In this document: positions 1-64,000 of the stretch, one piece after another
Layout of the letters: each line of letters starts with the position of its first letter
How positions within the stretch are numbered: the stretch's first letter is position 1
NCBI GenBank assembly: GCA_963772365.1
Contig: CAVYXA010000001.1
Span: 352,001-416,000 of the forward strand
Length of the DNA: 64,000 bases
Direction of reading: 5' to 3'
Source: an uncultured Verrucomicrobiae bacterium
Lineage (GTDB): Bacteria > Verrucomicrobiota > Verrucomicrobiia > Chthoniobacterales > UBA10450
Notes under the pieces: model-generated
What the model was told of the DNA's origin: nothing
Databases searched by the model: none
What the model saw: the letters and a program-made list of their open reading frames with translations, nothing else
Program-made: the position numbers and the translations under genes

Positions 1-293
1 TCGACAAAGAAAGAATCTCACTGGATATGCGAGCTCGCGTGAATGGGCGGCAATTATCCTGGGGGAATAGTTCCACGCTGTTTCATAGTTTGCCCAAAAT
101 GATCGCTCATGCCGCGCGAGATTCCGATCTTTTTCCCGGCGCGTTGCTTGGGACTGGTGGAGTTGGCGGCGGATGCATTTGGGAGTTGGGTCCGGAAAAT
201 ACTGGCGGCTGGCTCAAGCCGGGCGACGTGGTCGAGTTGGAAATCGAGAGAATCGGCGTGCTACGGACGCGAGTAATCGCACGGAAACAATAA
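1..293 (+). CDS. fumarylacetoacetate hydrolase family protein, C-terminal part (5' truncated by window)
   Basis: FAH C-terminal pattern LFPGALLGTG...WLKPGDVVELEIERIGVLRTRV; lies just upstream of fahA. Confidence 0.8.
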   Translation, partial: DKERISLDMRARVNGRQLSWGNSSTLFHSLPKMIAHAARDSDLFPGALLGTGGVGGGCIWELGPENTGGWLKPGDVVELEIERIGVLRTRVIARKQ

Positions 294-304
294 CTCTGAT
301 TGCG

Positions 305-1222
305 ATGGCAGCTTCCCTTCACGCTTTGCTGAGTCAATCAATCGATTACGCCGGGATGTTCCCGCCCTGCGCTCTCGATTTGGAACCGGCTCTCAAAAAC
401 CAGGCAGAGTATGTCCGTTCGCCTGAATCGTGGATGCTCAGCACGTTTGTTCTTGCGGTGGCGAAGTTCGACAACGCCGTGTCGTTTGTATCAATGTTCG
501 ATCTCAAATATCCGCTGCGCATCTCTGCTCTCGGACCGAAAACCAAAACGGGCGAGGCTTTTCGGACGGCATTGAAGGAGACAGTGGAAGCTATTCGAAA
601 ATTCTCCGGACAGCATGCCGATCGCGTCGAGGTGAACCAGCTAGAAATGCCGGTTCGGTCCGATGTCGATCTTGGCTTACTCGCCGACGCGCGGTCGATC
701 TTTGGTGACATGCAGGTGAATGTGTTTTGGGAAGCGCCGGCGGAAAGCGCCGAACGCGTGATCAAAATGCTAGCCAAACACGAAGCCGAGAATCATGCGA
801 GGCCATTTGGATATAAATTGCGGACAGGAGGAGTGACCGCAGATGCATTCCCGACGTCGGAACAGATTTCGTCAGCACTTGTGGCGGCGGCTCAGCATCA
901 CGTGCGCATCAAGTTTACGGCGGGCCTGCATCATCCGATTCGGCAGTTTCGTGATGAAGTGAAAACCAAAATGCATGGGTTTCTAAATGTGCTCGGGGCG
1001 GGCGTGCTGGCGGCTGAGCACACCTGGGATCAAGGACAAACCTCGGCCATGCTGGAAGACGAAGATCCCGGATCGTTTTCGTTTGATGATACGCTTTTTG
1101 CCTGGCGCGATTGGAAAATTGCCACTCATCGGATCAAGGCACGCCGAAAATTTGTGACTTCGTTCGGCAGTTGCAGTTTCAATGAGCCGCGAGAGGATCT
1201 CCGGACATTAAGATTTCTGTAG
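305..1222 (+). CDS. conserved hypothetical protein of the FAH/tyrosine-catabolism locus
   Basis: Long ORF with likely start ATG 305; motifs IDYAGMFPP, KLRTGG, KFTAGLHHP, SFGSCSF. Confidence 0.7.
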   Translation: MAASLHALLSQSIDYAGMFPPCALDLEPALKNQAEYVRSPESWMLSTFVLAVAKFDNAVSFVSMFDLKYPLRISALGPKTKTGEAFRTALKETVEAIRKFSGQHADRVEVNQLEMPVRSDVDLGLLADARSIFGDMQVNVFWEAPAESAERVIKMLAKHEAENHARPFGYKLRTGGVTADAFPTSEQISSALVAAAQHHVRIKFTAGLHHPIRQFRDEVKTKMHGFLNVLGAGVLAAEHTWDQGQTSAMLEDEDPGSFSFDDTLFAWRDWKIATHRIKARRKFVTSFGSCSFNEPREDLRTLRFL

Positions 1223-1241
1223 CGGCAGTCTGTGACGTCGC
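1218..1241 (+). repeat. GTAG-type REP-like half copy
   Basis: tgtagcggcagtctgtgacgtcgc is nearly identical to the arm of the inverted repeat at 50447-50472; it overlaps the stop codon of the upstream gene. Confidence 0.6.
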
Positions 1242-1410
1242 AACTTTTTGTCGAAGGGAATAGCGGCAGTCATAGCTGATTAGCTTAAGTCCTCCTTAGC
1301 CTTCAGAAATATCGTCAAAATTCCTGTATAAATGAGCTTGACTATTTGGGCCGAAACCAAGTAAGAACCGGTTCGGTCGGGGACTAAACCGAATAATAGG
1401 AGATAAATCT

Positions 1411-2031
1411 ATGAACAAAAAATCACTTCTTGTGATGGCCATGGTCGCGAGCGTGGCCCTGTTTGCGGTCAGCGGTTTCGCCGATACTCGCGATACTCTG
1501 TTTCTCACACCACCGAATGTTGGTCATCAACTCGGCGCAGGCGCCGGCGGTACCCGCGGCGACTATGTCACCATGACCGGGGACTTTGACCTCTTACACA
1601 TCGGCATCCAGGGCGAAATTGCCGTGGGCGCTCAGTTAACATTCAACGCCTATGTATACACCGGAGACGGCTCAACGCAGTTGGCGGTCGGCCCCGATAT
1701 GACCTTTACGGGCGATGGAACTGAGCAGTTCTACAACCTGCCGATTAACTTCACGCTCTTGAGCGGCCAGAGCTATGACATCGGTATCGATTTCCATAGC
1801 TTCAGCGACCCGAACTGGCAGGTTGAATACTACTTCTTCGACGCCAGCGGCAATCCTCCGTTCCAAGTGGGACCGTTCATGGTTACCGACGGCGAAGAGA
1901 GCCACTGCGGCTCTTGCAACATCTTCGCTCCCAACCTCGTCGTCGACAACGTTCCGGAGCCGGGTTCTTTGACGCTTCTGGGCATGGGCATTCTCAGTGT
2001 CATTGGCGTGCTGCGCCGCAAGCTGTTCTAA
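1411..2031 (+). CDS. PEP-CTERM sorting-domain surface protein
   Basis: Signal peptide; C-terminal VPEPGSLTLLGMGILSVIGVLRRK; SD aggag upstream. Confidence 0.9.
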   Translation: MNKKSLLVMAMVASVALFAVSGFADTRDTLFLTPPNVGHQLGAGAGGTRGDYVTMTGDFDLLHIGIQGEIAVGAQLTFNAYVYTGDGSTQLAVGPDMTFTGDGTEQFYNLPINFTLLSGQSYDIGIDFHSFSDPNWQVEYYFFDASGNPPFQVGPFMVTDGEESHCGSCNIFAPNLVVDNVPEPGSLTLLGMGILSVIGVLRRKLF

Positions 2032-2148
2032 AAATCACCATCCGGTGATACATGCTCCGGCGTTTTTGTGTGCTGCGAATAGGTTGGTATTCGGACTATA
2101 TTCTGACGCGGCGCTGAAAGCGTCTGAGCTTTTGCCACGGTTGGCTCT

Positions 2149-2203
2149 GTGGCGCGAGCGCTGTGGATTGAATATGCCGGGGCGCGTTACTGTGATGAGC
2201 CGG
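2149..2203 (+). pseudogene. 5' remnant of a REP-associated (IS200-like Y1/HUH) tyrosine transposase
   Basis: Reads MARALWIEYAGARY, then VMSR after a 2-nt frameshift, resembling the RAYT N-terminus MARPLRIEYPGAxYHVMSRG. Confidence 0.5.
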
Positions 2204-2250
2204 AGCTATGCCGTTGTTGGCGTTTCCTAGAAACGCCCTACAATTGGCCA

Positions 2251-3498
2251 ATGCCGCAACAGAGTTTCATCGAGGTTCCGCGAGATTCGCATTTTCCGTT
2301 GGAGAACCTGCCCTTCGGTGTGTTCAAGCCGCGCGATGGTGACGCGCGGATCGGTGTCGCGATTGGCGAAGAGATTGTCGATCTTTCCGTGCTCGAGGAG
2401 AAAGGCCAGCTCGAGTTTGGCCAGGATCGACATCTCTTTTCCCGAGATTCGCTGAATTTATTTCTCACGCTCGGGCGTCCGGCCTGGCGCAAAGCCCGCC
2501 AGATTATTCAACATCTGCTCGATGCGAATACATCGACACTCCGCGATGATGTCGATCTTCGTTCCCGAGTTTTTCATCGTCAGCGTGATGTCACGATGCA
2601 ATTGCCCGCGCGTATTGGCGATTACACCGATTTTTATTCTTCTTATCAGCACGCGTTCAACGTCGGGACGATGTTTCGCGGGCCCGAGAACGCGCTCATG
2701 CCAAACTGGAAATGGCTGCCGGTGGGATACCATGGACGCGCCAGTTCGATTGTCGTTAGCGGAGCGCACGTTCGGCGCCCCCAAGGGCAAATCAAACCGC
2801 CCGACGCGCCAACTCCGGTATTCGGGCCGACTAAGAGCCTCGATTTCGAACTTGAACTGGCGTTTCTGATTGGGCCCGGCAATCGGCTGGGCGAACCCGT
2901 GCCGGTCGATCGCGCGACGGATCACATCTTCGGTTTCGTCTTGATGAACGATTGGAGTGCGCGCGACATCCAGGCATGGGAATATCAACCACTCGGTCCA
3001 TTTCTGGCCAAGAATTTCTGCACCAGCATCTCGCCCTGGGTCGTAACGATGGAAGCACTCGAGCCATTTCGAAAACCGCTGCCGCCGCAGGAACCTGAGC
3101 CATTGCCCTATTTGCGCGGAAAAAACGATTTTACCTTCGACATCAATCTGGAAGCGCGCCTGCAGACCGCGAAGATGAAGGCGCCGCATACGATCACCCG
3201 TACAAACTTTCGAAATCTTTATTGGAGCATTTGCCAGCAACTCGCTCATCACACCGTGAACGGTTGCAACCTTGAGGCTGGCGATTTGCTGGCCAGTGGC
3301 ACGATCAGCGGCGCCACCGAAGAATCGCGCGGCTGCATGCTGGAGTTAACCTGGCGCGGCGCTAATCCATTGAAGCTGCCCGACGGTGAAACCCGCAAAT
3401 GGCTTGAGGATGGCGACACGCTGTCGATCACCGGCTGGTGCCAGGGGGACGGCTATCGCGTCGGCTTTGGCGAGGTAAGCGGAAAAATAGTGTCGTGA
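2251..3498 (+). CDS. fahA: fumarylacetoacetase
   Basis: Motifs FPLENLPFG, GDYTDFYSS.HAFNVG, YHGRASS, DFELE, NDWSARDIQ, GDLLASGTISG; likely start ATG 2251. Confidence 0.95.
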   Translation: MPQQSFIEVPRDSHFPLENLPFGVFKPRDGDARIGVAIGEEIVDLSVLEEKGQLEFGQDRHLFSRDSLNLFLTLGRPAWRKARQIIQHLLDANTSTLRDDVDLRSRVFHRQRDVTMQLPARIGDYTDFYSSYQHAFNVGTMFRGPENALMPNWKWLPVGYHGRASSIVVSGAHVRRPQGQIKPPDAPTPVFGPTKSLDFELELAFLIGPGNRLGEPVPVDRATDHIFGFVLMNDWSARDIQAWEYQPLGPFLAKNFCTSISPWVVTMEALEPFRKPLPPQEPEPLPYLRGKNDFTFDINLEARLQTAKMKAPHTITRTNFRNLYWSICQQLAHHTVNGCNLEAGDLLASGTISGATEESRGCMLELTWRGANPLKLPDGETRKWLEDGDTLSITGWCQGDGYRVGFGEVSGKIVS

Positions 3499-3961
3499 CT
3501 ACGGTATCATTCCAACCGTACGCGCCGCGATCATTTCGATTCATCGAGCTGCTGAAGATCGATGATTGGCGGATGAAACTCTACGGGATCGCGTGGAAAG
3601 CCGAACTGCCGAGAAAAGAATTGATCGAAGCGGCTAAACTTATCGCCGCCGATGTTCTGGCCCGCGAGACGGCAAACAACTATAAACTCGGATTCATCGG
3701 CGCACACGATGGCCGCGGCGCTTGCTTTGTCTTTGTCGATCTTGGGGAAATGAGAACGATTTGTTTCATCGGGTGTCTCTCTCCCGCTTGGATGAGCCGC
3801 AAAAGCTGGAGCCGTGGCGGGCAGGTGATTCCTCCGTGTGCGTATGGGATTTGCGTCTGCAAAACTTCGAGCGCGAAGCCTGGATCAGACATGTGCTCAA
3901 AAAATCGGATGCGCCGGATTTCGAGGGTTATTTGAGCGAGCGATTGAATGAGGTCGCCTAA
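3495..3961 (+). CDS. hypothetical protein, one frameshift near 3740
   Basis: ORFs 3438-3935 and 3722-3961 join into one coherent protein (...FVFVD/WGNENDL...EREAWIRHVL); GTG start overlaps the fahA stop. Confidence 0.55.
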
Positions 3962-4008
3962 GATTTCCCCTCGATCTGGCTGTGCTATGGTTCAAACCGA
4001 CAATACTA

Positions 4009-4048
<40 letters not shown>

Positions 4049-4227
4049 TCAAGAACGTGTTTTTGCGCGGGTTTTCATCGGCTTGCGCACGGTTGCAGAC
4101 GCCAGGTGATTGGCCATTTAGCATTCGCGCTGCGTTGCGCAGAATTGCGCCCGTTTACACGAAAAGGACTGGCACACCGTAGAAAACGACCGTGAAAAGA
4201 CTCATTCTCTTTTTGCCAGCATGTAGC

Positions 4228-4713
4228 TCAAGCCGGCAAATGCGTTTCTCCGTGCCTTAACTCCGCAAGCTGTTCATCGAACGTCATCGCTTTGATGTGC
4301 GCATGGATGTGCTGGTGGTCATGCTCGTGCCGAATCACCAATGCCGGGTCGCCGGACAGCGCCTGGAGTTTGTCAACGCAGACACCGAAGACCGGAACGA
4401 GCTGCACGCCTTTGATCTTGCCCGCTGCTACGGCATCTTCGATTTGGTCAATTGAAGCTTGGGCAACACGTGCGGCACTTGCAGCAAGCTCTTGTTTACG
4501 TGCGCTTATAGACTCAGCCTCGCGCGCTTCAACCGCCCGGACCGTCTCTCGCGTCACATAACACGCGCGACAGATTTTCCGCGCCGATACCCCCTCGCTT
4601 AGTAACCGCATTAGTTCCCGGTAAATGCGCGGACGTTCGCGCAAGAGACGCTCGCCAGTGTAGTTGCCCTTCGGCCTCGGCTGATTCCTCAATGAGTCGT
4701 TCTCGGCTGGCAT
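4228..4713 (-). CDS. hypothetical HTH-like protein of the element
   Basis: 161 aa; HTH-like segment LSEGVSARKICRACYVTRETVRAV. Confidence 0.55.
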   Translation of the reverse strand: MPAENDSLRNQPRPKGNYTGERLLRERPRIYRELMRLLSEGVSARKICRACYVTRETVRAVEAREAESISARKQELAASAARVAQASIDQIEDAVAAGKIKGVQLVPVFGVCVDKLQALSGDPALVIRHEHDHQHIHAHIKAMTFDEQLAELRHGETHLPA

Positions 4714-4847
4714 TACGTTCGCCTGAACGTTTACGCCTTACTTTGAGCAAACGCAACAGCCTTAAATGATAGCGAATCGAAGCAAAATGTCGGCGACCAT
4801 TTTTACTCTTGAAGCGCCCCGCATGGCGACGACAAGATGATGCCATT

Positions 4848-5306
4848 ATGAATGTCGCCCGTCATTTTGCCGCAACTTGCGCGGTTGTTTGTATTGTGAG
4901 CCATGCTCTAGCTGGCGAGTTTTCCGATCGAGACGGCAATTGGTGGAACACGCGTTCGAATACAGAGAAGGCTATCTACACATTAGGAATGATCGACGGC
5001 GTCGAGACTGCTGGCGCAATGCTGACACAAAAAAGCCGAAGTGTCTCAGATGACTTCGAAAGCGATTTCGCGCGATTGTTTGTAAAGACAGAAGTCAAGC
5101 AACTAAGGGAAGGAATGGATCGCTTCTACAGTGACTTTCGCAATCGCCGCGTCCCCACTTCCGACGCTTTATGGCTGGTCGCTTTGCAGATCAGCGGCGT
5201 ACCTGAAGATGAAGTCGAGCGACTTACAGTTTCGGTAAGGCGGGCGTCGTCCGAGGCTAACGCTATTGAGTTAAAGAAGGAAAAGGAAAAACTGTCACCG
5301 CCCTGA
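4848..5306 (+). CDS. exported hypothetical protein
   Basis: Signal peptide-like N-terminus ending HALA; likely start ATG 4848. Confidence 0.55.
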   Translation: MNVARHFAATCAVVCIVSHALAGEFSDRDGNWWNTRSNTEKAIYTLGMIDGVETAGAMLTQKSRSVSDDFESDFARLFVKTEVKQLREGMDRFYSDFRNRRVPTSDALWLVALQISGVPEDEVERLTVSVRRASSEANAIELKKEKEKLSPP

Positions 5307-5361
5307 GACTGTGGCTCAGAGCTACGGCGAAGGCCAACAAATCAGTGTCCGGACGCCGCCA

Positions 5362-5811
5362 ATGAAACGTTTCTTTGTCGCGCTCATCGCCTTGCTGATT
5401 TGTTGGTGCGCAAACGTCGAGTACACCGCTTATTCGGGCAGGCAACAAGATTGGCCGGTCGCCAGGGGTTCATTTGTGCAACGCAAGTTCGATGTGCCGC
5501 TTTATTTGGGGCCGCCTGATAAACCGTACCGGGTGATTGGTTCTATTGAAACCGCAGCTCCGATAGGGATTTTCGAGAGCGGTTATAGCGAGACGCTCCG
5601 GCCAGCCGCCAGAGAAGCCCGCAGGCATGGAGCAGATGCGATCGTGTTACTGGGGCGCGAGACGAATGTAACTGGGATGCTCAGCACAAGCTCCGCGTCT
5701 GCCAGCATTCGCGCTGTTGGCAATACGGCTTCCGGCAGCGCTTGGGGTTGGGGAGCAACGACGCCAATGCGACAAGCCCGCGCCCGCGTTCTCGCTATTC
5801 AATTTTTGTAA
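5362..5811 (+). CDS. putative lipoprotein with YbjQ-like motif
   Basis: MKRFFVALIALLICWC signal; YRVIG...ARRHGADAIV. Confidence 0.6.
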   Translation: MKRFFVALIALLICWCANVEYTAYSGRQQDWPVARGSFVQRKFDVPLYLGPPDKPYRVIGSIETAAPIGIFESGYSETLRPAAREARRHGADAIVLLGRETNVTGMLSTSSASASIRAVGNTASGSAWGWGATTPMRQARARVLAIQFL

Positions 5812-5924
5812 TCAACCGGCGGCGCTATTTTTCTCGGCGTTTGATGTTCTTCAGATACCAACGAGAAGGGAACGTTCAAAGAGGCCGGATAGCTCACGGG
5901 CAAGCGCAAAAATCGGAGCCCGTC

Positions 5925-6365
5925 TTAAGGATTGAAGTTATAGTATTTTCCACCCCATTCTCGGGGATTGTACGTCGTACCATTGGGTCCGACCCATCTG
6001 ACCGGGTGTTCGGGAGTGATTCCCATCTGTGACAAATAGCGTTGCCGTTTCACCTCCGAAGTAAACGTGATGGGCACAGTGAAGACCTTACCCTTGTATG
6101 AGACAGCAACCTTAGATGCACTTCCCGCGTACAGCTTTAAGCGCGTCTTCTCGGCAATCACAATGTCGCCTGACTTTAGATGAATCTTGGTGGGATGCGT
6201 TACAACCAGGGTGCCGTATTGCCAACCAGTCGATGGTTCTGGATCGATAAAACCGAGCGCATCGGTTTGAGCGGAGCTATTTTTCGCGGCATAATGAGAC
6301 TGAGCACCGGCTGGCGACGCTCCGACAGTCCAAAATGCGATCACAGCAAGAATAACGATGTGCAT
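5925..6365 (-). CDS. exported hypothetical protein
   Basis: Signal peptide MHIVILAVIAFWTVGASPAGA. Confidence 0.5.
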   Translation of the reverse strand: MHIVILAVIAFWTVGASPAGAQSHYAAKNSSAQTDALGFIDPEPSTGWQYGTLVVTHPTKIHLKSGDIVIAEKTRLKLYAGSASKVAVSYKGKVFTVPITFTSEVKRQRYLSQMGITPEHPVRWVGPNGTTYNPREWGGKYYNFNP

Positions 6366-7063
6366 GCTATCCTTGTAACGAGAAAGAGCTGAGCCAGCAA
6401 TCAATAATCGCCCCACGGTGACTGTGATTTCACCAACCAATCAAACCAGTTTTCTCGCCCGTTCCAATCGTGACCGCAGATCCTCCAGTACATGTCTTCA
6501 TGGATTTTCCTAAGATTTATTTCGTTCACCAGAACCAACGCGATTTTTGTCCACGCTTGGCGCTAGGATAAAGAAAAGCCCAGCGTAAAATACGGCTAAC
6601 GCGAAAACAGGTACGCGGACATCGTTGATCATGTTGTCGTTCATAAGAGTTCTCGTTTCGACATGGTATGAAAAGCCACTACCTACTACATCCTTCCTAT
6701 GCGACTCGGCTGGAGAAATTCTGGGTATTGCTCATCAGTTGCTATGTAATGCAGGCCGATGATCACGCTAAACGGCGGCATACTCCGCCCGTCGAGCGCT
6801 GGCTTGTCGGGTCTGCTGTTCACCACAGGAACAAAATAGAAGAGCACCGACAATCAGCGAGCTGCCTTTGTGATACGAACTCTTCGCCAAAACGCCCAAA
6901 CTAATGCCCTGCCTTAGTTCTGAAGCGAGTCCTTTTCTCGCCTGTAAAAAGCAAACTCTTTGAATCCAACGTCGGCACAGCCTTACCGTAATCAGCGCGC
7001 CAAAAAGAGCCTCAGTCCATTCCGAATCTAAAGCAGTCGCTTCGTCGAACAGAAACATCTTAT

Positions 7064-7432
7064 TCACTTCCAGACGATTGCTTTTGCTCGGTATTGAATA
7101 TCCGTAAAGCTACCGCCCTCTCCACCCCATCGGCTAAATCCGAAATGCCAACCGCCCTCCTTTGTCGCTGACTCTATGTAAACAGCATCTGCCCCATGTT
7201 TGGCGGCTTCGATTCGCATCCCTTTGACGGCTTCCGCTTCAGTCTCATACTTTCCCGCAGGCGGAGTAATGATTCCGATGACGCGATGAGCTTTCTCGGG
7301 TGGCGCTTCGAAATATTGAACATGCTCCATCGTTACAGCTGCATGCGAATTCCCTTGCGGTATCCACATCTCTGGGCCGCCGCACGAAGCGAGCATCGCG
7401 AGCGAAAGTAGGAAAACGATTTTCTTCAACAC
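7064..7432 (-). CDS. putative lipoprotein with YbjQ-like motif
   Basis: Lipobox LASC; HRVIG...AAKHGADAVY, similar to 5362-5811. Confidence 0.65.
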   Translation of the reverse strand: MLKKIVFLLSLAMLASCGGPEMWIPQGNSHAAVTMEHVQYFEAPPEKAHRVIGIITPPAGKYETEAEAVKGMRIEAAKHGADAVYIESATKEGGWHFGFSRWGGEGGSFTDIQYRAKAIVWK

Positions 7433-7574
7433 GGCGCTATTGAAGCAATGTTTGCCGTTTAGATGCCAGCTTTTTCTTCCCGTTTCGTCCGTCCAGCTTC
7501 GGTGAGTGTCTGCAACGTTTGACCGCTCCCGATCTTGTCAATTGCTTCTCACCGTCGAGAATCGGCTTCGTTCC

Positions 7575-7747
7575 CGTTTCCTGTGTATAGGCACGTAAAT
7601 AGGAAACGAAACAAGACGCATGGAAACGAGCTGGAAACGAACAGAAAATGAATGGCCGTTTTCCCCAGCTAGAGAGGGAAATGAGCGGGAAACGAATGAC
7701 GCCATAATGGAAACGAAGGAACGGTAAAATTATAGTTCCTCGTTTCC
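7575..7747. repeat. GGAAACGA iteron cluster, candidate replication origin
   Basis: Direct copies at 7602, 7622, 7633, 7688 and 7709; inverted copies at 7575 (7 nt) and 7740; located at the 3' end of the primase-helicase. Confidence 0.6.
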
Positions 7748-9643
7748 ATCTGCGCGCTGCACGAGCGCATAGTCCCGACCGTCTTTTTTCAGCCATCCTT
7801 CACGAAAGCCTTTGGCCGCCCATTTCGAGATTGTTCCTTTGGATACTTTCATTTCTTCGGCGAGTTGGCTGCAATCGGTCACACCATCCTCAATCCATTT
7901 CCTGAAGACCTGCAATGACTCCGCCAGCTTGTGCGAAATGCTGACTGTACCTGATGTCTCGGTCACAAAGTGCCATTCGTATGCGGGGACTTCCTCTTGC
8001 GTATTCCGGCTTGGTTTGGTGAACCGGGAGATAAACCGCGCGCCTCGCTTGTCGTCCGCGTTCTGCTTGGCATCGTCCAGCGCGATAATCCAAAACACGT
8101 TATCTTCGCGCTTGCTCGTGCCGCGCATTTCACCGGAGCGCCCGGCGTGATGCACGATGACGACCGCAATCTTTCGGCGCCGTAAGTCCAAGAGCCAGTG
8201 GTTAACTTGCTCCCAACTGTCGGCTTCGTTCTCTCTCACACCGCTGGCAAGAGTTGAAAGGTTGTCCAGGATCAACGCCTTTATCCCGCTGGTGACGCAA
8301 CGGGCCGTGATCGCTTGTTGCATTTCAGGGTTCGCGATATTGAGCACTCGGCCAGCCCGTTCAAACAAGATTTCATGATTCAAAAAGTGAAGGTTTCCAT
8401 TGCTCGCGTGTAGTCCTTCAGATCTGCCGCGCATCAGATCCGGCGGCATCTCGCCATCGATGTAGAGGACATTGACTGGCGCATGCGCCGGCCAATCCCC
8501 AAGTTTTCCACCGGTGGATAACGCCTGAGCTATGCCCAGAGCAAGCCACGTCTTGCCGACACCGCGAAAGGCGAAGATAAATCCGAGATCGCCTTCGGAG
8601 AACCAGTCGCCAAGGAGTTTCTTTCGTGGAACCAAGTTGAGATCGCGCAACTCGCTCGATGTGACGACAGACTCATTGAGCGCATCGATCCATGACTTCT
8701 CCGGCTCGAAAACGACTTCGGCGTTCTTCATGGCGGCGAGCAGGTCATCGACAGTCGCACCCGCGCGCGTCCAATCGTTAAGGTCTTTGAATTGCTGCGG
8801 CGTTTTGGGCCAAAGCACCTTTCTCTCCGCGTGTGCCGCTACATCCTTGAGCCATTCATCACCCGCGCGCTTCCCGTTCTTCAATTCGTCGTTCTGTTTC
8901 CACGCGTAAACGGTCGTCCCGGCCGGGATTAGTCCAGCCACAAGCGCACCGTTTCGCGCGCCACGAGTGACAATGACTCCGGTACGTTCGCCGGATTTGT
9001 TCATAAAGGAGAAAGCGTCAAAGTAACTCTCGAAAATATGAACGGGTTCATTTGGGAGCAATTGGCCGATGATAAGCGGGCGCACCTTTGCGCCTTGCGG
9101 ATAGTATCGCCATGATCCGTCTTTCAGGCGGTAATGAACGGCAACAACTTTGTCCACGTGATCGCGTACGGGAAATGCAATGCAGCCGTCATAAAAGCCA
9201 ACAAGCCCGTTCTCTTTCGGCCAGGAACAAAACTCGATTGAGTAGCCGCGCCCGTTCGCGAGCTGTTCAATCTGATTCTCTGTGAAAGCAAGCACGCACG
9301 CACGCCAGTCCAGCGGCGATGTCGATCTTGCTGCCGATGCTTGGTTTGGAGCCGAAAGTGCAGCGCCGTTTCCTCCAGCTAACTCCAGAAACAGCTTTGT
9401 CGCGACGTTGTTCGAAACGTTGCGATGCTTTTCCAGAAAGGTGATTTCATCGCCCTCGCCGCAACCCGAATGACATTTCCAGAACCATAGTCCGGCCCCG
9501 TTCTTCCAAACGGAAAAGGAATTGTGTTTGTCATCGTGAAACGGACAACGCGCGGATTTCTTTGCGTGTTCGCCGACTCCAAGTCGATACATTAAGGTCG
9601 GAAGCGACAGCCGTTGCTTTGCCTCGCGAATGTCCGCGCTCAT
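7730..9643 (-). CDS. primase-helicase (CHC2 zinc finger + TOPRIM-like + AAA/SF4 helicase)
   Basis: CPFHDD...WKCHSGC; IFESYFD and DLNDW; Walker A AFRGVGKT; Walker B ILDNL; HHAGR. Confidence 0.85.
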   Translation of the reverse strand: MSADIREAKQRLSLPTLMYRLGVGEHAKKSARCPFHDDKHNSFSVWKNGAGLWFWKCHSGCGEGDEITFLEKHRNVSNNVATKLFLELAGGNGAALSAPNQASAARSTSPLDWRACVLAFTENQIEQLANGRGYSIEFCSWPKENGLVGFYDGCIAFPVRDHVDKVVAVHYRLKDGSWRYYPQGAKVRPLIIGQLLPNEPVHIFESYFDAFSFMNKSGERTGVIVTRGARNGALVAGLIPAGTTVYAWKQNDELKNGKRAGDEWLKDVAAHAERKVLWPKTPQQFKDLNDWTRAGATVDDLLAAMKNAEVVFEPEKSWIDALNESVVTSSELRDLNLVPRKKLLGDWFSEGDLGFIFAFRGVGKTWLALGIAQALSTGGKLGDWPAHAPVNVLYIDGEMPPDLMRGRSEGLHASNGNLHFLNHEILFERAGRVLNIANPEMQQAITARCVTSGIKALILDNLSTLASGVRENEADSWEQVNHWLLDLRRRKIAVVIVHHAGRSGEMRGTSKREDNVFWIIALDDAKQNADDKRGARFISRFTKPSRNTQEEVPAYEWHFVTETSGTVSISHKLAESLQVFRKWIEDGVTDCSQLAEEMKVSKGTISKWAAKGFREGWLKKDGRDYALVQRADGNEEL

Positions 9644-9804
9644 TGGTTGTCGATCCTGTCTTGGAGTCGCGCTTTGACTTGTTCGATCTTCCAAAAGACG
9701 AAGCTGGACGGCGCTTGCACAAAGCTGAGCAGACGATATGCTGCCATTAGTTCAGCAGTTTTGAGCGCGGCTTGCAGGCCGCGTTCTTCTTTTGGCGCTG
9801 TCAC
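9640..9804 (-). CDS. small hypothetical protein, translationally coupled (54 aa)
   Basis: GTG start overlaps the Xis-like stop (GTGA) and its TGA overlaps the primase ATG (ATGA). Confidence 0.45.
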   Translation of the reverse strand: MTAPKEERGLQAALKTAELMAAYRLLSFVQAPSSFVFWKIEQVKARLQDRIDNQ

Positions 9805-10097
9805 GATTGACCTCCGGTCTCGCCCGCGCTCGCCTTTTGTGGGTTGTAGTCGGCAGCTCGCGCCAGGAAACGATCAACTTCGGCGCGCGGAATCAGTAAT
9901 CTTCCAGCGTCGGAAATTGGTTTGACGCGTCCCGCGTAAATCTGTCGGTAGGCGTACGTCGGCGATCTCCCGACGGCTGCGGCAAACTCCCGCGGACTGA
10001 AAGCGAGCCGCTCGTTTAGGTTAACTGCTTCTGGTTTACGCGCAGGACGCGATTGCGTCTGCGCCCGATGTGTTTCTTTTTGTTTGTCGTATTGCAT
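9801..10097 (-). CDS. excisionase-like / AlpA-like winged HTH protein
   Basis: LAFSPREFAAAVGRSPTYAYRQIYAGRVK...GRLLIPRAEVDRFL. Confidence 0.7.
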   Translation of the reverse strand: MQYDKQKETHRAQTQSRPARKPEAVNLNERLAFSPREFAAAVGRSPTYAYRQIYAGRVKPISDAGRLLIPRAEVDRFLARAADYNPQKASAGETGGQS

Positions 10098-10138
10098 CGT
10101 CTTTTTCCAGAACGATGCGACGCGACACGGTTTAATCG

Positions 10139-11188
10139 TTACGTTCCGTCAGTTTTTTTTCGTAACTTCGTCGCATTACCCCAGACGGGCAGTCCACGTG
10201 AATTACGGTGATTGGGAACCGCCACATGCCTAACGAACTCGGCAAGAGGCGCTTTGTTTCGCTTCTCTCTATTACCAACAAACCGAAGGCCGTCCGTAAT
10301 CCAATTTCTCCGGAAGTTCGCTTCCGTTGCTTTCTCGGCCTCAGCAAATCCACGCGCGACAGCAGACTTTCTTACTTCCTCCGCACGCCAGGCATATCGA
10401 CGGAAGATTGGATAACACCACCACACCCAGCGTTCTAGTGCCGTGCAATCTTTTTCTCCTTTTTCTGCCAGCCTCGCGGCTTTCTCCAGAATGTTCGACC
10501 AGTGCCGCCGATTCCACGGCACGCCTTGCGAATCTACAGCAAGACCCCAGCCTTCCCACACGTGCGCCCCTCTGAGTTTTCGCCCTTTCCAGCCGTCAGA
10601 TTCAATTATGCGCGCGGGAAATTTCGCGAGCATCTCGGCTTGAATTGCGCACGCCCTAGCGTCTGGATCATCACCTTGCCAAGCAGCGCGATTTAGCTTA
10701 AACGCAATCCACATGCTGAGAGATTCCTGCGCCTCGATCCAGGACGCGATTGAATCGAGGAGGAAAAGAAATGATACGCAATCTCCAAGCTTGGAACGTT
10801 CGTGTTCAGGCAGCACCCAAGCGAGGCGTTCAGTAGCAGGTATCGCACACAGCGCGTTGATTTCTTCGAAGTGCAATCGACGTGGTTCGTCATAACCAAG
10901 CTGCAGCGAGCGATCAGTGACAAGCGAATAACAAAGAGACATCGTGTCGATGAGGCGATTCTTCCCTGCTAACTCGATTCGTTGCGTGAGATTCTCAATC
11001 AGTCGGCCGTTCTGAAATCGCAGTTTGTCCGGTTCTGATGTGAGGCATTCCGTTTCGAGCTGGCCCCGCAAATCGTTTATAGCGTCCCACCAGATTTGCT
11101 GACCGTACGGAAAACCAATATGCAACTTTGGCGTCGCTTTTCTACGCAACCTCCACCGACGGTTGCCGCTCACTCCTTTTTTCTTCAC
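10139..11188 (-). CDS. hypothetical protein
   Basis: 349-aa ORF between the integrase and the Xis-like gene. Confidence 0.6.
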   Translation of the reverse strand: MKKKGVSGNRRWRLRRKATPKLHIGFPYGQQIWWDAINDLRGQLETECLTSEPDKLRFQNGRLIENLTQRIELAGKNRLIDTMSLCYSLVTDRSLQLGYDEPRRLHFEEINALCAIPATERLAWVLPEHERSKLGDCVSFLFLLDSIASWIEAQESLSMWIAFKLNRAAWQGDDPDARACAIQAEMLAKFPARIIESDGWKGRKLRGAHVWEGWGLAVDSQGVPWNRRHWSNILEKAARLAEKGEKDCTALERWVWWCYPIFRRYAWRAEEVRKSAVARGFAEAEKATEANFRRNWITDGLRFVGNREKRNKAPLAEFVRHVAVPNHRNSRGLPVWGNATKLRKKTDGT

Positions 11189-11401
11189 AATTTTTCCGGC
11201 TAGCCTAACCGTTTAGCGTTCGAGCCGGGGCGGAGCGTTGAGGCGGTCCCCCCCGCCGGGGCCTGCCAGGTGTCGAGGCGATTCGCACGACATGGAAGTA
11301 GGCCGGCTCTGGCGGGCGCAATCGCGGGGCCGGTTTGTGCTTCACTTTCTTGCCTGCGTAGCGCGGTGGTTCCTCTGATGCGAGTGGCTTAAGGTCGGCG
11401 C

Positions 11402-12547
11402 TCATGCACTGGCGGGAAACGGAATCACGTCGGCTTGCTTTGTCGTGACCGGCGCGAACGTGACGCGCTGAGCTTGTGCGATGCTGTGCTCACGTCGCAA
11501 ATGACCATAGGTTTTCATCGCCAGCGCCCCGCCGTCCTTGTGTCCAAGCCAGCGCGAAACGGTCGGAATGTCCACGCCCGATTCGATGCAGATCGTCACA
11601 AATAAATGCCTCAAATCGTGATGGGTCAGCCGTGATATTCCGAGCTTCTTACATGCGCTATTGATTGCCCGCTGCGCTTCATTAACACAGAAAACTTTTG
11701 CTGTCGGAGGTTCCTTCAAACGCCCTTTTCGCATTCGTTGAAGCAGAACACGCAGATCGGGAATCATCGGTACTCGGCGCACCGTCCAATTCTTCGTTCC
11801 TGTTTCAGGATCGCCGCGAATGACAACTTCATTGGCCTCAAAGTCCACGTCTCGCCATTCAATCTGTACTGCTTCACCTTTTCGGCATCCAGTGAATGCC
11901 AGTCCTCGCAGAAAGTCTGCGCAATCGCGGGAACACCACGCGCCGGCACGCTCCACTGCATCTACAAGCTGTAAAAATTCTTCCCGGCTTGGAAGTGTGG
12001 GTTGTTTTGCACGCACTCGCACCCGCTCTAGTTTCGCCGCTGGATTGCCGTACATGACGCCCGCATCAATCGCTACCTCGAATACATGCCGCAGCCCAGA
12101 GATCGTGTTGTTGTATCTCGTATCCGACGCCACCTTGCGAAAACGTCGTGCCCATTCTTTACATTCCGTTCTTGTAATGCGTCGGATTTCCCGATCCGCA
12201 AGACCGGGCCAGCTTTTGAGCAGCGCTACAAAAATCTGATTCCAATAATGTCGCGTGCTCGGCTTAATGTCGGGGTTATCGGCCTGATTCTGTTGATGGC
12301 TCGCCAGCGCTTTGGCGAAAGTCATTTTGGCCGACACGTGGCCATTCCCATTCTCGAAGCGCTCCCGGTGTTCATTGAGAAATTGAGCGAGCTTCGCTTG
12401 CGCTACGCTGAAATGTGATGTGCCGAGAGCCTTCCAAACCTCTTTGCCGTGAGCGAAAGCTCTGGCATAATAGCTGCCGGACTTATGCCGAAGAAGGTTT
12501 GGAAGTCGCGTTCGTTGCCACGTTTTCGCTGCTTTGCGCTCTTTCAT
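11402..12547 (-). CDS. int: tyrosine recombinase / integrase
   Basis: TGCRKGE (R), TKN (K), HDLRH, LGH and YGH catalytic motifs; adjacent to the att/tRNA. Confidence 0.95.
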   Translation of the reverse strand: MKERKAAKTWQRTRLPNLLRHKSGSYYARAFAHGKEVWKALGTSHFSVAQAKLAQFLNEHRERFENGNGHVSAKMTFAKALASHQQNQADNPDIKPSTRHYWNQIFVALLKSWPGLADREIRRITRTECKEWARRFRKVASDTRYNNTISGLRHVFEVAIDAGVMYGNPAAKLERVRVRAKQPTLPSREEFLQLVDAVERAGAWCSRDCADFLRGLAFTGCRKGEAVQIEWRDVDFEANEVVIRGDPETGTKNWTVRRVPMIPDLRVLLQRMRKGRLKEPPTAKVFCVNEAQRAINSACKKLGISRLTHHDLRHLFVTICIESGVDIPTVSRWLGHKDGGALAMKTYGHLRREHSIAQAQRVTFAPVTTKQADVIPFPASA

Positions 12548-12622
12548 AAAGCCGACCGTAGAATAGCACCGTGAAAAGCGCAACACGAATCTTTTCCAGT
12601 CGGGCGAATTACCTAGGTAAAT

Positions 12623-12695
<73 letters not shown>

Positions 12696-13381
12696 CTGTT
12701 TATTTTCGATTTTCGATCGGGGATTTGCGATTCTCGATCTTGTGCAATCACTGGCACCCCGGCTGGAACAACGCGAGGAATCGGTTGAGTTGCGCGACTG
12801 GCCACGGGTTTGAAGTCACCGGCAGTGTATCCATTTCTCGCTCCCTGGTGGATATCGTCGGCCATTGCTTATTGGTCAGGACAGCCCCGGGGGTGCGGGG
12901 AGCTCCCACGAAAGCTTTCAGGGGATTGCCGACAGCGCTCGCTTTTACCTGGGCGAGGTCGGGCGCGAGCGAAGCAAATCCTCGCGAGACATCGAGTCCA
13001 GTAGGTTTTCAGCTATGACGCCGAGCGAGTGAGGGAGAATTCAGCGTCCATTTTGGGGCGAATCCTTCGCGGAATGATCTTTGCTCTATGTTGGATCGCC
13101 GCCGAGCCAGGCGCCGCCGTTTCTTGTGTTATCAGGCCAGAACGATGCGGCCAAACTTTACCGGGTTGTGAAGAAGCTGTGAAAAAGTTGACTTTTTACG
13201 TGAGAAAGTTTTGACATCGAGGCCCAATATCTGGAATAATAGCGCGTGTTGAAAAAATTCATCCCACAGAAACCGATGTCCGGCGATCAGCGAAGGATCG
13301 TCGAACTCGGCCACCGATGATAGCAACCGATTCGCGTTTCGCGAACAACCAAGAACATCCACAACCGATTACCAAAAAACT

Positions 13382-13798
13382 ATGGCAGAACACGCTGGCA
13401 AAGACATCCTCTCGAGCGATGTCGAAATCAAAGGCTCGATCAAGTTCCAAAAAGAGCTTCTCATTGACGGGAAAGTCGAAGGCGAAATCAATTCTGATGG
13501 CGTGCTGACGATCGGTGAGAATGCGGATATTCGCGGCGAGATCAAGACGAAATCGATCACTGTGTTTGGCAAAGTCCAGGGCAACATCACGGTAGGTGAG
13601 CGTTGCGAATTGAAATCAAAGTGCGCGTTGCATGGGGATCTTAAAGGCGGCCCGCCTGGTGATCGAGGAAGGTGCGACGTTCATCGGAAAGTCGGAAGTG
13701 ACCAGTGGGATGACTGCGGCCCCCAAGCCGGCTGCGCCACTCGTCCGGAAATCGTCCGCAATGAAGAGCCGGTGAAAGCTTTCGCCGGTCGAGGCTAA
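13382..13798 (+). CDS. bactofilin (polymer-forming cytoskeletal protein), frameshifted
   Basis: ILSSDVEIKGSIKF...IDGKVEGEI...IGENADIRGEI; the tail LVIEEGATFIG continues in another frame. Confidence 0.8.
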   Translation: MAEHAGKDILSSDVEIKGSIKFQKELLIDGKVEGEINSDGVLTIGENADIRGEIKTKSITVFGKVQGNITVGERCELKSKCALHGDLKGGPPGDRGRCDVHRKVGSDQWDDCGPQAGCATRPEIVRNEEPVKAFAGRG

Positions 13799-13828
13799 CC
13801 GAAAGAGGGATTTTCGCTTAAGATACCA

Positions 13829-14691
13829 GTGGCCAAACCGTCGCCTGTCAAAGTCAGTGTGGAATGCCCGCACTGTGGCTTCAAGCAGATGGATTATGCT
13901 GGCGGCGAAGAGCACGATGTGCCGCCAGTGCGGCCGCTATTTTTCGCCTTTTGCGCCCAAACCTGGCCTGAAACTTCGCGACGAAGGAAGAGGCGCAGAC
14001 TGCGGCGCCGGCATCCGTCAATTTTGCAAAAATTTGGCGGTCTCTGGAATCAGCCGCGCAGATCGAGTAGTCGAATGTTTCGAGTGTCGGCGAAAGCACG
14101 AAGTAAGCGATGCCGCGAGATCGACGAATTGTCCGTCGTGCAGCGCGCATATCGATCTTCGCGATTACAAGATCGCGACGAGTTTTAGTCGCACAATTCG
14201 CACTCGGGGCGAAGTTCATCTTACCCCAAAAGGCGATCTCAGCAGCACAAGCGTGACGTGCACATCTGCTCTGATCGAAGGGAAACTGCGCGGGAATCTG
14301 CATTGCTCTGAGTCGGTCAGCGATCGACTTTGTCGGGAAACTTCCGGGACGGCTGACGGCGAAACATGTGACCGTGGAACGCAAAGCAGACGTGCAGTGT
14401 TTCCGGCGCGTGGCGGTTGGCAGTATCGAGATTAAGGGGCGAATGACGGCGGAGATCGTGGCGGAGACCTCGGTTCACATCCACAAGAATGCGTCGCTCG
14501 AAGGCAACGTGACCGCGAAAGCGATCACCGTCGAGAAAGGGCGGACTTTTTTCCGGCCAACTCATCATCGGTCAAGGCGAACTGAAGCAGGGCAGAATTG
14601 TTGCCGGAAGAAGTCCGCGGTTACCAGAGCTCGCGAATCCAGCAGGGAAATCTGGGGACCAGTGGCAATCCAGCCGCTTCCTGCTACCTAG
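13829..14691 (+). CDS. zinc-ribbon + bactofilin domain protein, frameshifted
   Basis: CPHC, CRQC, CFEC and CPSC pairs followed by bactofilin beta-helix repeats across three ORFs. Confidence 0.7.
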
Positions 14692-14705
14692 CCGACCGCA
14701 TCGCG

Positions 14706-15127
14706 ATGCAAAAAGTGCATCCGCGCAGTCCGTACGAGAAACTCGGCGGTTACGTGCACTTGCCTCGTTTGATCGACAAGGCCCGGCTGCAGCGAAAAGG
14801 TCTGCTGAACGGCTACAATTACAAGACAGTTGGCTTCGACAAACATTTGCTGGCATTTCTTAAAACTCGAACGGAGATGAATTCGAGGAAGTGGCCAATC
14901 GATTCGATGACGACTCCGCCGTCCTGGATTGGGTGCAGCGAGCCGGGCGAAAACATCCGCCCGAAGCCATCGAACAATGGAACCAGGCGATGATTTCGCG
15001 TCATCCCGATACTGCCGCAAAGAAAGCGCGCTTCCTCCATTTCCTTAAGGAAGCCGGTGGTGCGGGTCGAAAAGATATTAGCACTTACTTCGATCTCATC
15101 GAATTCGACGAAGGCCGGCTGAAATAG
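14706..15127 (+). CDS. DUF5069-like protein, frameshifted
   Basis: PRSPYEKLGGYVHLPRLIDKAR...FDLIEFDEGR. Confidence 0.7.
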
Positions 15128-15146
15128 CCAAGTAGAACATCGACTA

Positions 15147-15896
15147 CTACTTCCGCGAACATCTCATTCCGGCCTCTGGCCAAACCTTCCTTGCTGCCGA
15201 TGTCGATCCATTTGCCCTGAAGCTGGAAGGCTTTCACGGGCTGGCGGGTATAGAGCCATTGGACAAAACGGCCGGGCTGATCGGGATTATTTCCGGCAGC
15301 CAGATAGGTTTTAAAAAGGGCAAGCGTTCGGGACGAATAATAGTAAAGCGCGATCGCTGCCAAGTGTGCTCTTCGGTTTTTGGGGCTTTTCTTCAAAGTG
15401 TGTGATAGTTCCGGCGGCGTCGATGGCGATGTTTCCATATTTCTTGATCGCTTCCTCATCGCCTACATCATAAACAGCCACTGTGGCATCGGTGTCTTCG
15501 GCAAGCTCAATAAAATCTGCCGAGGCTTTGGCTGAACAAATTGTCTCCGGCTACAATCAGAAGAGGAGAATCGATGATCTGCTTTCGGTTCAGAACGAAG
15601 TTGAATATCGCCAATTGCTCCGAGTTTATCATCGTCATTGTTCGATCCATCATTAACAATCTTCAGTCTGAATTGTGGATGTCGATCTTGATACCGATCG
15701 GCCCAGGCTTTGGAAATCGTCGGCGAACTTGTCGTTTGTCACTACATAAATCGTTTCGAGTCGGAACGTCAATCAGATTATCGAGAACCCACTCGATGAT
15801 CGGTTTGCCCGCGACTTCCAGCAGCGGCTTGGCTTTATTCAGGGTGAGTGGATACAGCCGCGTAGCGTAGCCAGCCGCAAGGATGAGAGCGTTCAT
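15147..15896 (-). CDS. sugar-phosphate nucleotidyltransferase, frameshifted (end approximate)
   Basis: [25 protein letters not shown] and WIDIG. Confidence 0.8.
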
Positions 15897-15965
15897 GAAA
15901 ATGAGTGAGATGGTTATTCCGGGGATCGCTGCTGAGCGACTGGGCAATCAGCAGTTACGATCCGC

Positions 15966-18723
15966 TCAGAATACGTCGATTGCGACTGATTTTTGCATCG
16001 CAGCAATCCGCTGCGGATCGGTGACCTTCGAATGGTTGGCACGATCGACTACATAAAACGTATCTATCGCCGCGCCAGCTTGCGTGCTGATGCGGGATAG
16101 CGCGATCGAGATTCCTCCAGGTCGAGACAGGATAAATGTCGTAGAGCAGTCCGAGTCTGTCCGGGAGCTTCGATTTGAATCAGGCTGTAATTCGCATGGG
16201 CCTTGTTGTCGATCACGATTCGGGTTGGGAATTCTACCTCCTGCGGCGATGTGCCGCCGGCTCGCATCGCGCGCGTTTTTCAGTACCGGCCAAAATCGAA
16301 ACGCGGGATTTTCCAAAGCGCTTCGCAAAGTTTTTTCGACTAAATCGACATCGCGCTGGTCGGAAACTGCGCTGACCCTTGGTGTCGCACACTCGAAAGA
16401 CATCGAGCACGATACTGTCGCTCCGGGTAAACACGTCGGCGCTTAGGATATTTAGCGGAACAACTGAAAACGAGCCCGCGATTTTGCCAGCAGTCGATCG
16501 CGGTCCCACGTGCAGAAACGGTGCCGATCGTGTGACCTTGCGCGGGCGAAGGGTTGCCAATTGATCGCCGGCGCGAGAGGCTTGATCGGGTTCGTCTGAA
16601 ACATTTTTAAGAAAGTCCCGAAGTAATTTGATGATCGATCGACAATTTCCGCCACTTCTGATCGCTCGAAATAATCATCGGGCATCAACTCGAAATGCGC
16701 CTCAATTTCCTCCGCGTAATCAGTTCGGGAGATGCTTGTAATTGTCTGCTTCCAGAGCTTCTCGTTCGATCTTGGTTTTTTCGTAGAACGATTTTCGATC
16801 CAGCAGATACTGCGAAGTGGCATCATACAGTTCCCATACAAGTGATTCCTTCCAATCCGACCATGCTTCGGCGCTTGTTCCCTGTCCGTCAGCAAGCGTG
16901 AGCAGCATGAGCGCATCGAGATTTCGCTGGTTTTTAACGATCTGTGCCAGCTCTGCGATTGTAGCTGGGTCATCGAGGTTTCTCTGCTGGGCAATGTTCG
17001 ACAGAGTCAAATGATGATCGACAAGCAGGATCAGCGATTTTCGCTGCTCGGAGGATAATTGCAGACGATTGGCCACACGCTGGGCAAAAACGGCGCTGGC
17101 TTCGGCATGAGGTCGAGCCCGACAGCTTTGCCGGTATCGTGTAAGAGCAAGGCCAGATACGAGAACAAATGTGTCTTCCAGTCTGCTCGAACAGTCTTTC
17201 GATACGGCATCAGTTTCGGGTCATTCTGTGGTGTAGCGCGTCGAGCTTGTCAATGCAAACCATGCGTATGTTCATCGGCCGTATAACGATGAAGATATTC
17301 GTGTTGTACAAGACAAGTGAGTTGACCAAATTCGGGAAGATAGCGGCCCAGAAAATCGACTCGATGCATCATGCGGAGAATCCGCGCGACTTCGCCTTTC
17401 CGCGAGAGGATCGACTTAAAGATTTCCCGCGGCTCCTTCGCGTATTGAAAACTCGCGTGACTTGTCCCAGCGATCGGCTAATCAACGTCCGCCAGGTCCG
17501 GGCTCAGATCCAGATGATGTTCTTGGGCAAGCTGAAAACGCGCATCATTTGCGTCGGTTGTTTACGAAAGAGATCGCGACGATCAGGATAGAGTTGTCCA
17601 TCACTGACGAAGAATGATTCCAGTGGCCTTTGCCGGGGCCGGATCAGAGGCAAAAAACTAAAGAGCGAACGCGTTTTGTCACTGGCCCGGCCACTGGCGA
17701 ATTGTTGCGTAATTCGTTCCGTTACCCGAAAAATATTCCGGGTGTGCCCGTAGTAATCGCGCATGAACGCTTCGCTGCGAAGCTGGCCGTTGCGCTGGGA
17801 ATAATTCAGTCGTCTGGCAATTTGTTCCTGTAATTCGAGATGCAGAATGTCGGTGGCACGGCCGGTGAGATAATGCAGGTCTGTTCGCACACGGAGAAGG
17901 AAATCGTAGGCTTTCTCGATGCGACGCTGGTCCGCTTCGCTAAGCCAATCTGTGCCGACGAGCTGATTTGTCGTCAGAGCGCCTTGCTCAAAATACGTCA
18001 TCCACAGCAAGTTCTGATAATCACGCAGGCCGCCACAGCCGTTTTTCACGTTTGGCTCCTGCATATAAACACTGTCTCCCGAATTTTTTATGTCGCGCCG
18101 TTTGGTCTCGCATCCGCATTTCGACGTATTCGCGCTCGTGTCCAGTTACGCATTTCGAACGAAATTGATCGCGAAATTCCCGTGCGAGGTCGACGATCGC
18201 CAGCTAGAAAACGCGCCTCCAGCATTGCCGTTTTTGTGAGCATATCGCGGTTGGCTTGAACGATTGCTTCCTTAATGGAGCGGGTAGAATGGCCGACTTT
18301 GAATCCGCTGTCCCACAGCAGATACAGAAGTTGCTCCACGATTTTTTCCAGATAGGGAGAAATTTTTTTCGCCCGCTGTCGATGCAACAGCATAACATCG
18401 ACATCGCTAAAGGGATTTAGTTCGCCGCGGCCATATCCTCCTATCGCCACCACGGCCAACGGCTCACCGGGACATGGGCGTCGCCAACCGCGGCGGTAGC
18501 TGCCGCAAAAACATGCTTCAGCAAAACATCCACAAATCAGCTCGACGCTGGCAAATCTCCCGTCCCCCACCTCCGGCCTGGTGTTTCAATCGGAGCCGAT
18601 GCTCTTCGATCTTTAGAAATTTTTGATAAAGCGGGAGGACATCGGTCGGGCGTTTTGAGCCCGTTGCGGCGAGCTGGTTTTCCGCATGGGCCAGAACCTG
18701 TTCCAAATGTCGTGTAGCGGCAT
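15966..18723 (-). CDS. glnD: [protein-PII] uridylyltransferase, multiple frameshifts
   Basis: [32 protein letters not shown]-domain segments and ACT domains (ADVFTR, AIDTFYV). Confidence 0.85.
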
Positions 18724-18737
18724 TGCGGAAAAAGTCG

Positions 18738-20472
18738 TCACCGGCAATCTAGCCGAGAAAACGCCTTTTCCCAATCTACCCCTCCGCAGTTGCCGGCGTG
18801 GAAATTCACTTGTCGGCGCGAAAGCGGAGACTCAGAGTTCGCCGGCCGACTGAAAGGCAAAGCGGGCATTTGTTCAGCCGACTGGTTCACTGGTCGACGT
18901 TGGAAAACTGGACTGCGGGTCGAGATCGTATCCCAGAAGCAAGCGGCCACGCAAGCAGAACGAAAAGCGAGCCGTAGGGTCGAATCATTGAGCAGATCAA
19001 TGGCCGGCAGCGTCGCAACCAATTTCTTATCAATCAACATGACATGGAAAATCATGGCCGCGCTCAGGATCGACTATGCAAAGTGAAGCACGCTCAGCCG
19101 GACACTGACACCCAGATGCGACTGCGCTCAGCACTGCGCCCCACATCAGATAACGCTCATGCATTTGTCCAAGCAAGGCGAACATCAAAAGCCACGGAGT
19201 AGCCATGGCAATCAAGACCCGGGGATCGCGGTTGTGGGCATGGCGGGCGGCGCCCCTAGCGCAAAAAACAAGCCCAGCCAGATAGAGAGCCGCAACGTCC
19301 ATTGTAATGTGAGAGTGATGGAATATGAGCCAACATCAACGGACCAAAGTGCATCCTTTAATGACCATCCCAGCCATCCAGCAAGAACGGCAGGTTATAA
19401 CAGGAGCTGACGAACAAATACGGATAATGCTCAGTGCCGTAGAGAAAGCCGACTTGCAACCAACCAAAACTTCCGCCGCAAAGAATGCCTATGACGAAAA
19501 CAGCCAGTGCGGTTGAACCAGCGATCCAAGCCCAGCGATGTCGCAGATTCCATTTACAAAAGACAATGAAAATAACGACCTCGGTAATTGCGATCGCAAT
19601 CCAGGCGGAACTCCTGAGAGAAGCCAGGGTGATACCACGAGGGCGGTAGTCGCTGCAAACCCGGACACCCATCGCAGCGCCGAATCCCATTTTTTTTGCC
19701 AAAGCGGCCAAAATAAAAAGAAGGGGACAACGAAGAGAAGTTGTCCTTTGAACATGGCGCCCGTTGCTAAAATACATCCACACCAGAACCACCGGCGAGT
19801 CGAAGCAGCTAAAGCCGCGAACAAATAAAAAGGGAGAATCCATGCATCCCATTGCGGCCAGCCATGCGCATCCAGAATCATCGATGGCTCAAACCAGGCG
19901 ACGCTCGCTGCAAGCAGAGCGCAAATCCACGCCCGATTTTCCACCGGAATGCAATGCATCCAGCGCGATCCGGTCGCGCCGGCTGCCCGGTGGACCCAAA
20001 GACGCACCAGCAGGAAAATCCCAATGGCTGACAACAATTCGCAAATCAAATTCGCCTTAAGAAGTGACGAGATATGCTCGGGACGACTGTCGTTTACTCC
20101 CGGAAATCTTTCGCGGACATACTTTGTCCAGAGCGACATCGCCAGGAGCCGCAAAGGCGGGATAATCGAGCTGGTAATCCTTTCGTAGGCCTCCTCCTTT
20201 ACCCATTCATAAACCGACAGATACCCCCGGAAGAAGTCTCCCCAGGAATTGTTTGATTGTGGATCCGGCGAAAGCTTCCGGGCCTGGGCCAGTGTCTGAC
20301 TGCCCCAATAGAATCCGTTAACCAAGTCGTGCTGAAAACGAACGTGTTTTGTCGTTTGCCAAGTCCAATTGCGAAGTTGAACACCCGCGAGCAACAATAT
20401 GCCGACGAGGACGCTCATTGAAACCCGAACTGCCCAGCGGCGCCAGTCTACACGATGAAAATAAACGGTCAT
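18738..20472 (-). CDS. multi-pass membrane protein (GT-C/mannosyltransferase-like), frameshifted
   Basis: Hydrophobic ORFs with DAHGWPQWD and MHERY motifs. Confidence 0.5.
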
Positions 20473-20569
20473 TGGAACCTCCCTTAGAAGCCTTAGAAAC
20501 AGGTTCTATTCAAAACAATTAGAGCGGCAGATGTGGAAGCCTGGAAAAGATAATGGAGAGACACAAAAA

Positions 20570-20590
20570 TGGCTCCAGAAGTAGGATTCG
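20570..20590 (-). repeat. 3' fragment of tRNA-Asn (att-like)
   Basis: tggctccagaagtaggattcg matches 25250-25270 at 20 of 21 nt. Confidence 0.75.
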
Positions 20591-21039
20591 GCGGCGCCTT
20601 TTCCTATGTTCGCGCCGGAATTAAGCGCGTTTTGTTTGGGTAATCAAGCGAACTCGCCAAACTGTGAACGCGGGGCCTTTCACCGCTTTTCTTGTAATTT
20701 TCTGACACGCGGAGTGTGCCGGTTCAATCCTGCAGCCTCTGAGCGGAACTCTGAAGGCGAAAGTGCTCTTGATTGTGATTCGTTGGTTCGTTAGCTCGAG
20801 CGATCCTGAGATTTCATGCTGGTATTTAGGCCCGTCGTGCGATAGTCTCCGGATGAGGTCGATTAAAGGAGCCGACAGGCAAGTTTACTTTAAGCTCGGG
20901 ACGCCCGAAACGCAGGCACGGCGCAATTTGCGGTTCGCCGCCGTATTAGGCTTCAACCAAAGCGGGACCGGGAGTTTCGAATCAGTGGCCCACTTTCCTC
21001 TAGCACGTGGCGAGGATCGGGCAGTGCCGGCACGATCTC

Positions 21040-23337
21040 GTGACTAATGCCAAGATCAACCGCATCGCTTTCCTCGGGGATTATCTGCCTCGTCAATGCG
21101 GCATCGCGACATTTACTGCGGACATTTGTGAGGCGGTCGCAGCCGAGTATCCGTATTGCGAATGCGTAGTAGGAGCGGTTAACGATCGTCCGGAAGGTTA
21201 CGATTATTCGACACGCATCCGTTTTGAGATCGACGAAAAGGAGATCGACTCATATCGCCGCGCGGCGGATTTCTTAAACATTAATAACGTCGAGATCGTC
21301 TCGGTTCAACACGAGTTCGGCATATACGGCGGAGCCGGCCGGAAGCCATTTGCTGGCTTTCTTGCGCGACGTGCACATGCCGGTTGTGACAACACTACAT
21401 ACCGTGCTGGGTCAGCCTAATGAGGCGCAACGGTCAGTGATGGAGCAGCTCGATGCGCTCTCGAATCGTTTCATCATGATGGCGGAGCGCGGGCCGCGAA
21501 TTATTGAAGGAAGTTTACGGGGTCTCATCCGAGAAGATCGATCTGATTCCACACGGGGTGCCGGATGTGCAGTTCATCGACCCGACTTTTCACAAGGATC
21601 AGTTCGGCGTGGAAGGTAAGACGGTGCTGCTCACGTTTGGGCTTCTTTCACCTAACAAAGGCATCGAATATGTGATCGAAGCGTTACCGGCCATTCTCGA
21701 AGCGCATCCGAATGTCGTTTACATAGTCCTCGGTGCGACGCATCCCAATCTTCTTTTGCGGGAAGGTGAGTCTTATCGGTTAAAGCTTGAGCGGCTTGCC
21801 GAAGATCGGGGAGTGACCGGCAAATGTAATTTTTTACAATCGCTTCGTGAACACTGGAGGAACTAACCGACTTTATCGGTGCGGCCGATATTTATATCAC
21901 GCCGTATCTTAACGAAGCGCAGATCACTTCCGGCACACTGGCTTATGCTTTCGGCGCGGGGAAGGCGGTAATTTCCACTCCTTATCTTTACGCGCAGGAG
22001 TTACTTGCGCAGGATCGGGGTATTCTTGTGCCTTTTCGCGATAGCGCTGCTATTGCCGAAGGCAGTAGCGTCAATTTCTATCTGATCCAGCGATGATGGC
22101 TGGGACGCGAAAACGTGCATGGAAACTGGGTACGAGAAATGATCTGGCCTGTGGTGGCTCGCCGTTACATGGAAAGCTTTGAGCACGCGCGTACCGGTCA
22201 ACTGGTCCTCCCCGCAAAACCTTCGCTATTCGAACTCTGGAAAATCGTCCTTATGAATTTCCACCGCTGAAACTCGATCACCTTTTCCGCATGACCGATG
22301 ATACTGGAATTTTCCAGCACGCTATTTTTAACGTGCCGAATTACCGCGAAGGCTATTGCACGGATGACAATGCCCGCGCGTTCATCCTTACCTTACTGCT
22401 TCCTGAAATGACAAGCCGCGTCGCACAACAACGACATGGAATGCCTGGCCAGCACGTATCTTTCGTTTTTATGGGATGCGTTCGATCAGGAAACTAGTCG
22501 ATTTCGCAATTTCATGAGTCATCGCCGGGAATGGTTAGAACGCTTCGGCTCGGAGGACAGCCACGCGCGAGCCCTGTGGGCGATTGGCATGGCGCTGGGT
22601 CGATCGAAGAATGATGGCCATCGCAATCTCTGTGCGCTCTTGTTTCAGCGTGGCTTACCCGTCGTGGAAGAATTCACTTCTCCGCGAGCATGGGCCTTTG
22701 CGCTGCTTGCCATGCAAGAATACCTGCGCAACTTCTCCGGCGACCGGACAGTTAATCAGTTACGCGACGCACTAACGACGCGACTACTAGACTTGTTTCA
22801 GGCCAACAGCTCGAAGGAATGGCAATGGTTCGAACCGGTCGCGACCTACGATAACGCCAAACTTTCGCATGCGATGATCCTCAGTGGTCATTGGACTTCG
22901 CGTGGCGACGTCTTCCAGGCAGGTTTGCAGTCGCTCCGATGGCTGGTGGAAACCCAAAAAGGGGATGCCGGACATTTCGCGCCAATCGGGTGCAATGGTT
23001 TCTGGAAGCGCGGCGGGGAGAATAGCGCGCTTCGATCAACAGCCGCTCGAAGCCTATGCTATCATCTCGGCTTCTCTTGAGGCTTTTGCTCTTACCCATG
23101 ATGAATACTGGAAACGCGCAGTCGCGACGTTGTTTCGAGTGGTTCCTTGGCCGCAATGATCTGGGAGAATCGCTCTACGATTCCAGCACCGGAGGATGTC
23201 GTGATGCCTTGCATCAGGACCGCGTGAGTCAAAACGAGGGAGCGGAATCAAGTCTCGCATTTTACTTGTCTCTTGCAGAGATGATGCAGGCGGAGACCGC
23301 GCGGGATTCAAAGATCCTGAGTCGTAAAGTTGGATGA
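21040..23337 (+). CDS. GT4 glycosyltransferase with C-terminal (alpha/alpha)6-like domain, multiple frameshifts
   Basis: [56 protein letters not shown]. Confidence 0.8.
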
Positions 23338-24781
23338 AACTTCATCCGACGGACGTCCTTCTGCGCCCGGATAATAAGCGCGTAGTCGTGCGCCCCTTTA
23401 TCTCAACCGATCCTGCACGGGTAGAACATATCATCGCCCGCGCTCTTACGCTCAGCGAGTCGGAAACCGACAAACAGCTCGCGTTAGTTCGAGCGGATTT
23501 TGGCGAGAGACATGTCGACCTTGATAAAAGTTGGCTACGGCACTTTGAAAAGGTGCGAGCACAGGTTCCCAACGGTAAAACGATTTCCAAAGCACGCCGG
23601 CTATTCATTGGTGCTCTTTTTTCCGGCGAGTACGCACTCGAATCGACCGCATTATTTAATCCCTCGATTATTCCGCACCCCGACCAGACTGGTTTAAGGC
23701 AGGGTGAACTCCGTTTTATCTTAGCCTCCGCTCGACCGGGGAAGGTCATATCTCATCGATCCAGTTTCGAGCCGGTGTGGTCCGTCGTGATCACTCAGTC
23801 CGGATCGAGAAAACGACGCCTTTCGTAACACTGCCGGAGCTTAATCCCAATCCGGCCTACCATAAACGCACCTTCCTGGACAAACTGAGCGAGATGGGGC
23901 TGGAGAACGATTGGGCCGCGTCAGTCATGGGAAGATTAGGAAAAACTTTTCTGTTTGACGAACTGGTCGAGTCCATTCAACAAGCAGCACCGGACGAGGC
24001 TTCCTCACAAGCGCGTGACGTGCAGCGAACTTTGGAATGCATGCACTGGCTCGCGGAATCCAACTACGAAATTCATTTCAAATCTTCCTCACAAATATCG
24101 GAACGCATTATCTTTCCGGTCTCGTCTAACGAGAGCAATGGGATTGAGGACGCCCGTTTTGTTCGATTTGTCGAAGACGATGGTAGCGTAATCTACTACG
24201 CGACCTACACAGCTTACAACGGCCGAGTCATTCTCCCGCAGCTGATCGAGACCGCGGATTTCCTGCACTTCCGTGTCCTGACCCTTAACGGACAGGCGGT
24301 GCAAAACAAAGGGATGGCGCTCTTTCCCAGACGCATAAACGGGTATTACGCTATGCTTTCGCGACAGGACGATGAGAATCTCTTCCTCGCCTTTTCCGAC
24401 AACCCGCATTTTTGGAGTGACCCAGAGCTACTACTAGACCCTCGCCAGCCGTGGGAGTTCGTAAAGCTGGGCAACTGTGGTTCACCAATTGAAACCGAAG
24501 CTGGCTGGTTGGTTCTCACTCACGGCGTCGGTCCAATGCGGAAGTATTGCATCGGAGCCATCTTGCTTGACCTGCACGATCCCGCCAAAATCATTGGACG
24601 ACTCAAAGAGCCGCTCTTAAGACCGGAAGGCAGTCAAAGGGAAGGCTACGTGCCAAATGTGGTTTATTCCTGTGGTTCCCTCGTCCACAACGGGCAACTG
24701 ATGCTGCCTTATGGCATCAGCGATACAGATTCTGGCATTGTCAGAGTAGAGCTAAATGAGCTTTTGGCTGGCCTTATCTAA
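23334..24781 (+). CDS. GH130-family glycosidase/phosphorylase, one frameshift
   Basis: ALFNPSI, NGIEDARF, NKGMALFP, GNCGSP, EGYVPNVVYSCG. Confidence 0.85.
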
Positions 24782-24912
24782 GAGGAGCGCTCTTCCAAAT
24801 ACCGCTTCTTACTGATCTATTCGTTCCCGCAATCCGCAGTCGTGTCATTCGACTTTAACCGTAAAATCCTCGAAACGGCTTTTGTCGGAAGAAGCTGGAG
24901 TCGAGCCAGTTA

Positions 24913-24987
24913 TGGCTCCAGAGGTAGGATTCGAACCTACGACCAATCGGTTAATCCCGACTGTGTCGGGACTCTAGCACTGAGCTA
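24913..24987 (-). pseudogene. tRNA-Asn pseudo-copy with hairpin substitution
   Basis: 24913-24954 is identical to the tRNA-Asn 3' part; tcccgactgtgtcggga replaces cagccgaccg; D-arm remnant present; 5' acceptor strand absent. Confidence 0.85.
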
Positions 24988-25241
24988 GGTTTATATCTGA
25001 GCAACTCCTTTCGGATTCTACGGGCAGATTTCCATGATTTGATTTCGCGTTCGCGACGCATCGCGCTGGACCTGTCGGGATAATCTTCGACCCAAGCCAA
25101 AGTCCAGGGCCCGTTCTTACGAGTAAATTTGCCCAGGATCCTATCCGTTCGATTGTGGCTTAAGATTCTTTGGGGGACGTCATCGGAATGGCCGATGTAG
25201 AATCTGCCGACTGGATTTTGGAGAATGTATACCGCAAACAT
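24951..25241 (-). CDS. small GIY-YIG nuclease family protein (96 aa)
   Basis: AVYILQ...FYIGHS..V.QR...HN...FT...GPW...A..RE.EIK; starts 8 nt after the tRNA-Asn CCA. Confidence 0.9.
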   Translation of the reverse strand: MFAVYILQNPVGRFYIGHSDDVPQRILSHNRTDRILGKFTRKNGPWTLAWVEDYPDRSSAMRREREIKSWKSARRIRKELLRYKPSSVLESRHSRD

Positions 25242-25249
25242 GAAAAATT

Positions 25250-25324
25250 TGGCTCCAGAGGTAGGATTCGAACCTACGACCAATCGGTTAACAGCCGACC
25301 GCTCTACCACTGAGCTACTCTGGA
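25250..25324 (-). tRNA. tRNA-Asn (GTT)
   Basis: TCCAGAGTAGCTCAGTGGTAGAGCGGTCGGCTGTTAACCGATTGGTCGTAGGTTCGAATCCTACCTCTGGAGCCA. Confidence 0.95.
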
Positions 25325-25377
25325 TCGCTGATTGAGATCGGTCGTATATTTGTCCAGCGTTTCTCTCCAAGCAACTG

Positions 25378-25429
25378 CCAATCGGTTAATCCCGACTGCA
25401 TCGGGACTCTACCACTGAGCTACTCTGGA
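25378..25429 (-). pseudogene. 5' portion of tRNA-Asn with hairpin substitution
   Basis: Acceptor 5' strand, D-arm, TCCCGATGCAGTCGGGA and TTAACCGATTGG; T-arm missing. Confidence 0.85.
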
Positions 25430-25536
25430 TCGTGTTTCGCCCGATGAGCGGGCTGAATCTTGCGCAGAGGAGTGCGCGCAGCAAGTGATTTGGTTGCGGG
25501 GGGCGGATTTGAACCGCCGATCCGGCAGCTGCCGGA

Positions 25537-25800
25537 TTATGAGCGGCGAACCCTAGGAAAACCCGTAATTGCGTAAAAGCCCGCTCCTCTGCCTTGTCGT
25601 TTCAATCGGTTCTCCATCTTCCTAGCGTCGCTCAGCAACATCGGCTCGCTCTGCCAGACCATCTTCCAGGGACCGCGTCCTTTGGTCCAGCGGGATTCGC
25701 CGGAATTGTGTTGGCGCGTTCTTCTTTCAACATCATCGGTAACTCCAACATAAAATCTGCCCGTGTCATTTTGAAGGACGTAGACCCGGTAAGTTACCAA
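25537..25800 (-). CDS. small GIY-YIG nuclease (87 aa, divergent C-terminus)
   Basis: YRVYVLQ...FYVGVT.DV.RR...HN...WTK.RGPW...AR..E..LK. Confidence 0.85.
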   Translation of the reverse strand: MVTYRVYVLQNDTGRFYVGVTDDVERRTRQHNSGESRWTKGRGPWKMVWQSEPMLLSDARKMENRLKRQGRGAGFYAITGFPRVRRS

Positions 25801-25860
25801 AGCGCCAGAAAATTTGGTTGCGGGGGGCGGATTTGAACCGCCGATCCGGCAGCTGCCGGA

Positions 25861-26121
25861 TTATGAGCCATCCCGATGCAGACCTGTCATCGCGTAGAAG
25901 CCCGAGCCTCTCCCTTGCCGCTTCAGCCGGTTCTCCATTTTCCTTGCTTCGCCTAGAGTTATCGGCTCGCTCTGCCAGACCATCTTCCAGGGACCGCGTC
26001 CTTTGGTCCAGCGGGATTCGCCGGAATTGTGTTGGCGCGTTCTTCTTTCAACATCATCGGTAACTCCAACATAAAATCTGCCCGTGTCATTTTGAAGGAC
26101 GTAGACCCGGTAAGTTACCAA
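25861..26121 (-). CDS. small GIY-YIG nuclease (86 aa)
   Basis: Same GIY-YIG motifs; TTG start; array unit. Confidence 0.85.
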   Translation of the reverse strand: MVTYRVYVLQNDTGRFYVGVTDDVERRTRQHNSGESRWTKGRGPWKMVWQSEPITLGEARKMENRLKRQGRGSGFYAMTGLHRDGS

Positions 26122-26181
26122 AGCGCCAGAAAATTTGGTTGCGGGGGGCGGATTTGAACCGCCGATCCGGCAGCTGCCGGA

Positions 26182-26442
26182 TTATGAGCCATCCCGATGC
26201 AGACCTGTCATCGCGTAGAAGCCCGAGCCTCTCCCTTGCCGCTTCAGCCGGTTCTCCATTTTCCTTGCTTCGCCTAGAGTTATCGGCTCGCTCTGCCAGA
26301 CCATCTTCCAGGGACCGCGTCCTTTGGTCCAGCGGGATTCGCCGGAATTGTGTTGGCGCGTTCTTCTTTCAACATCATCGGTAACTCCAACATAAAATCT
26401 GCCCGTGTCATTTTGAAGGACGTAGACCCGGTAAGTTACCAA
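26182..26442 (-). CDS. small GIY-YIG nuclease (86 aa)
   Basis: Identical protein; array unit. Confidence 0.85.
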   Translation of the reverse strand: MVTYRVYVLQNDTGRFYVGVTDDVERRTRQHNSGESRWTKGRGPWKMVWQSEPITLGEARKMENRLKRQGRGSGFYAMTGLHRDGS

Positions 26443-26502
26443 AGCGCCAGAAAATTTGGTTGCGGGGGGCGGATTTGAACCGCCGATCCGGCAGCTGCCG
26501 GA

Positions 26503-26763
26503 TTATGAGCCATCCCGATGCAGACCTGTCATCGCGTAGAAGCCCGAGCCTCTCCCTTGCCGCTTCAGCCGGTTCTCCATTTTCCTTGCTTCGCCTAGAG
26601 TTATCGGCTCGCTCTGCCAGACCATCTTCCAGGGACCGCGTCCTTTGGTCCAGCGGGATTCGCCGGAATTGTGTTGGCGCGTTCTTCTTTCAACATCATC
26701 GGTAACTCCAACATAAAATCTGCCCGTGTCATTTTGAAGGACGTAGACCCGGTAAGTTACCAA
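26503..26763 (-). CDS. small GIY-YIG nuclease (86 aa)
   Basis: Identical protein; array unit. Confidence 0.85.
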   Translation of the reverse strand: MVTYRVYVLQNDTGRFYVGVTDDVERRTRQHNSGESRWTKGRGPWKMVWQSEPITLGEARKMENRLKRQGRGSGFYAMTGLHRDGS

Positions 26764-26823
26764 AGCGCCAGAAAATTTGGTTGCGGGGGGCGGATTTGAA
26801 CCGCCGATCCAGCAGCTGCCGGA

Positions 26824-27084
26824 TTATGAGCCATCCCGATGCAGACCTGTCATCGCGTAGAAGCCCGAGCCTCTCCCTTGCCGCTTCAGCCGGTTCTCCA
26901 TTTTCCTTGCTTCGCCTAGAGTTATCGGCTCGCTCTGCCAGACCATCTTCCAGGGACCGCGTCCTTTGGTCCAGCGGGATTCGCCGGAATTGTGTTGGCG
27001 CGTTCTTCTTTCAACATCATCGGTAACTCCAACATAAAATCTGCCCGTGTCATTTTGAAGGACGTAGACCCGGTAAGTTACCAA
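26824..27084 (-). CDS. small GIY-YIG nuclease (86 aa)
   Basis: Identical protein; starts 14 nt after the tRNA-fMet CCA. Confidence 0.85.
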   Translation of the reverse strand: MVTYRVYVLQNDTGRFYVGVTDDVERRTRQHNSGESRWTKGRGPWKMVWQSEPITLGEARKMENRLKRQGRGSGFYAMTGLHRDGS

Positions 27085-27098
27085 AGCGCCAGAAAATT

Positions 27099-27175
<77 letters not shown>

Positions 27176-27258
27176 GGGTCAAGATTGCAGAATTCACCGC
27201 GAAATCAACCATCCACAGGCTTCGAGATTAGGTTGAGAGATTTTTCTCTTCGCTCAGA

Positions 27259-28185
27259 ATGACAACTATGGGAGATAGAATCCTGGTTGGCACCGCGAGC
27301 TGGTCCGATCCGGGATTTGTTCAGCATTGGTATCCGAAACGGATGCCTGCGGGTGAGCGCCTTGGGTGGTACGCGCAGCATTTCGAGCTGGTCGAAGTGA
27401 ATTCGACGTTCTATTCCGTGCCCGAGCCGCGTTTGGTCGAACGCTGGTGCCGGAGTACTCCGGATCCATTCACTTTCGACGTAAAGCTGCACCAACTGCT
27501 TTCCCGTCACTCCACGGCTTCGAAATTGTTGCCGCCAAACCTGCAGAAATGCGCCGAAATCGATTCAAAAGGAAAAGCAATACTGACGCCTGAACTGGAA
27601 GAGGCAATGATCAACGACTTTTTGCCTTCGCTGTCGATCTTTCGAAGCTCGGGAAAGTTGGGCGCACTTCTTTTGCAGCTCTCCCCCGCGTTTTCTCCAC
27701 GCCAAAACAAGTTGGTCGAACTTGAGTCGATCATTGAGAAGCTGCGCGGTTACGAGCTCGCGATAGAATTTCGCAATCGCAATTGGGCGATCGGAGATCA
27801 ATTAGGATCGACCATTGAATTCCTGCGGGATCGGAACGTGGCCTTTGTGAATGTCGATGCTCCAAAGTCCGACCATTTCACGGTCCTGCCATCCGACCTT
27901 GATGAAGTGACAAACCGCAGCATTGCGTATTTGCGCCTGCATGGCCGCAATGCCCGGGCTTACGTTACGGGCAGGACCGTGGCCGCGCGGTTTAATTATG
28001 ATTACGGCGATGAGGAAATTGGCGAGATCGCCGAGCGAACCAAATGCCTTGCGAAAAATGCGGCAACGGTCCACGTCGTGTTCAATAACAACGCGCTCGA
28101 TTACGCCCCGCGCGCTGCGGCTCGTTTGCGCAAAGCGCTCGGACAGATCGTGCCGACGATCCCGGAAACGGCGGAGTTATTTTGA
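27259..28185 (+). CDS. DUF72 domain protein
   Basis: VGTASWS, VEVNSTFY, EFRN, YLRLHGRN, VFNN. Confidence 0.9.
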   Translation: MTTMGDRILVGTASWSDPGFVQHWYPKRMPAGERLGWYAQHFELVEVNSTFYSVPEPRLVERWCRSTPDPFTFDVKLHQLLSRHSTASKLLPPNLQKCAEIDSKGKAILTPELEEAMINDFLPSLSIFRSSGKLGALLLQLSPAFSPRQNKLVELESIIEKLRGYELAIEFRNRNWAIGDQLGSTIEFLRDRNVAFVNVDAPKSDHFTVLPSDLDEVTNRSIAYLRLHGRNARAYVTGRTVAARFNYDYGDEEIGEIAERTKCLAKNAATVHVVFNNNALDYAPRAAARLRKALGQIVPTIPETAELF

Positions 28186-28256
28186 TCGTTCGAGCGTTTA
28201 AACCGTTAAAGCGCTCAAGCGTCCGTGAAGGACATGTCATTACGAGCCAGCGCAAA

Positions 28257-30254
28257 TTAATTCAAAGGTCGCCGTACCAACTGGCCTTTCTTGGGCGTGC
28301 CGCGCTCGACTCTGCGCCAATGCGATCCGTCATCATCCGATACTTCATAATCATTGTATTCCTGTGGGAAGTCCACGCCGATTTCGTTGTCCTTCGTGAA
28401 TACTCCAGTATGCAGATGACAGCCATTAAGCGCTCCAACGGTCCCGACTTGTTCGCCTTTCTTGATAAGAATCCGCCCGTCCTTGTCGCGGTCCTTGGGC
28501 TGAATATAGGTCATGTTAAATGACGTGAACATGTGGGCGTACGACTCCTCTTCATCACGAGCGTGTTCGATGTAGAGATAATTCGGCTCATCGAAGTCGT
28601 CCTTATCAGGGCCTCCTCTTCCCACGTCGTTGATCTGTGCGACCCACCCCGTTGCCGAGGCATAGACCGGTTCACCGCAGGATTTGGCTGTAGAGTTGGG
28701 ATTGGGCACCTTGTTTTTTGATTCGTCACCTGCCAGAACGAAGTCGATGGCAAATGCCGCGATGCCCCAATGACTGGCACCGGTAGCTTCGTTCATCCCC
28801 TGAACGACCTTCCATGCCTGCCCCGGTTTGAACGGAAGTTGTCTCTTGCTGCGTTGAAACGGCAGGGGCTGCAATTCCCCGTCAGTCTTACTGTCGATGG
28901 GGAAAGACACCAGAGTCAGCCCCGATGCCGCCATGTCTGGAGTGAGAGTTTTGAAAACGATCTTCGAATCCGTCAGAACTTTTGATGGATTTTTCATTTC
29001 ATCGAATATCCACGCCCCGGCGTGCACATTTACGTCATCGCGTCTTAATACGCCTGCGTGGCTTTGTCTCTCTATGATTTCCGATTGATTAAGCGCCTTC
29101 TTTAAGACAACTACGTCATCAATTAAACCATAGAACTGCGCCTCTGAATCGTTAACGCCCTTTCCATCACGCCGACGGCCCAAGCGAAGGCGATTGTCCG
29201 CCGCCGGTAAATCTTTATCTCTAGGATCGATGACGATCGCGGGCTGCATTAGTACACCATTGATAAACAACTTGAACGTGTTCCCCGATCGCACGACGGC
29301 CAGATTCACCCACGTCCCAGAAGCCAGGAGAGGCGAAGCGTAGATTTGCTCCTTTCCACCCACCTTCATCACAATTCGAAAACCAGCGCTTGGGGAGTAC
29401 CGCGCCTGGCCTATTACATAGGTACCGTTTGAACTCTCAGCGACAATCGGACCCGCATAAGCCGCAGCGTACTGTGGCATGAATCGCGCCAGAATTGTGT
29501 GATCGTGGTCAAAGAAGTCTCCGAATCTCAAATTTGTATCGGCATACCCGCGCCAGCCGAAATAGGCTGCTTGATTGAAGCTGAGGCCGCCCCAATTTCC
29601 TCTTATCCGTCGCGGGTACCCTTCGAGAGCTCTGTTGTTTTTGACGTCATAGCGAATGTACTCATCGCCTTTGAAGAAGAAGGCGGTTGTGCTGTTCCAC
29701 AACACTGCGGCGTCTATGTCGCTTGCCCATACTCCCTTGAAGCGATCTGTAATCTTCAGTTTCTTTGGCCTGTGCTTCTCTCGGATGTCGTACTGCATCA
29801 CCTCGTCACCCTTGAAGAAATAGGCAAAGCCGTCGTTCCACATCACGGCTGCGTCGATATCTTTATCCCAAAGTCCGTGCCAGAAAGTAGAGATGTCGGC
29901 GGGATAGCCCTCGTCCGCGCGATCCCTGGCGATGTCGTAGCGAATGTACTGATTACCCTTGAAGAAATAAGCCTTGCCGTTATTCCAGGTTAGTGCGGCG
30001 TCGATCTTGTTCTCCCAGACCCCAGGCCAATTCCCCGCGATGTGCTTCGGGTAATGCTCATCAGCTCGGTCGTTCGCAATATCATACCGAACATATTGAC
30101 CGGTATCGTAAAAGAGATAGGCCTTGCCGTTGGTCCAAACAACCGCATCGGACAGCTTCTGGGCTTTGCATTCGACGTTCCCCAGAACGATCAACACACA
30201 GGTGATTGCCGTTATAATCAACCCGCCACTGAGGTTGAGCACTCTTGATGCCAT
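28257..30254 (-). CDS. secreted hemopexin-repeat + LamG-like + M23 peptidase protein
   Basis: Four DAA..W...AYFFKG..Y.RYD blades; WVNLAVVR...LFING...IDDV (LamG); H....AIDF, YAH and HLH (M23). Confidence 0.75.
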   Translation of the reverse strand: MASRVLNLSGGLIITAITCVLIVLGNVECKAQKLSDAVVWTNGKAYLFYDTGQYVRYDIANDRADEHYPKHIAGNWPGVWENKIDAALTWNNGKAYFFKGNQYIRYDIARDRADEGYPADISTFWHGLWDKDIDAAVMWNDGFAYFFKGDEVMQYDIREKHRPKKLKITDRFKGVWASDIDAAVLWNSTTAFFFKGDEYIRYDVKNNRALEGYPRRIRGNWGGLSFNQAAYFGWRGYADTNLRFGDFFDHDHTILARFMPQYAAAYAGPIVAESSNGTYVIGQARYSPSAGFRIVMKVGGKEQIYASPLLASGTWVNLAVVRSGNTFKLFINGVLMQPAIVIDPRDKDLPAADNRLRLGRRRDGKGVNDSEAQFYGLIDDVVVLKKALNQSEIIERQSHAGVLRRDDVNVHAGAWIFDEMKNPSKVLTDSKIVFKTLTPDMAASGLTLVSFPIDSKTDGELQPLPFQRSKRQLPFKPGQAWKVVQGMNEATGASHWGIAAFAIDFVLAGDESKNKVPNPNSTAKSCGEPVYASATGWVAQINDVGRGGPDKDDFDEPNYLYIEHARDEEESYAHMFTSFNMTYIQPKDRDKDGRILIKKGEQVGTVGALNGCHLHTGVFTKDNEIGVDFPQEYNDYEVSDDDGSHWRRVERGTPKKGQLVRRPLN

Positions 30255-30492
30255 GGCAAATCGAACAAGAGGTTCTACAGACGCGCCTGAATTCGACAGG
30301 CTGCCGATGGGAATCCACATGAACTTGTCCTCCTCGGTTTCAAATGATATTCATCCTGGATTGAAACTGCAATCATGGAAGAGGCCATTGGCGAGTGTCA
30401 ATGCGAAATTGCAGGACGTTTGGGCACAGTGCTTTAACAGCTATCGCAGCGCGGCGACAGACACCTGAGCTGTTTTAGGTTACGCTGCAGCC

Positions 30493-31011
30493 GTGGAGGA
30501 GCCAGCGGCAACGCGAATTTACGAATCACGACTGCCAAAAACACTGGCGCGACTGAAGAAGTGGCTGGTCGCGCATCATATGACCCTGATGACAATCGCC
30601 GATACGCCCCATTCGATCGCACTGGGTTCCGCGATTGGAATTTTCTTCGGATTCACGCCTCTGTGGAGCCTAAAAACCCTGTTATCGATTGGAACCGCGT
30701 GGGTTTGTCGATCTAACAAGATTGCTGCGGCCGTTGCCGTGACCCTGCATGATGTTCTCCTGCCCTTCATGCCGGCGATTTACCTCTGGGAATACAGGAT
30801 GGGCTACCGGATCTTACACGGCGTGCGGGCGCATCGAATTCGGTTCCACCATCTGACAGTGGTTAATTATCTGCATTGGAAGACATTCGTCCGGATCATT
30901 TGGCCAACACTAGCCGGGTCGCTTCTGTTGGCGCTGCCCTCGGCCCTAATCATCTACTGCCTGATCCGACTTCTCGTGAGCCGGGCGCAGACGCCGGAGA
31001 AGGCGCGTTGA
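30493..31011 (+). CDS. DUF2062 membrane protein
   Basis: DTPHSIALGSAIGIFFGFTP...RSNKIAA. Confidence 0.8.
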   Translation: MEEPAATRIYESRLPKTLARLKKWLVAHHMTLMTIADTPHSIALGSAIGIFFGFTPLWSLKTLLSIGTAWVCRSNKIAAAVAVTLHDVLLPFMPAIYLWEYRMGYRILHGVRAHRIRFHHLTVVNYLHWKTFVRIIWPTLAGSLLLALPSALIIYCLIRLLVSRAQTPEKAR

Positions 31012-31197
31012 TCAGGAGTTCGAGAATCACAGATTCCCGTAGCGCACCTGAAGAGTGACAATCTCCCATATTGCCGAGGAACCAGCCCCGGCGGACGGCT
31101 GTTTTTCCCTCGTAAGCGGCACGAGAGTTGCATCAGAGAACGCCCGACTCGTTCCTCGTCTTGAGATAAGAGGCAGGGATGAGCGAGCCAAAAAACT

Positions 31198-31884
31198 ATG
31201 AAATCTTTGATCGTCATCCTCTCCAGCGGCCTTCTATGCGCTTGCGCAGACATGGTCGTGACAAAAACCGACGTAGCTACCCCTGGTGGCGGTGGCGTTG
31301 CAGCTCCTACAGATGCCAAGGATATCGGTTCGACCGGCGTTTACATGACCACAAATTGCGGCGTAGGTGCGACCAACCCACGGGCGATCTATATTCGGCC
31401 GTTTTGCATCGACAACGCGATCTTCAAGGGCGATGAGGCCGATTCGGACGGTGAAATGCCTATTCGCAAGGCGCTCACACCTGTGGAATTTGCGCAGGAT
31501 TTAAAACAAGAACTCGAGCGTATCGCTCCGGCCCGAATTCTGAAGGACAACGAGGCCCCGCGAGTCGGCTGGCTGGTCGATGGTGAATTCAGAATTGTTG
31601 ACGGGGGTAGCCCGATCGCACGCTTCTTCTTCGGAAACGTGGGTGCCGGTTTCTCCTATCTGGCTTTGCACGTCCGAGTGACCGATGTGGAACGCGGTAT
31701 TGTGGTGTATGAATTTGACATGGCCGGCGGCAGCAGATTGCAGGGAAAATTTGGAACCCTGCGGGCGAGCGGTTTGGGCAAGGCCACACATTTCGATCTA
31801 CGTAATGCAGCGGAGCGAGTTTATCTTACGTTGAGCACAAATCCGAATCGGTTCGCCGTCCACTCCTCGCCGGTTCTGCAATAG
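31198..31884 (+). CDS. lipoprotein (DUF4410-like)
   Basis: Lipobox LCAC; GEF..VDGGS..ARFF.G..GAG. Confidence 0.65.
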   Translation: MKSLIVILSSGLLCACADMVVTKTDVATPGGGGVAAPTDAKDIGSTGVYMTTNCGVGATNPRAIYIRPFCIDNAIFKGDEADSDGEMPIRKALTPVEFAQDLKQELERIAPARILKDNEAPRVGWLVDGEFRIVDGGSPIARFFFGNVGAGFSYLALHVRVTDVERGIVVYEFDMAGGSRLQGKFGTLRASGLGKATHFDLRNAAERVYLTLSTNPNRFAVHSSPVLQ

Positions 31885-31964
31885 TTCCTTAAACGGACGG
31901 CATTGCAGCCATTGCACGGCCACAGAGCTCCAGAACCGTTCGTTCCCTTGCCAATCCACTACGG

Positions 31965-32948
31965 TTGATTAACGTGCTGCGATTCGAGGGTCTCTTCATG
32001 GTTACACGCAAACTTGTAACGACTTTTCTCCTCTTTGTGACGCTCACGGGCAGCGTGCGCCTGGCCGAATGCGCGCAGGCATTGATCATCGTGGATACTC
32101 AAACCGGTTATGTGCTTAGTTCCGAAGCACCGCGGGACAAGCGGCAAATTGGCAGCCTGACCAAGATCGCCACGGCCATGGTCGTTTTGGATTGGGCAGA
32201 GCGGAACGGAGGGGATATCGGCCAAATCGCTACAGTTCCGCAGGAGGCGTTCATCGGAGCTACCGAGAACCCCATTGGTTTTCAACCCGGCGATCGGATC
32301 AACTTGCGCGATCTGCTCTACGCGGCCTTGGTTCAATCGGACAACATCGCCGCGAACACACTGGCGAACCACGTCGGCTCCACTTTGCAATCACTCGTCC
32401 CGGCTAAATCTGGCAAGGTGACGCCTACGATCGCATTCGTCGGTCAAATGAATGCCCTTGCTGGGAAGTTGAAAATGGAACGCACCCGGTTCGTAAACCC
32501 GAGCGGAATCGATTACCAGGTCAAGCCGTTGCCTTTTTCGAGCGCCGAAGACATGGCGCGGCTAACTCGCTACGCAATGGAAAAGGCAAGCTTTCGGTTT
32601 TATGTATCGCAAAAGGAACGCCTCATTTCATTTCAGCGCGGGCCGCGCACTTTGCGCTACATGCTAAGAAATACAAATACGCTGGTTGGCAGCAATGGCA
32701 TCGATGGTGTTAAAACGGGCAGCACGGCCCGGGCAGGCGATTGTCTCATTCTTTCGGCGACGCGCGAGCCTGAGGTCCATAAGATCGACGAGGACCACGC
32801 TACCGTTTTTCCGCGGCGTCTTATCATTGTTTTGCTCGGGAGCGGCAACCGCTTCGGTGAAGGCGCTGCAATGGTTCAGCGCGGCTGGCAGCTTTATGAG
32901 CAATGGGCTGCTGCAGGTCGGCCGGTCGATCCAGAAAAGCAGCTCTAA
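31965..32948 (+). CDS. D-alanyl-D-alanine carboxypeptidase (peptidase S11)
   Basis: SLTK, SDN and KTG motifs; start uncertain. Confidence 0.9.
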   Translation: MINVLRFEGLFMVTRKLVTTFLLFVTLTGSVRLAECAQALIIVDTQTGYVLSSEAPRDKRQIGSLTKIATAMVVLDWAERNGGDIGQIATVPQEAFIGATENPIGFQPGDRINLRDLLYAALVQSDNIAANTLANHVGSTLQSLVPAKSGKVTPTIAFVGQMNALAGKLKMERTRFVNPSGIDYQVKPLPFSSAEDMARLTRYAMEKASFRFYVSQKERLISFQRGPRTLRYMLRNTNTLVGSNGIDGVKTGSTARAGDCLILSATREPEVHKIDEDHATVFPRRLIIVLLGSGNRFGEGAAMVQRGWQLYEQWAAAGRPVDPEKQL

Positions 32949-32962
32949 CGGTTTCCAATGAA

Positions 32963-34039
32963 ATGAGGCCACGGATTGGTGTTCTGACCAGCGGGGGCGA
33001 TTGCCCGGGTCTTAATGCCGTCCTGCGCGGGGTCGTCTTGGCTTCGGAAAAGCTGGGTTGGGAAGTGGTGGGATTTCGCGACGGGTTCGAAGGTCTGCTG
33101 CCGCCGGGCGATCACGTTATTCTCGATCATCGAAACACGACCGGCATCATGGCCCTGGGCGGCACTATTATCGGCACGACCAATCGAGGTCATTTCGTCG
33201 CCAAAGTCGGAGCGGGCGATCGGACGGTCGTGCCTGCCAATGTCATTGCCGGCGCCAGGAAAATTCTGACCGATCTCAATGTGAAAGCATTGATCATTGT
33301 CGGAGGTGATGGCTCAATGAACACCGCTCAACAGTTACAGGAAGCGGGGATCAATTGCATCGGAGTGCCGAAGACGATCGACAACGATCTGGAGGCTACC
33401 GCCGTCACGTTCGGGTTCGATTCTGCTGTCGATGTTGTTATGGACGCACTCGATCGCCTTCACACGACTGCCATGAGCCACAAGCGCGTGATGGTGGTGG
33501 AAGTGATGGGACGACATGCTGGCTGGATCGCACTCCACGGCGGCATCGCCGGTGGCGCCGATATCATCCTCATTCCCGAAATCCCGTTCGACTACGGCAA
33601 GATTGCCGACGTTATCAAAGCTCGCGATATGGCCGGTTATCTTGGAACGGTTGTGGTCGTTGCCGAAGGCGCTCGGCCACGCAACGGCCAACAGGTCAAA
33701 CGCGATGTCGAAGGCGGTGAATTCAAGCTGGGTGGCATAGGCGAAATCGTCGCTCGCGAAATTGCCCAACGCACCGGCAAAGAAACGCGTTGTTGTGTGC
33801 TTGGGCACTTGCAGCGTGGAGGAGCGCCTACGACGTTGGACCGAATTCTCGCCACGCGATTCGGAGTGAAAGCCGTGCAATTGGCTAACGAAGGCCATTT
33901 TGGATCAATGGTGAGCTACCAAAGTTATCAGGTCCGCCACGTGCCAATCGCCGACGCCGTCAACCGACTCCGTCTCGTTCCGCCGAACGGCGAGCTCGTC
34001 CAAACCGCGCGCGACGTCGATATTTCTTTCGGCGACTAG
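32963..34039 (+). CDS. pfkA: 6-phosphofructokinase
   Basis: LTSGGDCPGLNA, GGDGS, PKTIDND, EVMGR, LGHLQRGG. Confidence 0.95.
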   Translation: MRPRIGVLTSGGDCPGLNAVLRGVVLASEKLGWEVVGFRDGFEGLLPPGDHVILDHRNTTGIMALGGTIIGTTNRGHFVAKVGAGDRTVVPANVIAGARKILTDLNVKALIIVGGDGSMNTAQQLQEAGINCIGVPKTIDNDLEATAVTFGFDSAVDVVMDALDRLHTTAMSHKRVMVVEVMGRHAGWIALHGGIAGGADIILIPEIPFDYGKIADVIKARDMAGYLGTVVVVAEGARPRNGQQVKRDVEGGEFKLGGIGEIVAREIAQRTGKETRCCVLGHLQRGGAPTTLDRILATRFGVKAVQLANEGHFGSMVSYQSYQVRHVPIADAVNRLRLVPPNGELVQTARDVDISFGD

Positions 34040-34045
34040 CCCCAG

Positions 34046-34123
34046 GCTGTAGCGTGCGCTCTCCTCAGCGCAGAACTCGCTCGGCAATGTCGAGGATCCG
34101 CTGAGGACAGCGGACACTACAGC
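34046..34123. repeat. GTAG-type REP doublet (inverted pair)
   Basis: gctgtagcgtgcgctctcctcagcg ... cgctgaggacagcggacactacagc; second copy at ~41553-41633. Confidence 0.7.
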
Positions 34124-34189
34124 ATCGGCCTGAGGCGGTAACCGGCCAGATGCGGCATTGAAACGAGTACGATAATGTGCAGCCGCTCT

Positions 34190-35137
34190 ATGACTCAAAT
34201 TGCTGCGCGTGTACAAAGCACCGATTCGGTGCTGATGATCCGCCCGAGCCGATTCTATCCGAATCCGGAAACGGCGAAGGATAATGCATTCCAATCCCGC
34301 AGTCACCGGACCGATCGCAGCTCAGATGCGTTGACGCTGGCGGCGAGAAAGGAATTCGACGCAGCCGTGCACACCTTGCGCGCGGCTGGCGTGAACGCGC
34401 ATGTTTTTGAAGATACAACTGAGCCGGAAAAGCCCGACGCCGTTTTCCCCAACAACTGGATCTCGATGTTTCACGATGGGCGCATCGCTCTTTTTCCAAT
34501 GTATTCAGCCTTGCGACGGCGCGAACGTCGGCGGGACATTATCGAGGAGCTGCGTGAGCACTACCGGATTACGGACGTGATCGACTACTCGGCGTTCGAA
34601 AATGAAGGTTCCTATCTGGAAGGCACAGGCAGTCTGGTGCTTGATCACCTGAACAAAATCGCCTACGCCTCGATCTCAAATCGCTCCGATCCGAAGGTAA
34701 TCCGACGCTTTGCCGATGATTTCGGCTACGAACCGATCACCTTCACCAGCATCGGCCTGAATGGCCAGCCGATCTATCACACCAATGTGATGATGTGTAT
34801 CGGAACCGGTTTTGCGATGATTGGTCTGGAAATGATTCCCGACAAAGCCGAGCGGCAAAACGTGCGTGGGCGTTTGGAGAAGACCGGAAAAGAGATCGTT
34901 GAGCTATCGGAAGATCAGATCGCGAACTTCGCCGGCAATGCCATTGAACTACACAACGCCGCTGGCGAGAAACTGCTCGTGCTTTCCAGTCGCGCCGCTC
35001 GAGCGTTGAGTGAGAAACAACGCGAAACATTGAGCGGTCACGCGCGACTCGTACGACTTGAACTCCCAACCATCGAACTCGCCGGTGGCAGCGCGCGCTG
35101 CATGATCACGACGATTCACCTGCCGCCGCGACTGTAA
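34190..35137 (+). CDS. amidinotransferase family protein (CtlX / arginine deiminase-related)
   Basis: PDAVFPNNW, LEGTGS, IYHTNV, GGSARCM. Confidence 0.9.
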   Translation: MTQIAARVQSTDSVLMIRPSRFYPNPETAKDNAFQSRSHRTDRSSDALTLAARKEFDAAVHTLRAAGVNAHVFEDTTEPEKPDAVFPNNWISMFHDGRIALFPMYSALRRRERRRDIIEELREHYRITDVIDYSAFENEGSYLEGTGSLVLDHLNKIAYASISNRSDPKVIRRFADDFGYEPITFTSIGLNGQPIYHTNVMMCIGTGFAMIGLEMIPDKAERQNVRGRLEKTGKEIVELSEDQIANFAGNAIELHNAAGEKLLVLSSRAARALSEKQRETLSGHARLVRLELPTIELAGGSARCMITTIHLPPRL

Positions 35138-35185
35138 CATCTATCGAAGGAATCGACGTGAGCACACGCGCGCGCACGCGGTCAA

Positions 35186-35215
35186 TCTGGGTAGCGCACG
35201 CGTCACGCGTGCTGG
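35186..35215 (+). repeat. GTAG-type REP-like hairpin
   Basis: tctgggtagcgcacgcgtcacgcgtgctgg; second copy at 47150-47179 with one mismatch. Confidence 0.7.
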
Positions 35216-35418
35216 TTTCGGAGTCGCGCCGAAACTGTCTTTTCGCCTGCTGGTCTTTTTTCCGCGCAACAGAGCTTAACTAAGTCCTCGGCCGCCGCCC
35301 GCGCGCCTTCGATTCCCTCGCCATGCGTAGTCAGCCCTAACGCCGGGAGGTGCGCATAATAAGAACCGGACGGCAGTTCGCCATTCTCAATTTTTTCAAG
35401 GAGAATGCCGGAAGTCAT
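35203..35418 (-). pseudogene. HicB-like antitoxin, probably degenerate
   Basis: YYAHLPALGLTTHGEGIEGARAAAEDL; 3' end runs into a REP. Confidence 0.55.
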
Positions 35419-35437
35419 CGGGCGCCACCTTGGTGCA

Positions 35438-35656
35438 CTAGCCAGAAGTCGCGGTACCAACGTTCTCCAAGACAACCTTCCGCAGCGTTTCCCCGGTGCC
35501 GAACCGTCGCACTGCATCGAGAATCTCGATGCCCGCCAGATGTCCATCGGCATCGAATTCAAGAGCGACACCTTCGCCCACTTCCTTCGTCGTGACGGTC
35601 GTTTCCTTGAAAGTGATGCTCATCGCATCGCATTCTTCATCGTAGCTGATTTTCAT
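35438..35656 (-). CDS. DUF2283 protein (putative antitoxin)
   Basis: MKISYD...DAM.I...EFDADGHLAGIEILDA. Confidence 0.85.
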   Translation of the reverse strand: MKISYDEECDAMSITFKETTVTTKEVGEGVALEFDADGHLAGIEILDAVRRFGTGETLRKVVLENVGTATSG

Positions 35657-35665
35657 CGAAGGTGC

Positions 35666-35920
35666 TCAATAGTAGAACACGTAAACAGTTACGACAACTA
35701 TCTCGTCCGCCTCCTCGACAAAGATAGGACGAACAAGTTTTCGCTCATAACGCCGACCGTTCCATTCCGTGCCGAATGCGAATTCCAGCTCGCATTCAAG
35801 TCGTCCGAGTTCCGCGCTGCGCCATGACGCCGTCTGTATCGCAGTCTCAACCTCCTCGATCGTAAAGCCTCGGCGGGCGAGATAGCCGCTAGCGTGTTTG
35901 GTCAAACGAATTGGTTTCAT
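35666..35920 (-). CDS. DUF4258-like putative toxin
   Basis: IRLTKHA...RRG...EEVE.AI...IVVVTVY; paired with DUF2283. Confidence 0.7.
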   Translation of the reverse strand: MKPIRLTKHASGYLARRGFTIEEVETAIQTASWRSAELGRLECELEFAFGTEWNGRRYERKLVRPIFVEEADEIVVVTVYVFYY

Positions 35921-36002
35921 ATGCGGAGGATCGCGATATGCGTGTAAAACATCTACGCTACTTAAATTGCGACCAATTTTGTGGGCACAAGCTAAATAGA
36001 TT

Positions 36003-36923
36003 CTATTTGGGAGAGAGCTGTGACGCTTTCCGCTGCTGTGCTTTGGTTTGCCAGCTTAAAGGAAAAAATGTGTTTGGTTCTGTATATCGCGATCGTGCTC
36101 GGATGGCTGCCAATGCGTGCCTACGTTCCTCGTACCATTTCCGGTTTTCATACAGGTGCCATGCGTCCGGAAGCTTCAGGCGAATCTCCGCCAGCGTGAA
36201 GTGATGAAGAAGACGCATCATTCCTATGCGTTCGAGTGCCACAAGCATATCCCGATTCTTGCGTCCGCGAGCATTCCATCTCGAAACTTTGGGTGGAGCG
36301 CACGTTTCAAGAATTCTCCCGATAGCCGAGAGAATGCGCTTTGTACTCAGCCGCCAATTGATCGTGAGAAGAATAGTGGTGTAATCAGAATAATGAAATT
36401 TTAGCGGAAGCCCTGGATCTATCCTACTCCGCTTGAAATGACCGATCGCATCCCACCAGGAGCCGACATGGACTACATTTTCGAGCCGAGACTTTTCGAG
36501 AATTGAGACTCCTTGTTCTCTTTGCGATCGTGGAAGGCGGAGCCACGGTTGGCTCCAGTTGAGTAACACTGGCCGAAGCTGCTTTGCGCGCCATCGATTA
36601 AATTCTAGGCGCCGCTTGGCTAAGCCCCACTTGTGCAGGAGATGAAAATCGCGGGTCGATATAAAATCCGAAAATACGACGCTAACTTGAAAAGCTGCCT
36701 TTTCAGCGTCGCTGAAATTGAGATTTCGTCCTTTCAAAATTCGTCTCTGCGCAGGCGATAATCGCGGTTTACGTATGGATAACTGACCAGTAAGCCACAG
36801 TCTCGCTTTAGCCGCTATTTCGTGAACATCCGGGCATTCACGCAGGATTTCCCATGCAAGTGCCGCTCTCAATTCCTTGGTGGGGAGTTCTGAAAAATCC
36901 CAATCCTCGCGAACGAGCTGCAT
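36003..36923 (-). CDS. hypothetical protein
   Basis: 306-aa ORF directly downstream of the MTase, basic and Trp-rich. Confidence 0.6.
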   Translation of the reverse strand: MQLVREDWDFSELPTKELRAALAWEILRECPDVHEIAAKARLWLTGQLSIRKPRLSPAQRRILKGRNLNFSDAEKAAFQVSVVFSDFISTRDFHLLHKWGLAKRRLEFNRWRAKQLRPVLLNWSQPWLRLPRSQREQGVSILEKSRLENVVHVGSWWDAIGHFKRSRIDPGLPLKFHYSDYTTILLTINWRLSTKRILSAIGRILETCAPPKVSRWNARGRKNRDMLVALERIGMMRLLHHFTLAEIRLKLPDAWHLYENRKWYEERRHALAAIRARSRYTEPNTFFPLSWQTKAQQRKASQLSPK

Positions 36924-36935
36924 CGTGTGTGGCGC

Positions 36936-38696
36936 TTACAACATCTCCGTTTGTTTCTCGCGCGCCGGTTCCCGCGCTGCGATCGCGAAGGGATTCAGTT
37001 GCGGTGGGGCGTCGATGCGTTCGGTGCCGTTGAGCAGGCCTTCGACAGTCAAGATTTGAATCTTTGGATAATCTTTGTCGTGCCAGAGCTTGGATGTGAA
37101 CCGGCCGGCATCGGCGGCTTCGGTGCGCATTTGTTTGCTTGGTTTTTCCAGCGTGACCAACACGCCGCCGGCAGCCTTCTGATTTTCGACATCGCCGAGC
37201 AGTGTCGCAACATCGCCGCGATTTACTCCGCCGCCTTTGACCTGCACAATGATCTTTTCGCGGTAGACCTTGTCCGTTTGTAGGGCAACCGCTCCGGTTG
37301 CCGGCTTCGTCATGCCCGTCCGGCTCGGACTGGCAGGCGATGCGCCTGCCCTACAATTTTCTGTTTCGTAGAAATAGAGCAAGCCATCGACGCCGCGATC
37401 CGCGCCTTTGCCTTCGCCTTCTTTCAACGGACGCGCGCCGATGAGTGATAACGCCCAATGTTGGAATTGGAATTTGTCCAATTCGGCGAGCCGTTTCGCG
37501 CTTTCGAAGTCGGTCGGCTGACCTTTCTCTTCGAACTCGATCTCTTCGCCGAAGGCATCTTTCAATCGTCGCTTGATCAAATTGATCGCCAGATAGGTGA
37601 TGTCGATCCCGATCCATTGTCGATCTAACTTCTGCGCTGCATGAATCGTCGTGCCGCACCCGCAAAAAGGATCGAGGACAACGTCTCCGGCATTTGTTGA
37701 AGCGCTGACAATTCTTTCAAGCAGGCTAACAGGCTTTTGTGTCGGATACCCGAGTCGCTCCTGCGCTTGGGAATTTATCGGGAAAATGTCGGTAACGATA
37801 TCCTGAATAACCGTGCCGCTGCTCAAATAACGCTTGAAGCGCGGGAATCCTCCCGTTGCGGATTTTGGCCAGTGAATCAGCCCGTGCTGATCGAGCAAAT
37901 CCAACTTCTCAATCGTCGACATTTTGGCCGCTTTCTCAGTACCCACAATTTCTTCCACTGCTTTTCGACTCACTTTCCAGTGTGAACCTTTGCTGGTCAC
38001 ATTGAAACCGCGCCACGTATCGCCGGACGATCCGCCGCGCGTACCGGGCCCTGTGAGATTGTCATCCGCCCATCGTTTGCCGTCTTTGTCTAGGTGCTTG
38101 TAACGAGCGGCGTATTCCTCGGTGTGCTCTACCAAGACGGGATTCCAAGTGTACTCGTCGGAGATAGTATAGAACAACAACGTGTCATGAACGTCGCCCC
38201 ACCGTTTTGCAGCGGAATGTGCGCTTGTTCTCTTCCAGATAATCTCATTTCGGAAATTCCGAGGGCCGAAAACTCCATCGAGCAACATTTTTAAAAAGTG
38301 ACTCGCAGTTGGATCGCAATGCAGATAAAGGCTGCCGGTTGGTTTGAGAACGCGATGAAGCTCGACGAGGCGCGGGGCCATCATCGCGAGATAAGCCATC
38401 ATCGGTGAATGTTTGAGGAAGCTATGGAGCGCTTCCATCAGCTCGATCACGGCGACGTTCGGGCAGTTGTCGATGAACTGATGATACGTGTCGGCTGCAT
38501 CGGCCCAGCTCCAGGTGTCGGTGAAGGCGTGGAATTGCGCCTGGCTTACCTGTCCGCTCGGCTCGCGAAAGAGGACGTTGTAATCCGCGTTCGAATTAAA
38601 CGGCGGATCCAAGTAGACAAGATCGACAGTCGCGTCAGGAAATTCTTTCCGGTCGGCAAGCCATTTTAGATTGTCGCCAAAATATAAGCGGTTCAT
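36936..38696 (-). CDS. N6/N4 DNA methyltransferase fused to an Mrr-like restriction endonuclease domain
   Basis: DPPF, YPTQKP and DPFCGCGT (beta-class MTase); D.GVDG...IVQVK (Mrr-like). Confidence 0.85.
   Translation of the reverse strand: MNRLYFGDNLKWLADRKEFPDATVDLVYLDPPFNSNADYNVLFREPSGQVSQAQFHAFTDTWSWADAADTYHQFIDNCPNVAVIELMEALHSFLKHSPMMAYLAMMAPRLVELHRVLKPTGSLYLHCDPTASHFLKMLLDGVFGPRNFRNEIIWKRTSAHSAAKRWGDVHDTLLFYTISDEYTWNPVLVEHTEEYAARYKHLDKDGKRWADDNLTGPGTRGGSSGDTWRGFNVTSKGSHWKVSRKAVEEIVGTEKAAKMSTIEKLDLLDQHGLIHWPKSATGGFPRFKRYLSSGTVIQDIVTDIFPINSQAQERLGYPTQKPVSLLERIVSASTNAGDVVLDPFCGCGTTIHAAQKLDRQWIGIDITYLAINLIKRRLKDAFGEEIEFEEKGQPTDFESAKRLAELDKFQFQHWALSLIGARPLKEGEGKGADRGVDGLLYFYETENCRAGASPASPSRTGMTKPATGAVALQTDKVYREKIIVQVKGGGVNRGDVATLLGDVENQKAAGGVLVTLEKPSKQMRTEAADAGRFTSKLWHDKDYPKIQILTVEGLLNGTERIDAPPQLNPFAIAAREPAREKQTEML
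37278..37356. repeat. REP doublet inserted in frame in the MTase-REase gene
   Basis: ttgtagggca...tgccctacaa termini with internal hairpins. Confidence 0.75.
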
Positions 38697-38939
38697 GCAG
38701 GGAAACAGTGAGAGATTTCTCCACTTCGGTCGAAATGACAAGGGTCCTCCCGGAATGACAAGTAGGTGAAGCGGCACGCTGCTCGCGAAATAGGGACAAA
38801 GTTCGCGATTGCGAGGGCGCAATCGGTCCGAGCCGGACTAGCGTTACACGCGAGGCGCGTGCGCTACCCTGCGATCCGGGATCGTCGATCTTATCGGCTC
38901 GACGCGTCGGTCGAAATTAGCGACGATTTGCGCTGAACG

Positions 38940-41360
38940 ATGTCTGCCGAGAACCAAATCCCTCTGGAGATTGGCCATGTCCTCTTCATCGACATTGTCG
39001 GTTATTCCAAGCTGTTGATTAACGAACAGACCGAGCAGCTCCGGAAATTACACGAGATCATTCGCAGTACCGGGCAAGTCCGCGCCGCCGAAGCGGAAGG
39101 GAAATTGCGGCGCCTTCCGACAGGCGATGGCGGTGCGCTGGTTTTTCGCAACAGCCCGGAAGCGCCAGTTTTGTGCGCGCTTGAGATTGGCGAGAAACTG
39201 AAAGCGCATCCCGAGTTAGGCGTTCGCATGGGCATCCACAGCGGACCCGTTAACGAGGTCACCGATTTGAACGAGCAGATCAACATGGCCGGAGCAGGAA
39301 TTAACATCGCCCAGCGAGTGATGGATTGTGGAGACGCCGGCCACATCCTGCTCTCGAAACGTGTGGCGGATGATCTGGAGGCTTACCCGCAATGGCGGCC
39401 TTTCCTGCATGATGTCGGCGAGATCGTGGTCAAGCACGATCTTCGAATTTCCATTTTTAATCTTTACGGCAACGGGCTGGGCAATTCGTCGCTTCCGCTC
39501 AAACTCCAAGCGGCGGAACGGGATCGAGTCGGTTTGGCCGGGTCTGGGAGTTGGCTGAAACTTGCTCTTCTGTTGCTGGCCGCAGGGGCGCTGCTCATTC
39601 CACTGGCGATCTTTGCGCCGGCCATTTTGCATTCACTTCATCAGCCGACGCAGAGTACGGCACAGCCTAACAACAAGACGGCGGTAGTATCCGTTCCAGA
39701 CAAGAGCATTGCTGTTCTGCCGTTCGAGAACCTGAGCGACGATAAACAAAATGCATATTTCGCTGACGGCGTGCAGGACGAGATCCTGACTAATCTCGCC
39801 CGGATTGCCGATCTAAAGGTGATCAGCCGAACGAGTGTCATGCAATACAAAGCCGGAGCGCCGCGTGCCGCGCGCCAAATCGGAAAGGAGCTCGGCGCGG
39901 CGCATTTGTTAGAAGGCAGTGTGCAGCGGGCCGCTGGGAAAGTGCGAGTAAACGTGCAATTGATCGACGCTCGCGATGATCGGCATGAATGGGCGCAGGT
40001 TTATGATCGAGCACTTGACGATGTATTCGCGATCCAAAGCGAGATTGCGGGAGCTATTGCAGATCAGCTCGGCGCTAAATTGTCTCCAACGGAGAAACGC
40101 GCCATCGAACAGCCGCCAACGCGCGATTTGGCAGCCTACGAACTGTATCTGCGCGCGTTGACGCTTTTTGCGGACAGCACAAACCAGTTTCGCGCCGCCG
40201 AGAAACTGCCGGAGGCGGCACATCTTCTTGATGAGGCCGTCGCCCGCGATCCGACATTTCTGCTGGCCTGGTGCCGGCTGTCGCGGGTGCACAGTCTCAT
40301 CTACTGGCAGGGACACGATCATACTCCGGCAAGACTCGATCTTGCGCGCGTCGCGGCGCAGAATGCGTTGACTGTCGATCCTGATTCCGGAGAAGCGCAT
40401 CTCGCGCTGGCCGATTATTATTATCACGGCTTCCGAGATTATTCGCGGGCATACAACGAATTGGAAGTGGCCGGGCGGACTCTTCCGAACAGCGCCGAAC
40501 TTTTCGAATACCGGGGTTACATCGGCCGGCGACAAGGTCGCTGGCAGGAAGCGACCCAAAGCCTCGAGCGCGCGCTGGAACTGGACCCGCGCAACTTCTT
40601 TGTCCTGCAACAACTCGCTCTGGCCTACGAAGCGCAACGCCGTTATTCCGATCAAGCAAAAGCGTACACCCGCGCGCTGACGATCATTCCCGGCGATCCG
40701 GCAACGCGTATTTATCGCGCCGAAGTGGATCTGGCGGCGCGCGCCGACATCAGGCCTTTTCAGCAGACGCTCGCCGAGCTGATTGCGGAAAATCCGAGCG
40801 TGGCGCCGGATGTCGATGATCCTCGCTATGCGCTTTGCGAGCGCGACCTCGTGGCGGGTGAGCGCGCGTTGAAGAATTATCCAAAAGAAGGCTTGGTCGT
40901 TAACGGCGTGAATTATCCGGCTGCGTATTGGGAGGGTGTGATTGCGCGTTCCTTTGGCAATTCGGAGCGTGCGATTGCCGCATTTACGGCCGCTCGCAAA
41001 GAGGTAGGCGAAATCGCCGCTAAGCAACCGGACTTTGCCGCCGCGCTCAGCTTGCTCGGCTTGATCGATGCCGGACTTGGCAAACAGGAGGATGCGCTTC
41101 GCGAAAGCCGGCGCGCGTGCGAATTGCTTCCCATGTCGCAGGACGCGATCGATGGAGTCGCCCTGGTAGTTAATCTCGCTCAGATCTACGCGTGGTGCGG
41201 CGAAAAAGATCTCGCGATTGAACAGATTGCAAAAGTAGAGGCTGTTCCAAATTACCTGAGCTACGGCCTTCTCAAACTCCAGCCAATCTGGGATTCGCTG
41301 CGCGGCGATCAGCGCTTCGAAAAACTCGTTTCCAAAGCCAAGCAAAAGGAAAAGCTCTAG
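38940..41360 (+). CDS. adenylate/guanylate cyclase + TolB-N-like + TPR protein
   Basis: VLFIDIVGYS, TGDG, RMGIHSG, TM helix, SIAVLPFENLS, TPR repeats. Confidence 0.9.
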   Translation: MSAENQIPLEIGHVLFIDIVGYSKLLINEQTEQLRKLHEIIRSTGQVRAAEAEGKLRRLPTGDGGALVFRNSPEAPVLCALEIGEKLKAHPELGVRMGIHSGPVNEVTDLNEQINMAGAGINIAQRVMDCGDAGHILLSKRVADDLEAYPQWRPFLHDVGEIVVKHDLRISIFNLYGNGLGNSSLPLKLQAAERDRVGLAGSGSWLKLALLLLAAGALLIPLAIFAPAILHSLHQPTQSTAQPNNKTAVVSVPDKSIAVLPFENLSDDKQNAYFADGVQDEILTNLARIADLKVISRTSVMQYKAGAPRAARQIGKELGAAHLLEGSVQRAAGKVRVNVQLIDARDDRHEWAQVYDRALDDVFAIQSEIAGAIADQLGAKLSPTEKRAIEQPPTRDLAAYELYLRALTLFADSTNQFRAAEKLPEAAHLLDEAVARDPTFLLAWCRLSRVHSLIYWQGHDHTPARLDLARVAAQNALTVDPDSGEAHLALADYYYHGFRDYSRAYNELEVAGRTLPNSAELFEYRGYIGRRQGRWQEATQSLERALELDPRNFFVLQQLALAYEAQRRYSDQAKAYTRALTIIPGDPATRIYRAEVDLAARADIRPFQQTLAELIAENPSVAPDVDDPRYALCERDLVAGERALKNYPKEGLVVNGVNYPAAYWEGVIARSFGNSERAIAAFTAARKEVGEIAAKQPDFAAALSLLGLIDAGLGKQEDALRESRRACELLPMSQDAIDGVALVVNLAQIYAWCGEKDLAIEQIAKVEAVPNYLSYGLLKLQPIWDSLRGDQRFEKLVSKAKQKEKL

Positions 41361-41416
41361 CTGCCGGCTTGGAGTCTTCGATGCACGGCGCCACCATCGC
41401 CAGATACGCCATCCAC

Positions 41417-41735
41417 GGTGAGCTACCAGAATTATCAAGTCCGCCACGTCCCAATCGCAGATGCCGTCAACCGCCTCCGCCTCGTTCCGCCGAACGGCGA
41501 GCTCGTCCAAACCGCGCGCGACGTCGATATTTCTTTCGGCGACTAGTCCCAGGGCTGTAGCGTGCGCTCTCCTCAGCGCAGTACCTCGCTCGGCAATGTC
41601 GAAGATCCGGCTGAGGACAGCGGACACTACAGCATCGCTCTGTGGCGGTAACCGGCCAGATGCGGCATTGAAACGAGTACGATAATGTGCGGCTCCTCTA
41701 TGACTCAAGTTGCTGCGCCCGTTCAAAGCACCGAT
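41417..41735 (+). repeat. diverged duplicate of 33910-34225 (pfkA 3' end, REP, amidinotransferase 5' end)
   Basis: Direct alignment by eye from ggtgagctacca to caaagcaccgat. Confidence 0.9.
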
Positions 41736-42241
41736 ATCCATTGGATAGCGGGCATCAAAAGCCTTAAGATCAACCGTATGAAAATATCCCGTGAAGATGT
41801 GGCGACAAAACTGCGCGCGTATCTTTGTCACGAGCTTCCGTTGACGGACGTTGTCGATTGAGCCGAGCGGGCGATGTATGACGGCGAATTCGACAACGAC
41901 CATTTCGATGCGATTCGCGACGCCGTGCCAAACTGGGATTGGCCGATGTCAAAGCGTTCGGACTGACATTGGAAGATTGTGAAACTCTCTTAAACCGCCT
42001 CGGCTATTCCATGCGAGTGGATGTCATCAACGCCTGAGGGCGGATGCCACTGGAAAGATGTGAAGCGGAAAAAAAGCCCAAAAACTCGCGACTAAAGAGG
42101 ATTATATAAGCGGAGGAGAGCCTCTCTCGCTCGTCCGGTATCGACTTTGCATCGGGGCCCACGGCAGAGATTAAGCCGCTACGCGCGGCTCGTAATGCTG
42201 GAACTCCCAACGATTCAACTCGGGGGCGGGAGCGCGCGCGA

Positions 42242-42424
42242 GTTGAAGCGCTTCAAGCGGTTGTCACGAAAGCGCAACGCGATGTGAACGGTGCCATCCG
42301 CCCCAACCCTTACGAACGTCATCGTCCCCGTCGGAGCTACGATCAAACCGATGCGACGGGCTTTATCCAAATCAATGCGCTGCGACTAAAACTGCGGACG
42401 AAAGGTCAGCAATTCACTGAGTAA
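42242..42424 (+). pseudogene. argininosuccinate synthase (argG) 3' remnant
   Basis: EALQAVVTKAQRDVNGAIR...SYDQTDATGFIQINALRLKLR resembles the ArgG C-terminus. Confidence 0.6.
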
Positions 42425-42501
42425 ATCGATTCGGTGAGTGGGAGACCGAAGACGAAGAAGGGCTATCCTCTTTTTCTATGACCGACGTTGAACGTCATGG
42501 G

Positions 42502-43185
42502 TCAGGCTCTGGCGAATCGACGCGTCAAGCCAATCCCAATAATCGCTAAGCTCAGTAAAGACAGTGTGGCTCCAGTATCCGGAACGCCAGGAGCGTTGGT
42601 TAGGATATCAAGTTGGTTGATCGCAAAATCGTTCCCACCAAATATGTCGGTGGTCGAAAAGACAATTCGATAGATGTCCGCAGTTGTATCTTGCACACCT
42701 GCGAACACGGCAGAATTGTCGGCATTTCCACTAGCGACTCCGTTAAACGCGAACGAGCCCAAAAGGTTATTGAACTGATCATACGCGGAGATCGTGCCGG
42801 TGTATGCACCGTAGAAATCTGCCTGGACTTGAGCGCCAACGCCGTAAATACCGGTTGCGAAATCAATAATAATATCCCCTTGGCCAGTAGTATTCCAAAG
42901 CAAGTGGTCGCCAGGGGCGAAGTTGCCGGCCCAGCCCGAGCTTTGGTCAAGTCTCGTCATATCTAAGCCATTGCTGGAGCTGACGGTGGCACCCAACCCG
43001 CCATTGGAACTGGTGCTAGATGGGCTCGGGACTACGGTAAATTCGGGCCCGAGACTTCCCCAATCGATAAAGTCGTTACCAGCGAGCGCGGCCCGGCTTC
43101 CGACGAAGGAAAGCGCCTGCACTTGGGAAGCAAGCGCGACACACGCGAAAACTGCAGTGAGGAATCCTACAACCTGTTTCTTCAT
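42502..43185 (-). CDS. VPDSG-CTERM (PEP-CTERM variant) surface protein
   Basis: Signal peptide; C-terminal VPDTGATLSLLSLAIIGIGLTRRF. Confidence 0.85.
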   Translation of the reverse strand: MKKQVVGFLTAVFACVALASQVQALSFVGSRAALAGNDFIDWGSLGPEFTVVPSPSSTSSNGGLGATVSSSNGLDMTRLDQSSGWAGNFAPGDHLLWNTTGQGDIIIDFATGIYGVGAQVQADFYGAYTGTISAYDQFNNLLGSFAFNGVASGNADNSAVFAGVQDTTADIYRIVFSTTDIFGGNDFAINQLDILTNAPGVPDTGATLSLLSLAIIGIGLTRRFARA

Positions 43186-43526
43186 GGATTCGTTTCCTAG
43201 CAGATGGTGCGCCAGGCGTCGGCTATGCGTCGCAAGTTCCTCAGGTGAAAGGATAAAGAATTTTCGAGTGCAGCCTGAGTCGCCGCCTATCGGCGAAAAA
43301 TCGTAAATTACTCCGACACATTGCCTTCGTCCGGCTCAATGCGTTTCTCTTGAAATTGCCGGGTGCGAAACGAAAGCGCGAAGAAATGCGGATGGTGAAC
43401 CTGGTTGCCCAACGCGGGAGTGCTCGCTGGATGATTGCAACCATTCACGCGTTGGCCGGTACGAACGGTTGACTCAATCGCCCACACCGCTTCCCATTTC
43501 GCTGAGTTCCAATTACACTTGGCCGG

Positions 43527-45020
43527 ATGCAACTGAACGGGCAGGCACTTTCGCTCAAAGGGGTCGCGGCTGTGGCTCTCGGCGATGAGATCGTCGAGAT
43601 TTCAGCATCTGCGCAATCTCGGATTAAAGCTTCACGCGCGATCATCGACAAAATCGTCGAACGCGATGAAGTCGTTTACGGAGTTAACACCGGATTTGGT
43701 AAACTTTCCGAAGTCCGGATCCCGCACGGCGAGCTGCGTAATCTTCAACTGAATCTTGTCCGAAGTCATGCCTGCGGAATCGGCAATCCGCTCTCCGAGC
43801 CGGAGGTGCGCGCCATGATGTTGTTGCGGGCCAACGTGCTCTCGCTCGGGTTCAGCGGGGTCAGGATCGACATCGTCGAGATGCTTTGCCAGATGTTGAA
43901 CCACGCTGTCTCTCCAGTGATACCGGAAAAAGGATCGGTCGGTGCAAGTGGCGATCTCGCGCCTCTTGCGCATCTGGCATTGAGCATCATTGGCGAAGGC
44001 GAAGCTTTTCTCAAGGGCGAACGCATGCCGACCGCGGAAGCGTTGCAACGCGCCAAATTGAAGCCCGTGCAACTCGAAGCCAAAGAAGGCATCGCGTTGT
44101 TGAATGGCACTCAGGGCATGCACGCAGTCGGAGGATTGTCGATCTTGCGGGCGAAGCGACTGGCCGAGGTGGCAGATGTTTCCGGCGCGATGACCTTGGA
44201 GGCGCTCAAGGGCACGCCGGCGGCGTTTGATCCGCGATTGCATGATGCGCGACCGCATCCCGGACAGAAAGCAGTCGCGAAACATCTGCTATCACTTTTG
44301 GAAAACAGCGAGATTCGAGAGTCGCATCGGACGAACGATCCACGGGTGCAGGATGCGTATAGTTTGCGTTGCATGCCGCAGGTGCACGGAGCAGTTCGCG
44401 GCGCTCTGGAGCATTGCGAAAATATTTTGCTCATCGAATCGGCCTCCGCCACGGACAATCCGCTCGTCTTCACCAAGTCGGGCGACGTAATCTCGGCCGG
44501 AAATTTTCATGGCGCGCCGCTCGCCCTGTCGTTCGATTATGCTGCTATCGGGTTGACCGACCTCATGAGCATTAGCGAGCGGCGGATCGATCGCTTGGTT
44601 AATCCCGACAAAAATGAAGGCTTGCCTGCGTTTCTCGCCCGCAAGCCCGGCGTCGAATCCGGCTTCATGATCGCGCAAGTCGCCGCGGCCTCACTCGTAA
44701 ACGAAGCGCGCGTGCTCGCGCATCCGGCCAGCATCGACAACATCACCACTTCCGGCGGAAAGGAAGATCACGTTTCTATGGGAATGACCGCCGCGCTGAA
44801 ATTGCGATCGATAGTCGATCTTGCGGAAAATCTTTTCGCCATCGAACTCCTCACCGCTGCTGAAGGTTTGGAGCATCGACGACCGCTCAAAGCCGGCGTC
44901 GGCGTCGAGCGCGCTCACGCTGCCCTGCGTAAAATCGCGCCGCCGCTGACGAAAGATCGTGCGCTTTCGCAAGACATCATGCGTGTTGCCGAAGCAATTC
45001 GTCGTGGCGACTTCGATTAA
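43527..45020 (+). CDS. hutH: histidine ammonia-lyase
   Basis: YGVNTGFG, GASGDLAPL (MIO), QDAYSLRC, GNFHG, EDHVSMG. Confidence 0.95.
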   Translation: MQLNGQALSLKGVAAVALGDEIVEISASAQSRIKASRAIIDKIVERDEVVYGVNTGFGKLSEVRIPHGELRNLQLNLVRSHACGIGNPLSEPEVRAMMLLRANVLSLGFSGVRIDIVEMLCQMLNHAVSPVIPEKGSVGASGDLAPLAHLALSIIGEGEAFLKGERMPTAEALQRAKLKPVQLEAKEGIALLNGTQGMHAVGGLSILRAKRLAEVADVSGAMTLEALKGTPAAFDPRLHDARPHPGQKAVAKHLLSLLENSEIRESHRTNDPRVQDAYSLRCMPQVHGAVRGALEHCENILLIESASATDNPLVFTKSGDVISAGNFHGAPLALSFDYAAIGLTDLMSISERRIDRLVNPDKNEGLPAFLARKPGVESGFMIAQVAAASLVNEARVLAHPASIDNITTSGGKEDHVSMGMTAALKLRSIVDLAENLFAIELLTAAEGLEHRRPLKAGVGVERAHAALRKIAPPLTKDRALSQDIMRVAEAIRRGDFD

Positions 45021-45371
45021 GTAGCGGTGGTTTTCTGATCCCCGAGTTTTTAACAGAAGGAAACGAAGGAAATCAAGAATTTCGATTAATGCTTCGTTCA
45101 CTTCGCCCGCTCGCGAAAACTTTCGGAGTTGCCTTCTGTTTAGGTATTAACGATCGCGTGTGGATGATGTCTTGTGCGAAAAGCGGTGCGCGGACTCACC
45201 GCACTCCCAACTCCGAAGGAATTCGCGAGACCGCGCTGCGCGCAAAATATAGGAAAGCGTGTTGCCGTTTCGCGAAGCTTCGGAGTGCGACCGCGTCCTC
45301 GCGTCGCTTTCGACCGTAGCTGGAACCAAGCAAGTGATTGCTGAGCCCGGCGATTTTTGCATCATTAAAGC

Positions 45372-47114
45372 ATGAGCGAGAAACGAATGATCCGCGCGAC
45401 CCGCGGGAGTAAGCGCGTTTGCAAAGGCTGGCACCAGGAAGCGGCCATGCGGATGATCATGAACAATCTCGATCCGGATGTCGCCGAAGCGCCGGATCGC
45501 CTTGTGGTTTATGGCGGAACCGGGCGCGCCGCGAGAAGCTGGGAAGCATTCGATGCGATCGTGCGCTCGCTGCGGGAATTGGAAAATGATGAAACACTTC
45601 TCGTCCAATCCGGGAAACCGGTTGGCAAATTCCGGACGCACGATGAAGCTCCGCGCGTCCTGATCGCCAATTCGAATCTCGTCGGCCAATGGAGTAATTA
45701 TTCCGAGTTTAATCGCCTCGAGCGCCTTGGCCTGACCATGTATGGCCAGATGACCGCCGGCTCCTGGATTTATATCGGCAGTCAGGGGATCGTGCAGGGA
45801 ACATTCGAGACATTCGCCGCCGCAGGCGAGAAACATTTCGGTGGTTCACTCGAGGGTAAATTCGTTCTGACCGGCGGGCTCGGTGGAATGGGCGGGGCGC
45901 AACCGCTGGCAGCAACGATGAACGGCGCGATTTTTCTCGGCGTTGAAGTCGATCCGGCGCGAATCGAGAAGAGACTGAAAAGCGGTTATTGCGACAAGAT
46001 CGCGCGTTCACTCGATGAAGCTCTCAAGTTGATCGACAAAGCGCGGCAGGATCGACAACGGAGCCGGCGGGAGCCGAGCGACATAGACGGGACAGCCCGC
46101 GAGGGTTCAGGAGCCGGGAGGCGAGCGAATCAATCGCTTTCAGTCGGCCTCGTCGGAAATTGCGCCGATGTTTTGCCCGAGATCGTCAAGCGCGGGATCG
46201 TTCCGGATGTTCTTACAGATCAAACTAGCGCACACGACGCGTTGAATGGTTACGTGCCCAACGGGATGTCGCTGGAGGATGCGATCGCGTTGCGGGCAAA
46301 GAATCCGGACGAATACATTGAGCGCGCGATGGAGTCGATGGCGATCCACGTCGAAGCGATGCTCGCGCTGCAGAAGAAAGGCGCGATCACGTTCGATTAC
46401 GGAAACAACATCCGCGCGCAGGCACAGAAAGCGGGCGTCAAAAACGCATTCGATATTCCCGGGTTCGTTCCCCAATACATTCGCCCGTTGTTCTGCGAAG
46501 GGCGCGGCCCATTTCGTTGGGTCGCTTTGAGTGGGGAACCATCGGATATCGCGCGCACTGACAAACTCGCTCTCGAATTGTTCCCCAAGAATCAAACGCT
46601 GGCGCGCTGGATGAAACTGGCGAAGGAGAAAATCCAGTTCCAAGGTTTGCCGGCCCGGATTTGCTGGTTGGGCTACGGCGAGCGCGCCGAGTTTGGTGTG
46701 GCAATGAACGATTTAGTAAAACGCGGCGAAATCAAAGCGCCCATCGTGATCGGACGCGATCATCTGGATTCCGGCTCCGTCGCGTCGCCGAATCGCGAAA
46801 CGGAAGGAATGCTCGACGGTAGCGATGCCATCGCCGATTGGCCGTTGCTCAACGCGCTCATCAACACCGCTGCCGGTGCGTCATGGATTTCAATTCACAA
46901 TGGCGGTGGAGTGGGCATCGGTTATTCGCAGCACGCTGGAATGGTCGTCGTGGCCGACGGCAGCGAGAATTCCAAACGCCGATTAGAACGTGTTCTCACC
47001 AGCGACCCCGGGACTGGAATCCTCCGCCACGTCGATGCCGGTTATTCGCGGGCAATCGAATTTGCCTCGAAAAACAAGATCGACGTTCCAATGCGGCCCA
47101 AGCCGCGCGATTGA
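45372..47114 (+). CDS. hutU: urocanate hydratase
   Basis: [43 protein letters not shown]. Confidence 0.97.
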
Positions 47115-47359
47115 CGCCATAAACGATCTTGACGCGTATCACGATGGACTCTGGGTAGCGCACGCGTCTCGCGTGCTGGCAAACGCGTCCTCGCGGTTGC
47201 GAACTTTTCTTTAGCGCAAGAGCTCGTTAATGCATTTTGGCCGTGGGAAAGATCGTTTTGGCGCGATACCAAAATCGGCACGCGAAATTGCAGAAATGCT
47301 TCGCTTTCCAATGGCGTAAGTGCCAATTGACGGGTTTGCGTTAGTAGCCCCCAGCGCCG

Positions 47360-47782
47360 TTAGAATGGGCTGATAAGTGGAATTCTTCCGCGGCGATTCC
47401 GCCGGTAGGTGAGAAAATCGCGATCCGTCGTAAAAACGAGAGAGTTCCGTTCGGTCTCGATCATCCGGATAAGGCAGGCATCAGCGAACGACATTGGCAC
47501 GTTCCCATAGCGCTCCATATTGTCGAGAACTTCATCCCGATGATCGCAGAACGAAAAATCCGGATCGAGTCGAACAAGCTCATCCCTCAGGATCCCCGCG
47601 AGAGTTTTCGTTCCGTTGTGAACTGGCGCGAGAAGGAAGAACGCTTCGGAAATGACGGCTTCGCAGGTCACAAGTGGATGATGCAGGTGGGCGACTTGTC
47701 CTTTGGCCCATTCGTGATGGCTGTCCCGCCGGTCGAGCAATGCCACGATCGGTCCCGTATCAACGAGAACGCGACGCGCCAT
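47360..47782 (-). CDS. PIN-domain (VapC) toxin
   Basis: VLVDTGP, E.VISE, SFADAC, TTDRDF. Confidence 0.9.
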   Translation of the reverse strand: MARRVLVDTGPIVALLDRRDSHHEWAKGQVAHLHHPLVTCEAVISEAFFLLAPVHNGTKTLAGILRDELVRLDPDFSFCDHRDEVLDNMERYGNVPMSFADACLIRMIETERNSLVFTTDRDFLTYRRNRRGRIPLISPF

Positions 47783-47999
47783 ATCCTTTCATCCGCCCTT
47801 TGTTGGTAGAAAGATCGCCGGGGCCGGAAACTTTTCCAACGTAAGGCCGCATCGCATCCAGAAGCGAGCTGGAATTGCCGCCGGTCGCCGACGCGAGCGC
47901 TTCCCGGACGATTTCCGACTTGCTGCGCCTCGATCTGGTTGCAGCCGCTTCCAAGCGCGAGAATTCGGGCTTTGACAGTTTTACTGTGATCGTTGGCAT
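47760..47999 (-). CDS. CopG/RHH antitoxin
   Basis: TITVKL...L...A....RSKSEIVREAL; overlaps vapC. Confidence 0.8.
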   Translation of the reverse strand: MPTITVKLSKPEFSRLEAAATRSRRSKSEIVREALASATGGNSSSLLDAMRPYVGKVSGPGDLSTNKGRMKGYGASRSR

Positions 48000-48144
48000 A
48001 TCAGGAACGGTATTACCAAATCCGAGAAATGCAATACCATAGCCGGCATCGACAAATCCGAAATCGCAAAGTATCAACAATCTTGCGGCCGATGGCTCGG
48101 GCGGTGAAATTGCTTTTCCTGAGTAAACAGGATAAGACTTTGGC

Positions 48145-48375
48145 ATGAAGTTCACTCGCATCACCCTGAAGCCAACTCAGATGGGCGGGGTGCCCTGCAT
48201 TCGCGGCCTACGCATTCCGGTTGCCACGGTCGTGGACATGGTGGCTGATGGAATGATGCACGAGGAAATTCTTCGTGCCTATCCAGATCTGGAGGCCGAG
48301 GACATCGTTGAGGCGCTGCGGTTCGCAGCCGAATCCGTGCGCGAACGAGAGCTGCCACTACTGGCGCCTTCGTGA
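48145..48375 (+). CDS. DUF433 antitoxin-like protein
   Basis: [14 protein letters not shown]...YPDLEAEDI. Confidence 0.9.
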
Positions 48376-48743
48376 AATTTCTCGTGGATAACGCGCTCTC
48401 GCCATTGCTCGCCGAGCGCTTGAGATCTGCCGAATATGACGCGGTTCACGTTCGGGATTACGAGTTACAGGGGGCAGACGATTTTGACATTTTCGAGCGG
48501 GCAAGAGCCGAAGATCGCGTTGTCATTTCCGCTGATACTGATTTCGGCGCGCTGCTGGCCGCATGGTCGCATAACAAACCATCGTTCATCCTCTTTCGGC
48601 GCGGAGCAGAACGGCGCCCTGAAAAGCAGATGGCTCTTTTGGCTGTCAATCTGCCTGGGATCGTCGAAGCATTGGACCGAGGCAGCGTAGTGGTTTTTGA
48701 GCAGGCGCGAATCCGTATTCGCGCTCTGCCCATTGGTGATTGA
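48372..48743 (+). CDS. DUF5615 PIN-like toxin
   Basis: [10 protein letters not shown]...DAVHV...ISADTDFG. Confidence 0.85.
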
Positions 48744-48745
48744 GC

Positions 48746-50440
48746 ATGCAAAAGCTGATCGAGTGCGTGCCGAATTTTTCCGAAGGTCGCGATCGGAACG
48801 TGATCAAGCAGATTACAGGTGCCATCGAATCGGTGGAGGGCGTGTCACTGCTCGATGTCGATCCTGGCGCGAGCACCAATCGGACGGTGGTGACGTTTGT
48901 CGGAAGCCCGGACGCCGCGGTTGAGGCGGCGTTTCGCGGAATCAAAAAGGCGAGCGAGCTGATCGATATGCGCAAACACAAGGGCGCGCACCCGCGGATG
49001 GGGGCCACGGATGTTTGCCCGTTCATTCCGGTGAGCAACATCAGTTGGGATGAGGCGATCGCTTGCGCGAGCGAACTCGGGAAACGCGTCGGCGAAGAGT
49101 TGAAGATTCCGGTGTATTTTTACGAGCGCGCAGCGAAAGAGAAGGCGCGCTCGAATCTCTCGGTCATTCGCGCGGGCGAATACGAAGGCTTTTTCGAAAA
49201 AATCAAGCAGCCGGAATGGAAACCCGATTTCGGGCCGGCTACTTTCAATGAAAAATCGGGCGGGACGGTGATTGGCGCACGCGATTTCCTGGTCGCTTAT
49301 AATGTAAACCTGAACACAAAATCCGTTCGGCGCGCGAACTCGGTCGCGTTCGACGTGCGAGAGCAAGGTCGATATAAGACAGAAGAAGGCACGCCTACGG
49401 GCAAGAAAGTTCTCGATGCGCAAGGCGAACCGGTGCGAGTTCCGGGAATGCTGAAACACGTCAAGGCGATCGGTTGGTTTGTGAAGGAATACGGGATCGC
49501 GCAGGTCTCGATGAACTTGACCAACATTGAACAAACGCCGTTGCACGTCGCGTTCGACGCCTGCGTCGAGTCCGCGGCTAAACGCGGCATGCGTGTGACC
49601 GGCTCGGAGATCGTCGGGATGGTCCCGAAGAAATGTCTGGTCGATGCCGGGCGTTATTTTTTGCGGAAACAAAAATGGTCCGAAGGCGTGTCGGAGGAAG
49701 AATTGATCGATATGGCCATTCGCTCGATGGGCTTGAGCGAACTGAAACCTTTTGATCCGAAGGAAAAGGTGATTGAATTCAAGATCGGTCCGAGCCGGAC
49801 TGGCAATCATAAATCGCTGATGAAAATGAATCTTCGCGAATTTTGCAATGAAACATTGAGCGAATCGCCCGCGCCCGGCGGCGGATCTGTGGCGGCATTG
49901 ATGGGCGCGCTCGGTGCATCGCTGGGAGGAATGGTGGCGAATCTCTCCGCAGGAAAACGCGGCTGGGACGACAAGATCGAGTATTTCAGCGATTGGGCCG
50001 TGAAAGCGCAGCAACTGAAAGATGAATTGCTCTCGCTGGTTGATGAAGACACAGCGGCGTTTAACAAGGTGATAGACGCATTCGCGTTGCCCAAAGAATC
50101 CGCGGAGGAAAAATCTGCGCGGGCCGCAGCGATTGAAGAGGCGACCAAATACGCTGCCGAGGTTCCGCTCAAAGTGATGGAGACGTCGTTCAAGTCGTAC
50201 GAATTGCTATCAGACATGGCGGAGAAAGGAAATCCCGCGTCGGTTTCGGATGTCGGAGTTGGCGCGTTGGCCACGCGCGCCTGTATTGAAGGCGCGGCAT
50301 TGAATGTGCGAATCAATCTGGGACAACTGAAGGATCAACAATTCAAATCCGCGATGCTGAAGAAAGTTCAGCAACTCACGGCAGACTCCGAAGCGCGATT
50401 TAAAGAAATTCACCAAGCCGTAGAAAAGAAGCTGGGATAG
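48746..50440 (+). CDS. ftcD: glutamate formimidoyltransferase / cyclodeaminase
   Basis: ECVPNFSEGR, HPRMGATDVCPF, PAPGGGSVAA. Confidence 0.92.
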   Translation: MQKLIECVPNFSEGRDRNVIKQITGAIESVEGVSLLDVDPGASTNRTVVTFVGSPDAAVEAAFRGIKKASELIDMRKHKGAHPRMGATDVCPFIPVSNISWDEAIACASELGKRVGEELKIPVYFYERAAKEKARSNLSVIRAGEYEGFFEKIKQPEWKPDFGPATFNEKSGGTVIGARDFLVAYNVNLNTKSVRRANSVAFDVREQGRYKTEEGTPTGKKVLDAQGEPVRVPGMLKHVKAIGWFVKEYGIAQVSMNLTNIEQTPLHVAFDACVESAAKRGMRVTGSEIVGMVPKKCLVDAGRYFLRKQKWSEGVSEEELIDMAIRSMGLSELKPFDPKEKVIEFKIGPSRTGNHKSLMKMNLREFCNETLSESPAPGGGSVAALMGALGASLGGMVANLSAGKRGWDDKIEYFSDWAVKAQQLKDELLSLVDEDTAAFNKVIDAFALPKESAEEKSARAAAIEEATKYAAEVPLKVMETSFKSYELLSDMAEKGNPASVSDVGVGALATRACIEGAALNVRINLGQLKDQQFKSAMLKKVQQLTADSEARFKEIHQAVEKKLG

Positions 50441-50446
50441 GCTCCT

Positions 50447-50519
50447 TTGTAGCGGCGGTCTGTGACCGTCGCTGATCGAAGCCCAATAAGTTTGCGACGG
50501 TCACAGACCGCCGCTACAA
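50447..50519. repeat. REP doublet, perfect 26-bp inverted repeat
   Basis: ttgtagcggcggtctgtgaccgtcgc / gcgacggtcacagaccgccgctacaa. Confidence 0.85.
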
Positions 50520-50527
50520 GAACAGGC

Positions 50528-50764
50528 ATGAGCTCCCTCGCGATTCTTCACGCTTCGCAGCTAGTTTCACTGGCTGGTCCGAAACGAGCGCGCACGGCCA
50601 AGGAAATGTCCGAACTCGCCACTGTCCATAACGGCGGGATGCTGATTCGAGATGGGAGGATCGACATCGTTGGAACGAGCGATGAAATCGAAAAGCAGGC
50701 GGGCGACGCGAAGATTCTCGATGCGGGGCAATTGCGTGGTGTTGGCAATTTTGCTGGGACTTGA
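50528..50764 (+). pseudogene. truncated 5' copy of hutI
   Basis: MSSLAILHASQLVSLAGP...GGMLIRDG...SDEIE aligns with the N-terminus of 55720-57018; homology ends near 50728. Confidence 0.85.
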
Positions 50765-50782
50765 TCCGAGTTATCATTCACG

Positions 50783-51481
50783 ATGAGCACCGCGCATTTC
50801 GACTTGGCAACCTGGGTCATGCATGTTCGGATAGCTCTCGGTTCATTTCAGGAACTTGATGAACTGATTACCAATGCAGAAATTAGAAAACACCATTTGG
50901 ATCGAAGATGTCCAGTCGGGAACCGCCCACTGCGCAAAGGTCTGATTTCGGGACCCCAACTCGTTCGTGCGGCAACGGAAGGGTATTTGGATTCAGCGCA
51001 GGCGACGTATAGACGTCAAATGATTGTCGTAGCCGCTTCTTACTTCGAGGCCATTGTGAGCGACTTCTTTAAGCAGTTGTTTCTTCGACATCCACAGCAG
51101 ATGCATAGCGCAATTCGTACCGACAGCAATGCGGCGAAGGGTATGGTTTCGCTGCGCCAGATTCTTGATGCTAATTCTAAAGAAATGCTGCTCGACCGCC
51201 TCGCAGAGACCTGCTCGGCCGGACTATCCAGTTTACCGGTTCAAAAAATAGGGAAGCGTCTGGGAGAGCTCTCGACTGGTGGCTTCGGATCGGAATTAGA
51301 GGACCGCATTAAGTCGCTTCAAAATCATCGCCACCGGATAGTACACGCGAATGATAGAAACGTCGTTCCTGCGGAAGTTGTCCAATTAGCGTTTGAGACG
51401 ATTGAGCGATGTATGGAGCGCTTGGCGCATATTGCGGACGAAAGGGGGGTAAACGTTCGATGGAACGCTGTAACTGCGTGA
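50783..51481 (+). CDS. hypothetical protein with HEPN-like motif
   Basis: IV...SYFE N-terminal segment and RHRIVH (Rx4H). Confidence 0.6.
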   Translation: MSTAHFDLATWVMHVRIALGSFQELDELITNAEIRKHHLDRRCPVGNRPLRKGLISGPQLVRAATEGYLDSAQATYRRQMIVVAASYFEAIVSDFFKQLFLRHPQQMHSAIRTDSNAAKGMVSLRQILDANSKEMLLDRLAETCSAGLSSLPVQKIGKRLGELSTGGFGSELEDRIKSLQNHRHRIVHANDRNVVPAEVVQLAFETIERCMERLAHIADERGVNVRWNAVTA

Positions 51482-51493
51482 CCAAAATTCCAG

Positions 51494-52006
51494 GTGCAAC
51501 GCACGAGGGTATCGTCGGAATCGACATGTCGCAACACAAGTGATTTTAATTTTCGTGTAATGAAGGAAAGGAATTTGGCGCACGAGATATTTGAGCTCAT
51601 GCTCAACAGTCCGGGCAAAACTTTTGGCGAAGCAATCTCTGAATCGACTGGCGGCGTAAATCTCGTCGATGGCAAACAGACGTGGGAACTTGCCGAAAGT
51701 AAAAAAGACGACCTCGAAACCATGAAGAAATGCTGCGATACGGAATTGGCGACCTATGAGAAAGTGGGACTAGTGCCCGCCCCTTATTATTTTGAGCGAG
51801 TCGCAATCCTAGCGAGAAAGGCCAAGAACTTCCGAGAAGAAGTTGCTTGGTGCGAAAAATATATTGTTGTCGTCGCGGACTACTATCGCAGGAACAACAT
51901 CCCGGAAAATGAAGGTGTCAAAATGGGACCGAGATATCAGGCGATTGCCAAGCGGCTGCCCAAAGCGAGATTATTGCTCGCCAAGACCTCAACAGCACTT
52001 TCGTGA
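51494..52006 (+). CDS. hypothetical protein
   Basis: 170-aa ORF with APYYFER.AIL.RK; start uncertain. Confidence 0.55.
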   Translation: MQRTRVSSESTCRNTSDFNFRVMKERNLAHEIFELMLNSPGKTFGEAISESTGGVNLVDGKQTWELAESKKDDLETMKKCCDTELATYEKVGLVPAPYYFERVAILARKAKNFREEVAWCEKYIVVVADYYRRNNIPENEGVKMGPRYQAIAKRLPKARLLLAKTSTALS

Positions 52007-52014
52007 GTTCCCCT

Positions 52015-52926
52015 TCAACCGGCGCTTGAAGGGGCTGGTCCGACCAGCTTAGACCCTCGATCAAGACCCGCTTTCGCTCTCATTGCAAGCAACGCCCGAT
52101 TCGGTTTTCCCATCCACCGACGACCATTGGAGTTGCACAATCGCCATGGATTCGCACGCTCCCACTTGATGATGAGCTTTTCTTCACGAACAAGCGCTTC
52201 AACTTCGTCAAAGTGCCAGCTATCGATTTCGTAGCCGACTTCTTCCTCACGGGAGAGGATTTGTGCTATTGCGTTTAATTTTTTCCAGTTTGTATGGACT
52301 GGATGGTGCTGTTTAAAGACTTCGCGCTCGTGCGCGAAGATTCTCATTCCGTCGCCTTTCCCGATGTAAAACAGTCTTCCTTTCGCATCCCGAAGCACAT
52401 AAACATAGAAGCGCTGAGGGGGAGCAGTTAACATCGCGCGCAATTTCACCCGATCATAGTCGGTGGGTTCGCCAATCACGATGTCACACGCTGCATAGCG
52501 CGCGTACCGGTCCAGCCCGTCCCAATCTTTGGGAAGTGCTTCGGCTAAGCCGGCGGCCTTAAGACGTTTTGCTTCCTCAGCCGTGATCAGAAAAAAGCCC
52601 GCGTATTCGTAAAGAAGGCGCTGAAAGACCGGAGCACGATGATCAACCTCGGGAAGCTGAAGAAGGTCCCGTGCTAAGTGATTCCTCGGGATAGGCCAGT
52701 CAAGAACGTGGCTCTCGTGAGTATCCAACCGTGCTGCTCGCGAGCGCGGATGGCATGAATGGGATAGGCCGCCGTGCCGAAGTTCCCAGTATTCATGCAC
52801 AGCATCACTGACCAGCGCGCTCATAATCTCGTCCGCTCCTTCACTATGCAAAAGCTGTTGGGCACGCCTTACTGCGTCGATGATCGGCACGATTTTGTCT
52901 GAGAGATCAGGATATCGAATGAACAT
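52015..52926 (-). CDS. protein with C-terminal LEM-3-like GIY-YIG domain
   Basis: FYVYVLRD....FYIGKG...R...H ... EAL..E..LI ... L.N. Confidence 0.7.
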   Translation of the reverse strand: MFIRYPDLSDKIVPIIDAVRRAQQLLHSEGADEIMSALVSDAVHEYWELRHGGLSHSCHPRSRAARLDTHESHVLDWPIPRNHLARDLLQLPEVDHRAPVFQRLLYEYAGFFLITAEEAKRLKAAGLAEALPKDWDGLDRYARYAACDIVIGEPTDYDRVKLRAMLTAPPQRFYVYVLRDAKGRLFYIGKGDGMRIFAHEREVFKQHHPVHTNWKKLNAIAQILSREEEVGYEIDSWHFDEVEALVREEKLIIKWERANPWRLCNSNGRRWMGKPNRALLAMRAKAGLDRGSKLVGPAPSSAG

Positions 52927-52999
52927 GGACTATTCCTATCAAAATCGTCTGGTGGTTAGATTAAGTGCGCGTCCTCGCACAAGGGAGAGAGAGTTATAT

Positions 53000-55387
53000 C
53001 TATGCCTTAAATCGAAGGTGTTCGCCCTTACACGACCAAACACCTTCAAGTCCCCCGATCCGTTTAATAAACTCATTGCACTTAGGGCAGTAAACGCGAT
53101 CGCGTAGCGTGACGATCGCGTCCGTCAGGTCCTTCGATTCGTTCGCTGTCAGATAGTTAGCCCATTCGTTGTAGTGCGCGCCGATCAGGTTCCGTAAGCC
53201 GCGCAATTCTTCGATCTTATCTAGTTGAGCGCCAGCGGCAGCATAAAACGCTTTGTTCTTCTTAGCCTTCGGCAAGAAGCTGGTCCAAAGTGGATCCAAA
53301 GTGTAACGCCCACGCAAGCTGAAGGGGACCGGCACTGACAAACCATCACAAAGATGCTGAAGCATCTGCTCCAACAGACGCCCAGCCTTGATGACACGAT
53401 CCGCAGGCATCGCTGTGAGAGATTCATCAGATGTGAGCCATTCATAATCCGACAGATGATCGCCCCACACTGGCCCCGTCGTTAAGCTCCAGTCAGCGAT
53501 TCGATGATAAGAAAACTTACGCGCAGCCGCGCTCGCGACCGCTTTCAAATTCTCGAACCAAAGCGGGTCGTGAGTCGTAATAACAATTTGATGGTCCGAA
53601 AATTCCTTCAGAATCAGTTTTGCAGTAGCCATACGATGTTCGCCATCAACGCTGTGCAGAACATCATCGAGAACGAGAAGTGATAAATCGCCATCATGCG
53701 AATGGTGAAAGCGACGAATGGCGAGAAAGATGCAAAGGCCTAGGGAATCGACATGTCCTTCGCTGTAACAACCGCGAGGATCACCTGATTTCTTGTGAAA
53801 TATGCACGTGAGGTCAATGCTTGCGGTGCCACGGTCGGTCACTTTCAGAGCCGGACTGCCGATATTTTCTCCAGGATGAATATTTTGGAGGTACCGATCA
53901 GCAAGTGTAGCTATCCGATCGAGCAATTGTTGAACAGCTTCCTTCCGAGCTTTCTCGGCAAGCGTCACAATTCTCTGAATTTGTGAACGCACAGTTTCTA
54001 GGCGTGATATTTCAGTCTGTGCTTCATTCAAACGGTTCCAATTTATCGTGATTGCGTGCAGCGCCGATTTCGTCTTTGTTAAAACCTCATAGCGTTCACT
54101 ACTTGGATACGTTTGCAATTTGGCCTCCACTTGTCTCAACAACTTTCTCGCGACAGAGTCAGGATTCGCCTTCGAAAGCGCTTCGCCGTCATCTTCAATG
54201 ACCTCACGACGTTGCAATGTTGAATGCCTGGCGACTAATTGAGCTAGGAGTTCGATCAAAGACTCCGCTGCATCGGGCAAATCTGTCGGCAATCCGGCGG
54301 CCCACTTTCGGCGCAGTAAAACAAGCGCGTCGTAAAGCGCCCTCAAGGCTGAGACAAATTTCGCTCTTGCCAAGTCTTGATCATTGCGGACGGCGGTAAG
54401 GGTTACATGCTCATTCAACCGGGCTTCGACCCGCTGCAATACTTTTGTTGCGTCGATTCGGCTTTCGCACAGCGGACATGTTTCCAACGAATCCGCCTGA
54501 ATCCATTTCACTCCCTCTTCCAAGACATGTTGGTAGAAATTCCCTCTGAGTTTTGCCTCTTCATCTTGTGTATTTTTGCGAGCAATATAATAAGCGCTTT
54601 CGACCTCGCGAAGCTGATTAATTGGAGGTAATTCTGAAATCAGGGTCTTGAGCAGGTGAACTTTCTGGAACTCCTCGATCTTGCCGAACGGGGCGAGTTG
54701 CGCTTCCACTTGATCGATTCGAATTGATGCGCTTTCCAGATCTTCGAGTATCGCGAGATCTGCCTCGCTCAGAATCTTATTCAACTGTGTGAAACATGTT
54801 TCGGTGTCGATTGGCGCAGCCGACGAAATGCCGAGTTGTTGACGAAGTGCGATTTCCTCTACCTGTTTCGCCGTCTTTTGTCCGGTTATTTGTCCTTGGC
54901 ATTGCGTTGACAGCTCCCTCAGTTTCGATTCGAACGTATTGAAGCGCTCTAATTGCAGAAAATCTGCTACAGCTTTGTAGCGATCCGCGGGTTTAGCATT
55001 GATAAAAGCCAGCAACGTTCTTCTTCGAAGAAGAAAGCTTTGCCGATGCGCGGCTGAGAGCATTGCGTCGACGTGAATATTCGCCGAGCCAGATGGACCG
55101 TCCTGAGTTACGGAGAAATCTTTGTTTCCATCGCTAAGAACTAACTCAATTTGCGGTGCCGATTTGCTCGCTACGTGCTTGCCCTGCCTCGCCCAAGACA
55201 GGCCTTGGTCGCCAGTGTCCAGCGAGCCGCACTTTGCAGTCAGGACTTTCTCAAGCGCATCAATGTAGGAGCTCTTTCCGGTCCCATTATCGCCAAGTAA
55301 TACCACGCCATCTTTGCCAAACTCTAGATCGGGTCCGTCGAGAATGCCGCGGCAACCTTTAGCTTTAAGCGTCCTTAACCGGATCAT
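53000..55387 (-). CDS. Rad50/SMC-like ABC ATPase with zinc hook and possible C-terminal HEPN (RloC-like architecture)
   Basis: GDNGTGKS, CPLC, YSEGH, LVLDDVLHSVD, TTHD, RNLIGAH and a terminal CPKC...C. Confidence 0.75.
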   Translation of the reverse strand: MIRLRTLKAKGCRGILDGPDLEFGKDGVVLLGDNGTGKSSYIDALEKVLTAKCGSLDTGDQGLSWARQGKHVASKSAPQIELVLSDGNKDFSVTQDGPSGSANIHVDAMLSAAHRQSFLLRRRTLLAFINAKPADRYKAVADFLQLERFNTFESKLRELSTQCQGQITGQKTAKQVEEIALRQQLGISSAAPIDTETCFTQLNKILSEADLAILEDLESASIRIDQVEAQLAPFGKIEEFQKVHLLKTLISELPPINQLREVESAYYIARKNTQDEEAKLRGNFYQHVLEEGVKWIQADSLETCPLCESRIDATKVLQRVEARLNEHVTLTAVRNDQDLARAKFVSALRALYDALVLLRRKWAAGLPTDLPDAAESLIELLAQLVARHSTLQRREVIEDDGEALSKANPDSVARKLLRQVEAKLQTYPSSERYEVLTKTKSALHAITINWNRLNEAQTEISRLETVRSQIQRIVTLAEKARKEAVQQLLDRIATLADRYLQNIHPGENIGSPALKVTDRGTASIDLTCIFHKKSGDPRGCYSEGHVDSLGLCIFLAIRRFHHSHDGDLSLLVLDDVLHSVDGEHRMATAKLILKEFSDHQIVITTHDPLWFENLKAVASAAARKFSYHRIADWSLTTGPVWGDHLSDYEWLTSDESLTAMPADRVIKAGRLLEQMLQHLCDGLSVPVPFSLRGRYTLDPLWTSFLPKAKKNKAFYAAAGAQLDKIEELRGLRNLIGAHYNEWANYLTANESKDLTDAIVTLRDRVYCPKCNEFIKRIGGLEGVWSCKGEHLRFKA

Positions 55388-55565
55388 TGGTGTCGCCTGT
55401 CAGCAAGGCTTCCAGAGGAGCGATGTCTTCCAGAGCATCGTCTCTCAGAACACGTAAAACCTCAGTCTTCCACGCGGGAAGTAGTTCGCTATCGAGAGCA
55501 ATCAGTTCGCGCAATTTCGCAAGGGCGACTAGATTCAAATCTTCTTGCGAAGCCTTTGATTTCAT
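55365..55565 (-). CDS. small hypothetical protein overlapping the ATPase start
   Basis: 66-aa helical ORF overlapping the downstream gene by 23 nt. Confidence 0.5.
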   Translation of the reverse strand: MKSKASQEDLNLVALAKLRELIALDSELLPAWKTEVLRVLRDDALEDIAPLEALLTGDTNDPVKDA

Positions 55566-55719
55566 GTTGTCAGAGCGAACTCAAACAGAAATCTTATTAT
55601 GAACGACTATCCCACGACAAGCAACGCGATCCGGATTCCGCTGCCACGGTTTCGCAATTGTCGATTCTTGCCCGATCCAATAGGATGCCGCTTCCTGATG
55701 GCTTAGGAGGACCGCAAAA

Positions 55720-57018
55720 TTGAACTCCCTCGCCATTCTTCACGCTTCGCAGATTGTTACATTGGCGGGCCCGAACCGTCCGCGCGTTGGCAAGGAAATG
55801 TCGGATCTGGCAATTATGCGCAACGGCGGAATGCTGATTCGCGACGGCAAGATCGAAGCGATCGGCTCAAGCGATGAAATCGAAACCAAAAGTCGCAACG
55901 CTGAAATTGTCGATGGCGCCGGTCGCGTTGTGTTGCCGGGATTTGTCGATGCTCACACGCACTTGGTCTTTGCGGGGAATCGGCTTGACGATTTCGAGCG
56001 ACGCGCGCGAGGAGAAACTTACGAGCAAATCGCGAAAGCCGGCGGCGGGATCTGGTCCACCGTGCAAAAGACGCGTGCCGCATCCGATGTCGATCTTCTC
56101 AATCAAGCGAAGAAGCATGCGGAATGGTTCCTGCGCTGCGGAACCACGACTGTCGAAGCAAAATCCGGCTACGGACTGACGATCGAGGATGAGCTGAAGA
56201 TTCTCTGTGTGATGCGTCGGCTCAATGAAGAAGGGCCACTGGAAATCGTGCCGACTTTTCTCGGGGCGCATGCAGTGCCGCGGGAAATGTCGCCAGATGA
56301 ATATGTCGATCTTGTGATAAACGAAATGTTGCCGCGTGTTGCTTCGGATCCGCCTTCGCCGGGCTACGGCGCGACAAGAAAGCTGGCGGAGTTTTGCGAT
56401 GTATTTTGCGAGCGCGGTTATTTCGAGATCGAGCAATCTCGTAAGATCCTGAGGAAAGCGAAGGAACTCGGACTGAGTTTGCGAGGCCATGTCGATCAAC
56501 TTACTAATTCCGGTGGCGCGAAGTTGATGGCGGAATTGAAGGCGACCACCGCGGATCATTTAGAGAAAACGGACGGGCAGGGGATCGCCGCGATGAAGTC
56601 GTCAGATGTTCAGCCGGTATTGCTACCGGGATCGGTGTATGCATTGGGATCGATCCATCTTCGCCAAGGCTCCGGGGGGCAGGCAGGTTACCCGCGCGCA
56701 CGGGAAATGATCGAGGCGGGATTGGCCGTCGTCCTCGCCACCGATTTTAATCCCGGTTCATCGCCGACTCCGAGCATGCCCATGGTCTTATCGCTCGCCT
56801 GCACGCAGATGAAAATGTCGCCCGCCGAGGCAATCACAGCATCGACAATCAACGCCGCCTGCAGTCTCAACCGCGGAGATCAGATTGGTTCGCTGGAGCC
56901 GGGCAAGCTTGCTAATTTCTCGATCTTCGATTGCGAAGATTATCGGGAATTGGCTTACTGGTTTGGCGTATTACAAGTCCATTCGGTTTACGTGCAGGGT
57001 CAACACGTGAATTGTTAG
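55720..57018 (+). CDS. hutI: imidazolonepropionase
   Basis: PGFVDAHTH, EAKSGYGL, FLGAH, DHLE, ATDFNPGSSP. Confidence 0.95.
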   Translation: MNSLAILHASQIVTLAGPNRPRVGKEMSDLAIMRNGGMLIRDGKIEAIGSSDEIETKSRNAEIVDGAGRVVLPGFVDAHTHLVFAGNRLDDFERRARGETYEQIAKAGGGIWSTVQKTRAASDVDLLNQAKKHAEWFLRCGTTTVEAKSGYGLTIEDELKILCVMRRLNEEGPLEIVPTFLGAHAVPREMSPDEYVDLVINEMLPRVASDPPSPGYGATRKLAEFCDVFCERGYFEIEQSRKILRKAKELGLSLRGHVDQLTNSGGAKLMAELKATTADHLEKTDGQGIAAMKSSDVQPVLLPGSVYALGSIHLRQGSGGQAGYPRAREMIEAGLAVVLATDFNPGSSPTPSMPMVLSLACTQMKMSPAEAITASTINAACSLNRGDQIGSLEPGKLANFSIFDCEDYRELAYWFGVLQVHSVYVQGQHVNC

Positions 57019-57087
57019 AGCGGCGCGCGCGGCGGTCGCGCCCTACCATTTGCGCGCATCATCGCGCGCCGGTAACGTCGCTGCTCC

Positions 57088-58431
57088 ATGAAAGTTGAAG
57101 TTGAAAAGCAGCCGGGTTCTGTGTCGAAGCTGCGAATCGAATTGCCGGCGGAAGAGGTGTCGAAGGAGTGGGACACCATCGCCAATAGCTTCGCTCGATT
57201 TGCCAAAATCCCGGGATATCGGCCGGGAAAAGCGCCTCGCTCTGTCGTCGACAAGCGTTTTCGAAAAGAGATTCAGGAAGAGGTAACCAAGAAACTTGTT
57301 TCAAAAAGCTACCATGACGCAATTGCGCAGGAGCAGTTACGAGTTGCTTCTCTGACAAATATCGATGAGGTCCAATTTGGAGAGGACAAGGCGATGCGTT
57401 TTACGGCGACGGTCGTGACCGCTCCCGAGTTCGAGTTGCCCGATTACAAGAACATTCCCGTTCAGGTCCCCGATACCAAGGTTTCCGAAGCCGATATCGA
57501 TGCTGCTGTGGAAAGATTGCGCGATCAAGCAGCAGATTTTGTGGAGGTTTCCGGTCGCGCGCTGCAAATGGGCGACTTTGCCGTGATCGATTTCGAGGGA
57601 ACAATCGAAGGAAAGCCGGTTAACGAAATCGCGCCAGAGGCCAGCAAAAACTTACACGGAGGAAAGAAATTCTGGCTTCACATCGCGCCGGAGAATTTTT
57701 TGCCGAAGTTCTGCGAACAGTTAGTGGACCTAAAGCGCGATGAGACGCGGCTCGTAATTGTCGATTTTCCGCAAGATTTCATGGTGAAAGAACTCGCAGG
57801 CAATAAAGCGGACTACACGGTCACACTGCGGGAGATTCGCGAGAAAGTTTTACCTGCGTCAGACGATGCTTTCGCGGCCAAGCTTGCTCCAGGCAAAACG
57901 CTTGTCGATCTTCGCCATGCGATTGAGCATGACTTGGACCACGCCAAGGAACACGAGGTTGAAAGAACCAAAGAGGATCAGATCCTGAAATATTTGCACG
58001 ACCGGATTGAATTCGACCTGCCGCCGGGATTGCTCCAAACCGAAACCCGACGCGCGCTCGGCGAATTGGTTCAGCACAATCGGCAGCGAGGAGTCACCGA
58101 CGAAATGCTCAAGGGGAAGGAAAGGGAGTTGATCGATGTCTCTGCCGGCATGGCCAGTCGGCGTTTAAAAACAAACTTCATTCTCCATCGAATTGCCGAG
58201 CAGGAGAAGCTTCAGGTTACACAGGAGGAGATCGATTTGGGGATCAAGCGGGAGGCAGCGCGCTACGACATTTCCGTTCAAAAAATGCGCAAGGAACTGG
58301 AGGAACACAGCGGTCTCAATACCCTGGCGGAACAGATTCTGCTCGGTAAGACCCTTGATTTCCTGAAAGCGAATGTGAATGTTAACGTCGAACCGGCCAC
58401 AGAAAATTCGGCCGGCGAGAAAAAATCATGA
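57088..58431 (+). CDS. tig: trigger factor
   Basis: [14 protein letters not shown]-like middle domain; tig-clpP-clpX order. Confidence 0.92.
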
Positions 58432-59123
58432 GTTCAGAAAATTTATCGCAGTCAATCCTGGTGCCGATGGTAGTCGAGCAGACCGGTCGAGGTGAGCGCA
58501 GCTACGACATTTACTCGAGATTACTCAAGGATCGGATCGTTTTCATCGGGATGCCGATCGATGATCACATCGCCAACCTGGTAATCGCGCAATTACTCTT
58601 CCTGCAGATGGAGGATCCGAAAAAGGACATCAACATTTACATCAATTCGCCCGGCGGTTCGGTCACAGCGGGATTGGCTGTTTACGATACGATGCAATTT
58701 CTTACCTGCGACGTGACGACTTATTGTCTGGGGATGGCTGCCAGCATGGCTGCTGTCTTGCTTTGCGCCGGGACGAAGGGCAAGCGCTTTGCGCTGCCAA
58801 ATTCCGACATCATGATCCATCAGGTTTCGGGTGGAGCGCAGGGCGCCGCCAGCGACGTCGAGCGGCAGGTCGATTACATGTTTAAGTTGAAAAAGCGCCT
58901 GATCAGCATCATCGCGCAGCACACCGGCAAACCTGAAGAGCAGGTTCGGCTCGATTCCGATCGGGATTATTACATGTCAGCTCAGGAGGCGAAGGCTTAC
59001 GGCCTTGTCGATGAAGTGATTAAGTCCCGCAAGGAAGTCAAGCTGGATGGCGCTGGTTCCCCCTCGTCAGATCGTTCCGTGGCAGTTGCGGAGGCAGCAT
59101 TGCCGCGCAAATCGGGGGAATAA
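58428..59123 (+). CDS. clpP: ATP-dependent Clp protease proteolytic subunit
   Basis: [26 protein letters not shown]. Confidence 0.97.
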
Positions 59124-59148
59124 AGGCTGCTAATTTACAGGGCGAAAT

Positions 59149-60432
59149 ATGGCACGCGCTTCCAACCTCACGATGTGCTCGTTTTGCGGGAAGAGTCACG
59201 CCGAGGTGCGCAAGCTCATCGCCGGGCCCGGCGTCTATATCTGCGACAGCTGCATCAACGTCTGCAAAAGTATTCTCGACAAGGAATTGAACGAGGATGC
59301 GCGGCGTCAATCGTCATCCATGCGTGTGCCGAAGCCCGCGGAAATCCGGCGCTCCCTTGATCAATACGTGATCGGCCAGGATTTGGCCAAAAAGACGCTC
59401 TCGGTGGCGGTCCACAATCATTACAAGCGCGTGATGCAAACAACCGCGCCACCCGCGGATTCATCGGCCGCGTTTCAACCAGATCCCTTGGCGGAAGTCG
59501 AGATCGAGAAGAGCAATATTTTGTTAGTCGGCCCGACCGGTTCGGGCAAAACGCTGTTGGCGAAAACGCTTGCCAAGATTCTCGATGTTCCATTTTGCAT
59601 TGCCGATGCCACCACGCTGACTGAAGCCGGCTATGTAGGCGAAGACGTGGAGAACATCATTCTGCGTTTGTTGCAGAATGCCGATTACGATGTGAAACGA
59701 GCCGAGATTGGCATCGTTTACATCGACGAGATCGACAAGATCGGGCGCAAGACCGACAACGTCAGCATTACCCGCGATGTTTCGGGCGAAGGGGTTCAGC
59801 AGGCTCTGCTAAAAATTCTGGAAGGATCGACATGCAACGTGCCGCCGCAGGGCGGTCGCAAACATCCGCACCAGGAATACATCCAGGTGAATACCGAAAA
59901 AATTCTCTTCATCTGTGGCGGCGCTTTCATCGGGCTGGACAAGATCATTCAGAAACGGATCGGCCAGAAAGTGATGGGCTTCGGAAGTCCCACGCTCGAA
60001 GTTGAGGAAGCGCTTCGCAAAGAAGCGATCCGCCATGTTGAACCCGAAGATTTGCTTTCGTTCGGAATGATTCCGGAATTCATCGGCCGTTTGCCGGTAG
60101 TTACATCACTCGACACGCTCACCGAAGATGAGATGGTGTCGATCTTGACCGAGACAAAGAACGCGATGGTAAAGCAATACACCAAGCTCTTCTCGATGGA
60201 GAATGTGCGCCTGACCCTGACCAAGGATGCCTTGCGAGCCTTGGCAGCTCAAGCTGTCACGAAAGGCACGGGTGCACGCGCACTTCGCTCAATGCTCGAG
60301 CGAATCATGCTCGACATTATGTATGATGTCCCAAGCCGGGAAGACATCGCTGAGGTCACCATTAATCGCGCGGTAGTCGAGGGCAAAAAACTACCGCTGG
60401 TTCGCAAGAAACAGGACAAAGACGCAGCCTGA
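59149..60432 (+). CDS. clpX: ATP-dependent Clp protease ATP-binding subunit
   Basis: CSFCGK zinc finger, [17 protein letters not shown]. Confidence 0.98.
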
Positions 60433-60522
60433 CCGCCTCCGGCGGAGGTTGAATCGTTACACCGTTGAATCGGTGCTGCTTTCCGATGTAACGATGTAAC
60501 ATTGTAACGAATTCCGTATTCA

Positions 60523-61755
60523 ATGCGCACCGCCATCATCAACACCGGCACGGAGCTGTTGCTTGGCGACGTCGTTAACGCGCATCTCGATTTCATCGCC
60601 CGCGAGATTTTTGCGCTGGGACTACGTGTGGACGAACAGCGCACTGTTCCAGATGGCGAAGCGATCCGGCATGCGCTGAGCGATCTATTTCCGCACTGCG
60701 AGATTTTGTTTGTGACCGGCGGCCTCGGGCCGACAAGCGATGACATCACGCGCGAGATCGTAGCCGATTTGCTAGGGCTGCAACTTCGACAGGATGCCGG
60801 ATTGCTGGAAGCATTGAAGGAGCGGCTCGCGATTCGAAAGATCAAATGGACAGCGAGCATTGCGCGTCAGGCCGATGTTCCTTCCGGCGCACAGATTTTG
60901 CCCAACGACCACGGAAGCGCTTCCGGTTTGTATTTGCCGGTAAATATTAATCCAAAAATCACGTCGCCACACATCTTCGTTTTGCCGGGTCCTCCCCGTG
61001 AATTGCAGCCGATATTCCGCAGCTCGGTGATATCGATCCTGCGCGCGATTGTGCCATTGTCGGGCGCAATCGGCTATCGACTGTACCGAATGACCGGTAT
61101 CGGCGAATCGCTCGTCGAAAACGCCGTAGGCGAAAAAATTCTGGCGATTCCTGGAATTGAGCTTGGTTATTGTGCACGGCCCGGCGATGTCGATCTTCGT
61201 GTAATCGGCGAGTCGCAGGCGATCCAGCAGGCGGATGCGATTATCACCCGTGCATTGCAAAAATGGATCTATTCCACGACGGGCGAGGACTTAGAAGAAG
61301 TCGTCGTCAAATTGCTCGCCAACAGAAAGCAGAAGTTAGCGGTGGCAGAATCGTGCACGGGCGGATTGATTGCCAATCGAATCACGAATGTTGCCGGAGC
61401 ATCTGACGCTTTGATTGCCGGTTACGTGACGTATGCAAACGAAGCGAAGATCGACATCCTCCATGTCGATCCAAAGCTACTCGAAGATCATGGGGCAGTA
61501 AGCGAACCGGTCGCAAGAGCGATGGCTGAAGGCGCACGCAGCCGGGCAGGATCCACATATGCTCTGTCCACTACTGGAATTGCCGGGCCCACGGGAGGTT
61601 CAGCCGAAAAGCCAATCGGCACAGTTCACATTGCGCTGGCTTCCGCAGGTTCAGAAACGCTCGCAGACAAATTCTTTTTCCCAGCTGATCGGGAGACATT
61701 CAAGCAGCTTGTCGCGCAAGCGGCGCTGGAAATGTTACGACGAAAGCTCATCTAG
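60523..61755 (+). CDS. cinA: competence/damage-inducible protein A (NMN deamidase)
   Basis: GTELLLG, TGGLGPTSDD, AESCTGG, TTGIAGP. Confidence 0.93.
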   Translation: MRTAIINTGTELLLGDVVNAHLDFIAREIFALGLRVDEQRTVPDGEAIRHALSDLFPHCEILFVTGGLGPTSDDITREIVADLLGLQLRQDAGLLEALKERLAIRKIKWTASIARQADVPSGAQILPNDHGSASGLYLPVNINPKITSPHIFVLPGPPRELQPIFRSSVISILRAIVPLSGAIGYRLYRMTGIGESLVENAVGEKILAIPGIELGYCARPGDVDLRVIGESQAIQQADAIITRALQKWIYSTTGEDLEEVVVKLLANRKQKLAVAESCTGGLIANRITNVAGASDALIAGYVTYANEAKIDILHVDPKLLEDHGAVSEPVARAMAEGARSRAGSTYALSTTGIAGPTGGSAEKPIGTVHIALASAGSETLADKFFFPADRETFKQLVAQAALEMLRRKLI

Positions 61756-61797
61756 CCGCAGCCCCTGCGCCGTGACTATGCGCCACAGGCGCACAGA

Positions 61798-62433
61798 TTA
61801 AAAATCGCCAACATCGACAGGCGTGCCGACTTTCACATGGTCGTAGAACAACTTTGCGCCCTCCGAAGATTCTCGAATGCATCCGTGCGAAGCAGGATAA
61901 CCCGGCAAAATACCGATGTGCATCCCGACCCCATCGTCGGTCAAACGGAGGAACCAAGTCATTGGCGCCCCGACATAATGCGTCCCGCTTGGGGCGACAT
62001 CTATTCGCGCACTGATTCCGGCGCGGACGACTCGGCCCCTAGCGTCGACAAAGTTTCCATAGATGCTCGAGCGATGATCAGGATCTTTTTCCAGGACCTT
62101 GTGATGACCGCTCGGCGAGGTATGACCTTTCTTGCCGGAGCAAATCGGTTCGTCAATCACGATTTGATCGCCGAGCATCAGATAGGCGCGCTGTTTTGGA
62201 AGTGAGACAACAATATGAACGTTGTCCGGGGTGCATTGTTTGAGCAGAGCTTGATTGACCTTTACCGGCTCCTGTTTGTGGATCAGTTCCCGGGCTTTTC
62301 GCATTGTCCGTGTCGGCACGGGTGTGGCTCGCGTTATTGGAGGCGGGTGGAGACGCCGGAATTGTGCGTGGGCAACGATCGCTGAGCCGATCAGGCACGA
62401 CACACAGAAAAGAGCGCAGATGGTTCGTCGCAT
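61798..62433 (-). CDS. L,D-transpeptidase family protein
   Basis: GMH.G..PGYPASHGCIR; signal peptide. Confidence 0.85.
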   Translation of the reverse strand: MRRTICALFCVSCLIGSAIVAHAQFRRLHPPPITRATPVPTRTMRKARELIHKQEPVKVNQALLKQCTPDNVHIVVSLPKQRAYLMLGDQIVIDEPICSGKKGHTSPSGHHKVLEKDPDHRSSIYGNFVDARGRVVRAGISARIDVAPSGTHYVGAPMTWFLRLTDDGVGMHIGILPGYPASHGCIRESSEGAKLFYDHVKVGTPVDVGDF

Positions 62434-62438
62434 GAAAG

Positions 62439-63284
62439 TCAACCCCGATTGTAGCCATTTACTCGATTTAGCCAACCCGGTAACCACTTCGCTTCATCCC
62501 GGGCAGGTGGAGAATTTTCGACCCGTCGTCGCAGGACGACTGCGGCTGCCCGGGAGAATTCATTCACGGGAGGCGAGGCATCGGTGTGCATCTCCTCCAG
62601 AACCTGCAGCAGACCCCAGCCCTGATCATGGTAGCGTTCGCGATGAAGAACGCCTTCGCCTTTGAAGTTCACATAATCAATCAGCGCGTAGCAGCTTTGC
62701 GGAGTCTTTGTCATCCGCTCGAAATTTTGATGGATCTTCGGTCGCTCTGATTCGGGGGCTTCCACCAGCATTTTGGGGAGTGCGGCTTGCAATCGGGCCA
62801 AAAGAAATTCCGCCTGGAGATCGACAGTATCAGCCAAGAACTTCCGCAACGTTTTCACTTGCGTTGTCTGTTGAGCGCCCAAAAACTCTGCGCGCGAGTT
62901 CCAGGGACAATCCAGATCGCCGCCATTCAAAAGCAGTTTTGGCAATTTCGCGCCGCGAGCGGAAACAAATTTTACGACTTTAGGGAAACTTTCGTCGAAA
63001 GGACCTTCGACTCCTTTCGGATACCAGATGAAATGGCCGATGCCGAGCGATGCGAAATTTTCCCCCTGGTTCCACGATGTCAATCCGGCGATTGTGCCGT
63101 TACATTCATTCTGCCAAATCCTTTGTCCGATCCGCATCAATTCGGTATGCGATAATCTGATCTCAGCCAGCAGATTAGAGGGCGCCATCGCAAACGCGAG
63201 AACCAGAATTCCCGGGGAAAAAACCAGGTGACCGGCGGATTGCTGGCGACGCTTTCGTCTGCTTGACGAGCGGAGTTTATCCAT
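62439..63284 (-). CDS. conserved hypothetical protein (start uncertain)
   Basis: IWQNEC, SLGIGHFIWYP, DYVNFKGEG, WGLLQVL. Confidence 0.7.
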   Translation of the reverse strand: MDKLRSSSRRKRRQQSAGHLVFSPGILVLAFAMAPSNLLAEIRLSHTELMRIGQRIWQNECNGTIAGLTSWNQGENFASLGIGHFIWYPKGVEGPFDESFPKVVKFVSARGAKLPKLLLNGGDLDCPWNSRAEFLGAQQTTQVKTLRKFLADTVDLQAEFLLARLQAALPKMLVEAPESERPKIHQNFERMTKTPQSCYALIDYVNFKGEGVLHRERYHDQGWGLLQVLEEMHTDASPPVNEFSRAAAVVLRRRVENSPPARDEAKWLPGWLNRVNGYNRG

Positions 63285-63342
63285 TAGCGTCCAGCTTTCT
63301 GCGCTCCGATTGAAAGCGCAACCGAATTCAGAGGTCCACCTT

Positions 63343-64000
63343 ATGAAATATTTTGTTACCATTACCGTTCTGCTCGCGCTGGCGTTCCCGGCTTTTGCCA
63401 GGGAAAAAAGCCAGCCTAAAGATCAAAAGGCCAAACCTGCCGCAGCCGGGAACGTCGAGCTCAAAGATCAGACCGCGAAAGCCAGCTACGCAATCGGCCT
63501 TAACATTGGCCAGAATTTGGGAAAGCAGAAGTTGCCGATCAATGCCGATGCGTTCAACGCCGGATTCAAGGATGGGATGGCCGGTACACCGAAAATGACT
63601 GAAGCCGAAATCAAGGAAACGATGACGGCTTTGGAAAAGGACATGGAGAACAGGCAAAAGGGAGCAGCGGAGAAGAACAAACAGGAGGGTGAAAAATTCC
63701 TCGCTGAGAATAAAAATAAACCGGGTATAAAGACCACTGCCAGCGGTCTCCAATACAAAGTTATAAGGGAAGGCACCGGTGCACAGCCGAAACCCACGGA
63801 TACGGTCACGGTAAATTACGAAGGTAAATTGATCGATGGTACTGTTTTCGACAGTTCGTACAAGCGCGGTCAACCGGCCACGTTTCCGCTCAATGCCGTG
63901 ATAAGAGGTTGGACCGAGGGCCTGCAGCTGATGAAGGTTGGTGGCAAATACCAGCTCTTCGTCCCGGCGGATCTTGCCTATGGCGATCGGCCAATGGGGC
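63343..64000 (+). CDS. FKBP-type peptidyl-prolyl isomerase (3' truncated by window)
   Basis: Signal peptide; SYAIG, SGLQYKV..EG.G, VNYEG.L.DG.VFDSS, VI.GW.EGL. Confidence 0.92.
   Translation, partial: MKYFVTITVLLALAFPAFAREKSQPKDQKAKPAAAGNVELKDQTAKASYAIGLNIGQNLGKQKLPINADAFNAGFKDGMAGTPKMTEAEIKETMTALEKDMENRQKGAAEKNKQEGEKFLAENKNKPGIKTTASGLQYKVIREGTGAQPKPTDTVTVNYEGKLIDGTVFDSSYKRGQPATFPLNAVIRGWTEGLQLMKVGGKYQLFVPADLAYGDRPMG

Follow-up and report, generated by a model that had tools for sequence, protein, structure and literature searches.

The window analysed here, a 64,000-nt stretch of the genome of an uncultured Verrucomicrobiae bacterium from soil, carries on its minus strand an intact tRNA-Asn gene set between fragments of further tRNA-Asn copies, together with a small nuclease gene (Table 1). 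According to ARAGORN, the intact copy is the sole tRNA-Asn of the genome. An earlier note, made from the letters of this DNA, had placed a 96-aa GIY-YIG ORF eight nucleotides past its CCA end, which traverses a remnant of the D arm and a hairpin of 17 nt before it enters a perfect tRNA-Asn 3' half, and all of this proved correct to the base. The C-terminal end of the protein reads ...KPSSVLESRHSRD, and its last 22 amino acids are coded by the tRNA remnant and the hairpin.

Table 1. Features of the tRNA-Asn unit and of the neighbouring tRNA-fMet array in the window
Feature	Position	Strand	Evidence or remark
Orphan 5' pseudo-copy, tRNA-Asn nt 1-23	25429..25407	minus	23/23 match, repeat D6
Left hairpin TCCCGATgcaGTCGGGA, in place of tRNA positions 27-34	25406..25390	minus	DNA fold
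TTAACCGATTGG, tRNA positions 35-46, after which the pseudo-copy ends	25389..25378	minus	repeat D5, 86% to downstream remnant
Spacer 5' of intact tRNA-Asn, cassette-borne	25377..25325	minus	flank comparison
Intact tRNA-Asn(GTT)	25324..25250	minus	ARAGORN and Rfam tRNA, 74.6 bits; CCA end at 25250
CCA-to-ATG spacer, 8 nt, AATTTTTC	25249..25242	minus	
Single-domain GIY-YIG nuclease ORF, 96 aa, stop included	25241..24951	minus	PF01541; ATG at 25241
D-arm remnant TAGCTCAGTGCTAGAG within ORF tail	24987..24972	minus	sequence and repeat D5
Right hairpin TCCCGACacaGTCGGGA, 17 nt, within ORF tail	24971..24955	minus	DNA fold; stem kept with compensatory changes
Exact 42-nt copy of tRNA-Asn positions 35-76 (native 3' part)	24954..24913	minus	repeat D4
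Intact initiator tRNA-fMet heading the neighbouring array	27175..27099	minus	tRNA call and Rfam
Five tandem fMet units, 321 nt each	27098..25488	minus	ORF list, repeats, tRNA matching

The 42-nt copy matches the intact gene (25291..25250) from position 35 to the CCA without a single difference (42/42), and a perfect repeat of this length, with copies 337 nt apart, lies far above chance expectation. The TAA stop of the ORF (24953..24951) falls on T36-A37-A38 of this copy. In DNA folding, the right hairpin reaches -6.9 kcal/mol (z -3.6), a value equalled by 2 of 200 shuffles, and the left one -7.0 kcal/mol (z -3.5); the two hairpins flank the module made of tRNA and ORF on both sides. The GIY-YIG gene is the only ORF of the unit, which holds no integrase, and a search with Rfam at E<=0.1 over 24600-27500 returned two uninterrupted tRNAs and no intron ribozyme. 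The tRNA remnants are devoid of the acceptor 5' strand and obtain no tRNA score in Rfam. As to expression, a strict promoter scan of 24700-27400 gave no promoter on the minus strand, the 8-nt spacer between tRNA and ORF included, and its plus-strand matches are repeats within the fMet units; TTGCTT ... AAATATAC in the spacer 5' of the intact tRNA-Asn, which the strict scan did not list, is a possible promoter. In any one public sequencing run, at most 0.10 of the sampled words of 24700-25480 were present, probably from the tRNA alone.

The same design recurs in this genome. Each unit of the fMet array consists of an 86-87-aa GIY-YIG ORF followed by GGCTCATAA, the hairpin TCCGGCAGCTGCCGGA and a 30-nt tRNA-fMet 3' copy, and the units end like the Asn unit, with GGCTCA-TAA, hairpin and 3' copy, so that the coincidence of the stop with the anticodon-loop TAA (T36-A37-A38) read by the earlier note in both systems of the window is real. 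Four of the five units are nearly identical and the distal one is 91% identical to the rest; since the native spacer comes next, the distal tRNA-fMet 3' copy is the native 3' end. The nucleases of the Asn and fMet units are indeed clearly different, as had been noticed, with an identity of only 36% over 67 aa. A third unit of this design, like the hairpin-bearing piece at 25429..25378 absent from the earlier note, adjoins tRNA-Lys(TTT) on a different contig, where a TAA is present at positions 36-38, yet the ORF stops at a TGA ahead of the remnant, and an ORF-less nest is found at tRNA-Val.

What the locus looks like when unoccupied can be seen in a genome of the same genus (G001), in which tRNA-fMet, a 62-nt spacer and tRNA-Asn follow one another and the GIY-YIG units are absent, in other words an empty site, albeit in a genome distant from that of the window (the neighbouring gene is 72% identical at the nucleotide level). 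This native spacer can be recognised in the window, where it follows the last fMet remnant and precedes the orphan Asn 5' half: the 60 nt 5' of this half score 31, 28 and 26 against the native spacers between fMet and Asn in G001, L173 and L005 (median 7). The spacer in front of the intact tRNA-Asn (25325..25377) does not match the native fMet-Asn spacer in the flank comparison, and its best matches are counterparts lying behind hairpin pseudo-copies at L170, L171 and L174 (scores 33, 22 and 18; median 7). At L003 and L004, moreover, no CCA is encoded at the 3' end of the ORF-adjacent tRNA, but one is present in the distal remnant. Judging by these flanks, the chromosomal tRNA-Asn gene has its native 5' half in the orphan piece at 25407..25429, and the Asn unit is an insertion into that gene. 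An assembly artefact was considered and ruled out, since genomes assembled as a single contig (G244, G347) and records at chromosome level (L213, L214) show the design as well.

The 96-aa protein is a member of the GIY-YIG superfamily and matches Pfam PF01541 over residues 2-74 (E 7e-15; cut-off 22.6 bits). Y5, Y15, G17, R25, H29 and E64 do not vary among 15 tRNA-linked relatives, and these include the catalytic residues (two Tyr, one Arg, one His and one Glu); N30 is found in at least 90%. The solved chains closest to the nuclease profile are SLX1 and the UPF0213 proteins 1zg2 and 1ywl (E 3e-16 and 3e-13 for these two). In NCBIfam, the Asn and fMet proteins have no match and the Lys protein only a sub-threshold match to a group I intron endonuclease. 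Among the PHROGs families, none is matched by the proteins of the window (E<=1e-3), and their matches to phage records are limited to 16, each below 40% identity. As for the hairpins, 127 of them share the form GAG-TCCCG..CGGGA-TTAA, in which the outer five pairs are almost invariant whereas the loops are of 49 distinct kinds; three hairpins carry a wobble. Pairs 6 and 7 vary on both sides of the stem (GAC/GTC in 75, GGC/GCC in 14, GAT/ATC in 11, GAA/TTC in 4), and the hairpin type tracks the nuclease clade, also at other tRNAs.

These traits bring to mind the site-specific single-stranded DNA nucleases of the Ssn family (cd10448) and their NTS/SRM hairpin repeats. The accessible text of Chenal et al. 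(Nat Commun 2025, PMC11893778) describes the Ssn proteins as 94-aa single-domain GIY-YIG enzymes that bind their cognate hairpin only in single-stranded DNA and cut a few nucleotides 5' of it. As far as that text allows the comparison, our nuclease resembles Ssn in being a single GIY-YIG domain of about 94 aa (here 96 aa) without a DNA-binding domain, in having short inverted-repeat hairpins on either side which vary together with the nuclease, in an insertion-sequence-like layout of hairpin, gene and hairpin, and in keeping the stem sequence with little regard to loop identity. Unlike the Ssn loci described there, ours has its hairpins within the two parts of a split tRNA gene, with a complete tRNA gene standing between them; the word tRNA has no occurrence in the main text of PMC11893778. 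Nor do the cassette hairpins fit the SRM motif as published: used as a regular expression it gave 18 matches genome-wide, none of them at the three cassettes, and on C1 it gave 10 matches against 15-20 in shuffles, while the nearest solved chains, as said, are UPF0213 and SLX1. We nevertheless infer from the protein and its hairpins that the nuclease is an Ssn-like enzyme.

The Asn unit is one representative of a widespread family. With a profile drawn from Asn-, fMet-, Lys- and Pro-linked proteins, matches at E<=1e-10 were obtained in 129 of 301 genomes of the phylum, many of them at contig ends. An intact tRNA of the same strand lies at most 300 nt upstream in 82 of the 174 units of this phylum set, a further 11 are array copies and 6 show the mirror image, when such adjacency would be expected by chance in about 0.2% of cases (an estimate from 48 tRNAs in 3.35 Mb). 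No tRNA is in range of the remaining 75, several of which are other element types and 7 of which are cut by contig starts. About 20 tRNA types are concerned in the phylum set, a 3' duplicate of at least 15 nt is kept in 51 of the 93 tRNA-linked units, and a partial or full tRNA copy stands upstream in 17 of the 82 loci. A scan with a profile from an alignment of eight Asn-clade proteins found relatives of the Asn-clade nuclease in 537 of the 600 stretches scanned; among the best 80 public loci, 55 have an intact tRNA-Asn at most 300 nt ahead of the nuclease, and the Asn-linked loci among these best 80 span Verrucomicrobiota, Planctomycetota, Acidobacteriota, Desulfobulbaceae and Leptospirales. 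The hairpin pseudo-copy upstream recurs in 19 of 51 tRNA-Asn-linked loci. Decayed ORFs and ORF-less nests occur (L004, L219, L232), the junction position varies with the nuclease clade (35, 39, 44, 47, 56, 63), and at some loci the hairpin takes the place of the T loop. Within the family of the host, the distribution is patchy, the Asn-type nuclease (E<=1e-25) being present in 5 of 37 family genomes. The recurrence at tRNA-Asn, tRNA-fMet and tRNA-Lys in this genome and at about 20 types in the phylum bears out the claim of the earlier note that we are dealing with an element family with tRNA-specific variants and not with a one-off duplication.

The suggestion that went with it, that nuclease phylogeny would follow the target tRNA, holds in part. 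The tree requires 40 changes of tRNA label where shuffled labels require 57.5 on average and 53 at the minimum, a statistic in which kin are not independent, whose sample was collected with the profile from Asn-, fMet-, Lys- and Pro-linked proteins, and to which vertical inheritance of old insertions may contribute. The correlation is not a strict one and some tRNA switching has occurred: a single tight nuclease clade is found at tRNA-Asn, -Cys, -Tyr and -Pro, and a single clade of Asn-linked nucleases is rejected (AU p 4e-6), so different nucleases took tRNA-Asn independently. The rule that the stop codon is the T36-A37-A38 of the anticodon loop, true of both systems in the window, does not extend to the family, since just 20 of the 80 best relatives stop on that TAA. 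The others use the TAG of the D-arm motif GGTAGAG (15), the TAG formed by T8-A9-G10 (11), a stop in the hairpin loop (5) or one elsewhere (29). In the phylum set, 15 of the 48 units located at tRNAs with TAA at 36-38 stop on this triplet, and 45 of the 93 adjoin tRNAs without it. The general rule is that the ORF enters the tRNA remnant and ends at whichever in-frame stop the remnant supplies. An enrichment of targets for TAA at 36-38 (48 of 93 units against 13 of 48 genome tRNAs) was dismissed because the sample is biased by the profile; 40 of these 48 units belong to tRNA-Asn or to tRNAs with a CAT anticodon.

How did such an arrangement come about? That the stretch is a mobile or selfish insertion cassette seems to us probable, and the reading that we favour, with reasonable though lesser confidence, is that of a compact selfish cassette, copied by recombination, equipped with a hairpin nuclease of Ssn-like type and lodged in the tRNA-Asn gene, of which this soil bacterium has a single copy. 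On this reading, the split of the resident tRNA-Asn is in its anticodon arm and has left a 5' part (1-26) and a 3' part (35-76) that each abut a 17-nt GC hairpin; the cassette has placed between the hairpins a spacer, a complete replacement tRNA-Asn and the 96-aa GIY-YIG gene ending in the displaced 3' remnant, and the host owes its working tRNA-Asn to the cassette alone. By analogy with Ssn, the nuclease may recognise its own hairpin or an arm of the tRNA gene in single-stranded DNA and nick beside it. Since a GIY-YIG hydrolase cannot join DNA, copying must use host recombination: the break would be repaired by homologous recombination with the duplicated, conserved tRNA pieces as homology arms, and empty tRNA genes would in this way receive a copy of the cassette following DNA transfer. 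Misaligned repair at occupied loci would yield tandem arrays, such as the five fMet units, and stacked pseudo-copies. Whether the nuclease sets off the copying in this manner is, in our estimate, an evenly balanced question. An occupied allele keeps an intact tRNA gene, and the cassette would confer no immunity if the tRNA gene were the target; if the hairpin were the target, the opening of an empty tRNA gene would be left unexplained. The mismatch of the SRM motif at the cassette hairpins speaks against the scheme as well, and the four nearly identical fMet units could come from plain unequal crossing-over without any nuclease.

It is tempting to go one step further, and this bolder reading we put forward tentatively, as rather less than an even bet. 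The module of hairpin, promoter-bearing tRNA, nuclease and hairpin would be an autonomous mobile element travelling via single-stranded DNA, which overwrites the anticodon arm of an essential single-copy tRNA gene and supplies the replacement. The host would depend on the tRNA of its parasite, and loss of the cassette would be lethal unless recombination restored the gene exactly. Such an element would be defined by its hairpin specificity and not by a DNA-binding domain, and conserved tRNA halves would serve as universal landing pads across phyla.

Other explanations account for part of these observations. tRNA genes are hot spots for integrating elements, and integrases use as their attachment site the portion that is duplicated here, which runs from the anticodon loop or the T loop to the 3' end; both points can be counted for a domesticated host module, whose nuclease would cut incoming hairpin-bearing single-stranded DNA or guard the tRNA genes, with the remnants as regulatory or decoy sites. 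The conservation of the catalytic residues across long distances agrees with such a service to the host, and, in the accessible text of PMC11893778, Ssn and its hairpin reduce the integration of transforming DNA in N. meningitidis and a domestication is proposed. A host module has, however, no need to split a tRNA gene and supply a replacement, and the presence in only 5 of 37 family genomes, the empty site within the genus, and the arrays, decayed copies and ORF-less scars, which resemble the life cycle of a parasite, make it unlikely. Improbable too, and slightly more so, is a role at the level of RNA, in which the nuclease would be co-transcribed with the tRNA, 3' processing would free a near-leaderless mRNA, the hairpin and remnant would act as stabiliser, terminator or processing signal, and the duplication would serve expression and not mobility. 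The short spacer without promoter-like site and the hairpin at the 3' end of the ORF speak for it, and stems that are kept while loops vary would fit an RNA structure as well. But hairpin pseudo-copies upstream, hairpins replacing the T loop and empty sites find no explanation there, the remnants have neither the acceptor 5' strand nor any Rfam tRNA score, and at two loci in other classes (L042, L065) a terminator separates the tRNA from the ORF. Such a role can be compatible with the selfish-cassette reading.

Integrase-borne islands are classically recognised by an intact tRNA at one end, then the insert, then the 3' part of the tRNA repeated in direct orientation at the far end. The layout here is alike, and repeats of the kind stand 10 to 38 kb apart at other tRNAs of this genome. 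That a tyrosine integrase acting in trans has moved a miniature integrative element, regenerating the tRNA at one junction and leaving the 3' partial copy at the other with the nuclease as cargo, is nonetheless very improbable to our mind: unlike those islands, the unit measures only about 0.5 kb, consists of one ORF and has no integrase, D-arm sequence is retained 5' of the junction, hairpins stand in place of tRNA arms, the upstream 5' pseudo-copy bears the same hairpin, and junctions differ by nuclease clade. An ordinary local duplication, by slippage or unequal crossing-over, beside an unrelated small nuclease gene would suit the four nearly identical fMet units, which are tandem copies; it is scarcely credible for a design of ORF, hairpin and remnant that is met at three tRNAs here, in 129 of the phylum's 301 genomes and outside this phylum too, and with an intact tRNA-Asn that bears a foreign flank.

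The selfish cassette that we favour also has partial counterparts among known mobile elements. SegB, as the accessible parts of PMC2330249 and PMC13096335 present it, is a GIY-YIG homing endonuclease of the free-standing kind, encoded within the cluster of tRNA genes that T-even phages carry; it recognises a conserved tRNA-gene motif, secures its own inheritance through homing and drives tandem amplification of tRNA-containing segments. Our nuclease likewise sits among tRNA genes, and the amplification by SegB resembles the five-unit fMet array. SegB is, by contrast, a phage protein with a 27-bp double-stranded site, and hairpin-disabled tRNA remnants or a replacement tRNA are not described in those parts of the two papers (PMC2330249, PMC13096335). 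Our protein is of another build than the Seg-type enzymes, with its one domain of 96 aa, its lack of a PHROGs family and its few, distant phage matches. SegB is about twice as long and includes a DNA-binding part. Group I introns with homing endonucleases occupy the anticodon loops of bacterial tRNA genes, for example I-Ssp6803I in cyanobacterial tRNA-fMet; like them, the cassette has invaded an essential tRNA at the anticodon arm, counts the initiator tRNA among its targets and has a device that keeps function, but it carries a replacement tRNA or tRNA part instead of relying on RNA splicing and has no intron ribozyme. With IS200/IS605 and REP/RAYT it has in common a small enzyme linked to hairpins, which spread in the genome and whose recognition takes place in single-stranded DNA; unlike our nuclease, the enzymes of those elements are HUH transposases with covalent intermediates (both points after the accessible text of PMC11893778).

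In a literature search to which subscription journals were mostly closed, we found no publication on small GIY-YIG genes that are nested in the tRNA genes of bacterial chromosomes and accompanied by hairpin-disabled remnants, and the Asn unit looks like one member of a widespread family of selfish elements for which we found no published description. Of the "hypothetical nucleases" in bacterial genomes, few are as common as single-domain GIY-YIG proteins of some 90 aa, and, to our knowledge, Ssn in Neisseria is the only one of these proteins with a known biological role. If our reading is true, many of these proteins would be the engines of a minimal selfish element, which colonises the most conserved genes of the cell, keeps them working with spare parts and crosses phyla. 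This would explain many tRNA "pseudogenes" and fragmented tRNA annotations, as well as assembly breaks at tRNA loci, in line with the many matches located at contig ends. The nuclease-hairpin pairs could enlarge the set of programmable single-strand DNA cutters. Finally, beside introns and integrases, the cassette would represent a third route into an essential RNA gene without death of the host.

Every feature of the cassettes at tRNA-Asn and tRNA-fMet is on the minus strand; between 24600 and 27500, Rfam (E<=0.1) returned nothing besides tRNA-Asn and the initiator-type tRNA-Met. An 8-nt spacer (AATTTTTC) leads from the CCA of tRNA-Asn to a 96-aa ORF, with no promoter-like site between the two, and the encoded protein carries the GIY-YIG domain at residues 2-74 (Pfam PF01541, E 7e-15) and looks catalytically intact, judging from its sequence. 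The final 22 codons fall outside the nuclease domain: the first part of this tail, TAGCTCAGTGCTAGAG, is the tRNA-Asn D-arm with one change, and the second is a 17-nt hairpin, TCCCGACacaGTCGGGA (DNA fold -6.9 kcal/mol, z -3.6). The stop is the TAA of TTAACCGAT..., and from the TTAA at this stop through CCA 42/42 bases are identical to intact tRNA-Asn. Since ORF, spacer, tail, stop and copy were all found again, the description of this unit in the earlier note, including the peptide SSVLESRHSRD, proves exact in every detail. What had been missed is a second hairpin-bearing piece upstream, separated from intact tRNA-Asn by 53 nt of other sequence.

Features of the tRNA-Asn cassette and the neighbouring initiator tRNA gene
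Feature	Position	Strand	Remark
Initiator-type tRNA-Met (tRNA-fMet)	27175..27099	-	ARAGORN, Rfam
Orphan tRNA-Asn 5' piece, nt 1-23	25429..25407	-	upstream of intact tRNA-Asn
Upstream hairpin TCCCGATgcaGTCGGGA	25406..25390	-	
TTAACCGATTGG, after upstream hairpin	25389..25378	-	similarity to tRNA ends here
Intact tRNA-Asn(GTT)	25324..25250	-	ARAGORN, Rfam
96-aa GIY-YIG ORF	ATG at 25241, end 24951	-	

In a relative of the same genus (G001), tRNA-fMet and tRNA-Asn are separated by a 62-nt spacer and neither has a nuclease unit; in the window, this native spacer can still be recognised, flanked by the last fMet remnant on one side and the orphan 5' half of tRNA-Asn on the other. For the 60 nt preceding the orphan, scores are 31 against the native spacer of G001 and 28 and 26 against those of two other loci (L173, L005), the median over 81 loci being 7. 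The 60 nt upstream of intact tRNA-Asn score 7 against G001 and 33, 22 and 18 against L170, L171 and L174, where a hairpin pseudo-copy also precedes the tRNA. The native spacer thus fronts the orphan and the intact tRNA has a foreign flank: tRNA-Asn has been split by inserted DNA. What is left of the chromosomal gene is the orphan 5' half together with the 3' copy at the distal end, and the incoming DNA comprises the intact tRNA-Asn with the spacer in front of it, the nuclease gene and the two hairpins. In the tRNA-fMet array, too, the native 3' end is the copy farthest from the intact tRNA. At two loci of relatives (L003, L004) the tRNA 3' end adjacent to the ORF lacks an encoded CCA and the distal remnant has one; this again marks out the proximal 3' part as element DNA.

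The genome (3.35 Mb, 6 contigs, C1-C6) holds further units, at tRNAs which, like tRNA-Asn, are single-copy (the 77-nt tRNA-Met and tRNA-Lys(TTT)). Downstream of tRNA-fMet lie five tandem 321-nt units, four near-identical and the distal one 91% identical, each with an 86-87-aa GIY-YIG ORF ending GGCTCA-TAA, the hairpin TCCGGCAGCTGCCGGA and, to close, a 30-nt exact copy of the tRNA-fMet 3' end; identity between the Asn and fMet nucleases is 36%. A third unit built in this way, at tRNA-Lys(TTT) on C6, had escaped the earlier note. It starts with a 5' pseudo-copy, hairpin CCCCGAAAGCTTTCGGGG and 7 nt, followed by a 31-nt spacer, the intact tRNA, a 10-nt spacer and an 82-aa GIY-YIG ORF, and ends with AGAGCAG, the same kind of hairpin and a 32-nt exact 3' copy. 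At tRNA-Val(CAC) (C3:636800-637060) a nest without ORF, in which a 5' pseudo-copy with hairpin GTCGCCGCCGGCGAC precedes the intact tRNA and, after ~35 nt, a 3' remnant with GTCGCCGCGGCGAC follows, resembles what a lost cassette would leave behind.

Hairpins and partial tRNA copies also occur elsewhere in this genome. The Lys-type hairpin CCCCGAAAGCTTTCGGGG is found at 13 places (e.g., C5:314318-314353, C1:275821, C3:409235, C2:30102), several adjoining tRNA genes (Gln, Gly-GCC, Ala-CGC, Ser-TGA), and at tRNA-Gln it is fused, upstream of the gene, to a 19-nt copy of the tRNA 3' part. A free-standing GIY-YIG gene (C3:612865-613089, 125-aa frame) lies between inverted GTCATTCCGAGCGAAGTCGAGGAATCCC-type repeats; a similar word, GTCATTCTGAGCGAAG..., occurs just upstream of tRNA-fMet (window ~27245-27270), and related words enclosing TCCCGC/TCCGGC hairpins are dispersed through the genome. 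Another dispersed repeat, TGTCATG-TCCGCCACGGCGGA-TTCGTCCTGTGG, is a hairpin with conserved flanks at 12 or more places (e.g., C1:250538, 417305, 532680), where we saw no linked GIY-YIG gene. In the window, a 39-nt stretch (4010-4048) located 8.6 kb upstream of the 74-nt tRNA-Met gene (12623-12696) repeats its 5' part exactly; copy and gene may delimit an inserted island. The 5' part of tRNA-Thr(TGT) (C4:369-443) recurs twice as a 40-nt copy, at C5:1430-1469 and C5:43495-43534; both copies precede one common ~60-nt stretch of other sequence and probably represent termini of integrated or repeated elements. For tRNA-Glu(TTC) and tRNA-Val(GAC), 3' copies are found at distances of 10 kb and 38 kb from the gene, respectively.

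The Asn protein has a match in 26/61 relatives, a tally that takes in two unpublished genomes on which no other result rests, and every close match (60-71% identity) is found 6-11 nt downstream of tRNA-Asn and has the same remnant. With a profile built from 15 tRNA-linked proteins, 129/301 sampled genomes of the phylum gave hits (E<=1e-10). The phylum set of 154 loci, made of search-returned loci and 100/107 top-listed profile places then without a locus, and leaving out two loci from unpublished genomes, four overlapping ones and seven G001 DNA loci, contains 174 GIY-YIG units. An intact same-strand tRNA lies within 300 nt upstream of 82 units, 11 are further array copies, 6 are mirror images (ORF, then tRNA within 150 nt) and 75 have no tRNA in range; by chance, ~0.2% of positions would have a tRNA within range, as estimated from 48 tRNAs in 3.35 Mb. 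Units occur at Asn, fMet, elongator-type Met, Pro, Arg, Lys, Leu, Ser, Tyr, His, Cys, Gly, Glu, Gln, Ala and Val tRNAs; 51/93 tRNA-linked units retain a duplicated 3' stretch of 15 nt or more, and in 17/82 loci the tRNA is copied upstream, in part or whole. The mirror-image loci (L012 from genome G017, L062, L097, L110, L113, L152; Pro-TGG, Pro-CGG, Ser-GCT, Val-CAC and Gly) run from a 5' pseudo-copy with hairpin through the nuclease ORF and a repeated upstream flank to the intact tRNA; such a cassette restores the 5' rather than the 3' side of the tRNA.

Many of the 75 units without tRNA are other small-GIY-YIG element types, and seven begin less than 150 nt from the start of the retrieved stretch. 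A separate clade of GIY-YIG ORFs (90-116 aa, starting M/V-FYVYVL; L008, L009, L011, L013, L014, L018-L021, L026), none of them at a tRNA, is flanked by REP-like hairpins of type CCGCGTAAAAGGCTTCGCCTCACGCGG; two of its units, in L008 and L021, seem to be inserted in integron-integrase-like frames, with KLLDQV... upstream and ...TTMIYTHVLN downstream. L023 (genome G043) has a 100-aa GIY-YIG ORF between ~36-nt inverted terminal repeats (CCATTCGACGCG...TTGCTCATGGCC), and just after the tRNA-Asn CCA at the otherwise empty site of G001 (L033) this repeat and the N-terminus of this ORF recur in decayed form.

A wider scan with the Asn-clade alignment against one genome per species gave at least 537 relatives among 600 candidate stretches. 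The best 80 of these are mostly from Verrucomicrobiota (Chthoniobacterales, Candidatus Udaeobacter, Opitutales), the rest from Planctomycetota, Acidobacteriota, Desulfobulbaceae, Leptospirales, Fimbriimonadales and a Synechococcus MAG. Among these 80 loci, 55 are within 300 nt of an intact tRNA-Asn and 3 are probable tRNA-Asn arrays; 2 are at tRNA-Val, one each at tRNA-Ile, tRNA-Met and an odd tRNA call, 14 have no tRNA and 3 are cut by the contig start. A hairpin pseudo-copy upstream belongs to the regular make-up of the cassette: 19/51 Asn loci with sufficient upstream sequence have it, three of them (L178, L211, L237) as a stack of two. Decayed ORFs were also seen (first copy of L004, L219, L232 and others).

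The earlier note had read the Asn and fMet units as an element family with tRNA-specific variants, and the nuclease phylogeny bears this out. Only the first 85 residues were used (78 rows, one per locus and tRNA; 28 states), since the remnant-encoded tail would otherwise enter the tree. tRNA labels change 40 times on the FastTree topology (shuffle mean 57.4, minimum 52) and 40 times in a quick IQ-TREE search (mean 57.5, minimum 53), a test which overstates independence because kin share labels. FastTree recovers an fMet clade (21 rows, local support 99), the Asn clade of the window (10 rows from two classes, support 95), a Pro clade and a second Asn clade with an fMet-like junction (L006, L007, the plus-strand copy of L004, L075). 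Forcing all 17 Asn-linked rows together, a group chosen after the first tree was viewed, costs 99.9 log-likelihood units (p-AU 4e-6). The Lys unit groups with elongator-Met and Arg(CCT) units (11 rows, support 99), all with (G)CCCCGA-type hairpins. Members of another clade (7 rows, support 99), joined by short branches, are located at Asn, Cys, Tyr and Pro(CGG), hence tRNA switching.

The hairpin goes with the nuclease and not with the tRNA. In 127 hairpins of the form GAG-TCCCG...CGGGA-TTAA from Asn-clade loci, which are not independent samples, the outer five pairs are nearly invariant, and pairs 6 and 7 vary on both sides (GAC/GTC 75, GGC/GCC 14, GAT/ATC 11, GAA/TTC 4, and GAG/CTC, GGT/ACC and GCC/GGC as single cases), with wobble in three and 49 different loops. 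The TCCCG type is retained where members of the window's clade are found at Ile or Val (L245, L247) and in Opitutales, whose tRNA-Asn anticodon stem differs in sequence. The fMet clade has ATCCGGC/ATCCCGC after position 38, the second Asn clade ATCCGCC, the Pro clade GTCGCC in place of the whole anticodon arm, the Lys/Met/Arg clade CCCCGA, and the switching clade 9-bp stems in the T arm; some remnants have two hairpins, one replacing the T loop (L050, L051, L056, L048, L049).

The proposal that the stop codon is the anticodon-loop TAA holds in part. In the best 80 loci of the wider scan, the stop is this TAA straight after the hairpin in 20, the TAG of D-arm GGTAGAG with the hairpin next in 15, T8-A9-G10 in 11, inside the hairpin loop in 5 and elsewhere in 29. 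Stop placement is thus non-random relative to the remnant; the anticodon-loop TAA, however, is one of several options, and the rule was too narrow. By eye, GGC(T/G)CA-TAA ends 18/21 fMet-clade rows (not L030, L054, L055). In the phylum set, only 15/48 units at tRNAs with TAA at 36-38 stop there, and 45/93 units are at tRNAs without it; the Lys-unit ORF ends at a TGA ahead of the remnant, although tRNA-Lys also has this TAA.

The cassette interrupts a resident single-copy tRNA gene in or near its anticodon arm, and each stump is capped by a cassette hairpin; the cassette also brings a full tRNA, here preceded by a spacer of its own, and 8 nt behind this tRNA a nuclease gene. It is tempting to propose that the nuclease, made at low level by read-through from the tRNA, would nick single-stranded DNA beside its hairpin or at an arm of the tRNA gene, and that recombination would mend the break. 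With the conserved tRNA pieces serving as homology arms, the cassette could be copied into empty alleles arriving by gene transfer, and misaligned repair at occupied loci might stack units, giving rise to the five-unit fMet array and to the double pseudo-copies of L178, L211 and L237. One could instead see in the unit a domesticated host function, in the remnants a role purely at the RNA level, in the cassette an element mobilised by an integrase, or in the whole a plain duplication; none of these accounts at once for the pseudo-copies upstream, the flank of foreign origin, the site found empty in G001 and the spread across phyla.

By profile, UPF0213 proteins and SLX1 are the closest relatives with solved structures. 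The nearest described system is the Ssn family: these GIY-YIG proteins have 94 aa and one domain, and cognate hairpins lie on either side of their genes. Binding to the hairpin requires that the DNA be single-stranded, and cleavage falls a few nt on its 5' side, stem sequence but not loop identity being important (PMC11893778). The word tRNA is absent from the main text of that paper, and the SRM motif published there does not match the cassette hairpins. In T-even phages, the GIY-YIG enzyme SegB lies among tRNA genes, recognises a tRNA-gene motif, and homes and amplifies tRNA segments (PMC2330249; PMC13096335); the proteins of the window, however, are not Seg-like by sequence. The cassette fits neither the Ssn nor the SegB family in full. 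We found no description of such a bacterial GIY-YIG/tRNA arrangement in the literature searched. The Asn cassette is a further member of a widespread and apparently undescribed cassette type, which, by analogy, probably works like an Ssn-type hairpin nuclease with SegB-like behaviour at tRNA genes.

Follow-up and report, generated by a model that had tools for sequence, protein, structure and literature searches.

The window, a stretch of 64,000 nt, contains a set of small stand-alone GIY-YIG nuclease genes flanked by partial copies of tRNA-Asn and tRNA-fMet, and these partial copies bear GC-rich hairpins (Table 1). One nuclease cassette lies behind tRNA-Asn and five tandem 321-bp units lie behind tRNA-fMet. 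Every unit has a hairpin on its 3' side, and the Asn cassette has one on its 5' side as well. Unit 5 is the oldest of the array and the most distant from tRNA-fMet. The 30-nt fMet remnant that closes the array (25491-25520) is found again by blastn at 25815-25844, 26136-26165, 26457-26486 and 26778-26807, and the fMet-Asn spacer known from cassette-free relatives persists between the last of these remnants and the upstream Asn fragment. The ORF of the Asn cassette crosses both the D-arm copy and the hairpin before it ends at the TAA of the anticodon-loop remnant. Indeed, in both tRNAs this TAA represents anticodon-loop nt 36-38 (U36 A37 A38) and is at the same time the stop codon of the nuclease ORF.

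Table 1. Features of the nuclease-tRNA locus, from the tRNA-fMet end of the array to the end of the Asn cassette.
Feature	Position	Strand	Basis
tRNA-fMet, working initiator with C1xA72 mismatch, heads the array	27099..27175	-	ARAGORN; Rfam tRNA 63 bits
Unit 1 GIY-YIG ORF, 86 aa; stop TAA = anticodon-loop remnant nt 36-38	26824..27084	-	ORF list
Unit 1 hairpin, one mismatch, plus strand TCCAGCAGCTGCCGGA	26808..26823	.	sequence
Unit 2 GIY-YIG ORF, protein identical to unit 1	26503..26763	-	ORF list
Unit 2 palindrome TCCGGCAGCTGCCGGA, 16 nt	26487..26502	.	sequence
Unit 3 GIY-YIG ORF	26182..26442	-	ORF list
Unit 3 palindrome, TCCGGCAGCTGCCGGA	26166..26181	.	sequence
Unit 4 GIY-YIG ORF; 11-mer TCCCGATGCAG in its 3' end (plus strand 25872-25882)	25861..26121	-	ORF list, Pfam
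Unit 4 palindrome, TCCGGCAGCTGCCGGA	25845..25860	.	sequence
Unit 5 GIY-YIG ORF, 87 aa, 90% identity to other units	25537..25800	-	ORF list, Pfam
Unit 5 palindrome TCCGGCAGCTGCCGGA, in place of tRNA nt 39-46, immediately behind ..GCTCATAA	25521..25536	.	sequence
Last fMet remnant: T arm and acceptor 3' strand, runs into the original intergenic spacer	25491..25520	-	blastn; empty loci L013, L014
Original spacer between tRNA-fMet and tRNA-Asn; homologue of the 64-nt spacer in relatives without a cassette	25430..25490	-	sequence comparison
Upstream partial tRNA-Asn: nt 1-24, hairpin (plus 25390-25406, one T.G pair), nt 35-46	25378..25429	-	sequence, blastn
tRNA-Asn upstream spacer, probable second copy within the cassette	25325..25377	-	comparison with L015, L016
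tRNA-Asn(GUU), working	25250..25324	-	ARAGORN, Rfam
Asn-cassette GIY-YIG ORF, 96 aa	24951..25241	-	ORF list; PF01541 E 7e-15
tRNA-Asn D-arm copy	24972..24989	-	blastn
Hairpin TCCCGAC-tgt-GTCGGGA (plus strand), substitutes tRNA-Asn nt 25-34 in the downstream remnant	24955..24971	.	sequence
Displaced tRNA-Asn nt 35-76, 42/42 identity to the working gene	24913..24954	-	blastn

A first-pass annotation of this DNA had described hairpins in the two Asn copies and in the fMet copies, and they lie where it placed them: TCCCGACTGTGTCGGGA and TCCCGACTGCATCGGGA on the plus strand of the downstream and upstream Asn copies, each preceded by TTAA, and TCCGGCAGCTGCCGGA in the fMet copies, with TTATG behind it on the plus strand, read as CATAA and then TCC on the minus strand. 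Comparison with the intact genes also bears out the replaced segments that it had reported, namely 10 nt in the Asn copies (sense cggtcggctg) and 8 nt in the fMet copies (sense cctgaagg), together with the half of the Asn hairpin inside the fMet units, where the 11-mer of unit 4 occurs in the following three units too. The same annotation had seen one element placed in opposite orientations at the two tRNAs, and this part does not stand. No orientation can be read from the hairpin because its sequence is palindromic; what distinguishes the two tRNAs is the side of the loop that was lost to the hairpin, and the hairpins of the Asn and fMet copies go with two different nuclease clades of about 30-36% identity. 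The genome scan that it had proposed returned eight perfect TAA-TCC..GGA hairpins on both strands of 3.35 Mb, six of which are at this locus. The hairpin signature at this locus exceeds chance, and for these sequences as single-stranded DNA the fold of lowest energy is the hairpin, with z values of -1.7 to -3.5 against shuffled sequences.

The ORFs of the window encode proteins of 86, 87 and 96 aa for which GIY-YIG (PF01541) is the sole strong Pfam match, at E 2e-12 for the unit 4 protein (identical to that of unit 1) and at 7e-15 for the Asn-type protein. The fMet-unit proteins have, besides PF01541, weak overlapping matches to T5orf172. Pfam revealed no second or DNA-binding domain in the nuclease proteins of 79-100 aa, and in NCBIfam they gave no match above any cut-off. 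Among solved structures the best matches are the UPF0213/Slx1-like entries 1ZG2 and 1YWL (6.9e-16, 5.2e-11); in the PDB the nuclease profile A1 has its 6.9e-16 match with UPF0213 BH0048, and it matched Slx1 at about 1e-7. By these comparisons the nuclease proteins look Slx1/UPF0213-like.

Two familiar kinds of tRNA-associated element were considered and rejected. A group I intron in the anticodon loop finds no match in Rfam, which at E values up to 1 returned only the two intact tRNAs between 24700 and 27400 and neither an intron nor any other RNA family. A tRNA-integrating island with tyrosine integrase and att duplication was discarded because the cassettes have no integrase gene; the duplicated tRNA part, moreover, has the hairpin substitution.

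Conservation and pairing of the hairpins

A search profile built from an alignment of nine nuclease proteins was run on 301 genomes of the order and matched in 138 of them, and in 26 of the best 30 loci the nuclease gene lies directly 3' of tRNA-fMet or tRNA-Asn. In this bacterial order the combination of hairpin and nuclease in broken tRNA copies is common. We sorted the hairpins into classes with regular expressions, and the hairpin counts given here exclude 20 of the 87 distinct cassette instances, which fell into no class: decayed or one-mismatch hairpins (window unit 1 is an example), contig ends, second units that have no remnant and the clade that is not on tRNAs. The B-type alignment does without locus L055, which a contig end truncates.

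The fMet and Asn cassettes with what we call the 3' design read, in all 26 distinct sequences across the order, GGCTNNTAA, then TCCsss-loop-sssGGA, then (T/C)CG. In these 26 sequences all 156 cells of the core stem are paired, two of the seven pairs have changed on both sides (19 cells) and there is no one-sided change; none of 500 shuffles reached the pairing or the covariation observed. TCC/GGA and the C behind the stem never vary; the loops vary freely. The Asn 5' design (10 distinct sequences) is likewise 100% paired, with three double changes in one pair. The first-pass annotation had expected a fixed position relative to TAA and compensatory conservation in other loci, and both are present: the 3' design keeps its place beside TAA in 26 of 26 sequences and its stem changes by compensation. 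Both the C that never varies and the block of 9 nt on the 5' side of the hairpin are tRNA positions too, and their conservation could therefore reflect gene conversion by the neighbouring tRNA; the T arms of the remnants match this local tRNA along 30 nt at 16 of the 25 loci.

Covariation suits pairing in RNA equally, and the hairpin might act at that level, by stabilising the 3' end of the nuclease mRNA, by directing its processing or by blocking tRNA-like folding of the remnant. In the 3' design it begins immediately behind the stop codon, and in most loci the ORF starts 0-20 nt past the tRNA 3' end, which suggests co-transcription with the tRNA. However, G.T pairs (G.U in RNA) occupy none of the 156 core cells, so that pairing at the DNA level fits better, and the sequence of the outer stem is invariant. 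Upstream remnants carry the same hairpin where no ORF precedes it (25390-25406 in the window and 11 of 19 Lys/Met-type loci), the Asn design has it inside the ORF, no T-run follows it, Rfam has no match for it and dispersed copies occur in many contexts. We consider an RNA-level role quite improbable on these grounds. A search of sequencing runs gave 24 rows, all with at most 0.08 of the sampled words, and there was no RNA run among them.

The hairpin type tracks the nuclease clade, not the identity of the tRNA. The CCCCGAA..TTCGGGG type accompanies the tRNAs for Lys, non-initiator Met and Gln, with hairpins on both sides in 11 of 19 loci of the Lys/Met type; the GTCGCC..GGCGAC type is found on Pro and Val, and a T-loop type is nested within the fMet nuclease clade. 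On the nuclease tree of all groups there are 14 label changes against a shuffled mean of 45, with none of 200 shuffles as low, and over 26 rows the stem variant changes only twice, where shuffling gives a mean of 11.9. The 3' design is present in two separate protein lineages, which requires shared ancestry or convergence. One related nuclease clade is not associated with tRNAs and is flanked by hairpin repeats of its own. The TAA, which the earlier reading had taken as a shared signature, is inherited from the tRNA, and it is not universal, since three other nuclease clades have other hairpins at other tRNA positions, without TAA.

The spread of hairpin types also bears on the view that the palindromes are a non-functional by-product of repair, in which fold-back synthesis or opened hairpin ends were filled in where a tRNA site is prone to breakage. 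In favour of this view, the Asn hairpin has a right arm, GTCGG, with the same sequence as the 5' strand of the anticodon stem, and the fMet hairpin has kept the CC..GG ends of the 8-mer that it replaced. Against this, the tRNA-Lys and tRNA-Gln remnants in this genome, in which CCCCGAAAGCTTTCGGGG replaces the whole anticodon arm, have an 18-nt hairpin that other genera carry in identical form in remnants of tRNA-Lys and tRNA-Met, and the same stems recur across genera while the loops drift. We rejected an origin of the palindrome by fold-back from the sequence of the tRNA itself, because identical hairpins occur in different tRNAs, and we give the by-product view as a whole very little credence.

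Empty sites, working tRNAs and dispersed copies

Some relatives have this locus in its empty form. In G001, which belongs to the same genus, and in G002 the order is DUF72, tRNA-fMet, a 64-nt spacer and tRNA-Asn; the cassette is patchy among close relatives and its empty sites are precise. In occupied loci only the displaced tRNA copy is altered. The anticodon arm of the working tRNA is unchanged compared to cassette-free relatives in 18 of 18 fMet and 7 of 7 Asn loci.

These data bear on the suggestion that the hairpin is an immunity mark which destroys the anticodon arm so that the copy is no longer a target. This suggestion of the first-pass annotation is weak: the locus would remain cleavable because the working tRNA beside the remnant keeps its anticodon arm in 25 of 25 loci. 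A related explanation is the scar of a homing endonuclease, an enzyme that targets the intact anticodon arm in double-stranded DNA, the hairpin serving just to remove the target from the displaced copy. Enzymes of the SegB type have DNA-binding modules and cut the double-stranded DNA of the naive allele. Phage SegB, as presented in the portion of PMC13096335 considered here, is linked to segmental amplification of a tRNA locus, in which part of a tRNA cluster is amplified in tandem around the free-standing GIY-YIG gene. The likeness extends to a small selfish GIY-YIG gene among tRNA genes, as in the tRNA clusters of T-even phages, to the patchy presence in close relatives with clean empty sites, as in G001 and G002, and to a replaced segment that is always in the anticodon or T arm. 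Yet the proteins here (79-100 aa) are bare catalytic domains that have no DNA-binding domain, and the conserved hairpin is part of the unit. The recognition site of the host allele is not destroyed, so each working tRNA would still be a target. A scar needs no conserved sequence, whereas TCC/GGA is invariant and the stems change by compensation only; one and the same hairpin is shared by the remnants of different tRNAs, and similar hairpins occur away from tRNAs. We regard a homing scar as unlikely.

Hairpins of similar make also occur away from tRNAs in this genome. The sequence CTGTAGnG followed by TCCGCTG..CAGCGGA occurs at 21 dispersed loci, 19 of them with the oriented flank, and GTCATG followed by TCCGCC..GGCGGA and TTCG occurs at no fewer than eight. 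The published SRM pattern has 18 matches in the 3.35 Mb, none of which is at a tRNA-remnant hairpin, and its count is at chance level (2 in the first 600 kb against 0-5 in simulations).

A putative recognition element and comparable known systems

Taken together, the hairpins look more like the nuclease's own DNA recognition site than like a random scar. The first-pass annotation had proposed a cis-acting element of a mobile-looking unit, with a logic similar to that of REP or IS200 ends, and this proposal gains from the compensated pairing, the drifting loops, the link between hairpin type and clade and the REP-like dispersed copies. The closest parallel is the Ssn family, cd10448. In the portion of Chenal et al. 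(2025, PMC11893778) considered here, the Ssn nucleases, first characterised in 2025, are single-domain GIY-YIG proteins of roughly 94 aa that bind their hairpin only as single-stranded DNA, and the ssn genes are mostly flanked by their own hairpins. The cut falls 3 nt 5' of the NTS, an element of 28 nt, and at a distance of 9 nt on the 5' side of its TCC; the C directly behind the palindrome is crucial and the loop is dispensable (PMC11893778). By comparison with that account, the units described here also encode a single-domain GIY-YIG protein of about 90 aa beside or between copies of a GC-rich hairpin, and this hairpin has the same core, TCCCGC..GCGGGA followed by TC, as well as an oriented conserved flank, a free loop and REP-like dispersed copies. 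The block of tRNA-derived sequence on the 5' side of the hairpin most often measures 9 nt (12 of 25 loci), which recalls the distance of the Ssn cut, although the coincidence is soft because the block is longer, at 10-16 nt, in 8 of 25 loci.

There are differences as well. The hairpins here are embedded in partial tRNA copies that adjoin a working tRNA, are 15-18 nt long against the 20-50 nt quoted for SRMs in the same portion of PMC11893778, and do not match the published SRM pattern. The word "tRNA" is absent from the main text of that paper and is used in its supplements (12 of 14 files) just in gene descriptions. The canonical NTS pattern was found in at least 129 stretches from many phyla, and only one of these loci, L158, has a profile-detectable GIY-YIG ORF, which starts 3 nt after the NTS. 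Its protein served as a stand-in for N. meningitidis SsnA; it shares 31-38% pairwise identity with the window-type proteins and matches BH0048 at just 0.007. The proteins of the cassettes look nearer to UPF0213/Slx1 than the NTS-adjacent L158 does. In two Neisseria genomes to which the NTS loci led, only a YhbQ-like protein of 91-92 aa and UvrC were found.

Two further groups invite comparison. The IS200/IS605 and REP/RAYT systems likewise combine a nuclease with (sub)terminal hairpins recognised in single-stranded DNA, a short fixed adjoining sequence and REP-like dispersed hairpins, and the Discussion of PMC11893778 draws the same comparison. In contrast to these systems, the 321-bp unit has no HUH (Y1) transposase TnpA and consists of the GIY-YIG ORF alone, with tRNA sequence as its flanks. 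As a hydrolytic GIY-YIG domain is all that is present, strand transfer would fall to host recombination. The UPF0213/Slx1-like proteins share the minimal GIY-YIG domain without auxiliary domains, but the portion of Dunin-Horkawicz et al. (2006, PMC1564403) considered here describes no tie to tRNA genes or hairpins.

We therefore put at about an even chance the reading that the hairpin is a putative cis recognition element of the adjacent GIY-YIG nuclease, like the SRM/NTS hairpins of Ssn. The unit would be a minimal selfish cassette, immediately behind a working tRNA gene, that consists of the nuclease ORF and then a tRNA remnant in which the hairpin replaces part of the anticodon arm; the Asn cassette would additionally bring a spare spacer and tRNA, and so leave a second remnant upstream. 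The hairpin may extrude when the locus is single-stranded, during replication, transcription or DNA uptake, and the nuclease may bind it sequence-specifically and nick a few nt 5' of it, in or at the edge of the anticodon-loop block. The TAA would be retained because the block of about 9 nt, GGCTNNTAA, belongs to the conserved site. Recombinational repair that involves the tRNA gene and its remnants could then yield tandem amplification, as in the five units here, and the cassette might occasionally be copied into an empty tRNA gene, with conserved tRNA sequence supplying the homology arms. This reading does not account for insertion by a hydrolytic nuclease.

More broadly, we tentatively propose, as a possibility that we hold to be less probable than not, an undescribed and widespread class of selfish cassettes of about 320 bp on tRNA genes, in which a bare Slx1-like GIY-YIG domain would recognise its own single-stranded DNA hairpin and nick the anticodon-loop block, and host recombination would amplify and copy the unit through tRNA homology. 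The literature that we searched contained no description of tRNA-embedded GIY-YIG hairpin cassettes. To our knowledge, nucleases of the Slx1-like/UPF0213 kind that stand alone are very common in bacteria, yet the family has no assigned function. If the proposal is true, this large orphan family would gain a selfish function and a concrete substrate, with strand and cut position predicted, and a gene of about 260 bp could persist and spread through tRNA homology alone. It would also account for scrambled tRNA loci, anticodon-less pseudo-tRNAs and tandem arrays that confuse annotation, and would suggest a common origin for the REP repeats of the NTS/dRS3 type and the hairpins of tRNA remnants. 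The pairs of sequence-specific single-strand nuclease and site could, in addition, become new tools.

Cassette anatomy and empty sites

In the window, a small GIY-YIG nuclease ORF and a hairpin-bearing tRNA remnant accompany both the initiator tRNA-Met and tRNA-Asn, and sequence reading together with ORF and tRNA calls places every feature of the locus on the minus strand. On direct reading of the window, all sequences and coordinates of the first-pass annotation are correct. The ORFs of the fMet units have a weak additional T5orf172 match in Pfam (E about 1e-4), which overlaps GIY-YIG. Three of the five fMet units are identical; the unit adjoining the tRNA differs from these by one hairpin mismatch, and the most distant one encodes a protein 90% identical to those of the other units. 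The 96-aa ORF of the Asn cassette takes its stop from the TAA of the anticodon-loop remnant. The 11-mer TCCCGATGCAG, which had been read as half of an Asn hairpin lying beside the anticodon remnant in four fMet units, is real and occurs both in the upstream Asn hairpin and in each of the four young fMet units, but in these units it sits in the coding 3' end of the ORF (..TGLHRDGS, then the stop). The homologous fMet unit of the related genome G238 (L040) ends ..TGLRRDGS before its stop and does not have it. A chance match is unlikely (roughly 1e-4, as a rough estimate), and local conversion between neighbouring hairpins is possible.

Positions of the features discussed, in window coordinates or on contigs C1, C3, C5 and C6 of the source genome
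Feature	Position	Strand	Description
Functional initiator tRNA-Met	27175..27099	minus	followed by five tandem 321-bp units
fMet unit, part 1		minus	86-87-aa ORF; GIY-YIG catalytic domain is the only strong Pfam match (E 2e-12 and 6e-12)
fMet unit, part 2		minus	last 8-9 nt of anticodon stem-loop (..GGCTCATAA); its TAA is the ORF stop codon
fMet unit, part 3		minus	16-nt palindrome TCCGGCAGCTGCCGGA, substituting tRNA nt 39-46
fMet unit, part 4		minus	T arm and acceptor 3' strand, exact copy (30/30 nt)
11-mer in four fMet units	25872-25882, +321, +642, +963		
Spacer		minus	61 nt, between last fMet remnant and truncated tRNA-Asn
Truncated tRNA-Asn		minus	nt 1-24, hairpin TCCCGATGCAGTCGGGA, nt 35-46; then second spacer and functional tRNA-Asn
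Functional tRNA-Asn	25324..25250	minus	
96-aa GIY-YIG ORF		minus	E 7e-15; 3' of functional tRNA-Asn; runs through D-arm copy and hairpin TCCCGACACAGTCGGGA
Terminal piece		minus	tRNA-Asn nt 35-76, 42/42 identical
Partial tRNA-Met(CAU)	window 4010-4048		
Intact tRNA-Met(CAU)	window 12623-12696		
tRNA-Lys(UUU) cassette (L033)	C6:1-700		
Solo tRNA-Gln remnant (L034)	C5:314318-314353		
Pseudo-tRNA-Val (L035)	C3:636990-637060		
Class-II tRNA-like gene (L036)	C5:80873-80964		
Hairpin after tRNA-Gly(GCC) (L037)	C1:275816-275843		
Hairpin after tRNA-Ala(CGC)	C3:409208-409252		
Partial tRNA-Thr(UGU), two copies	C5:1430-1469; C5:43495-43534		
107-aa GIY-YIG gene	C3:612853-613176		
TCCGCTG repeat, example	window 34097-34114 (C1:386097)		
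GTCATG repeat family	C1:532680, 835265, 871249, 1033992, 1108713, 1707628, 1708186; C3:155917 and others		

Two related genomes, G001 (same genus) and G002, carry the DUF72 gene that also flanks the window's locus, then tRNA-fMet, a 64-nt spacer and tRNA-Asn, with no cassette. The window's 61-nt spacer is homologous to their fMet-Asn spacer and connects the last fMet remnant with the upstream Asn fragment; therefore both tRNA genes have been extended or split by inserted material. Related cassettes lie at tRNA-fMet or tRNA-Asn in other family members, two of which (G009, G017) hold only the upstream Asn fragment and hairpin, without a nuclease gene, an arrangement that is decayed in G023. A profile of nine nuclease proteins matches 138 of the order's 301 genomes and 35 of the family's 39, a tally that takes in two genomes flagged as unpublished. 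At 26 of the 30 best loci the gene is immediately 3' to tRNA-fMet or tRNA-Asn. These 30 loci and 40 further regions yielded 87 distinct cassette instances. Tandem arrays are common elsewhere, at least 10 other loci having two or three units.

Hairpin designs and nuclease lineages

Sorting by regular expressions gave five hairpin designs and left 20 of the 87 instances unclassed and uncounted, namely decayed hairpins, contig ends, second units lacking a remnant and the members of a clade that has no link to tRNAs.

Hairpin designs among the classed cassette instances
Design	Instances	5' flank	Hairpin	3' flank	Replaces	Host tRNA
A	27	..TAA	TCCsss-loop-sssGGA	(T/C)CG	nt 39-46	fMet, Asn
B	8	..(T/C)(A/T)GAG	TCCCGAn-loop-nTCGGGA	TTAA..	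nt 25-34	Asn
C	24	..GAGCAG	CCCCGAA..TTCGGGG	TTGG..	whole arm	Lys, non-initiator Met
D	4		GTCGCC..GGCGAC			Pro
E	4		(G)CCCCGCC..GGCGGGG(C)		T loop	fMet

In design A the hairpin starts directly 3' of the TAA in all 26 distinct sequences, and all 156 cells of its six core pairs are paired. At two of these pairs both sides change together from G-C to C-G (19 cells), so that three stems occur, TCCGGC, TCCCGC and TCCGCC, and the 26 sequences contain no one-sided stem change. No variation is seen in T-C-C, the closing C-G, G-G-A or the C that follows the stem, the loops of 2-4 nt are free, and none of 500 shuffles reached the observed pairing or covariation. Six pairs are likewise invariant in the 10 distinct sequences of design B; at the seventh, both sides change in three cases, and a single U.G occurs, in the window's upstream Asn copy. 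A scan of the 3.35-Mb source genome, as the first-pass annotation had proposed, found 8 perfect TAA-TCC..GGA hairpins, 6 of them at the window locus. The first-pass annotation would have been refuted by hairpins that lacked compensatory conservation and a fixed position by the TAA; both were observed, so the signature stands for designs A and B. It is not general, as designs C, D and E have other stems and no TAA.

A tree of 81 nuclease proteins was built by a quick search on 89 columns, and because of this only its starred branches were trusted. The fMet clade (starred, 97) has design A, with design E nested inside (starred, 96); design C forms a single clade (starred, 97) in which Lys and Met hosts are mixed, design B one clade (starred, 95) and design D another (starred, 100). 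On the opposite side of the tree, the Asn cassettes of design A fall into two clades (starred, 99 and 96) adjoining D and a non-tRNA clade of six genes that lie away from tRNAs and are flanked by their own hairpin repeats. Over all labels the tree requires 14 changes, where shuffles averaged 45 (none of 200 was as low), and the stem variant changes twice among the 26 design-A rows, where shuffles averaged 11.9 and never fell below 9; relatives share labels, so this reflects co-inheritance, not co-evolution. It shows that the hairpin belongs to the element rather than to the tRNA. A single element shared by the window's Asn and fMet loops, as had been suggested, does not agree with this, the Asn (design B) and fMet (design A) cassettes coming from two nuclease lineages that are 30-36% identical.

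Related structures elsewhere in the genome

The source genome holds a third cassette, at tRNA-Lys(UUU), with the same layout as those of the window: an upstream 5' fragment comes first, then the working tRNA, an 82-aa GIY-YIG ORF and, downstream, a second remnant. In both remnants CCCCGAA(A/C)GCTTTCGGGG substitutes the whole anticodon arm, without a TAA. An 18-nt hairpin identical to this one occurs in a solo tRNA-Gln remnant upstream of tRNA-Gln(UUG), and GTCGCCGCGGCGAC replaces the anticodon arm of a full-length pseudo-tRNA-Val downstream of tRNA-Val(CAC); neither adjoins a nuclease gene.

Hairpins of the type CCCCGAAAGC(G/T)TTCGGGG, of the same make as the Lys/Gln remnant hairpin, directly follow tRNA-Gly(GCC) and tRNA-Ala(CGC), the latter also having a GTCGCC..GGCGAC hairpin. 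A complete class-II tRNA-like gene with no adjoining GIY-YIG gene, reported by ARAGORN as 'tRNA-???' with a 4-nt anticodon, has as its anticodon arm a 7-bp stem with a GAAA cap and could be a pseudo-tRNA or a tRNA-like RNA. The window also contains an exact copy of nt 1-39 of another tRNA-Met(CAU) gene, 8.6 kb upstream of the intact one, which ends right after the anticodon-loop CATAA with no hairpin after it; this may be the border of an integrated island with crossover at the anticodon loop. Two copies of tRNA-Thr(UGU) nt 1-40, each followed by the same sequence of about 80 nt, look like integrative-element ends or an assembly repeat shared with contig C4.

Several REP-like hairpin families are also dispersed over the genome. 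TCCGCTG-N3-4-CAGCGGA occurs at 21 loci, 19 of them with CTGTAGnG directly 5', a flank whose junction with TCC mimics the GGTAGAG-TCC junction of D arm and hairpin in the Asn cassette (design B). At least 8 copies of GTCATG followed by TCCGCCACGGCGGA and TTCGTCCTGTGGCG, and 4 of GTCATTCTGA followed by TCCsGC..GsGGGA and GAAGAATC, form two families that both resemble the Neisseria NTS repeat (GTCAT, TCC hairpin, TC). CCCCGAA-N4-TTCGGGG is found at 13 loci, 4 of them at tRNA remnants or tRNA ends. In the first megabase, perfect TCC-SSS..SSS-GGA hairpins number 22, about double the 8-11 of Markov-1 simulations. The dispersed families and this excess support the REP-like logic first proposed for the hairpin.

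Relation to Ssn nucleases and proposed mechanism

SsnA of Neisseria meningitidis is described as a 94-aa single-domain GIY-YIG protein that binds the NTS hairpin repeat (CGTCATTCCCGCGMAVGCGGGAATCYRG) only as single-stranded DNA and on one strand only (PMC11893778). Binding needs the stem sequence, not pairing alone, and depends most on the C right after the palindrome, the loop being dispensable; from oligonucleotide lengths, the cut lies 3 nt 5' of the 28-nt motif, that is 9 nt 5' of TCC (PMC11893778). Across phyla, most Ssn homologues have SRM hairpins of their own at their flanks, and the authors liken nuclease and flanking SRMs to an insertion sequence and to IS200/REP systems (PMC11893778). 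The design-A hairpin shares with NTS the core TCCCGC..GCGGGA, the following TC and the free loop, together with outer stem positions that do not vary in sequence and a conserved, oriented flank on the 5' side. The tRNA-derived block that adjoins the hairpin 5' without interruption measures 9 nt at 12 of 25 loci, 7-8 nt at four, 3 nt at one and 10-16 nt at eight; given the SsnA cut 9 nt 5' of TCC, an Ssn-style cut is predicted to fall at or near the edge of this block. The published SRM pattern has 18 sites in the source genome, the chance level, none of them at a tRNA hairpin.

Canonical NTS occurs in at least 129 stretches from many phyla, and at one locus, L158, a GIY-YIG ORF starts 3 nt after it. 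The L158 protein, whose Tyr-Tyr-Glu spacing equals that of the residues mutated in PMC11893778, is 31-38% identical to the window's nucleases. Among solved structures, the nuclease profile matches UPF0213 BH0048 (6.9e-16), EF2693 (5.2e-11) and Slx1 (about 1e-7); a single fMet-type protein matches BH0048 at 5.3e-9, against only 0.007 for L158. A 2006 survey places the BH0048 and EF2693 structures among bacterial Slx1-like proteins (PMC1564403). On the evidence available, the resemblance of the hairpin unit suggests an element that would work like an Ssn/SRM pair, while the protein matches suggest that the nuclease is better described as a stand-alone Slx1-like/UPF0213 relative. A 107-aa GIY-YIG gene of the source genome, away from tRNAs, encodes a protein that is 46% identical to the relatives' non-tRNA clade and resembles the L158 protein, and GTCATTCC..GGAATC-like inverted repeats on both sides give it the classical SRM-gene-SRM layout.

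The first-pass annotation had also considered the hairpin an immunity mark that destroys the anticodon arm as a target. In occupied loci (fMet 18/18, Asn 7/7) the working tRNA has an unchanged anticodon arm, the same as in empty loci, so an arm-cutting enzyme would still find its target at a cassette-bearing locus. Nor would a mere scar be expected to hold its stem sequence invariant or to turn up in the remnants of different tRNAs, and this reading is weak. Hairpin-guided small GIY-YIG nucleases are already known. Searches of the literature, and of the text and 12 of the 14 supplementary files of PMC11893778, found no account of GIY-YIG/hairpin cassettes embedded in tRNA genes, and on this basis the tRNA-embedded form appears to be new.

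In the Asn and Lys cassettes, direct repeats of short tRNA block, hairpin and short tRNA block bracket the spare spacer and the tRNA; of 19 Lys/Met-type loci, 11 have this arrangement. Although T stems vary from genome to genome, the T arms of the remnants match the local tRNA, a pattern that suggests duplication on the spot or ongoing gene conversion. The anatomy, empty sites, hairpin conservation and covariation, clade specificity and tandem arrays are established, and we propose from them that the nuclease would bind its own hairpin in single-stranded DNA and nick 5' of it. Recombination of the tRNA with its remnants would then expand the arrays, and tRNA homology could let recombination carry the cassette between genomes.
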